This document shows, piece after piece, positions 1 to 26,724 of a stretch of DNA of 26,724 nt; within the stretch, counting starts at the first letter, position 1; each line of letters begins with the position of its first letter. The notes under the pieces were generated by a model. That model saw only the letters and a list, made by a program, of their open reading frames with translations. It was not told the DNA's origin and did no database searches. The DNA is from Aquificales bacterium. GTDB lineage: Bacteria > Aquificota > Aquificia > Aquificales > Aquificaceae. The position numbers and the translations under genes were made by a program. Location of the stretch: positions 1 to 26,724 of the forward strand of contig WFWF01000012.1 in the NCBI GenBank assembly GCA_015491275.1, in the 5' to 3' direction.

Positions 1-491
1 GCTTTTATACCCTTATTAAAGGGGTGTTTTATTTCAACAAAATCCGTTACATAGTCAGCCACCTTTATTATTTCCTGGGGTGCATTCCTACCAGTCAAGC
101 ATATATGTTTCTCTTCCCTTTTATTTTTTATGAAATCCACTACCTCATCCACTGGAAGCATATTAAGGGACATAGCTACATTTATTTCATCACATATAAT
201 GAAATCCGCATCAGAGTTCATTAAATCTTTACTTTTTTTCCAAGCTTCTTCCACCGCCCTTTTATGAGAAGGGAAGCCCTTGGGAGCTTCCCACGAAAAG
301 CCTGCACCCATTACATATATTTCTATGGGGATGTTAAATTTCTTTATTGCTTCCCTTTCCCCTGAAAACCAATCCTCATTCTTTATAAATTGAACAATAG
401 CAACCTTCAATCCTGCACCTACTGCCCTTAGGGCGAGTCCGAAGGCTGCCTCTGTCTTGCCCTTTCCGTTTCCCGTATAAACGAGGATCAT
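1..491 (-). CDS. btuR: Cob(I)alamin/corrinoid adenosyltransferase (CobA/BtuR/CobO family), 3' end runs off the window
   Basis: Absent from the ORF track; translated by hand from ATG 491: MILVYTGNGKGKTEAAFGLALRAVGAGLKVAIVQFIK...CDEINVA...LTGRNAP...ADYVTDFVEIKHPFNKGIKA. It has the family P-loop YTGNGKGKT and the QFIK, DE(I)N and LTGR motifs. The start overlaps the sat stop (ATGA). Confidence 0.93.
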   Translation of the reverse strand, partial: MILVYTGNGKGKTEAAFGLALRAVGAGLKVAIVQFIKNEDWFSGEREAIKKFNIPIEIYVMGAGFSWEAPKGFPSHKRAVEEAWKKSKDLMNSDADFIICDEINVAMSLNMLPVDEVVDFIKNKREEKHICLTGRNAPQEIIKVADYVTDFVEIKHPFNKGIK

Positions 492-1648
492 TCAACTATC
501 CTTTTTATCTTACTATGTGTATATTCTACAAGAAGTTTTGCTATTTCAAGTCTTACCATCTCTAAGGGTGGCATCGTACCTTCCATAAGCATTTTTCTTA
601 CCTTTGTCATACTGACATAGGTTCTGTATTTATCTCCGTGTCCGCAAGTTTTATCAGATGCCATTCCTCCACAAACAGAGCAGTAAAAGACATTACCTAC
701 CCTTATTATCTCTATGCCTATATCCTTAGGAAGCTTATCGAAAATTCTGTGGGCTTCAAAGGGATCATAAAAATTGCCGACACCTGCGTGATCCCTGCCT
801 ACTATAAAGTGGGTACACCCGAAATTCTTTCTTATTATGGCATGGAATACCGCTTCCCTCGGTCCCGCGTATCTCATTGATGTAGCGAGTCCGCCCATGA
901 TGACCCTTTCTTTCGGGAAAAATTTATCTATCAATAATTCATAGGCTCTTATTATCAAACCTGAATCAAAATCATCCTTTTTCTTTCTGCCTATTATCGG
1001 GTTTATGAACAGACCATCTCCTATTTCAAGGGCAAGTCTCTGTAGGTACTCGTGTGCCCTATGAGGAGCATTCCTTGTTTGAAAACCTACTATCTTCTTC
1101 CAACCTCTGTATGAAAAGATTTTCCTTGTTTCCGAAGGTTCAAGTTCCCAGTCTCTTAAAGGAAAGTCAGCCTCTTCTACAAGCCATATTTTGCCTCCTA
1201 TTGCCCACTCTCCCTTTGAGTAAAATAGACTCACACCAGGATGTTCTTTACTGCCCGTACCCCATACCGCTTTGGCAATCCTTTCAAGATCTATCTTAAA
1301 GACATCTTCAACATCCATGACACCTATTATCTTCAGATTGGTGTCCCTTATTGCTATACGGTCTCCTTTTGAGAATACGGGTTTTTCTTTTAATTGAAGT
1401 AATATAGGTATGGTCCAGACTTCGCCGGATGGTAATATCATCTTATGGGCTACTTCCTCAAGTTCCTCCCCCGTCATAAAACCCTCAAGCGGCGAAAATA
1501 CGCCCTTGGCTATGTTTTCCATGTCAAGGATTGTGTCAACATCAACAGTTATTGAGGGAAGAGATGTTGCCTCTTCCATAAATGTTTCCTTAAAGCTGTC
1601 TGGTATTTTTCTGAGTACAAGTTTTCCTCCGTGAGGCTCCGTAATCAT
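488..1648 (-). CDS. sat: Sulfate adenylyltransferase (ATP sulfurylase, Sat type)
   Basis: 386 aa; FQTRNAPHRAHEY, MRYAGPREAVFHAIIRKNFGCTHFIVGRDHAGVG and C-terminal Zn-type CSVC...CGH motifs; SD GGAGGT; ATGA overlap with the upstream gene. Confidence 0.96.
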   Translation of the reverse strand: MITEPHGGKLVLRKIPDSFKETFMEEATSLPSITVDVDTILDMENIAKGVFSPLEGFMTGEELEEVAHKMILPSGEVWTIPILLQLKEKPVFSKGDRIAIRDTNLKIIGVMDVEDVFKIDLERIAKAVWGTGSKEHPGVSLFYSKGEWAIGGKIWLVEEADFPLRDWELEPSETRKIFSYRGWKKIVGFQTRNAPHRAHEYLQRLALEIGDGLFINPIIGRKKKDDFDSGLIIRAYELLIDKFFPKERVIMGGLATSMRYAGPREAVFHAIIRKNFGCTHFIVGRDHAGVGNFYDPFEAHRIFDKLPKDIGIEIIRVGNVFYCSVCGGMASDKTCGHGDKYRTYVSMTKVRKMLMEGTMPPLEMVRLEIAKLLVEYTHSKIKRIVE

Positions 1649-2409
1649 ATCATACCTCCTTCTAATGATTTATAGATTAGATTTGATGCAATAATGAGAA
1701 GCATAAAGGAAACTACAAGCTTGAGTTTTTTTTGAGGATACCTGTTTCCTATGAGGGATCCGATCAGTGCACCCACAACACCGCCGATCAGCATAAGCTT
1801 TAGTATGTTCCATTCTATATTTCCGTAACCGCTGTGCAACAGTGCTCCTACTAAAGAGATTATAAGTCCGAAAGAAAGATCTGTTCCTATTATCTTTGAA
1901 ATGTTCATCTTTGTAAATAAGAGTAAAAATGCTGTTCCTAAGGCACCAGCACCTGCGGATGTGAAGCCTACTTCTAATCCTATAAGTGTACTTAAAGGTA
2001 ACAGAAAGAAAGGTGATTTGTCTCCGAATTTACTTAAGTATTCTTTATAGGGGAATAAGCATGTGAATATGTTTATCAGTGATGAGATTAAGACTATAAG
2101 TCCCACAATCAATATTACCAATGATCTGAAATCCTTATCCATCACATTTATCAACCACGATCCTCCTATAACACCGGGTATCCCGCCCCCAGCCATTATT
2201 GTTATGTATCTTTTATCAATATTTCCCGCCTTAAAATAGGTTAGGGATGACACAGCTTTTACTATGGTGGAGAAGAAAAGTGCTGTTCCCACAGCGGTGG
2301 GAGGATCAATGTTCCATACCATTATAAGAAGAGGGGCTGTAATTGTCCCTGCACCTATACCTGTTAATCCTATAAGTAAGCCTATTATCAAGCCTGCGAT
2401 AATTTCCAT
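1645..2409 (-). CDS. TauE/SafE (TSUP) family sulfur-oxyanion permease
   Basis: 254 aa, highly hydrophobic; GLTGIGAGTITAP, AVGTAL, GFTSAGAGALG and IIGTDL repeats typical of TauE/SafE; lies within a sulfate-assimilation operon. Confidence 0.88.
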   Translation of the reverse strand: MEIIAGLIIGLLIGLTGIGAGTITAPLLIMVWNIDPPTAVGTALFFSTIVKAVSSLTYFKAGNIDKRYITIMAGGGIPGVIGGSWLINVMDKDFRSLVILIVGLIVLISSLINIFTCLFPYKEYLSKFGDKSPFFLLPLSTLIGLEVGFTSAGAGALGTAFLLLFTKMNISKIIGTDLSFGLIISLVGALLHSGYGNIEWNILKLMLIGGVVGALIGSLIGNRYPQKKLKLVVSFMLLIIASNLIYKSLEGGMI

Positions 2410-2413
2410 GGTT

Positions 2414-3073
2414 TCATTCCTTATAGAATGTATGTATTCCGCATTCCAACTTTTTACCTCCCCATCTGCCCGATCTCGGATCGTCCTTTTTCACAGGGAG
2501 TGCGGTACAGGGTTTACACCCTATACTTGTGTAACCTTCATCGTAAAGACTCAGATAAGGTAATCCCTTTCTAACAGTATAATTCCATACCTCCTTCCAT
2601 GTCCAATAAGCTAATGGGTTTAATTTTACAATTTCCTTGCCACCGGGCAATGTAACCCTTTCAACTATTTCAATATTTGCCCTTGTAGGCGATTGTTCCC
2701 TTCTTAAGCCCGTTATCCAGAGATCGTAGTTTTTTAATTCATTAAATAAGGGTTCTACCTTTCTTAATTTACAACACAGATCCGGGTTGCTTTTGTAAAG
2801 TTTTCCGTACCTTTTCTCAAACTCTTCTACTTCCAGATCAGGTTTTACTATTTTTAAGTTAAAGTTCCACTCATTTAAGAGCTTGTCAACGAACTCATAT
2901 ACTTCATCAAAGTGATAGCCTGTATCTATGAATAGCACGGGTATATCTCTTTTTATATCAATATCAAGTAACATGTGAAGTATTACAACATCTTCAACTT
3001 GAAAACTGCATGTGAAACATGCCTTTTCCCCGAACTTTTCAATGTGTTCCTTTAATATCTCTTTAACTTCCAT
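2414..3073 (-). CDS. cysH: Adenylyl-sulfate (APS)/PAPS reductase, Fe-S (APS reductase) type
   Basis: 219 aa; FIDTGYHF, CCKLRKVEPL, WITGLRREQSPTR, KLNPLAYW, GYTSIGCKPCT and ECGIH motifs. The CC...CxxC set marks the 4Fe-4S APS-reductase subtype, consistent with no cysC in the visible operon. Confidence 0.93.
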   Translation of the reverse strand: MEVKEILKEHIEKFGEKACFTCSFQVEDVVILHMLLDIDIKRDIPVLFIDTGYHFDEVYEFVDKLLNEWNFNLKIVKPDLEVEEFEKRYGKLYKSNPDLCCKLRKVEPLFNELKNYDLWITGLRREQSPTRANIEIVERVTLPGGKEIVKLNPLAYWTWKEVWNYTVRKGLPYLSLYDEGYTSIGCKPCTALPVKKDDPRSGRWGGKKLECGIHTFYKE

Positions 3074-5275
3074 TTACCTCCTCCTTACTGTAAGCACATA
3101 GTGGGAGTTTTCCTGATCAATATCTATAACCTCATGACCGTGATCCCTCATGCTTGCGGATACACTCCTTACGGACTCCTCATCTTTCAGCAAGACTACA
3201 AGGACGGAACCTATTTCCATTGATTCTATCTTTTGTTTTGCAAGTATGAAGTTATACGGGCATTCTTCATTTCTGAGATCCATTATCTCCTTCCTTGCTT
3301 TATCTTTTATACCCTTCTCCAGTTTTTCTTTTGTTTGCCTTTTAAGAAGCTCATAGGCTTTTCTGCAAGCACTTATAAACTCTTCAACCTCCCCTACGGA
3401 CGGATTTTCCTTTTTAAGTAAATTCAAGAATTTTTCATCCACATATCTTCTTCCTATGACATGTTCAGCGAATTTAAGTATCGCTTCTTCTCCTTCCGCC
3501 TTGATGCCGAAGGGTACGAGCATCCCTTTACACACCACTGTAAGGGCTTCTTTAAGATGGACTGATGCGTCTTCTTCAAAACCCTGTTGTATGTGTGCCT
3601 TTGCTTGAGAGACCATCCTTTCAGCTTCACTTATTGATGTTTCAACCATGTCAGCAACTATTCCCATACATTCTCCCACTCCTACTTCCTCAAGAGAGAA
3701 CTCTTTGTCGGAGCCGAAATCCTTAAAGTAGTCAATCTCCTCCTTCGTATGTAAATGCTTTTCAAGGATATCCTTGAAGCTTTCTTCCCCTACCCTCTCA
3801 AGAAATTCTGTAAATGTTTCATTTTCCTGCCTTGAAGTTTCGTAATATATGAGAATATCTTCTACCGCATTCGGTACATTCTTAGCGGGTATCTTAAGGG
3901 ATCTTTTTCCTATCTTTGTAGGTGTTCCCCCTAAGTGAAAGATATAGTGAGGTGCAAGTTTGCCGTTTATCTTTTTAGCAACTCCGTGAAGACCTATATC
4001 CGCTATATGGTGGTGGCCGCATGAGTTGGGACAGCCGCTTATCTTTATCCTTACGGGTAGATGGGAAAATTTATCTACAGTTTTTTCCAGGGCTTCCGCA
4101 ACTCCGCGTGAGGAAGTTATTCCGAGACTGCATGTCTCCGAACCGGGACAGCACACTATATCCTTTATACTTCCTGTCCATTTAATATCAAAACCATATC
4201 TTACAAGTGTATCTTTAATCTCATTAAAGTACTCTTCGGGTATGTTATAAAGGAGTATATTTTGATCTTGAGTTAATCTTATATTAAGTGAGTACCTTAT
4301 AGCTATATCCGTGAGGGTTCCAACCTCTGGTGAGGTTATATTACCTTTTCTTAAAAGTATATTCAAGGCGTACTTTCTGTCTTTCTGAACTATTGGGTTT
4401 ACTAAGTGGAAATTTCCTCTGGGTAGGTAAGTTTTAGGGTTGAAATCTTCATCTTCTTTTTTAAGGTGCTTGTACTCTTTCCAAAACAGGTCTTTGAATT
4501 TTTCAAATCCTACCCTTTCTATAAGAAACTTTAGTCTATTTCTCCTTTTGTTCCTCCTATCTCCGTATTTGTTAAAAACTTCAAGCACAGCTTTTATTAC
4601 GCTCGGGATGTATTCGGGCTTAACAAAATCTATTAGTAGCTTGCCTATATGTGGTGTATCCCCCTGACCTCCACCTACATACACTTTAAAGCCATGTTTA
4701 TTTTCCTTAGTTGTTGCAATTATGCCTACATCGTTGAACCTTGCGTAAGCGCAGTCTTTTTCACAACCTGAGAAAGTTATCTTGAATTTCCGCGGTAGGT
4801 TTCTGTATATACCGATGAATTTTTCTGTTGTTATCCTTGCACATTGGCCCGCATTTATTACTTCCAGGGGGCATATTCCGGAGAAACAGCATGATGTGAT
4901 ATTTCTTACCGTATCACCACACGCGTCCTTTGTTGTTAATCCGCATTCGTTGATAATTTCCACCGCTTGGGGTATATCCTCAAGCTTCACCCAGTGGTAT
5001 TGGATATCCTGCCTTGTTGTTATATGCAATATGCCGTTTGAATATCTGTCTCCTATCTCCGCGAGGGTCTTAAGCTGTTCTGGTGTTATTTCACCTCCGG
5101 GTACTTTCACCCTTATCATAAAAAAACCCTTTTGTCTCTGGCCGTATATGCCGTTTTTTAATCTCTCCTTCTTGAATTGATGTTCATCTATTTCACCCTT
5201 AATGTATCCATCTACAAGCTTTTTTATGTATTCAACATCTTCAATCCAATAAGCGTTCAATAATTTTCCTTTCAT
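3074..5275 (-). CDS. sir: Ferredoxin-dependent sulfite/nitrite reductase family protein with a C-terminal TusA/SirA-like domain
   Basis: 733 aa; two NIR_SIR repeats (MIRVKVPGG, HITTRQDIQYH, KISGCPNSCGHHHIADIG); C-terminal DLRNEECPYNFILAKQKIE...GHEV TusA-like domain; SD GGGAGGT; cysH/sat context favours sulfite as the substrate. Confidence 0.88.
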   Translation of the reverse strand: MKGKLLNAYWIEDVEYIKKLVDGYIKGEIDEHQFKKERLKNGIYGQRQKGFFMIRVKVPGGEITPEQLKTLAEIGDRYSNGILHITTRQDIQYHWVKLEDIPQAVEIINECGLTTKDACGDTVRNITSCCFSGICPLEVINAGQCARITTEKFIGIYRNLPRKFKITFSGCEKDCAYARFNDVGIIATTKENKHGFKVYVGGGQGDTPHIGKLLIDFVKPEYIPSVIKAVLEVFNKYGDRRNKRRNRLKFLIERVGFEKFKDLFWKEYKHLKKEDEDFNPKTYLPRGNFHLVNPIVQKDRKYALNILLRKGNITSPEVGTLTDIAIRYSLNIRLTQDQNILLYNIPEEYFNEIKDTLVRYGFDIKWTGSIKDIVCCPGSETCSLGITSSRGVAEALEKTVDKFSHLPVRIKISGCPNSCGHHHIADIGLHGVAKKINGKLAPHYIFHLGGTPTKIGKRSLKIPAKNVPNAVEDILIYYETSRQENETFTEFLERVGEESFKDILEKHLHTKEEIDYFKDFGSDKEFSLEEVGVGECMGIVADMVETSISEAERMVSQAKAHIQQGFEEDASVHLKEALTVVCKGMLVPFGIKAEGEEAILKFAEHVIGRRYVDEKFLNLLKKENPSVGEVEEFISACRKAYELLKRQTKEKLEKGIKDKARKEIMDLRNEECPYNFILAKQKIESMEIGSVLVVLLKDEESVRSVSASMRDHGHEVIDIDQENSHYVLTVRRR

Positions 5276-5287
5276 CTTTTACCTCCC

Positions 5288-5580
5288 TGCGGTCGGAGAC
5301 CCCTTCCGTAAGGGAGGGGAGGAGACCGCAAAATATGTTAGAATAGTAATAACCCCAAAGGCACTCTCCGCTTCCGCGGAGGGAAACGGTTTCGGGGTAT
5401 GTAAGATGAACACTATCTGGCTTCCCTTGGAGGGAAGTCGGGACACGGAGAGGCAAGACCCTCCGTGTGGGGCGCTGTCAACCGTCCCTATGTGGGGAGT
5501 GTTGGCTGTGCTATGCATGGCTAACCTCACCTACAAGCTCCTCCCGTTAGGGAGGAGTAGTTAACGGAATCACCTCCGTA
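5288..5580 (+). ncRNA. Candidate structured non-coding RNA or structured leader of unknown family; wobble polarity favours the + strand
   Basis: Hand count gives 168/300 GC (56%) over 5281-5580, against 32-45% in two spot-counted 60-mers of neighbouring coding DNA. Eight hairpins: 5288-5330, 5352-5398, 5417-5441, 5443-5468, 5469-5488, 5491-5535, 5537-5558, 5564-5579. Ten G-U pairs form on +, one on -. Confidence 0.6.
5336..5344 (+). promoter_or_regulatory. Putative extended -10 sigma-70 promoter (TGnTAGAAT), antisense to the sir operon leader
   Basis: TG-T-TAGAAT in the AT-rich linker between hairpins; predicted +1 at about 5351, where the next helix starts. The same promoter style precedes hemE and carA. 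Confidence 0.45.
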
Positions 5581-5590
5581 TTTGAGATAC

Positions 5591-5606
5591 TGCATTTAAC
5601 ATGCCA
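5591..5606 (-). promoter_or_regulatory. Sigma-54 (-24/-12) promoter facing the sir-cysH-sat operon
   Basis: Minus strand TGGCATGTTAAATGCA matches TGGCACGNNNNTTGCW with correct GG/GC spacing; predicted +1 at about 5580; adjacent to a sigma-54 activator gene. Confidence 0.8.
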
Positions 5607-5624
5607 ATTATTCACTTGTCCCGT

Positions 5625-5637
5625 TATCAATAACTTA
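5625..5637 (+). promoter_or_regulatory. IHF-type binding site
   Basis: TATCAATAACTTA is an exact WATCAANNNNTTR match, located between the -24/-12 element and the putative enhancers, the canonical position. Confidence 0.6.
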
Positions 5638-5659
5638 CATAAGCGAGGGATTTTTATGA

Positions 5660-5697
5660 TGTATATCCTTTAAACATGTTTGTTTACAGCTTATACA
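5660..5697. promoter_or_regulatory. Tandem putative upstream activator sequences for the sigma-54 activator
   Basis: TGTATA-TCCTT-TAAACA (5660-5676) and TGTTTA-CAGCT-TATACA (5681-5697) share the dyad TGTWTA-N5-TAWACA, lie 21 bp apart and are centred at about -88 and -109 from the predicted sigma-54 start. Confidence 0.65.
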
Positions 5698-5706
5698 TAT
5701 TCGGAG

Positions 5707-7056
5707 ATGGAAAGGGTTATACTGTGTAGTGCTTCGGGAGATTTGGAGATAAGAGGTATTAAAAAATACGGAGAAGTACCCGAAGACATAAGCGAGCATG
5801 TTATCCTGCTTGATGTTGATACTCTCGGCTTATCTTCCGTGCCAGATATTATTGAGGACAATATCGTTATAGCTCTTACGGGTATTCAACTCCCGGGTTA
5901 TACCATGAAGTTAATGAGTATCGGATTCTTTGATGTTATAAATATTCCCGCTGATGAGGAAGAAATTGAGGAGAAGGTGATAGAAGCTTTAAGAATTCTT
6001 GAAGAAACAAGGGTTTACACATTAATATCCTCGGAAGATATACCGAAGGGTTATCTGTGTGAAGAGCTGTGTTCCATAGTCGGTAATCCTAAGAATATGG
6101 CGGAAGCCATAAGACTTGCAGGTAAAGCGGCTTCCCTTGATGTCCCTGTTCTTATAGCCGGAGAAAGCGGTACGGGTAAGGAGCTTTTTGCGCGGGCGAT
6201 ATGGAAGCTATCAAAGAGGTGGCAGGGACCTTTTGTTGCAATAAATTGTTCAACCATACCAGAAAATCTTTTTGAGGCTGAACTCTTCGGTTATGAAAAG
6301 GGTGCATTTACCGGGGCTGTATCGCGGAAAAAAGGATTAATTGAGGAAGCCAATCACGGCATCCTCTTCCTTGACGAGCTTGGAGACATGCCTCTATCGG
6401 TGCAGACGAAACTTTTAAGGGTTTTGCAGGAGAAGAAGATAAGGCGTGTAGGCGGAAAGGAAGAGATACCTGTTGATGTGAGAGTAATAGGGGCTACCAA
6501 TAGGGATCTTGAAGCGATGGTAAGAGAGGGTAAATTCAGAGAGGACCTATTTTTTAGGCTTAATGTTATAAATATATATTTACCACCCCTGAGGGAAAGA
6601 AAAGAAGATATACCTATATTGCTTGAGTGTATGATAAAGAAATTTTCAAGGGAATACAGTAAAAGGATAAAAGGCTACACAAGAGGATTTTTGGAAACAC
6701 TTCTTGAGTACAATTGGCCCGGAAATGTAAGAGAACTGGAGAATGTAGTTAAGAGAGCTATCGCGTTATCTTCAAAAAATATACTTTCTGCTAAGGATAT
6801 TCCCGATCTTAAGGAGATTCATTATTCCCATAGGGAAACAAAGGGTTGGAAGGATGCTTTAAGGGAAGAGATAAAGGTGAGGCTTTCAATAGGTGAGGTA
6901 GATATATATGATAAGGTAATGAATGAGGTTGAAAAATTGCTTATAGAAGAAGCTTTCAGATTTTCCGGTAATAATCAGCTTAGGGCATCAAAACTTTTAG
7001 GTATAAATCGCCTTACGCTCAGAAGAAAATTGGAAGCTATACATCAGAACTTGTAA
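5707..7056 (+). CDS. Sigma-54-dependent transcriptional activator (NtrC family) with an atypical receiver-like N-terminus
   Basis: Walker A GESGTGKE, intact GAFTGA, Walker B LFLDELGDM, RVIGATNRDL, YNWPGNVREL and Fis-type HTH NQLRASKLLGINRLTLRRKL. The ORF track starts at TTG 5680; ATG 5707 is preferred because 5660-5697 looks regulatory. The 3' end overlaps the convergent mtrB by 13 nt. Confidence 0.92.
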   Translation: MERVILCSASGDLEIRGIKKYGEVPEDISEHVILLDVDTLGLSSVPDIIEDNIVIALTGIQLPGYTMKLMSIGFFDVINIPADEEEIEEKVIEALRILEETRVYTLISSEDIPKGYLCEELCSIVGNPKNMAEAIRLAGKAASLDVPVLIAGESGTGKELFARAIWKLSKRWQGPFVAINCSTIPENLFEAELFGYEKGAFTGAVSRKKGLIEEANHGILFLDELGDMPLSVQTKLLRVLQEKKIRRVGGKEEIPVDVRVIGATNRDLEAMVREGKFREDLFFRLNVINIYLPPLRERKEDIPILLECMIKKFSREYSKRIKGYTRGFLETLLEYNWPGNVRELENVVKRAIALSSKNILSAKDIPDLKEIHYSHRETKGWKDALREEIKVRLSIGEVDIYDKVMNEVEKLLIEEAFRFSGNNQLRASKLLGINRLTLRRKLEAIHQNL

Positions 7057-9170
7057 GTGAGCTTGCTGTATATCATGGTAACATTGTAGTCAGGAATTAA
7101 AGCGCCACCTGTAAAGTAGTTACCGTCTTGTCCGTAAGCATAATTTTCAAACCCTTCTTTATTGTAATCCTTGAATCGGAAGGATTCCCAGAATACTCCG
7201 AGATCTACATGTAAGAACTTTCTTACCTTGTATTTGAAGTTAAGATTTAAAGTATGCCTTTCGGAATCATCAACAGTTGCTAAAACTGCAAAACCGGATG
7301 GCTTTATTGTTCCGTCTGTCATTGCGTAGGCGTATTTGAGATCCATATCAAGCTTTTGGGGGATAACCTTGAAATTCACACCAACTCCTAAGGTGCTGTC
7401 TTTATCAATTCCTTCAACTATCCAAGCCTTATTGGGATCCCTTTCTTCCCATCCTTTTTGTTTATTTCTAAATTCTTCATGTATATAATAAGCGTTTAGG
7501 GTAACCCTTTTTACTGGAACATAGTCCACGTCTATACCATAGATTATATGTGAGTCTTCAAGAAGACCAACGGGTGAGTTTACGAAGGAATCCCTACCCA
7601 CTATTATATGGGTTGTAATTATGAGCGGTTTTTCATAGGATCCTTCCTTACCAGTTGCCATTCCGAGATATTTCATGGGGAACATGGTTACTATAAGTTG
7701 CAGTCTGTCTCTGTCCCTGTCCGCTTCATCGTACTTCCAGTATTTATAAACTATGGGATCGTCAACCCTGTATCTGCCCCTTTGAACTGATCTTATATAG
7801 GAGGATCTTATATCAAGCCACTTCCAAGGTATCGGTTTTACATCAAGGTTAACTGTGTATATTCTGTCAACAGATCGTGTTACGACTCTAACGGTGGGTT
7901 TATAGTAATAAGAGGGATCAACCACCTCGTAAATTCTTCTATCTTTTCTATCAATCGTATATCCGAAGGATAATTTCATGGAGTCACTTATCCTGTATCC
8001 CATGTCAAGCCATGTTGTGTTTGTATTAAAGCTAAGTGGGAGATTAATTGCGGGTATTTCGTGCCATCTGACATCTATCTTGACATATCCCGGAAATACA
8101 ACTATGGCTGTTTTATTGTTCCAGTCATAAAATCGGTGACGGAATTTAATATCAAATCGCTTTAATGGTGTTGAAACCATTGTAAAATCATAAACTGTAG
8201 ATTCCACCTTCATCTTACCTGGTTCTGGCGGATCGGGAGGATTATTCTCATATTGTGTACCCGAGTAAGCATTTTGATTTATTGTGTATGGAAGCAGTTT
8301 GTCATTTTGGACAAATTCTCCCTTGGAGAAAACCGCCGTTATTTTTGTATCAAGGGGTAATTTCCACAGGTTTCCAGTAAAAGATATGTTATTGTGGGTT
8401 GTATTAGGGTATATATCAAGCAGTCCCCTTGGTGCCCCGTTCGATTCTGGATTATCCCACTTTAATTCTTGTATATTATTTTTGAATTCCGAGTAGTAAT
8501 AGCTGCTGTATAGTTGAAAGTTTTTCCAATTAAATACTGTAATAAATCTTATATCCGTAATATCATAGTCTATGGGTTCCGGGACCTCTATTACGCTGTG
8601 TCTTATACCGCTCGTCTGGACCGGATCAACGCCGAAATAGGACAAAACGCCGAAGGGTCTTGTACCTTTTCTCTTTTCATTTATAAACTCTATTCTGAAG
8701 TTAAGGAGTGGATCAAAGGCAACAATGTCAAAGTAAACCTTTAACCAATCTCTCATCAGACCCATATCTATATAAGAGATTCTTCCGTTATTCCATTTTA
8801 GGTCACCTGTTCCAACTCCTCTGAAACCAAACCTTACATTCTTTGAAAATAGATGAGGTACTTTGTCGTATATAACTTCAAGTTTGAACTGTCCTATTTT
8901 GTTAAAAAGAAGATGTATCTTTTGATCATTTAAACCTATGTTTGTAGCATCAAGCCTTACATCTATTTTTTCTTTCCATCTGAACTTCATCTTTACATCG
9001 CCTGTAAAACCGTCCCTTAAATCTCTGTATTCATTAAGCTTGGAGGAATCCTCATCTCCAGAAAGATTTCTGTATTCAACTCCTACACTGCCATCCAGGG
9101 TATTGTCCTGCGCCAATACTACACCTGCCCCCAAGCTCAGTAGGGCGGACATAAGTATGCTTTTTTTCAT
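7044..9170 (-). CDS. mtrB: MtrB/PioB-family outer-membrane beta-barrel porin
   Basis: 708 aa; signal peptide; N-terminal SSKLNEYRDLRDG and KYDEADRDRDRL motifs typical of MtrB/PioB; amphipathic beta strands; C-terminal YKF; directly downstream of an MtrA-like cytochrome. Confidence 0.85.
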   Translation of the reverse strand: MKKSILMSALLSLGAGVVLAQDNTLDGSVGVEYRNLSGDEDSSKLNEYRDLRDGFTGDVKMKFRWKEKIDVRLDATNIGLNDQKIHLLFNKIGQFKLEVIYDKVPHLFSKNVRFGFRGVGTGDLKWNNGRISYIDMGLMRDWLKVYFDIVAFDPLLNFRIEFINEKRKGTRPFGVLSYFGVDPVQTSGIRHSVIEVPEPIDYDITDIRFITVFNWKNFQLYSSYYYSEFKNNIQELKWDNPESNGAPRGLLDIYPNTTHNNISFTGNLWKLPLDTKITAVFSKGEFVQNDKLLPYTINQNAYSGTQYENNPPDPPEPGKMKVESTVYDFTMVSTPLKRFDIKFRHRFYDWNNKTAIVVFPGYVKIDVRWHEIPAINLPLSFNTNTTWLDMGYRISDSMKLSFGYTIDRKDRRIYEVVDPSYYYKPTVRVVTRSVDRIYTVNLDVKPIPWKWLDIRSSYIRSVQRGRYRVDDPIVYKYWKYDEADRDRDRLQLIVTMFPMKYLGMATGKEGSYEKPLIITTHIIVGRDSFVNSPVGLLEDSHIIYGIDVDYVPVKRVTLNAYYIHEEFRNKQKGWEERDPNKAWIVEGIDKDSTLGVGVNFKVIPQKLDMDLKYAYAMTDGTIKPSGFAVLATVDDSERHTLNLNFKYKVRKFLHVDLGVFWESFRFKDYNKEGFENYAYGQDGNYFTGGALIPDYNVTMIYSKLTYKF

Positions 9171-9181
9171 TCCATCCCTCC

Positions 9182-10273
9182 TTAACGCTGGAAGAATTTA
9201 CCCGATGGATGGTTACTGCCGTGAATCTGATTGTGACAGTTGAGGCAAGAACGATAGAACATTCTGTTATTGGAATGTGCATATATAGACTGGTGTAGTT
9301 TATCTTGAGGAATACCGAATTGCCTCGTCGGGTGTTCAAGATCAAAGTTAGGTGCACCGCCTATATTGTTTGCGTGGCAATCTGAACATCTTTTCGGGAT
9401 AATATCGGTTGCATGACATCTTTGACACAAGTATGGCACTTTTGCTATAAGTAACTTGTCGTGATTTGATCCGTGGGGTGTGTGGCAGTTTATACATTTT
9501 TCAACAACAGGTGGATGTTCCCAAAGGAAGGGACCCCTTTTCTCCGCGTGACATTGGTAACATTTTTCATTAATACGGTTAGCATTTAACAGTCTGTCTG
9601 AGACCGCACCGTGCGGATTGTGACAATCTGTACAAACTACCTTTCCTTCCCTTATGGGATGATGGGAGGGTTTTGCAACCTGTGCTTTTATTTGCTTGTG
9701 ACATTGGAAGCATACTTGGGGTATAGTTGGGAACTTAAGATGTTTGGGATTGTCTTGACCGTCGTAATGGATCCTGTGGCAGTTTGTACAGGCTAAACCC
9801 TTTTGTTCATGTATGCTACCGTGCCACATTATCCGCGGTAACCTTAAAGGAAACCTTGCGTGACATTGGAGACAAACTTCATTTTTAACTTCCACAGGTA
9901 TTGGAGATTCAGCAGCAGGATTTATAACACCGCCTATACCCCTTCCTCCGCCAGCTGCTACATGGGGTTTACCAGTTTTCCCCGGAAAGTGGCATGTTTC
10001 ACAATCAAACTTTGCCATGGGAGCTCTCGGATCTTCCCTGTTAAAGTGGGGACTTTTTATATACTCTTTGTATCTGTCAGGATGGCAATTAGCACACACT
10101 TCCGCTGCCAGGTGGGCATCTCCCTGAAAAGAGAAGACCATACCGAGATCCTTAATTATGGGGAGCCCGTCAGGAGCAACCTCAAGGTCTTGGGCTATGC
10201 TGTTATTATTTATAAGCAGAATGTAAACAGCGGTACCAACCAGTATTATTAAAAGAAAGGCAATCTTTTTCAT
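9182..10273 (-). CDS. mtrA: MtrA/DmsE-family multiheme c-type cytochrome with 11 CxxCH motifs
   Basis: CANCH, CETCH, CLQCH, CTNCH, CFQCH, CTDCH, CYQCH, CINCH, CQRCH, CSDCH, CLNCH; family motifs CYQCHAEKRGPFLWEHPPV and CLNCHNQIHGSNHPSG; N-terminal signal peptide. Confidence 0.88.
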   Translation of the reverse strand: MKKIAFLLIILVGTAVYILLINNNSIAQDLEVAPDGLPIIKDLGMVFSFQGDAHLAAEVCANCHPDRYKEYIKSPHFNREDPRAPMAKFDCETCHFPGKTGKPHVAAGGGRGIGGVINPAAESPIPVEVKNEVCLQCHARFPLRLPRIMWHGSIHEQKGLACTNCHRIHYDGQDNPKHLKFPTIPQVCFQCHKQIKAQVAKPSHHPIREGKVVCTDCHNPHGAVSDRLLNANRINEKCYQCHAEKRGPFLWEHPPVVEKCINCHTPHGSNHDKLLIAKVPYLCQRCHATDIIPKRCSDCHANNIGGAPNFDLEHPTRQFGIPQDKLHQSIYAHSNNRMFYRSCLNCHNQIHGSNHPSGKFFQR

Positions 10274-10335
10274 TTCCTACTCCCCTCTTTTGTTTGACAT
10301 CATAATTATATAATCTTTCTTTTACCCTCATGGTT

Positions 10336-11145
10336 TTAATTTTCCTTCTTTTTTTCTTTCGGTTTTACATGGCATCTTGTGCAATCAAATGTAGGAAATG
10401 CAACCTTTCCGTGGCATCTCCCGCACCACTTTCCCTGCCATATCTCCACCATGGAAATGGGGTTTGCCCCTGCGGAAGGTATAAATATCTTTGGATGGCA
10501 GTTGGCACAACCGAGCCAGAAAGTATGTATCCAGTGAGGGAAAACAACATCTTTCATGAAATCCGCCTTTGCTACTATTACCACATCCAAATCAAAGGGT
10601 TGTTCCGGTATGGCTTCTTGATCAGTAGGATATATTTTGCCTTTTGGCTTTATAAGACCCTCCTTTGCAGCTTTTGCCCAATCAATGAATCCGAGCTTAT
10701 CCCTCGGCAGTATTTTTAGAGCTTCATATTGTTCCCTTTGGGCTTTCTTAGAATCATACCTGTGACATCTGTCACAATAAATGGGCTCCCATGCTATTAC
10801 ACCATTGTGGCATTTTCCACAGAACTGCCCTTCCATTATCTTTTTCATATTTATATCATTTGCCCCCTTCTTCATAATAAATATGTCTTCGTGACATACT
10901 TTACATTTGAACCTTATCCTATGAAACCAGTGAGGGAATATAACTGGCTGAACTCCTGCCTTTTTCATACTTTCTATTTTGCTTTTCATTATTATGTCAC
11001 CGTATTCCGGGGGAAGGTCAGCCTTTTTTGCCTTTAAGATGTTGTAGTAAACGTCCCATATATCTTCCTCCCCTGGTGCAAAAGAAATTAGAACAATAAG
11101 TAAGAATAGGGGTCCCCCTACAAGGACCCCCAGCTTTCTAACCAT
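10336..11145 (-). CDS. Hexaheme cytochrome c with two c7-type triheme domains (paralog B)
   Basis: 269 aa; 6 CxxCH (CKVCH, CGKCH, CDRCH, CANCH, CGRCH, CTRCH); each domain has FPHWxH and a GAN/xxM Met-ligand-type segment; hydrophobic N-terminus. Confidence 0.88.
   Translation of the reverse strand: MVRKLGVLVGGPLFLLIVLISFAPGEEDIWDVYYNILKAKKADLPPEYGDIIMKSKIESMKKAGVQPVIFPHWFHRIRFKCKVCHEDIFIMKKGANDINMKKIMEGQFCGKCHNGVIAWEPIYCDRCHRYDSKKAQREQYEALKILPRDKLGFIDWAKAAKEGLIKPKGKIYPTDQEAIPEQPFDLDVVIVAKADFMKDVVFPHWIHTFWLGCANCHPKIFIPSAGANPISMVEIWQGKWCGRCHGKVAFPTFDCTRCHVKPKEKKKEN
10393..10434 (+). repeat. 42-nt exact repeat shared with 11217-11258 (paralogous cytochrome genes)
   Basis: AGGAAATGCAACCTTTCCGTGGCATCTCCCGCACCACTTTCC occurs at 10393-10434 and 11217-11258 and encodes GKWCGRCHGKVAFP in both paralogs. 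Confidence 0.85.
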
Positions 11146-12062
11146 TATTCCTGAGTTTTGTTTTCAGCAGCGGAGGTTTCCTTGGGCTTCACATGACATC
11201 TTGTACACTCAGTAAGAGGAAATGCAACCTTTCCGTGGCATCTCCCGCACCACTTTCCTTGGGCTATCTCTACCATTGTCATGGGATTCTTACCCCTTTC
11301 TGGTACAAAAATCTTTGGATGACAAACATCACATCTCAACCAGTAAGTATGTATCCAATGGGGAAATACTACATCATTGACATAATCACTTTTTGCCTCA
11401 ATAACTATATCAAGGTCCATTATAGGGAATTCCTCTTCATTGGGATCAAGAGTTCCCTTGGGGTTTATGTAACCTTCTTTTACCGCCTTTGCCCAATCAA
11501 CGAGACCGTATTTATCAACGGGAAGTCCCGCTTCCCTCAACACCTGAGGGTGCCAGTCTTGCCCTTCTTCGTAATACTGACTCGCAGGCTTGTTGGGATC
11601 ACCTGTTCCTGCAAGCTTCTTTGTTAAACCGCTTAGATATATGGGGTTGTTCGGGTCATTCGGGTCATATTTCTTACCTTTTTCTATCTTCACAACTTTT
11701 TTATCTTCATCGGGAGGTTCATATCTGTGACACCTGTCACAGTAAATAGGCTCCCATGCTATTACACCGTTGTGACATTTGCCGCAGAACTCTCCTTCCA
11801 TTATCGCTTTCATAGTAATATCATTTGCTCCCTTCTTGAGAATAAATATCTCTTCGTGGCACACCTTACACTTGAATCTTATCCTATGGAACCAGTGCGG
11901 GAACACTACGGGCTTTACACCTGCCTTTTTCATGCTTTCTATCTTGCTATCCAAAACAAGGTCACCGTATTCAAGATCCGTACTGCCGACAAAAGTAAAT
12001 GTACCTACTATGAGCGTTCCAAGAATTATTACAAAAAATATCATTGATTTCCCCAATTTCAT
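11145..12062 (-). CDS. Hexaheme cytochrome c with two c7-type triheme domains (paralog A)
   Basis: 305 aa; 6 CxxCH (CKVCH, CGKCH, CDRCH, CDVCH, CGRCH, CTRCH); SD GGAGGTGG; hydrophobic N-terminus; stop overlaps the next start (TAATG). Confidence 0.88.
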   Translation of the reverse strand: MKLGKSMIFFVIILGTLIVGTFTFVGSTDLEYGDLVLDSKIESMKKAGVKPVVFPHWFHRIRFKCKVCHEEIFILKKGANDITMKAIMEGEFCGKCHNGVIAWEPIYCDRCHRYEPPDEDKKVVKIEKGKKYDPNDPNNPIYLSGLTKKLAGTGDPNKPASQYYEEGQDWHPQVLREAGLPVDKYGLVDWAKAVKEGYINPKGTLDPNEEEFPIMDLDIVIEAKSDYVNDVVFPHWIHTYWLRCDVCHPKIFVPERGKNPMTMVEIAQGKWCGRCHGKVAFPLTECTRCHVKPKETSAAENKTQE

Positions 12063-12095
12063 CTCATACCACCTCCGTTCAAAATGCTCCTTTTT

Positions 12096-12124
12096 ATGAT
12101 ACAGATTAGTAACCTCTATGTCAA
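12096..12124 (-). promoter_or_regulatory. Sigma-70 promoter upstream of the hexaheme-hexaheme-mtrA-mtrB genes
   Basis: Minus strand TTGACA (12124-12119), 17-bp spacer, TATCAT (12101-12096). Confidence 0.75.
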
Positions 12125-12143
12125 TATCGGATTTAACATTTTT

Positions 12144-12473
12144 CTATTTACCCCTGTGACATCTATCACAGTGGAAGGCGGGCCAAGCCTTTACACCGTT
12201 ATGACATGCTCCGCATGCTTTACCTTCCATTATCTTTTTCATCGTTATCTTATTAGCCCCCAATTTTGGTTTGAAAAGCTGGTTGTGACAGGAGTTGCAC
12301 TTCATTGATTCCGCATGTAACTTGTGGGGAAACACCACGGGTTTCATTCCCGCCTTTGATCTGCTTTTAAACTCTCTCTTGAATATGATCACATCATGTT
12401 TAAAATCCTTGGTAAAAGAAAACATGGGCATCGTAAGAAGAAGAACGACTGCATAAACTGAAATCTTTACCAT
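12144..12473 (-). CDS. Small periplasmic c7-type triheme cytochrome
   Basis: 109 aa; signal peptide; FPHKLH; CNSCH, CGACH, CDRCH; homologous to the N-terminal domain of the hexaheme paralogs; SD AGGAGG. Confidence 0.88.
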   Translation of the reverse strand: MVKISVYAVVLLLTMPMFSFTKDFKHDVIIFKREFKSRSKAGMKPVVFPHKLHAESMKCNSCHNQLFKPKLGANKITMKKIMEGKACGACHNGVKAWPAFHCDRCHRGK

Positions 12474-12526
12474 TTCCTGACCTCCTTTACAGCCAAAATA
12501 TTCTACACAATAAAAGGTAGAAAGTG

Positions 12527-12535
12527 TGCTAAAAT
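12527..12535 (+). promoter_or_regulatory. Extended -10 promoter of hemE (near-leaderless)
   Basis: TG-C-TAAAAT ends 10 nt before the ATG at 12546; no SD. Confidence 0.55.
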
Positions 12536-12545
12536 CTTACCGCTC

Positions 12546-13559
12546 ATGGCAAGGAGGGATCTTCTGCTTAAAAGTATTCGTCAAGAGAAGATAGAGAGAT
12601 ATCCCGTTTGGCTTATGAGACAAGCGGGGAGATATATGCAAGCCTATAGGGAACTCAGGGAGCGTGAGAAGGACTTTTTGAGCTTTTGTAAAAATGTGGA
12701 TCTTGCAATAAAAGTTTCTCTTCTCCCTCTTGAGATACTTGATGTTGATGCAATCATAATATTCTCGGATATACTTGTACCCCTTGAGGCTATAGGTATA
12801 AAGGTAAAGTTTATAGAGGATAAAGGTCCTGTTCTTGAATGGGACGGTAATCCTGAAAGTCTGAAAAAGTTTAATGCTAAGGAAACGGAATTCGTATATG
12901 AAATTATAAAGGGAGTTAAAAGGGAGCAAGATGAGGTTCCTGTAATAGGCTTTGCGGGGGCACCTTACACCTTAGCCGCCTACGCCATTGAGGGACATGG
13001 GAGCAAAAATTTTAGGAAGGCGAAAACATATATGTGGGAAAGGGAAGAGGACTTTGGAAGTACCATGGAGATTATAACGGAGACGCTGAAAGTTTATATT
13101 GAAAATCAGATAAGGGCGGGAGCTGATATTATACAAGTTTTTGATAGTTGGTTGGATTCATTGCCCGTTGTTGATTTTGAAAGTATGGTTAAACCCTATT
13201 TGATAGAACTATTTTCCTATCTCAAAAAAAATTATGACACCCCCCTTATATACTTTTTCAGGGGGTCTTCCTCGTTCTTTGATAAGCTGAAAGGTATTCC
13301 TTGCGATGTTCTATCTGTTGATTGGTCCGTAGATATGGCGGAAATTATGAGAAGAACTGGAATAACATTGCAGGGAAATTTTGATCCGTCTCTTTTGTAT
13401 TCAAAGATGGAAGTAATAGAGAAAAAAGTGAATGATTTCCTTAACAGTTTACCGAGAAAAACTGGATATATATTTAATCTTGGTCACGGACTTGCCCCAG
13501 ATATGTCTCAGGAGAAGGTAAAATTTCTCGTTGATACGGTTAAATCCTTCAAATTATGA
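12546..13559 (+). CDS. hemE: Uroporphyrinogen decarboxylase
   Basis: PVWLMRQAGRYM, DAIIIFSDIL, IGFAGAPYTLAAY, IQVFDSW, LQGNFDP and IFNLGHG motifs. Confidence 0.96.
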   Translation: MARRDLLLKSIRQEKIERYPVWLMRQAGRYMQAYRELREREKDFLSFCKNVDLAIKVSLLPLEILDVDAIIIFSDILVPLEAIGIKVKFIEDKGPVLEWDGNPESLKKFNAKETEFVYEIIKGVKREQDEVPVIGFAGAPYTLAAYAIEGHGSKNFRKAKTYMWEREEDFGSTMEIITETLKVYIENQIRAGADIIQVFDSWLDSLPVVDFESMVKPYLIELFSYLKKNYDTPLIYFFRGSSSFFDKLKGIPCDVLSVDWSVDMAEIMRRTGITLQGNFDPSLLYSKMEVIEKKVNDFLNSLPRKTGYIFNLGHGLAPDMSQEKVKFLVDTVKSFKL

Positions 13560-14683
13560 AGGTTATTACTGAAGGGACAGCCAAGATCCTGTTGCCATCT
13601 CTTCCTGAAAATATAAGCTCTGATATGCCCGTTTTCTACAACCCGAGGATGAGGGTAAACAGGGATTTTACCGTTCTTATGGTCAGATATCTTACAAAGG
13701 TTCTGGGCAGGTGTCTTAAGATAGCCGATCCCCTTGCTGGTAGCGGTGTCAGGGCAATAAGGATACTTAAGGAGACGGATAGAATTGATATTGTTTGTGT
13801 GAACGATAGAGACAGCAGGGCTGTGGAAAATATAAAGATGAACTTTGAAGAAAATTGTATAAAGGAGAATAGATATAGAATATTCCACGAGGATGCTAAT
13901 ATATTCCTGAGAAAGGAAGGGAAATTTGACTATATTGATGTGGATCCCTTCGGTAGCCCTGTAGGATTTATTGAATCCGCAATTTTGTCACTCAAAAAGG
14001 GAGGTATGCTCGGTGTAACAGCTACGGACACAGCACCCCTTTCTGGTACATATCCGGATGTTTGTATAAGGAGGTACGGATCCAAGCCTCTTAAAACCGA
14101 ATTTTACCATGAGACAGGTATAAGGATACTTATATACAAGATTTTTTCACAAGGTGCCCAGTTTGATTTTTCCCTTACACCTGTTTTTTCTTACAGTTAC
14201 CTTCATCACTTCAGGGTGTTCCTTGTTAAGGATAAGGGTGCAAAGCTGACTAATAGGAATATCCATAAGAACACGGGCTATATTGTCTTTTGTCACGCTT
14301 GCCTGTACAGGTCTTGTTTGAGGGACAAGTGTAGTATGCTGAAATGTCCTTTATGCGGTGAGATGCTTGATTACGCAGGACCTCTATGGATAGGTCCGAT
14401 TTTCCATAGGGATGTTGTAGATTATTTTAGTAAAGACATAGGTTCTGTAAATGTTTCAAGGGAAACATATAAGATTTTGAATTTAATTAAAGAGGAGTCA
14501 AAAGTAAATGTTCCCTTTTTTTATACTCTCTCTTCGCTGGCTAAGGTATTGAAGAAGGGCAGAGTTCCGTCATTAAATAAAGTTCTGCGGGAATTTGAAG
14601 GGGTAAGGACTCACTTTTCCGGAGAAGGTTTTAGGACACGGATGGATTATAAGGAATTAAGAGAAAAATTTAGTGTATTATAG
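13556..14683 (+). CDS. trm1: tRNA (guanine-26/27-N2)-dimethyltransferase, archaeal-type Trm1
   Basis: PVFYNPRMRVNRD, DPLAGSGVRAIR, DANIFL, IDVDPFGSP, GVTATDTAPLSG, HETGIRIL, a CHAC...CPLC Zn pair and GPLWIGPI; ATGA overlap with hemE. Confidence 0.92.
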   Translation: MKVITEGTAKILLPSLPENISSDMPVFYNPRMRVNRDFTVLMVRYLTKVLGRCLKIADPLAGSGVRAIRILKETDRIDIVCVNDRDSRAVENIKMNFEENCIKENRYRIFHEDANIFLRKEGKFDYIDVDPFGSPVGFIESAILSLKKGGMLGVTATDTAPLSGTYPDVCIRRYGSKPLKTEFYHETGIRILIYKIFSQGAQFDFSLTPVFSYSYLHHFRVFLVKDKGAKLTNRNIHKNTGYIVFCHACLYRSCLRDKCSMLKCPLCGEMLDYAGPLWIGPIFHRDVVDYFSKDIGSVNVSRETYKILNLIKEESKVNVPFFYTLSSLAKVLKKGRVPSLNKVLREFEGVRTHFSGEGFRTRMDYKELREKFSVL

Positions 14684-14718
14684 ATTACCAGCCCCTCATT
14701 TTAAGGAGGTTGAAAGGA

Positions 14719-16164
14719 ATGGATGTTGTTTCTTATAGAGGTAGTGTAAATGAGTATGAAGGTGATTGCCTTGTATTTTTTATTACAGAGAGTGATTTTT
14801 CAGTCCTTGATTTATTGCGGGAGGATACTAAAAAAAATTTAAAAAAGATTATAAAAACAGAAGGTTTTAAAGGAGAAAAGGAGAAGCTTTTAAAAATTCC
14901 TTTGGGGGATCAAATGAAATCCATTTATTTGGTGGGTGTGGGAAAAAAGGATTTAATTGATGATGAAGTGTATAGAAGGATGTCCGCCATGGGAGTAAGG
15001 CAGATGAAAAAGGATAAATATAGAAGAGGGCTTTTTATAGGAGTTGATAAGGATAAGGAAAGGGCGGTTGTGGAGGGTGTACTTCTTGGAAACTATGAAT
15101 TTGATAAATACAAAACAAGGAAGGATAATGGAAATGAAAAGGGTGTAAAGGAAGTTGGGTTATATGAGGGTGATGAGGAAAATATAAGATTAGGGAATAT
15201 ATTTGCGGAAGCCCAGATATATGCAAGGAATTTGGTTAACGAACCGGGTAATGTAATAAATCCTGTTACCCTTTCGGAGATTGCCAAAAAACTTGCGGAA
15301 GATAAGGGTCTTGAGTGCAAAGTTTATGATGAAAAAGATATTCAAGAGATGGGCATGTTAGCCCTTTATAGTGTGGGTAAAGGGTCTTCAACACCTCCTC
15401 GTTTTATACATATTATCTATAAGCCGGAAAAGCCTAGGAAAAAGGTGGTTTTTGTAGGTAAGGGTTTGACCTTTGACAGTGGAGGATTGAACATAAAGAC
15501 TGGGGATTACATGAGGACAATGAAGATAGATAAATCGGGAGCTTGTGCGGTACTCGGTATTATGAAGGCTGTAGCAGAACTTAAACCTAATATAGAAGTT
15601 CACGGGCTTATCGGCGCAGCGGAGAACATGCCGGGTGGTAGTGCCTACAGACCGGACGATATAATAAGGGCTAAAAACGGTAAAACAATAGAGATAGACA
15701 ATACGGATGCGGAAGGAAGGGTAACCCTTGCGGATGTTCTATCTTACGCTTCTGAGTTGAAACCTGATCTTATAATAGATATGGCAACTCTTACGGGTGC
15801 ATGTATGGTAGCTCTCGGGGAGTACACAGCAGGACTTTTCTCCAATGATGATGATCTCGCAAGATCTCTTGAAGAGGCATCAAGGAAAACGGGAGAAAGA
15901 ATATGGAGATTACCTTTGGATGATGAGAGGTTGAGAAAGAAGATAAAGTCAAATGTTGCGGATGTTGTAAACTCCGGCGGTAGATACGGAGGAGCAATAA
16001 CCGCCGCTATGTTCCTTCAAGAATTCGTTGGAGAGGGTATCAAATGGGCTCATCTTGATATAGCGGGACCCGCTTACAGTAAGGAGGATTTCTTTTACTA
16101 CCAAAAGGGTGGTACGGGCTTCGGTGTAAGGCTTTGCCTTGAATATTTACTCAGCAACACCTGA
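14719..16164 (+). CDS. pepA: Leucyl aminopeptidase (M17)
   Basis: VGKGLTFDSGG, MKIDKSGA, NTDAEGRVTLAD, DMATLTGA and WAHLDIAGP. ATG 14719 is preferred over TTG 14710 because the SD GGAGG at 14705-14709 is 9 nt upstream of it. Confidence 0.95.
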   Translation: MDVVSYRGSVNEYEGDCLVFFITESDFSVLDLLREDTKKNLKKIIKTEGFKGEKEKLLKIPLGDQMKSIYLVGVGKKDLIDDEVYRRMSAMGVRQMKKDKYRRGLFIGVDKDKERAVVEGVLLGNYEFDKYKTRKDNGNEKGVKEVGLYEGDEENIRLGNIFAEAQIYARNLVNEPGNVINPVTLSEIAKKLAEDKGLECKVYDEKDIQEMGMLALYSVGKGSSTPPRFIHIIYKPEKPRKKVVFVGKGLTFDSGGLNIKTGDYMRTMKIDKSGACAVLGIMKAVAELKPNIEVHGLIGAAENMPGGSAYRPDDIIRAKNGKTIEIDNTDAEGRVTLADVLSYASELKPDLIIDMATLTGACMVALGEYTAGLFSNDDDLARSLEEASRKTGERIWRLPLDDERLRKKIKSNVADVVNSGGRYGGAITAAMFLQEFVGEGIKWAHLDIAGPAYSKEDFFYYQKGGTGFGVRLCLEYLLSNT

Positions 16165-16390
16165 GCCATTCAAGAGGGGATTTTTCCATACCTGCCGATT
16201 TGTGCCAGCGGTGAAAGGATTCCATCACAAGAGGCATATATTCAATAGCAAGTAATTTGACAGGATTTGGTAATCCGTAGAAGTCCATAAGAAGGAAGGC
16301 TACGAATATCTCTTCCCTTTTTGATACTTCTTTTGCAAAGTTGCTACCGAACTTTACCCTGTAAATTTCCCTCAGGAAATCTTCAAGCAT
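16151..16390 (-). CDS. Small CstA-associated protein ending in Cys-Cys (cory-CC-star-like)
   Basis: 79 aa from ATG 16390, overlapping the cstA stop; GLPNP...[21 protein letters not shown] resembles the CC-tailed small proteins found downstream of cstA. Confidence 0.78.
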
Positions 16391-18053
16391 TTTTCCTGTA
16401 TAAAGATAGGACCGATTCAAAAATAAGCCAGAGGGCTAAAAGGAGAATAATAAGACTTGTGAATACTAAGAGCATGTCTCCTTTTAGAAAGAAGGAGTAA
16501 GCGTTAATAGTGAGGGCTACTGTCGTTGTAATAAACACGAATATCATGGGAATAAGTATGAATGTAGTTTTTGAACCTGTATTTTTGAGATGAAGCAGTA
16601 TAACCAAAAACGCCAATCCAGCCAATAGCTGGTTGGAGGCTCCGAAGACGGGCCAAAAGATAAGCCCCCCCTTACCGCCTTCCTTTGAGAGGACAAGAAG
16701 CAAGGAGGTAAAAACAGCTATAAAGGAAGCTACCCAGGGATTTTTAAGAGGGTTTATGTCATATATGTTTCCCAGCTCATTTATTATATACCTCTGTATC
16801 CTGACACTTGTATCCATTGTTGTAGCTGCGAAGAGGATAATCATAGTTGTAATCATTACAATGCCTATATTTCTGTCTATTCCAAGGAAGGTAAACAGAT
16901 TTGCACCCCCTTCAACAACCGCGGAGAGGGCATTTGCACTTGAACTTGCTTGAGCCCATGATGAGTAAATGGCTTGGAGTTTTTCTGGGGAGGTTAGTGC
17001 AAAACCGGCGGAGCAGGCTATTATAACCGCCAGCGCAAGGGAGCTTTCACCCAAAAAACCGAGGTAACCTACAAATCTTGCGTCCCTTTCGTGGGAGAGT
17101 TGTTTTGATGTGGTTCCGGAGGATACCAAAGAATGAAAACCGCTTAATGCACCGCAGGCTATGGTTATAAACAGGAAGGGGAAAAGGGAGGGAGCTCCTT
17201 CGGGCTTTAGATTTACCGCATCAAGCACCACGGGTGGGTTTCCTATAATCGCACCGCTGTAAAGAAGTATAAGTATTATTATCAGCTGGATCCCGTTTAA
17301 AAAGTCCCTGGGTTGTAAGAGTAACCACACGGGAAGGGATGAAGCAAAAAAAGTGTAAATAAAAAGCATTATTATCCACAGCATCAAAGGTTCCATTCCT
17401 AATACATTTGCAACGGGAGTGATATCAATAGGTATATACCTGCCTATGAAGATGGTCAGGTACAGCAACAATAAGCTGAACAGACTTAGAACCAAAAAAT
17501 TAAACTTACCCTTGTAAACGGAGTAGCCGAAAAATATTGCTATAGGTATTATTATCCATGCGGGTAGTACTGCGGACGGATAGGATACAAGAAGTTTTGC
17601 TATTACAAAAGCGAATACAGCATTTACGAGGATGGCTAGAGCAAGAATTATGAACATAAACAGTAATCTTGCCCTTTCGTTAACCAAATATCCTATTATG
17701 GTTCCTATTGATTGTCCCTTATTCCTTATTGAGGTAACTAATGCTCCGAAGTCGTGGACCGCTCCCATAAATACCGCCCCGAGAACAACCCACAAAAGGG
17801 CGGGCAACCATCCCCATATAAGGGCTATTGCAGGTCCTACTATAGGTCCAGCACCCGCTATGGATGTAAAGTGATGACCGAGCAGTATGTACTTGTTGGT
17901 TGGTACATAATCTACACCGTCCTTGTATTCAACCGCTGGGGTTTTATTACTATCATCAAGCTTGAATATCTTTTCCGATAAGTATTTTGCATAAACAAAG
18001 TAACCGAATAGGTACATTAATATGCCGAATATAACGAGTAAAAGGCTTCCCAT
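16383..18053 (-). CDS. cstA: Carbon starvation protein A family transporter (peptide/pyruvate)
   Basis: 556 aa membrane protein; [70 protein letters not shown] and FGASNQLLA motifs. Confidence 0.94.
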
Positions 18054-18055
18054 TT

Positions 18056-18898
18056 TTAACCCCTTAAGATAAAAACATCAATAAAGACGATACAAAGATA
18101 AATGATACTTATATAACCGTTTACTGTAAAGAACACTTCCCCCTTAATATGTTTCCGTTGATATATAAAAAGAAAGAGAAGGATGAACATACTGAAGAAA
18201 TAAAAAGTACTGAGGCGATTATCAATAACACCTACCGAAAGGAGGGAAATAAATGTTATGGTATGGCAAAGCCCGGATACATGTATGGCTTTCCTTATTC
18301 CTATCTTTACGGGGAGGGATTTCAGACCCACTTTTCTATCAAATTCGTAATCTTGCAGTGCATAAAGTATATCAAATCCAGCGACCCAGAAAGCCATACC
18401 TATTCCCATTACAGCGGACAACAAGGATATGCGGGAATTCAACGCTACATCTATAGCTACAGGTATTAAAAAATAAACAGCCCCGAGGATGAAGTGAGGC
18501 AAGTAGGTAAACCTCTTACCGTAAGGGTAAAGGATAAGAAGACCTATAACAACGGGAGAAAGGAGGGAGGCAAGTTTATTGAGAAAGTATGCTGTGATCA
18601 CAAAAAGAGTTGATGAAAATACCGCTATAAGGTAAGCTTCCCTTTTGGTTACACGACCGGAGACAAGGGGCCATGAGCTTGTTCGCGGATTTAGTCTGTC
18701 AAAAGGTTCGTCTATTATTCTGTTTATAGCCATTCCTGCGGTCCTTGCAAAGATGAGTGCAAGTATTATTAAGATTATTTCCTTTAAACTTGGCGGACTT
18801 TCAGTAAGGAGTATAAGGCTTGAAAGTCCGAAGGGTAATGCAAATATGGTATGTTCAAATCTGACAAGCTCAAGATATGCCCTTATCCTTTCCATCAT
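18056..18898 (-). CDS. ubiA: UbiA-family prenyltransferase (MqnP-like, naphthoquinone pathway)
   Basis: [29 protein letters not shown] and YALQDYEFD aspartate-rich motifs; multiple TM segments. The exact substrate is an inference. Confidence 0.85.
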
Positions 18899-19308
18899 AT
18901 ATCAAATATGACTTCTCCTATGTATTCTCCGTTTATCTTTTCAATCTTCAATCTGTGATATGTTGCTGCTTTTATGACAAGCTTTGATTTATGTCTTTCC
19001 GGATCAAACTTACCCCCTTTAAGCATTACTTTTATTTTATTTTTGTCCAACTCAAGTACTTTACATTCTTTTGCGATAAAGTTTTCCGTTTCGTGTATTA
19101 TAAGTGCTTCATTTATTATATCCGCAAGGGCGTAGGGTAGGGGTGACGATACCTCTATTATATGTTCAATTTCCTTATTTATGTCTTCTACATCCGTTAT
19201 TTCATTGAAGGCGGCAATTATGGATTTACATATAAGTTCATTAAGATCCTTAGCCCTTACACGGATACCAGCATCCGCGGTAATGTCGTCTATTGTTTCA
19301 TAGAACAT
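18895..19308 (-). CDS. Archease
   Basis: 137 aa; N-terminal YETIDDITADAGI and C-terminal IKAATYH...VIFDI archease motifs. Confidence 0.92.
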   Translation of the reverse strand: MFYETIDDITADAGIRVRAKDLNELICKSIIAAFNEITDVEDINKEIEHIIEVSSPLPYALADIINEALIIHETENFIAKECKVLELDKNKIKVMLKGGKFDPERHKSKLVIKAATYHRLKIEKINGEYIGEVIFDI

Positions 19309-19326
19309 GCAATTAATATTATATAT
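19309..19326. promoter_or_regulatory. 18-bp divergent intergenic region with overlapping -10 hexamers
   Basis: GCAATTAATATTATATAT contains TATAAT on - (19323-19318, 9 nt before the archease ATG) and TAATAT on + (19314-19319, 7 nt before ATG 19327); no SD on either side. Confidence 0.5.
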
Positions 19327-19731
19327 ATGGAGTTTTATCTAAACAGGCGGATTATAAATGCTGTCTTTATATTGGTACTGATAGGCGGTTACCTTGTCGT
19401 TTATCTTAATTACTCCGAAATAAGAAATGCTATAAATAGAGAATATGCAAGATATAAGGAGATTTCCTTTCTTATAAGGAATTTCGGTAATCAGAGAAAG
19501 AGAGAGATAGATGAGGTTTTTCTTAATCAGTTTTTCAAAAATGCAGGTGTAGAGGTAAAATCAATCTCGGGGATTGAAGACATTTTTATGGTTAATATAA
19601 AATCGGTTAATATATTTAAGTTGACCGATATAATTTATAGATTGGAAAGAGAAGGTATTGAGATAAGGCAGATGAGGGCTGTTGATAATACAGGAGAGGG
19701 AGTTTATGAAGTGGAATTAAAAATAAGATAA
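19327..19731 (+). CDS. Bitopic membrane protein, type II secretion GspM/PilN-like
   Basis: The real start is probably ATG 19327, because the ORF-track extension to 19162 overlaps archease. 134 aa: N-terminal TM helix, then a predicted coiled segment, then a small alpha/beta domain ending VYEVELKIR. The family call rests on architecture only. Confidence 0.5.
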   Translation: MEFYLNRRIINAVFILVLIGGYLVVYLNYSEIRNAINREYARYKEISFLIRNFGNQRKREIDEVFLNQFFKNAGVEVKSISGIEDIFMVNIKSVNIFKLTDIIYRLEREGIEIRQMRAVDNTGEGVYEVELKIR

Positions 19732-19744
19732 GCAGAGGGAAATT

Positions 19745-22483
19745 ATGGGGAAGATATTTTTCATATTGTTATTTTCTTTTGCTTTGGCTTTGGCTGACAT
19801 TATAAGAGTTGAGCCGGGAGGAGACAGTGACTGCTCCGACGGTCTGTGTAGCTTACAGGCAGCTTTAATCTTGTCTGAGGAAAGGGGCGGTGAATTTATA
19901 ATCCTTTTGAGGCCGGGTACATACAATCTTAGTAATCCTCTTGAGTATATACCCGCTGTTTCCGGTAGTCTTATCATAAGGGCGGAAGACCCTGCAAATA
20001 AACCGATACTGAGCGGTACTGGAAATACCCACCTGTTTTATATATATTTGAGCGGTGAGGATACAAGCTCCGTGATTGAGATAAAAGACATAATATTTGA
20101 GGGAGGTATGTCTGCCGGGGGTATCCCTGCCTTTCTCTTTATCAGAACTTTCGGGGGAGATATTAGGGTAACGGGATGTGAGTTCAGGAATGGCACGGGG
20201 GATAAGGGTGTTGAGCTTATAAGCGACTCTGGGAATATTGTTTTTAACAATAATTTCTTAAGCGGTGGTACATACTCTTCAAGCTTTGTAAGTGTTAAAA
20301 GTGTTAGCGGATATGTGGAGCTTGGAATTAACAAGGTTGACCTTAATAATGTACCTTCCGCTTCGGACATCATTTATATAGGAATATCCGGCGGGAATAT
20401 TTATGTAAAGTATAATGCTGTTTCAAACAGCGGGGGTATAGGAATAAGGGTTGAGTCTTTATACGGGTCCTTAATATTAAAAGGAAACAGGGTTAAAAAT
20501 GTAAGCGGTGCAGGTTTGCATGTTAGTAATAGTGGGGGTACTGTAAGAGCGGTTAATAATCTTATATACAACAATACAGGAAACTTAGGTGGTGGAATAT
20601 ATATGGAAACGGAAACGGGCACATTGATACTTGTTAACAATACAATTTACGGTAATTCAGGTAGTAAAGGCGGAGGAGCTTATATTAAGCTTAATGGAAG
20701 CAGTGCAATACTGAGGATTTATAACAATATTCTGTGGAATAACTCCGCTACGGACAACGGTAACGATCTTTATATAGAAGGCGGGGGTTCAGAGATATCA
20801 CTGTTTAACAACAATCTCGGATTAAATGCGGATTTTTCCAATCCTACCTCTGGTGATCTTGTTATAACTGATACTTCAAACTACAACCATGCGGGCAATC
20901 TGAGAGAAGATCCCTTGTTTACAGATCCGTTGGCTGAAGATTTCTCACTTCAGAGTACATCACCACTTATAGATGCGGGTTTATCCGGAGATCCTGAAAT
21001 ACCTTCGGAGGATATTGAAGGTAACGAAAGGGTATCACCCGACATAGGTGCTTATGAGTATGTAAGTACTCCTTATCCTTATATACACCCGGAGGCAAGT
21101 GAAATTTATTTAGGCACAATTTTTCCTGCGGATTCCATTACTTATAACCTTACGGTTTATAATCTGGGCAGTGGAAATCTTTCTTTTACCAATATATCAG
21201 CGGACAATCCATCCTTTTCGGTAAGTCATAATTGTAGTAACCTGTCCAAGGGGCAAGGGTGTATCGTAAGTATAACCTTTTCATCCGCAACTTCCGGCAA
21301 CTATACGGGCAATCTGGTTATTGAGAGCAATGATGCGGATAAGAGCCCCCTGCTTATACCCCTTACGGGAATTGTGGATGTTATGAAACCCGATATTGAT
21401 GTAAGTGATATTTATAACCTAAGTACATTTATAGGTGGCGAGGTTCAGCGTACTGTGACCATTGCGAATGTCGGAAAGGAAAATCTGAGGATAACGGACA
21501 TTAGAATAGAAGGTGATTCCCTCGGAGAATTTGAAATATTGTATGAAAAGGTTTCAGGGAGAATGTGCGGATATCCTCCGGTTATCCTATCGCCGGGTGA
21601 GGTGTGTCAAGTAAGAATTGTATTCAGTCCTAAGGCGGAAAAGGTTCAGTTCTTTAATTTTGTGATTGAATCAAATGATCCGGATGAAGATCCTTATATT
21701 ACAAGGATTTTGGCGGAAGGGTACACCGGTTCATCCAATCCCGAAAAGATTGAGGTTATGCCCGCAAATTACAATTTCGGTAGTGAAAAAATAGGATTCC
21801 CTTCAGAGCCTGCTGTGTTTACCGTATCAAATATGGGTTACTTTTACCTTTCCGTGGGACTCATAATATTTGAACAGGGTGTTAATTTTAAGATAATAAG
21901 GGATGAATGTTCGGGGAGGATGTTGTATTTTGGAGAAACATGTAATATATGGGTAGTATTTGAACCTTCTGAGGGCGGGATTTTGGAAGATGTCCTTTAC
22001 ATACCCTCCAGTGATCCTGATAACCCCATTGTGAGGGTTAATTTGATCGGAGTGGGAGATGAAAACCCAATTCTTTCTTTTGACCCTTCCGAGGTTACCT
22101 TTAACACAAAAGGTTCTTCAACCGTGAAAATTACCAACAATATATCTTCCGATATTGAAATTGAAAGTATTAATACGGATGACGGAAAACACTTTGTTAT
22201 ATCAAACAGCGATTGCGGAAAATATTTAAAGGCTGGGGAAACTTGTAATGTGGTTGTGGAGTTTAAACCGACCATTTCCGGTTACTATGAGGGGAATATG
22301 ATCATAAGGATAAAATCACCCTTTAATGCTGATATAAAGGTAAAACTCAAAGGAACTCACGGTATTGAGAAGCCTACGGTAGTTAAAAAGATTGAAAAGG
22401 GATGTTACACCCTCGGCGGTGCCTTAATCATTTTTATATTGTTAATAGCGGTTATTGTTAGAAGATTCAAGGAAGTCCTTTGA
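19745..22483 (+). CDS. Large surface protein: signal peptide, right-handed beta-helix with choice-of-anchor-Q-like end, four Cys-paired ASH/choice-of-anchor-D Ig-like domains, C-terminal GC-TM-RR anchor
   Basis: 912 aa; Asn/Gly-rich parallel beta-helix repeats (NNLIYNN, NNTIYGN, NNILWNN); DPLF...DFSLQSTSPLIDAG...PDIGAYE; four repeats with C-x(8-12)-C and IxSxDPD motifs; tail KGCYTLGGALIIFILLIAVIVRR. Confidence 0.8.
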   Translation: MGKIFFILLFSFALALADIIRVEPGGDSDCSDGLCSLQAALILSEERGGEFIILLRPGTYNLSNPLEYIPAVSGSLIIRAEDPANKPILSGTGNTHLFYIYLSGEDTSSVIEIKDIIFEGGMSAGGIPAFLFIRTFGGDIRVTGCEFRNGTGDKGVELISDSGNIVFNNNFLSGGTYSSSFVSVKSVSGYVELGINKVDLNNVPSASDIIYIGISGGNIYVKYNAVSNSGGIGIRVESLYGSLILKGNRVKNVSGAGLHVSNSGGTVRAVNNLIYNNTGNLGGGIYMETETGTLILVNNTIYGNSGSKGGGAYIKLNGSSAILRIYNNILWNNSATDNGNDLYIEGGGSEISLFNNNLGLNADFSNPTSGDLVITDTSNYNHAGNLREDPLFTDPLAEDFSLQSTSPLIDAGLSGDPEIPSEDIEGNERVSPDIGAYEYVSTPYPYIHPEASEIYLGTIFPADSITYNLTVYNLGSGNLSFTNISADNPSFSVSHNCSNLSKGQGCIVSITFSSATSGNYTGNLVIESNDADKSPLLIPLTGIVDVMKPDIDVSDIYNLSTFIGGEVQRTVTIANVGKENLRITDIRIEGDSLGEFEILYEKVSGRMCGYPPVILSPGEVCQVRIVFSPKAEKVQFFNFVIESNDPDEDPYITRILAEGYTGSSNPEKIEVMPANYNFGSEKIGFPSEPAVFTVSNMGYFYLSVGLIIFEQGVNFKIIRDECSGRMLYFGETCNIWVVFEPSEGGILEDVLYIPSSDPDNPIVRVNLIGVGDENPILSFDPSEVTFNTKGSSTVKITNNISSDIEIESINTDDGKHFVISNSDCGKYLKAGETCNVVVEFKPTISGYYEGNMIIRIKSPFNADIKVKLKGTHGIEKPTVVKKIEKGCYTLGGALIIFILLIAVIVRRFKEVL

Positions 22484-22496
22484 TTAAACAGTTTTT

Positions 22497-24236
22497 ATGT
22501 TGTCCGATTATATAAATCCCATGGAAGAGTATGAAAAAATAATAAACAGTCTCAGAAGGAAGACATACTTTATGTCAAGGATACTTGAGTGTATGAAAGA
22601 AGGTGTTGTCATTCTCAACAGTGAGGGTTGCATAGAGGGGGTGAACAAAGCTTTTCATGAGATAACTGGGTTGTCTTATGAGAGACTTATAAGGAACAGG
22701 CTTGAAAATATTGATCTTAAATGGGAAGGATTACCCACTTTTAAGGAGGTGTGGGAGATTGTAAACAATCAGGGATTGTGGGTGGGTGAGGTTGTGGGTA
22801 TTCATCCTAACGGCTATATGTACACATGTGATGCTATCCTTTCCAAGGTTGTTGCTGGTGGAGAAACCGTAGGTTATATATTTGTTGTTCAGGATATAAC
22901 CGAAAAGAGGAGTTTGGAATCTAACCTCAGATCCCTCTCATACTATGATTTATTGACAGGATTACCTAACAGGGCTTTACTCTACAACCATCTTAACCAG
23001 ATGCTTTACAATGCAAAGGTGAAGAATGAAAAGGTAGCTGTTCTCTTTATTGACATAGATAACTTTAAGATAGTCAACGAATCAATGGGGCATGAAATCG
23101 GGGACAGGTTACTGAAGCTGTTTGCTGAAAGATTAGCCTCTTCTGTAAATAGCGATTCAATGGTCGCCAGATTCGGAAGCGATGAGTTTGTTATGGTTAA
23201 GGGAGGATTAAAGGATATTAATTCTATAAAGTTAATAGCTGAGAGTATAATAGAGAAGATATCCCAGCCCTTTTTTATAGAAAATAAAAAGCTTTATATC
23301 ACGGTAACGATAGGTATAAGCGTATTCCCTATTGACGGAGTGGATCCGGACATACTTCTTAAAAATGCGGATATGGCTATGCATCACGCAAAGGAGATAG
23401 GTAGGAATACATATCAGTTTTATACAAGTGAATTGAATATAAGAGTGAGCGAAAGATTTTATATTGAAGGTAAGCTTAGGGAAGCTATAGTTAAAAATGA
23501 ACTTTACCTTCATTACCAACCCCAGTTCAGTTTAGAAGATGATAAACTCGTGGGCTTTGAAGCATTGCTTAGATGGTACAACCCGGAAAGCGGTTTACTG
23601 TTGCCCGGTAAATTTATAACGGTTGCGGAGGAATCGGATCTTATAGAAAGTTTGGGTGAGTGGGTTATAAGACAGGCATGTTCCCACGGCAAGATCCTTG
23701 AAGATATGGGTTACAGACTTAGGATAGCGGTTAACATATCATCAAATCAGCTGTCCTCTCCCGATTTTGATAAAAAGGTTGAGTATATTCTAACGGAGAC
23801 CGGGTTTTCTCCAGATCTTTTGGAGTTTGAGATAACGGAAAGCACATTGATAAAGAATAAAAGGGAAGCTATGAAGGTTCTTAACAGGTTGAAATCAATG
23901 GGTATTACCGTAGCGGTGGATGATTTCGGTACGAGCTATTCATCCCTCAATTATCTTAAATATTTTCCCGTTGATAAGCTTAAGATAGACAGATCCTTCA
24001 TAGGTGATATAATTTCCGACCCGAATGATGTTGCCATTACAACGACGATAATAGCCATAGCCCACAATCTCGGACTTAAAGCGACCGCGGAAGGAGTTGA
24101 AACGGAAGAACAGCTTACTTTTTTGAAGCTGTGGCAGTGTGACGAGGCTCAGGGTTACTTTTTCAGTCCTCCTCTTCCCTTTAAGGATGTGGTGGAGAGA
24201 TTAAAAAATAATCTGCTACCTGTTAAAGGTGAATAA
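22497..24236 (+). CDS. PAS-GGDEF-EAL protein (probable c-di-GMP phosphodiesterase)
   Basis: PAS region; YDLLTGLPNR, FIDIDNFKIVNESMGH; the signature reads GSDEF; EALLRW, DDFGTSYSSL, KLKIDRSF and AEGVET are present. The start could alternatively be ATG 22521. Confidence 0.93.
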   Translation: MLSDYINPMEEYEKIINSLRRKTYFMSRILECMKEGVVILNSEGCIEGVNKAFHEITGLSYERLIRNRLENIDLKWEGLPTFKEVWEIVNNQGLWVGEVVGIHPNGYMYTCDAILSKVVAGGETVGYIFVVQDITEKRSLESNLRSLSYYDLLTGLPNRALLYNHLNQMLYNAKVKNEKVAVLFIDIDNFKIVNESMGHEIGDRLLKLFAERLASSVNSDSMVARFGSDEFVMVKGGLKDINSIKLIAESIIEKISQPFFIENKKLYITVTIGISVFPIDGVDPDILLKNADMAMHHAKEIGRNTYQFYTSELNIRVSERFYIEGKLREAIVKNELYLHYQPQFSLEDDKLVGFEALLRWYNPESGLLLPGKFITVAEESDLIESLGEWVIRQACSHGKILEDMGYRLRIAVNISSNQLSSPDFDKKVEYILTETGFSPDLLEFEITESTLIKNKREAMKVLNRLKSMGITVAVDDFGTSYSSLNYLKYFPVDKLKIDRSFIGDIISDPNDVAITTTIIAIAHNLGLKATAEGVETEEQLTFLKLWQCDEAQGYFFSPPLPFKDVVERLKNNLLPVKGE

Positions 24237-25455
24237 CCGTATCAGCCATAATATAACTCAGCTTTACTATATTTATAAGTTCATCCTTAGGAATACCGAA
24301 TCTCTCTGCAATCTCATCCAATACGGGAAGGCTGGTATCATACTCATCCGCCACAATTCTTGTACTATTACTTTCTAATATCTCCGCATAGTGGAGCAGA
24401 ATACCTAATGGGGATGTTTTATCCGTATAAGCGGAGATTATATTTTCACCCACATTGACCCTTCGCAGGAAGGAGATTTTATCCTCTTCAATAAGTTCAT
24501 CTATGAGGGAGAATAATCCCGCTAAGTATGCTTCAGCTGCGAGTTGAAGATATTTCTTTTTGGCAAGACCTTCCATTATCTTAGCCCTTATAAGAGATCT
24601 CTTCCATAGTTTTGTATCGCCGACACTTGCATAATCGTTTATGGATATTACGAGTATAAAGTTCCTGAGTTGTTTCAAACCGAAAAAGGCTGCTGCTTGT
24701 TCAATACTCTTTATCTGAGATTGTATTGAAAAGTAGGCTGAATTTACGAATCTGAGGAGTTTTGCTGACATACCCGCGTCCGTTTCTATTACCTTCGCGT
24801 ACTCTTTTATGTCTTCCGATGTATTTAGGAGTGTAAGCAGGCGTAATAATGTGCTTCTTAGGAATGGAGATAGCTTTATTTCTTTAAGAAGTCTGGGTTC
24901 TTCAACTACAGGACCGGAAACAAAGTCTCCCATTTTAAGTGAAATTTGTAGATCTTCCTTATTGCTTATGTTTGTGACAAGAATTTTTTTCTTATTTGCC
25001 CTTACTGTACTTACCCTCTCAATGTTGAGCTCTGAGGGTGTGAATTCAATGATATCAACAACTTCTCCGAGCTCTGGGCTTGATTCGTACATCTGGAAAG
25101 GTATTATGAAATCCGCACCTTCCGCCTTTAGCTTTTTTATAACACCTATCACCTTTGATAACACTATGGTACTGTTGCTTATTGAGGGAGGGTAGAGCTT
25201 ATATATTACGGAGAAGGGGTTTATGAGGTCAAATATTTTCATGAGAAGGCTGTCTAAGGGTATCCTTATGAATATCTTCCTTCCATCATCAATTCTAGTT
25301 ACCCCGTATTCCGCAATACTCTTTATCATGATGAATATAAGTCTGTTTGACGAAGCGCCGTTGTGTGGTTTGTCTGTGGAATGAAGGAAAACTTCCGCTC
25401 CTACCCTATTTCCTTGGGTATTAAAGATGGATTGTTTACTCAGTTTTACCCGCAT
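24223..25455 (-). CDS. Degenerate-EAL plus HDOD domain protein
   Basis: N-terminus KQSIFNTQGNRVGAEVFL is EAL-like with a substituted motif; the HDOD part has ETDAGMSAKLLRFVNSAYFS...SIEQAAAFFG and AYLAGLFSLIDEL. Overlaps the convergent gene by 14 nt. Confidence 0.82.
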   Translation of the reverse strand: MRVKLSKQSIFNTQGNRVGAEVFLHSTDKPHNGASSNRLIFIMIKSIAEYGVTRIDDGRKIFIRIPLDSLLMKIFDLINPFSVIYKLYPPSISNSTIVLSKVIGVIKKLKAEGADFIIPFQMYESSPELGEVVDIIEFTPSELNIERVSTVRANKKKILVTNISNKEDLQISLKMGDFVSGPVVEEPRLLKEIKLSPFLRSTLLRLLTLLNTSEDIKEYAKVIETDAGMSAKLLRFVNSAYFSIQSQIKSIEQAAAFFGLKQLRNFILVISINDYASVGDTKLWKRSLIRAKIMEGLAKKKYLQLAAEAYLAGLFSLIDELIEEDKISFLRRVNVGENIISAYTDKTSPLGILLHYAEILESNSTRIVADEYDTSLPVLDEIAERFGIPKDELINIVKLSYIMADTVIHL

Positions 25456-25498
25456 ATCAAGAAATATAAATCGGTTTTTTAATTTTTTTATAAAAACT

Positions 25499-25507
25499 TG
25501 TTATAAT
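25499..25507 (+). promoter_or_regulatory. Extended -10 promoter of carA (leaderless)
   Basis: TG-T-TATAAT ends 6 nt before GTG 25514; no SD. Confidence 0.65.
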
Positions 25508-25513
25508 CTAATT

Positions 25514-26602
25514 GTGTCGGGTAAAAGAGCTATACTCGGTCTTGAAGATGGAACTTACTTCATAGGAAGATCCTTCGGCGCGGAGGGAGAGACAGAGGGA
25601 GAACTTATTTTTAATACATCCATGACGGGTTACCAGGAGATCCTTACCGATCCCTCTTATAGGGGGCAGATAGTCGTTATGACTTATACACAGATTGGCA
25701 ATTACGGTATAAATCCTGAAGACTTTGAATCGTCATCCGTTCATGTTAGGGGTTTTGTGGTAAGGGAGGCTTTTGGGTTTTACAGTAACTGGCGTGCTAC
25801 AAAAAGCCTTCATGAGTTCCTCAGAGAGTACGGTATAGTCGGTATTGAAGGTATAGATACGAGGGCATTGGTAAAGAGGATTAGGGATAAGGGAGTTGTA
25901 AAAGGTGTTATATCTACTGAAGAGACGGATCCTGTAAAGGTTGTCAATAAGGCTAAGCGGATGCCTTCCATATCCGAGCTTGATCTTGTTAAGGAGGTTG
26001 TTACGGAAAGGCGTGATTTTCTGAGTACTAAGGCGGATGAAGGACCCCTTATAGGTATAGTTGATTTCGGATATAAGAGAAACATTGAAAGAAAACTGAA
26101 ATATAATGGCGCTGATGTGGTGGTCATACCTTATTTTAAAGCTTTTGAATTGATTGAAAAATTGAAACCTGATGCCCTTCTTATGTCAAACGGACCGGGT
26201 GATCCTGAGAGGGTGAAGGAAGGTATAGAGATTGTTAACAGATATGCGGGGAAAATGCCCATATTCGGTATTTGCCTCGGACATCAGATTATAGGTATAG
26301 CTTTGGGGTGTAGGACATACAAGCTTAAATTTGGGCATCACGGCGGTAATCACCCCGTAAAAAACTTGCTTACCGGCAGTATAGAAATAACCGCTCAAAA
26401 TCACAACTATGCTATTGATCCGGGTAGCATCGGAAGTGATATTGAAGTAACCCATATAAATCTTTTAGATGATACTGTTGAAGGTATAAGACATAAAAAG
26501 ATGCCTATTTATTCCGTACAATTTCATCCTGAAAATTCTCCAGGGCCTCACGACTCTTATCGTATTTTCAAGGAGTTTATGGATATAGTCAATAATTTTT
26601 AG
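25514..26602 (+). CDS. carA: Carbamoyl-phosphate synthase small subunit
   Basis: KRAILGLEDG, ELIFNTSMTGYQEILTDPSY, SNGPGDP, GICLGHQ, ITAQNHNY and QFHPE. Start corrected from 25427 to GTG 25514, because the extension overlaps the HDOD gene and CarA homology starts at SGKRAIL. Confidence 0.96.
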   Translation: MSGKRAILGLEDGTYFIGRSFGAEGETEGELIFNTSMTGYQEILTDPSYRGQIVVMTYTQIGNYGINPEDFESSSVHVRGFVVREAFGFYSNWRATKSLHEFLREYGIVGIEGIDTRALVKRIRDKGVVKGVISTEETDPVKVVNKAKRMPSISELDLVKEVVTERRDFLSTKADEGPLIGIVDFGYKRNIERKLKYNGADVVVIPYFKAFELIEKLKPDALLMSNGPGDPERVKEGIEIVNRYAGKMPIFGICLGHQIIGIALGCRTYKLKFGHHGGNHPVKNLLTGSIEITAQNHNYAIDPGSIGSDIEVTHINLLDDTVEGIRHKKMPIYSVQFHPENSPGPHDSYRIFKEFMDIVNNF

Positions 26603-26608
26603 AAACTC

Positions 26609-26637
26609 TTGCCAGAATATGGTCATCTGACTATATT
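26609..26637 (+). promoter_or_regulatory. Putative sigma-70 promoter for the edge HTH gene
   Basis: TTGCCA (26609-26614), 17-bp spacer, TATATT (26632-26637), 9 nt before ATG 26647. Confidence 0.5.
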
Positions 26638-26646
26638 AATCCTACC

Positions 26647-26724
26647 ATGAAGCCCAAAGAGGTTATGGAAGTTTTAAGGATTTCCAGAAGCACCTTAAGG
26701 AGACTTAGAAAAGAAGGGAAGATA
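26647..26724 (+). CDS. Partial winged-HTH (MerR/excisionase-like) protein, resembling the N-terminus of IS607-family TnpA serine recombinases
   Basis: Hand translation MKPKEVMEVLRISRSTLRRLRKEGKI; open to the window edge; only 26 codons are visible. Confidence 0.55.
   Translation, partial: MKPKEVMEVLRISRSTLRRLRKEGKI

Follow-up and report, generated by a model that had tools for sequence, protein, structure and literature searches.

A multicopy, protein-less IS200/IS605-type element with a putative omega-RNA scaffold probably interrupts the sir leader of an Aquificales bacterium

The stretch of DNA analysed here (the window) spans 26,724 nt of a contig from an Aquificales bacterium (genome G000). 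On its minus strand lies sir (3074-5275), an intact gene for an assimilatory sulfite reductase fused to TusA (Pfam NIR_SIR, NIR_SIR_ferr, and TusA). It is the first gene of a sulfate-assimilation operon, sir-cysH-tauE-sat, with Pfam matches to PAPS_reduct, TauE, and ATP-sulfurylase following 3' of sir. A sigma-54 activator of the bEBP type is encoded divergently on the plus strand (5707-7056; Pfam Sigma54_activat, 1.7e-71, AAA_lid_14, and HTH_8), and the intergenic stretch under study is the gap between the two genes. The true start of the activator gene is probably the ATG at 5707 and not the TTG at 5680 given in the list of open reading frames, since in the orthologs the stretch 5' of the conserved ATG has indels that would shift the reading frame. 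A -10-like CATATT sits just before this ATG, suggesting that the activator mRNA may be leaderless. Between the sigma-54 promoter and the activator gene there is a dyad, ATGTATA...TATACAT (5655-5700), which is conserved in three genomes of the same genus (G001-G003) and is likely a binding site for the activator.

The sigma-54 promoter itself, TGGCATGTTAAATGCA, is found on the minus strand at 5606-5591 as the -24/-12 element TGGCAT-GTTAA-ATGCA, with a predicted +1 near 5580. The pattern TGGCAY-N5-WTGCW occurs once in the window against 0.07 expected. All four genomes of the genus (that of the window and G001-G003) retain TGGCA(T/C)-N5-ATGCA with GTTAA, ATTAA, or ATTGT as the spacer, and the window's own genome encodes rpoN (Sigma54_DBD match in G000:C63, 1.6e-49). 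Given boxes conserved despite the change of spacer, a divergent activator next to the promoter, and the presence of rpoN, this promoter, assigned to sir in the preliminary description, is well supported and looks real. No sigma-70-like promoter was found on the minus strand inside the element described below; a sigma-70-type sir promoter within it was rejected on this ground.

The preliminary description also reported a structured segment bracketed by the sigma-54 promoter and by an extended -10 site on the plus strand. The motifs are present at the positions given: TGTTAGAAT at 5336-5344, with a predicted +1 near 5351, a helix of ACCCC (5352-5356) with GGGGT (5394-5398), and an ACGGA/TCCGT stem at 5564-5579 followed by ATTT. 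The bracketed segment is indeed structured, and it folds far better on the plus strand. As plus-strand RNA the intergenic DNA folds at -168.7 kcal/mol (z -7.35); as minus-strand RNA it folds at -141.5 kcal/mol (z -4.09), still better than shuffled sequences. The whole window had no Rfam match at the gathering score, and at E<=10 the region 5200-5760 gave chance-level matches only.

The structured segment belongs to a repeat of 290 nt on the plus strand (5276-5565). The window's own genome, an assembly about 70% (69.7%) complete, carries five copies of 5276-5565 at unrelated loci with 85-98% identity. An alignment of six copies with their flanks has sharp common ends and unrelated flanks; each copy starts directly after TCAT (mostly TTCAT) and terminates in ...GGAGTAGTTGAC. 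The element starts with CTTTTACC... and ends with ...GTAGTTAAC, which do not form inverted repeats. As in the IS200/IS605 family, both ends instead have subterminal hairpins on the same (plus) strand: a left one, GCGGTC...GTAA...GACCGC (5289-5329), predicted by folding and also present in the full-length elements described below, and a right one (5537-5558). Also as in that family, TTCAT (rarely CTCAT) is found 5' of about 25 independent junctions, and the empty sir site described below shows no target duplication. In the window TTCAT occupies 5271-5275 on the plus strand, and its CAT (5273-5275) is the complement of the sir start codon. From these junctions we infer that TTCAT would be the transposon-adjacent motif (TAM) of the TnpB clade to which the element is related.

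With the ends of the element defined, the stem at 5564-5579, which had been read as the terminator of a plus-strand RNA, is seen to be a 5-bp stem across the junction between transposon and flank. It is missing in the other copies, which have unrelated flanks, and it was not scored as a terminator; the survey of intrinsic terminators on both strands of 5100-5800 found zero terminator-like sites. We rejected the terminator reading and regard the stem as a fortuitous artefact of the junction.

The copy in the window is 97-98% identical to another copy, suggesting a recent insertion. At its right end it has TTAAC, compared with TTGAC in all other copies, a change that might hamper excision or weaken a putative pseudoknot involving the loop GTCAAC. 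The family is patchy in distribution, being found in 9 of the 148 genomes searched in the order with up to 95% identity across genera. Close relatives of its TnpB are present in MAGs labelled Aquificales, Desulfurobacterium, Thermotogaceae, and others. This patchy spread fits horizontal mobility, with binning errors as the alternative.

To place the insertion, we compared the locus with its orthologs. When 5276-5565 is deleted in silico, the window becomes colinear with G001, G002, and G003, and the junction reads TTCAT|GGAATCACC with nothing duplicated. The three same-genus genomes and contigs from metagenomes have the empty site TTCAT|GGAATCACCTCC (TTCAT|GGAATC). In G002 the orthologous locus reads ...TGGCATGTTAAATGCA-ATATCTCAAATAC-GGAGGTGATTCC-ATGAAG.... 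The colinearity after removal indicates that the insertion separated the sir ATG from its native Shine-Dalgarno sequence (GGAGGTG); this ATG is orthologous in G001-G003, and its complement is part of the TTCAT target. The metagenome evidence comes from Logan contigs of vent metagenomes. In these metagenomes, word depth over 5270-5565 is 4-25x that of the flanks; one X2 contig skips exactly from 5275 to 5566, and contigs of diverged strains in X5 and X6 have the same empty site.

In the ancestral layout, about 25 nt separate the sir ATG from the sigma-54 promoter. The insertion would thus have split this 25-nt leader between its Shine-Dalgarno sequence and the ATG, and the sigma-54 promoter would now have to transcribe about 305 nt of antisense transposon before reaching sir. 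The terminal 12 nt of the left end (5276-5287) read GGGAGGTAAAAG on the minus strand, with a Shine-Dalgarno sequence at 5287-5282, 6 nt before the sir ATG. This left-end complement provides the only ribosome-binding site now near the sir ATG, GGGAGG-TAAAAG-ATG. We propose that sir is translated from it (GGGAGG-N6-ATG) in place of the displaced native site, and that the operon may survive the insertion because the transposon end supplies this substitute.

Related elements that retain a protein gene carry the same ends. In G001 and G003 of the same genus, the two ends are about 1.2 kb apart around an ORF of 400 aa, and 1.33-kb elements with a 400-aa ORF and the same ends are found in L011, L036, L037, and L010. 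The ORF matches OrfB_IS605, Cas12f1-like_TNB, and HTH_OrfB_IS605 in Pfam, and it scores 218 bits with the NCBIfam model guided_TnpB, for which the cut-off is 100. By sequence, the solved chains nearest to this TnpB are Cas12f/TnpB-like (8hr5, 4.5e-31; 8j12). The window copy retains only the last 38 tnpB codons (5408-5521, plus strand), recognized in a tblastn-type match to TnpB residues 363-400 with 89% identity, consistent with a protein-less derivative of a TnpB-only element. Neither a cognate TnpB nor a Y1 TnpA was found in the window's own 69.7%-complete assembly, the TnpB homologues there being 27-32% identical only. The copy may therefore be an orphan. Y1 TnpA genes are encoded in the element-carrying genomes G001, G003, G011, and G046, and full-length versions with tnpB are present in the same vent samples, where loose contig ends lead into them.

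On this evidence we consider it probable (roughly 0.85) that 5276-5565 is a non-autonomous, protein-less derivative (PATE/MITE) of a TnpB-type IS200/IS605 insertion sequence that inserted 3' of TTCAT in the sir leader, and that the convergent promoters at this locus are a by-product of the insertion.

Other arrangements of the same ends were seen in these genomes. At G000:C94:2997-4350, the REP-like hairpin of the MITE left end lies on both sides of another TnpB, which is 28% identical and has a single in-frame TAG. Many solo copies of this left-end hairpin are found in G011 and G028. A site at the cmk start codon has one and the same left end leading into the MITE form in one contig (L103:838) and into the full-length tnpB form in another (G046:C246, L059:1502). 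The two forms could reflect recombination or homing replacement between family members, two strains, or an assembly artefact.

The MITE copies have a module of their own at 5330-5407, made up of the extended -10 site and a 5' stem-loop. In 5270-5620, no sigma-70-like site other than TGTTAGAAT was found on either strand. The pattern TGNTANAAT occurs five times in the window against 7.3 expected and so is by itself not above chance; support for the site comes from its conservation among MITE copies and not from the motif count. All MITE copies found have TG-n-TA(G/A)A(A/G)T, with variable bases directly 3' of it. The site is specific to the MITE lineage: the full-length elements lack it and instead have TTGAAA-17-TAGTAT abutting tnpB, which is probably leaderless in these elements. 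A plus-strand promoter facing that of sir is thus plausible from its sequence and conservation.

The 5' stem-loop of the MITE RNA (5352-5398, plus strand) stems from tnpB codons ~226-250 with a deletion of about 25 nt, as judged by alignments to L011, L013, and L065, and among MITE copies it varies by a U-G/C-G exchange. The promoter segment too is probably derived from tnpB codons ~226-250. The promoter module as such is not present in the full-length elements; it probably arose from internal tnpB sequence plus new mutations. The matching hairpin inside tnpB covaries between L011 and L013, with CTCCCTCTGC/GCAGAGGGAG in place of CTCCTTCTG/CAGAAGGAG. This internal hairpin of 9-10 bp covers codons ~230-247 (L011:1087-1160; L013:1100-1170) and so covaries between distant relatives; one of the changes is non-synonymous (R to K) with the pair retained. 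Because the MITE has salvaged this very part, the hairpin may have an RNA function in the tnpB transcript.

The 3' 154 nt of the element (5412-5565, plus strand) fit an omega-RNA (reRNA) scaffold of five hairpins and a closing helix that ends with the right-end hairpin and TTAAC. We aligned 12 sequences (alignment A1): six MITE copies, three close full-length elements, and three full-length elements of another family. The consensus has 56 pairs in six helices, with 98.7% of the cells paired and compensatory changes at 15 of the pairs. None of 500 shuffles reaches this, and slid controls are 44-52% paired. Read on the minus strand, the same pairs are canonical in only 84.8% of cells, and 98 cells are G-U. 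The difference between the strands argues for a structure selected on the plus strand, and this covarying structure overlaps both tnpB codons 363-400 and the right end, as an omega-RNA does. By its sequence, an invariant loop, GTCAAC (5477-5482), could base-pair with GTTGAC at the right-end terminus (5560-5565; GTTAAC in the window copy), which suggests a candidate omega-RNA pseudoknot.

By analogy with known TnpB biology (Meers et al. 2023), we infer that the flank 3' of the right end would serve as the guide, and we set the predicted guide segment, its length resting on the same analogy, at 5566-5585 of the plus strand. The plus-strand RNA would then be about 235 nt long, starting from the extended -10 site and ending in the guide (5566 to ~5585). 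The predicted guide segment is antisense to the ancestral sir leader including its Shine-Dalgarno sequence (CACCTCC, 5571-5577). TTCAT followed by this flank is found only in the empty allele, as TTCAT+GGAATCACCTCCGTATTTG in G002 and in metagenome contigs, and the predicted target in the empty allele is TTCAT+GGAATCACCTCCGTAT. As the guide would match the empty allele of its own site, a TnpB supplied in trans could cut empty sites and thereby preserve the insertion, if this RNA works as other TnpB guides do.

We also asked how often the family inserts at start codons, comparing 22 distinct insertion sites from the window's own genome, its relatives, and metagenome contigs. In 12 of the 22 sites, including 7 of the 8 MITE copies, the ATG complementary to the TAM opens an oppositely oriented ORF of at least 75 aa. 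The comparison draws on left-end junctions in the window (5271-5287), L003, L041, L042, L046, L054, L080, L093, L102, L103, and L104. Pfam matches from at or near the N-terminus show that the ATG is the true start in several cases: encapsulin (residues 1-195 against profile positions 1-181), cytidylate kinase (3-215 against 1-209 of 211), DAO (3-332 against 2-351 of 353), and DUF167 (3-73 against 3-75 of 76). An EngB-like GTPase and a ComM-like protein also belong to these cases. The encapsulin gene (Linocin_M18; L046:1791-2378, G000:C129) lies directly after one MITE copy. For background, the window's own genome has 3866 TTCAT sites, of which only 23.5% open such an ORF and about 2.7% resemble real starts, giving binomial p values of 0.0016 and 9e-14, respectively. 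Some of the bias certainly reflects survivorship.

As a target, TTCAT corresponds to ATGAA on the opposite strand. Even diverged family members retain a CCTCC-like motif 4-8 nt from the left-end terminus, and its complement can be read as a correctly spaced Shine-Dalgarno sequence about 6 nt before the ATG. Read as a TnpA 'DNA guide', the left-end CCTCC motif has by sequence no complementarity to TTCAT, and a limited literature search found no report of a left-end Shine-Dalgarno sequence in IS605-type elements. We tentatively suggest, as a possibility with the odds somewhat against it, that the family has adapted to start codons, the TTCAT target and the outward-facing left-end Shine-Dalgarno sequence together keeping the host gene translatable.

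What the convergent promoters do at sir depends on how the locus is read. The preliminary description had the sir mRNA, activator-gated from sigma-54, overlap for about 230 nt with a constitutive sigma-70 antisense RNA; as an evolved module, the pair would control sulfate assimilation through transcriptional interference or duplex formation. Part of this stands. Both promoter-like sites exist and face each other, so convergent transcription is physically plausible and the RNAs would overlap if both promoters fire; the geometry also recurs, as 7 of the 8 MITE copies are antisense directly before a host start codon. The step to an evolved regulator does not stand. The DNA taken for a dedicated leader or antisense gene in the sulfur operon derives from a transposon and has several copies at unrelated loci, and the antisense unit, claimed as a part of the sir locus, is absent there in G001, G002, and G003 and in related strains of the same vent metagenomes. 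Its plus-strand promoter and structure are shared with the copies by encapsulin, cmk, the engB-like gene, and DUF167, which leaves no tie to sulfur; they are parts of a transposon guide RNA. The 97-98% identity to another copy, suggesting a recent insertion, also argues against a module evolved at sir. The same applies to the precedent invoked, S-box-controlled antisense regulation in clostridia. In Clostridium acetobutylicum the antisense promoter of the sulfur genes is a conserved, riboswitch-gated part of its locus. The two cases have in common that transcription converges over the 5' region of a sulfur-metabolism operon, but nothing else, as the antisense promoter in the window is mobile-element cargo and is absent from the orthologous loci. 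An evolved module is on these grounds improbable. If interference or duplex formation takes place, it is more simply incidental to the insertion.

A minus-strand leader or riboswitch that senses a sulfur metabolite and gates sir has even less to recommend it. The segment does lie in the 5' UTR of a sulfate-assimilation operon, and its minus strand folds better than shuffled sequences (z -4.09). However, it matches no Rfam family even at E<=10, the conserved pairs are canonical in 98.7% of cells on the plus strand versus 84.8% on the minus strand, with 98 G-U cells, and the segment is multicopy and not conserved at the sir locus. We rejected this reading because of the strand asymmetry of pairing and the empty sites, and we hold it to be very unlikely. 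A more serious alternative, which we still think doubtful, is that the copy is an inert relic, its promoter and omega-RNA unused, so that it has only lengthened the sir leader and exchanged the Shine-Dalgarno sequence. Consistent with a relic, the own assembly has neither a cognate TnpB nor a TnpA, TTAAC at the right end is found in this copy only, and the extended -10 motif alone does not exceed chance. The assembly is 69.7% complete, however, and repeats often remain unassembled; full-length versions are present in the same samples. In addition, the structure is intact in the window copy, and the promoter, gained by the MITEs and missing in the full-length elements, has been kept across copies that are 13-15% diverged.

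The non-autonomous element proposed here can be compared with several known systems. The TnpB encoded by ISDra2 reportedly measures about 400 aa and contains a RuvC domain and a zinc ribbon. The ISDra2 scaffold is said to overlap the right end as well as the 3' end of tnpB and to take its guide from the flank, and the TAM, TTGAT, is reportedly 5 nt long and placed 5' of the left end. The family described here resembles ISDra2 in these TnpB features, in the placement of the scaffold, in a 5-nt TAM 5' of the left end, and in the predicted origin of the guide from the flank. It differs in the TAM (TTCAT), and we detected no similarity in RNA sequence. With NtrC-type bEBP systems the sir promoter shares GG-N10-GC boxes, an adjacent AAA+ activator with HTH_8, and rpoN; in contrast to those systems, the target here is an assimilatory sulfate-reduction operon and the leader is interrupted by a transposon.

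PATEs that encode omega-RNAs, and TTCAT as a TAM, are already known. Geobacillus stearothermophilus has PATE-like elements related to ISGst1 and ISGst5 (Meers et al. 2023, 10.1101/2023.03.14.532601). PATEs frequently encode an omega-RNA whose nuclease must be provided in trans, and TTCAT is the TAM of ISGst5, which is an IscB and not a TnpB element (Meers et al. 2023, 10.1101/2023.03.14.532601). Like the Geobacillus PATEs, the element in the window has no protein gene and has ends in common with elements that bear TnpB or IscB. Unlike them, its host is an uncultured hydrothermal-vent member of the Aquificales, from a different phylum, and the MITE has its own extended -10 site, a hairpin salvaged from tnpB, and an outward-facing left-end Shine-Dalgarno sequence. 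For IS1341-type tnpB genes of Halobacterium, sotRNAs have been described, sense non-coding RNAs at the tnpB 3' end (Gomes-Filho et al. 2015, PMC4615843). Compared with the sotRNAs, the window element lacks the tnpB body and has a new promoter at the deletion junction. The points of interest are thus the MITE-specific promoter, the insertion between ribosome-binding site and start codon, and a possible adaptation of the left end as a Shine-Dalgarno sequence.

A transposon guide-RNA cassette explains why a structured RNA of about 300 nt precedes a sulfate-assimilation operon and replaces a regulatory account that the locus does not support. Other hairpin-rich 'leaders' in these genomes may likewise be PATEs, and caution is needed in annotating them. 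The sir operon offers a natural case of an operon that survives the separation of its start codon from its ribosome-binding site by an insertion. With boundaries, empty site, TAM, and predicted guide now defined, a TnpB/omega-RNA pair from thermophilic Aquificales is directly testable. If the reading of start-codon insertion is right, each such insertion would set a guide-RNA promoter against a host promoter, with the omega-RNA and guide antisense to the host 5' UTR, and the expression of the host gene could be coupled to transposon RNA. If the left-end Shine-Dalgarno sequence is an adaptation of the whole family, IS200/IS605 elements would thereby have a new means of making their insertion less costly.

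Follow-up and report, generated by a model that had tools for sequence, protein, structure and literature searches.

The Aquificales are known as oxidizers of H2 and sulfur, and the best-known c7 cytochromes of the GSU1996 and PpcA types are those of Geobacter, an Fe(III) reducer. Among the closest described systems, MtoAB and PioAB lack both MtrC/OmcA and CymA/NapC (PMC5566968). The Uet cluster, first described in Tenderiales (10.1101/2022.05.06.490989), is found in some Gallionella (PMC10734462), as the sequence-only reading of this DNA had correctly stated for an undecahaem cluster in Gallionellaceae. Expression of the Uet trihaems is among the highest of any genes in the cathode-oxidizing Ca. 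Tenderia, and in expression they group with ACIII and an oxidase (PMC5371394).

Here we describe a five-gene cluster from an Aquificales bacterium that likewise has neither MtrC/OmcA nor CymA/NapC. We have little doubt that it encodes a real trans-outer-membrane conduit. Its most likely use is electron uptake from Fe(II), minerals or a conductive chimney, and to this whole reading we assign a probability of roughly 0.55. The barrel-cytochrome pair is already known; new here are the eleventh haem and the attached c7 relays in hydrothermal-vent Aquificales.

A 26-haem cluster with an MtrB/PioB-family porin

The cluster spans 12473-7044 on the minus strand of the window, i.e., the whole stretch of 26,724 nucleotides that was analysed. 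Five co-oriented genes with 3+6+6+11 CxxCH motifs and an MtrB/PioB porin had been claimed, and the open reading frames lie exactly where that claim had placed them: the 26 motifs, counted on the open reading frames, fall in four cytochrome genes, and the fifth and last gene encodes the haem-free porin. The features are as follows.

12144..12473, minus strand: single-domain c7-type trihaem cytochrome, 109 aa, 3 CxxCH, hydrophobic N-terminal signal (PF14522, 56 bits; TIGR04257, 74.5 bits)
12096..12124, minus strand: sigma-70-like promoter match, TTGACA-17-TATCAT, 11/12 (consensus match only)
11145..12062, minus strand: hexahaem cytochrome A, 305 aa, 6 CxxCH, two c7-type trihaem domains joined by a linker of ~110 residues (TIGR04257, 134 bits, 2 stretches)
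10336..11145, minus strand: hexahaem cytochrome B, 269 aa, 6 CxxCH, a paralogue of A (TIGR04257, 124 bits, 2 stretches)
9182..10273, minus strand: undecahaem cytochrome of the MtrA/DmsE family, 363 aa, 11 CxxCH (TIGR03508, 254.2 bits)
9338..9403, minus strand: insertion of 22 residues (residues 291-312) with an extra haem motif, CSDCH (alignment with 23 relatives)
7044..9170, minus strand: MtrB/PioB-family barrel, 708 aa, no Cys, signal peptide ending AQD (PF11854, 234 bits)

The undecahaem gene immediately precedes the porin gene, with an 11-bp gap between them, and the start codon of hexahaem B overlaps the stop of hexahaem A by one base. The promoter match falls within the 81 bp that separate the first gene from the second and, judged by its consensus alone, may serve the four genes downstream as an internal promoter; sigma-70-like sites in the region are no more numerous than in shuffles, and no sigma-54 -24/-12 match was found upstream of the cluster. 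Housekeeping genes surround the cluster, and no dedicated regulator was identified. The rest of the contig holds no further open reading frame with at least two CxxCH motifs.

The motif total and the family matches were confirmed to be far beyond chance. Family models and matches to solved structures verified each of the identities proposed from the sequence (c7 relays, an MtrA-family undecahaem and an MtrB/PioB porin). The porin matches PF11854 (MtrB_PioB) over positions 3-635 of 635 (E 4.5e-69; cut-off 23), and its score with NCBIfam TIGR03509 is 179 bits, below the cut-off of 240. It is only 18% identical to MtrB, which a single-sequence phmmer search misses; a profile of the porin against MtrB (6R2Q_B) gives E 5.1e-87. 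We classify it from these matches as a divergent member of the MtrB/PioB family. An AF2 model of the porin (pLDDT 79.7) has 26 long strands, and its top Foldseek match is again 6R2Q_B (E 1.4e-35, TM 0.77/0.84), the next ones lying near TM 0.42. A 26-strand MtrB-type barrel and an MtrA-type cytochrome are strongly supported, and the barrel is predicted to sheathe the cytochrome.

Haem sites, relay domains and their conservation

The 363-aa cytochrome exceeds the cut-off of TIGR03508 (DmsE-family decahaem; 192.2 bits) and matches the solved MtrA (6R2Q_A) with a phmmer E of 3e-63. Ten canonical CxxCH motifs align in order with those of MtrA (6R2Q) and of 23 relatives, and one motif is additional. 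This eleventh motif (residues 296-300, nt 9374-9388) lies between canonical haems 9 and 10, in the 22-residue insertion that is missing from 23/23 of the nearest relatives aligned. Ten motifs are the rule among the best homologues (115/120), and eleven occur in this cluster only (0/119 others). The insertion with its extra motif, and two extra histidines that follow it closely (residues 326 and 333), are unchanged in the orthologous clusters L001, L030 and L032. An AF2 model of the undecahaem (pLDDT 47.5) was too poor for placing the eleventh haem, and the position of its site, between the two haems that come closest to the cell surface in the solved Mtr structure, is strongly supported.

The three upstream genes encode secreted cytochromes with five GSU1996-type c7 domains and 15 haems. 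All three products match PF14522/TIGR04257, well above the TIGR04257 cut-off of 40, with three haem motifs per domain. The best solved relative of hexahaem A is GSU1996 (3OV0; E 8.5e-38); PpcA reaches only E ~2e-4. Each c7 domain has five histidines and a conserved methionine, a set that fits two bis-His haems and one putative His-Met haem, as in GSU1996. In a domain tree, the N- and C-terminal domains of hexahaem B pair with those of A, and three domain types (N, C and S) are resolved, the same as in stand-alone c7 triads. Among the loci sampled, only this one joins a c7 array to an MtrAB pair: no MtrAB lay within 10 kb of the other c7 loci (0/76), and no c7 array lay at the other MtrAB loci (0/80).

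Near-identical loci are present in MAGs of Aquificales bacterium, in agreement with the earlier Aquificota-like label. Synteny of the cluster extends to L001, L030 and L032, which include a further, more distant lineage, within a conserved neighbourhood of 22 kb. None of the 26 haem sites has been lost in these lineages, at saturated synonymous divergence. Relative to L030 and L032, the cluster proteins are 72-91% identical and the flanking housekeeping proteins 60-79% (5/6 at 60-71%). Relative to L001, dN/dS is 0.007-0.071 in the cluster, with the minimum of 0.007 for hexahaem A, and 0.042-0.144 in the flanks, at similar dS. The function of the cluster is under selection, and the cluster is better conserved than its housekeeping neighbours.

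PF11854 was found in 4/178 Aquificota genomes, all of one genus, and in none of 33 other genera, making this cluster the only trans-outer-membrane haem conduit found in Aquificota. The nearest relatives of the undecahaem outside the lineage are 49-54% identical. In a tree of 91 MtrA homologues, the Aquificales clade sits on a long stem beside a metagenome sequence and Vicinamibacteria, outside a clade of Shewanella and betaproteobacterial sequences (97*); no authentic Sideroxydans/Gallionella MtoA and no PioA were included. This placement and the one-genus distribution of PF11854 speak for the conduit as a putatively acquired trait.

Genome background and the direction of electron flow

We searched four genomes of the genus, namely the window's own (70% complete) and three that are 99% complete, and the absences rest mainly on the latter three. 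MtrC/OmcA (TIGR03507) and NapC/CymA (PF03264), previously said to be missing from the window, were indeed not found there, nor in any of the four genomes (0/4 for each family). The accompanying statement that no quinol-oxidizing partner lies in the window is correct; a quinone-linked ACIII-type complex and bc1 are encoded elsewhere in the genome. ACIII, rare in the phylum, stands beside an aa3 oxidase in the genus, and this ACIII/Qrc-like complex includes a pentahaem subunit with a c7-like domain. The small subunit of group-1 [NiFe] uptake hydrogenase was found in 0/4 genomes (a sister genus has 3 copies), hydrogenase large-subunit matches in the genus were weak only, and Sox genes are present. 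Since the searches of the genus revealed neither a respiratory nitrate reductase nor a bd oxidase, O2 is the only terminal acceptor recognized, which a donor-side role of the conduit would fit.

We suggest the following route. Because there is no MtrC-type surface cytochrome, the modified outer end of the undecahaem would itself contact an external redox partner directly. The c7 proteins would connect the wire's inner end with the cytoplasmic membrane by carrying electrons, and at this membrane the likeliest quinone-linked partners would be the ACIII/Qrc-like complex and bc1, a link to c7 that is pure inference. Electrons from Fe(II), metal-sulfide minerals or a conductive chimney wall would most likely travel inward, first along the conduit and then along the c7 relays, to the aa3 oxidase and the quinone pool. 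For an Aquificales lineage that is aerobic, bears Sox and is poor in hydrogenases, such inward flow would add an electron donor or replace one.

Extracellular electron transfer, as proposed from the sequence alone, is supported through the identity of the parts, whereas the direction stays an inference: the organism is uncultured, and there are no expression, protein or physiological data. As the main direction we favour inward, at slightly better than even odds, and all the arguments for it are indirect. First, the absence of MtrC/OmcA and CymA/NapC resembles MtoAB/PioAB and, by this analogy, would point to uptake. Second, so would the likeness of the c7 relays to Uet-type ones (51-58% identity). 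Third, ACIII stands beside aa3, and bc1 is also present, in a genus with no group-1 hydrogenase small subunit and with O2 as its only recognized acceptor. Against this, the Sox genes imply that the lineage is not in need of an extracellular donor, and ACIII normally oxidizes quinol and would serve outward flow equally. Gene content cannot fix the direction, because MtrAB-type conduits are reversible in principle (PMC10734462).

Outward flow is possible, if doubtful. Under anoxia or micro-oxia, sulfur compounds would be oxidized via Sox, and ACIII would oxidize quinol and pass electrons through c7 and the undecahaem to Fe(III)/Mn(IV) oxides, elemental sulfur or a partner cell, i.e., dissimilatory metal reduction or interspecies transfer. 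ACIII, by default a quinol:cytochrome c oxidoreductase, could stand in for the missing CymA, and with aa3 as the only terminal oxidase recognized, an anaerobic outlet would be useful in a fluctuating chimney wall. The best-studied MtrA/MtrB complex (6R2Q) is a reductive conduit, and the nearest solved c7 relatives (3OV0) come from an Fe(III) reducer. However, the surface reductase of the MtrC/OmcA type that Shewanella needs for mineral reduction is missing, no uptake hydrogenase was found as a source of low-potential electrons, and the MtrA tree puts the undecahaem outside the Shewanella-containing clade. The homologous c7 relays of Uet are tied to electron uptake (PMC5371394; 10.1101/2022.05.06.490989).

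In an improbable reading, a DMSO-type or other molybdoenzyme whose gene lies elsewhere would reduce a soluble substrate outside the cell or in the periplasm, fed by the cluster as a DmsEF-like conduit that acts on neither minerals nor electrodes. The best NCBIfam family of the undecahaem is named 'DmsE family', but the TIGR03508 subfamily model is broad and takes in MtrA and MtoA as well. Homologous c7 arrays in hydrothermal Gammaproteobacteria do have a PsrABC-like molybdoenzyme and a NapC-type cytochrome as neighbours; here, neither the window nor the conserved 22-kb syntenic neighbourhood contains a molybdoenzyme, and the molybdopterin proteins found in the genus are a NasA-like one next to NarK, ActB, and a PhsA-like one in which the N-terminal TAT portion of its models is missing. 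Weaker still is a non-respiratory role as a store of electrons or a redox buffer in the periplasm, in surface Fe(II)/metal detoxification or as a decaying acquired relic, for which the housekeeping surroundings without a dedicated regulator and the proposal of c7-domain polymers as periplasmic capacitors in Geobacter can be cited, but a barrel-sheathed haem wire is unnecessary for a purely periplasmic store, and a relic is excluded by very strong purifying selection and the retention of 26/26 haem sites across lineages despite saturated synonymous divergence.

Electron uptake can also be put in a bolder form, which we offer only tentatively. The lineage would have abandoned membrane-bound uptake hydrogenases and would now be a thermophilic 'rock- or electricity-eater', with a hybrid system of Uet-type c7 relays on an MtrAB chassis and a wire lengthened by the eleventh haem to reach the surface without MtrC, possibly together with genus-specific multi-copy surface lipoprotein cytochromes; electrons from a conductive sulfide chimney or Fe(II) minerals would pass to ACIII, bc1 and aa3 and on to O2. 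If true, the cluster would provide a first concrete set of candidate genes for an electrolithoautotrophic way of life in Aquificota.

Comparison with known conduits and relays

In DmsEFAB, a DmsAB-type molybdoenzyme is encoded with the conduit, unlike in the Aquificales cluster. The MtrAB core of Shewanella MtrCAB (6R2Q) is among the closest known systems: its MtrA shares ten canonical haem motifs with the Aquificales cytochrome, MtrB, like the porin, is a 26-strand barrel, and the order of the cytochrome and porin genes is shared. The Aquificales cluster differs in having three attached c7 genes and, anywhere in the genus, no MtrC/OmcA or CymA; its cytochrome differs in the inserted eleventh motif and in falling outside the Shewanella-containing clade. 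MtoAB/PioAB (Sideroxydans, Gallionella and Rhodopseudomonas; PMC5566968) are likewise two-component systems that do without an extracellular cytochrome and have a periplasmic relay in the cluster and, in their hosts as in the Aquificales host, ACIII or bc1 and an oxygen reductase. The relay is the monohaem MtoD in MtoAB and the HiPIP PioC in PioAB, whereas here it consists of c7-type multihaems with 15 haems; in addition, there is no CymA or MtoC here, and the cytochrome has eleven haems, not ten.

The relays belong to the same domain family (TIGR04257) as the GSU1996-family c7 polymers of Geobacter (3OV0) and the stand-alone c7 triads of uncultured Deltaproteobacteria/Thermodesulfobacteriota, and share domain types N, C and S with the latter. 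The Aquificales hexahaems have two domains per protein with long linkers, whereas Geobacter polymers and triads have four or one.

Whether the locus is homologous to Uet had been left for checking, and the answer differs between its parts. As comparator we used the Uet-type cluster of a Novimethylophilus MAG (L235). An undecahaem homologous to UetJ was rejected: BLASTP against L235 gave only patchy matches at haem motifs (best 34.7 bits, 24% over 124 residues), and the UetJ-type protein has ~900 aa against 363 here. A barrel homologous to UetC was rejected as well (hhalign probability 0.4%; the UetC-like protein has no PF11854 match). By Pfam, none of the window's open reading frames encodes a tetrahaem UetA, a SurA-type PPIase UetB, a cupredoxin UetF or NHL-repeat UetH/I. 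The c7 domains, in contrast, are homologous, including the motif after the signal peptide; the 109-aa trihaem is 51% identical over the domain to its Uet-type counterpart, and hexahaem A 58%. In both systems, an 11-haem cytochrome goes with a barrel in the outer membrane and with several GSU1996-type c7 trihaems in the periplasm (UetD/E/G in Uet), and the hosts of both have ACIII and bc1. On these comparisons, we interpret the likeness to Uet as that of a common relay module on a different outer-membrane chassis.

The conduit genes and the eleventh haem

The sequence-only reading had described five co-oriented genes with 3+6+6+11 CxxCH motifs and an MtrB/PioB porin, and every detail proved correct when ORFs, motifs and family-model matches were examined:

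12473–12144, minus strand: c7 trihaem cytochrome (3 CxxCH; PF14522/TIGR04257)
12062–11145, minus strand: first hexahaem c7 cytochrome (6 CxxCH; two TIGR04257 domains)
11145–10336, minus strand: second hexahaem c7 cytochrome (6 CxxCH; two TIGR04257 domains)
10273–9182, minus strand: undecahaem MtrA/DmsE-family cytochrome, 363 aa (11 CxxCH; TIGR03508)
9170–7044, minus strand: MtrB/PioB porin, 708 aa (0 CxxCH, without any cysteine; PF11854)

The components of a haem wire sheathed by a barrel, with periplasmic multihaem carriers attached, are all encoded here in intact form and are strongly conserved. What we say about their function, expression and complex formation included, is genomic inference. 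The c7 domain in the three small proteins scores 74–134 bits with TIGR04257 (cut-off 40) and is also matched by PF14522, and the 363-aa protein scores 254 bits with TIGR03508, the DmsE/MtrA decahaem family (cut-off 192). PF11854 (MtrB_PioB) matches the porin end to end (234 bits, E 4.5e-69); TIGR03509 reaches 179 bits, below the stricter NCBIfam cut-off of 240. A single-sequence phmmer search with the porin found no match in the PDB and a profile was required: built from the porin and its relatives, it matched MtrB of the solved Mtr complex (6R2Q) at E 5e-87. The AF2 model of the porin (pLDDT 79.7) has 26 long strands, and its top structural match is the same protein (6R2Q_B; TM 0.77/0.84), followed by 22-strand transporters at ~TM 0.42.

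Besides the cluster genes, which are separated by 81, -1, 62 and 11 bp, we found no further multihaem ORFs on the contig. On either side lie housekeeping genes (sulfate assimilation, a convergent sigma-54 activator, hemE, trm1, pepA, cstA and ubiA). hemE (haem biosynthesis) is divergent from and adjacent to the cluster in all lineages, an arrangement of uncertain significance. The 81-bp gap contains a strong sigma-70-like match; promoter-like sites across the region are not commoner than in shuffles. Control by the neighbouring sigma-54 activator was considered and rejected, as its gene runs convergently to the cluster, upstream of which no sigma-54 promoter (-24/-12) match was found. Separately, the window encodes Trm1 (a tRNA m2,2G methyltransferase) and archease, at 13556–14683 and 18895–19308, both of which are characteristic of archaea and, among bacteria, of a few deep lineages such as Aquificota.

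Ten canonical motifs of the undecahaem are in register with solved MtrA (6R2Q_A, E 3e-63) and with the 23 nearest relatives. The extra motif, CSDCH, falls inside a 22-residue insertion (residues 291–312) between haems 9 and 10. Among the 120 best homologues, ten motifs occur in 115, nine in four, and eleven in this cluster only. The insertion and two additional downstream histidines, which are candidate distal ligands, are invariant across divergent lineages. Since the C-terminal haems sit at the extracellular mouth of the 6R2Q complex, the extra haem site would, by analogy, be near the outer end of the wire; whether it lengthens or branches the wire was not modelled. An AF2 model of the undecahaem, made from an alignment with its nearest relatives, had a pLDDT of 47.5 and was unusable for placing the eleventh haem. 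An MtrA gaining a haem at its outer end would be a natural experiment on wire extension without a surface cytochrome.

Distribution, selection and origin

The window corresponds to contig C12 of a MAG of 1.10 Mb and 70% completeness, and near-identical loci occur in three records of Aquificales bacterium MAGs. A search of 178 Aquificota species genomes found the MtrB/PioB family in 4/4 genomes of the window's genus and in none of the 33 other genera. Porin identity drops from 80–96% inside the lineage to 29% outside, and the cytochromes share 49–54% identity with relatives outside the lineage. The five genes and their 22-kb neighbourhood recur in GCA_054012535.1 and an ENA assembly, whose housekeeping genes are 60–79% identical to those of the window (five of six at 60–71%) and whose cluster proteins are 72–91% identical, with all 26 motifs retained. 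Against a closer genome (locus L001), dN/dS is 0.007–0.071 for the cluster and 0.042–0.144 for the flanks, at similar dS. From the synteny, the higher identity and the lower dN/dS than in the flanks, we infer that the cluster is old in the lineage, inherited vertically within it and more constrained than its neighbours.

Base composition gave no hint of recent transfer (cluster G+C 0.37–0.44 vs ~0.40 for the window). A tree of 91 MtrA homologues gives the Aquificales clade a long stem and places it next to one metagenome sequence and Vicinamibacteria, outside a well-supported Shewanella and betaproteobacterial clade; the porin of that metagenome sequence is the closest porin outside the lineage. 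The trees contained no authentic Mto and Pio references and no root. The hemE neighbourhood in the nearest other genera (genomes G010 and G084) is not syntenic and insertion boundaries are undefinable; therefore, transfer is argued from distribution and trees. The simplest reading is a single acquisition from outside the phylum, from a donor that was not identified.

The c7 relays and the Uet system

The best solved relative of the hexahaems is the Geobacter dodecahaem GSU1996 (3OV0, E 8.5e-38), with PpcA at only E ~2e-4. Every c7 domain contains five histidines plus a conserved methionine, a set consistent with two haems of bis-His and one of His-Met ligation; this assignment is inferred from GSU1996. 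A domain tree resolves three types, and the window's array comprises one S-type protein and two N+C-type proteins. The same pattern is found in three-gene c7 triads of many uncultured Deltaproteobacteria/Thermodesulfobacteriota MAGs, which stand alone between housekeeping genes that name no partner. It is also found in c7 arrays of hydrothermal Gammaproteobacteria, whose neighbours are a Psr-like molybdoenzyme and a NapC-type cytochrome. No c7 array accompanies any of 80 MtrAB loci taken from named genomes, and no MtrAB lies within 10 kb of any of 76 c7 loci from outside Aquificales; the combination is unique among the sampled loci. Single-domain c7 genes occur in 26/28 genomes of another Aquificota family and form a separate clade in the domain tree. 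Two MAGs of Deltaproteobacteria (L228, L229) also encode 11-haem proteins beside c7 genes; these are large and unrelated to MtrA and were set aside.

Both kinds of c7 locus have features of their own. The stand-alone triad is very widespread (L165–L217, e.g., L167:8950–10330), encodes proteins of ~130, 220 and 115 aa with a CxxxxCH site in the third, and lies between aspS and pgl in two loci examined. The gammaproteobacterial clusters (L140, L141, L153–L164; Polarisedimenticolaceae, Sedimenticola and others) are conserved and encode a PsrABC-like molybdoenzyme, a NapC-type cytochrome, a monohaem c and three or four multi-domain c7 cytochromes, interspersed with unannotated 130–400-aa proteins. 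Two of these MAGs carry the isolate prefix S012 or S140, and one Aquificales relative is isolate S012_57.

Uet was defined in cathode-oxidising Tenderiales as uetABCDEFGHIJ, i.e., a tetrahaem (UetA), a PPIase (UetB), a 28-strand barrel (UetC), three c7 trihaems (UetD, UetE and UetG), a cupredoxin (UetF), two NHL-repeat proteins (UetH and UetI) and an undecahaem (UetJ) (10.1101/2022.05.06.490989). It was later reported from six Gallionella (PMC10734462), and on cathodes its trihaems showed some of the highest expression of any genes (PMC5371394). Our comparator was a Novimethylophilus MAG locus (L235) with the same gene content; a scan with a c7 profile yielded no Tenderia, and no Tenderia sequences entered the comparison. 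The sequence-only reading had pointed to Uet and asked whether the two clusters are homologous. For the c7 relays this held, their domains being 51–58% identical, including the motif after the signal peptide, but it failed for the rest: similarity to the ~900-aa Uet undecahaem is patchy and confined to the surroundings of the haem motifs, and a profile comparison (hhalign) of the Uet barrel with the porin of the window showed no similarity (probability 0.4%). The window contains none of the Uet accessory genes. The comparator locus itself (G179:C50:43000–62900) is a complete Uet-type cluster that includes a tetrahaem, a SurA-like PPIase, four c7-containing genes, NHL-repeat proteins, a 692-aa protein without a Pfam family (probably the barrel) and a 942-aa 11-haem ORF; the same MAG also encodes an MtrAB pair (L054).

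Respiratory background and direction of electron flow

Absences were assessed by family searches of MAGs, namely that of the window and three others of its genus that are 99% complete. The lack of MtrC/OmcA and CymA/NapC, first noted for the window alone, extends to all four, in which bd oxidase and respiratory nitrate reductase were not found either. The group-1 [NiFe] hydrogenase small subunit (PF14720) was not found in any of the four (G000, G085, G086 and G087), against three copies in a sister genus (G010); for the large subunit, the window's genus has only weak matches. Such a pattern is unusual for Aquificales. The genus has SoxY, a bc1-type cytochrome b and an ACIII/Qrc-like operon, ACIII being present in only 7/178 Aquificota genomes. 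The operon encodes a pentahaem subunit with a c7-like domain, a fused 1020-aa B subunit and an NrfD-like subunit, and directly downstream lie COX3, SCO1, COX2 and COX1 of an aa3-type oxidase. A predicted lipoprotein cytochrome family is, within Aquificota, limited to the window's genus (4/178 genomes, at least five matches per genome).

G000:C96:3448–18134 (L012, L117) and G086:C17 (L152): ACIII and aa3 locus, with a second, divergent COX1-like gene after COX1
G000:C20:279–2819 (L008), C26, C81, C119, C125 and C142; G086:C42, C39 and C43 (L145, L148): lipoprotein cytochromes

These lipoproteins are ~850 aa long, with 6–8 single-haem repeats of ~95 aa (CGxCHG...W..TV.RM) and a C-terminus made of an Asp/Gly-rich stretch and an FN3-like part. 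They are candidate surface or periplasmic partners of the conduit. The gene neighbours examined are housekeeping, a Protein Atlas search gave sub-threshold leads only (0.80–0.84), and co-occurrence inside one genus amounts to one evolutionary event only. Elsewhere in the genus, the UvrB N-terminus at L122:3285–4505 (G086:C10) is split by an intein (N-terminal splicing region, 34 bits) and adjoins a 941-aa PhsA-like molybdopterin protein without the TAT-signal part of the family models.

We propose that the wire would span the outer membrane, its modified outer end touching an external partner directly, and that the c7 proteins would bridge it to ACIII and/or bc1. Electrons drawn from Fe(II), sulfide minerals or a conductive chimney wall would then move inward and reach the quinone pool and the aa3 oxidase. 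We favour this direction, with a probability of roughly 0.55–0.6, on four grounds. First, there is no surface cytochrome, as in MtoAB/PioAB. Second, the relays are Uet-type. Third, ACIII, bc1 and an oxidase are combined, as also in Tenderia and neutrophilic Fe(II) oxidisers (PMC5566968; 10.1101/2022.05.06.490989). Fourth, an uptake hydrogenase and any non-O2 acceptor are apparently missing. Set against these grounds, the opposite direction, with Fe(III), Mn(IV), S0 or a partner cell receiving the electrons, is still a serious rival, possible if doubtful, in that conduits of this kind can run both ways and the usual reaction of ACIII is quinol oxidation. We found no suitable molybdoenzyme, which leaves little support for a DmsEF-like role in which the conduit serves a soluble-substrate reductase, and the selection data exclude a relic.

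The cluster is a concrete, conserved and testable gene candidate for extracellular electron transfer in Aquificota, where to our knowledge the process has not been described. Hydrothermal chimney walls carry electric currents, and we know of few thermophile genes for tapping them. Electrotrophs are reported to have been enriched from chimneys (e.g., PMC8292307, PMC9751133). Thermostable MtrAB variants may also interest bioelectronics.

MtrAB-type pairs are common and automatically annotated. We found no published description of this cluster; the sole prior mention found is a count of seven PioA/MtoA-like database matches in 'Aquificae', given in one line without comment (PMC10654088). New here are an eleven-haem MtrA variant, a Uet-type c7 relay joined to MtrAB, and their setting in one uncultured, hydrogenase-poor, ACIII-bearing Aquificales lineage. 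Porin-cytochrome systems are thus modular, the periplasmic c7 relay of Uet being combinable with the barrel and wire of MtrAB. Because only the c7 proteins are alike, whereas the undecahaem and barrel are dissimilar and the accessory genes missing, the cluster is, as judged by sequence comparison, not Uet but a hybrid that places a periplasmic relay of Uet type on the chassis of an MtrAB pair; this chassis has reached eleven haems independently.
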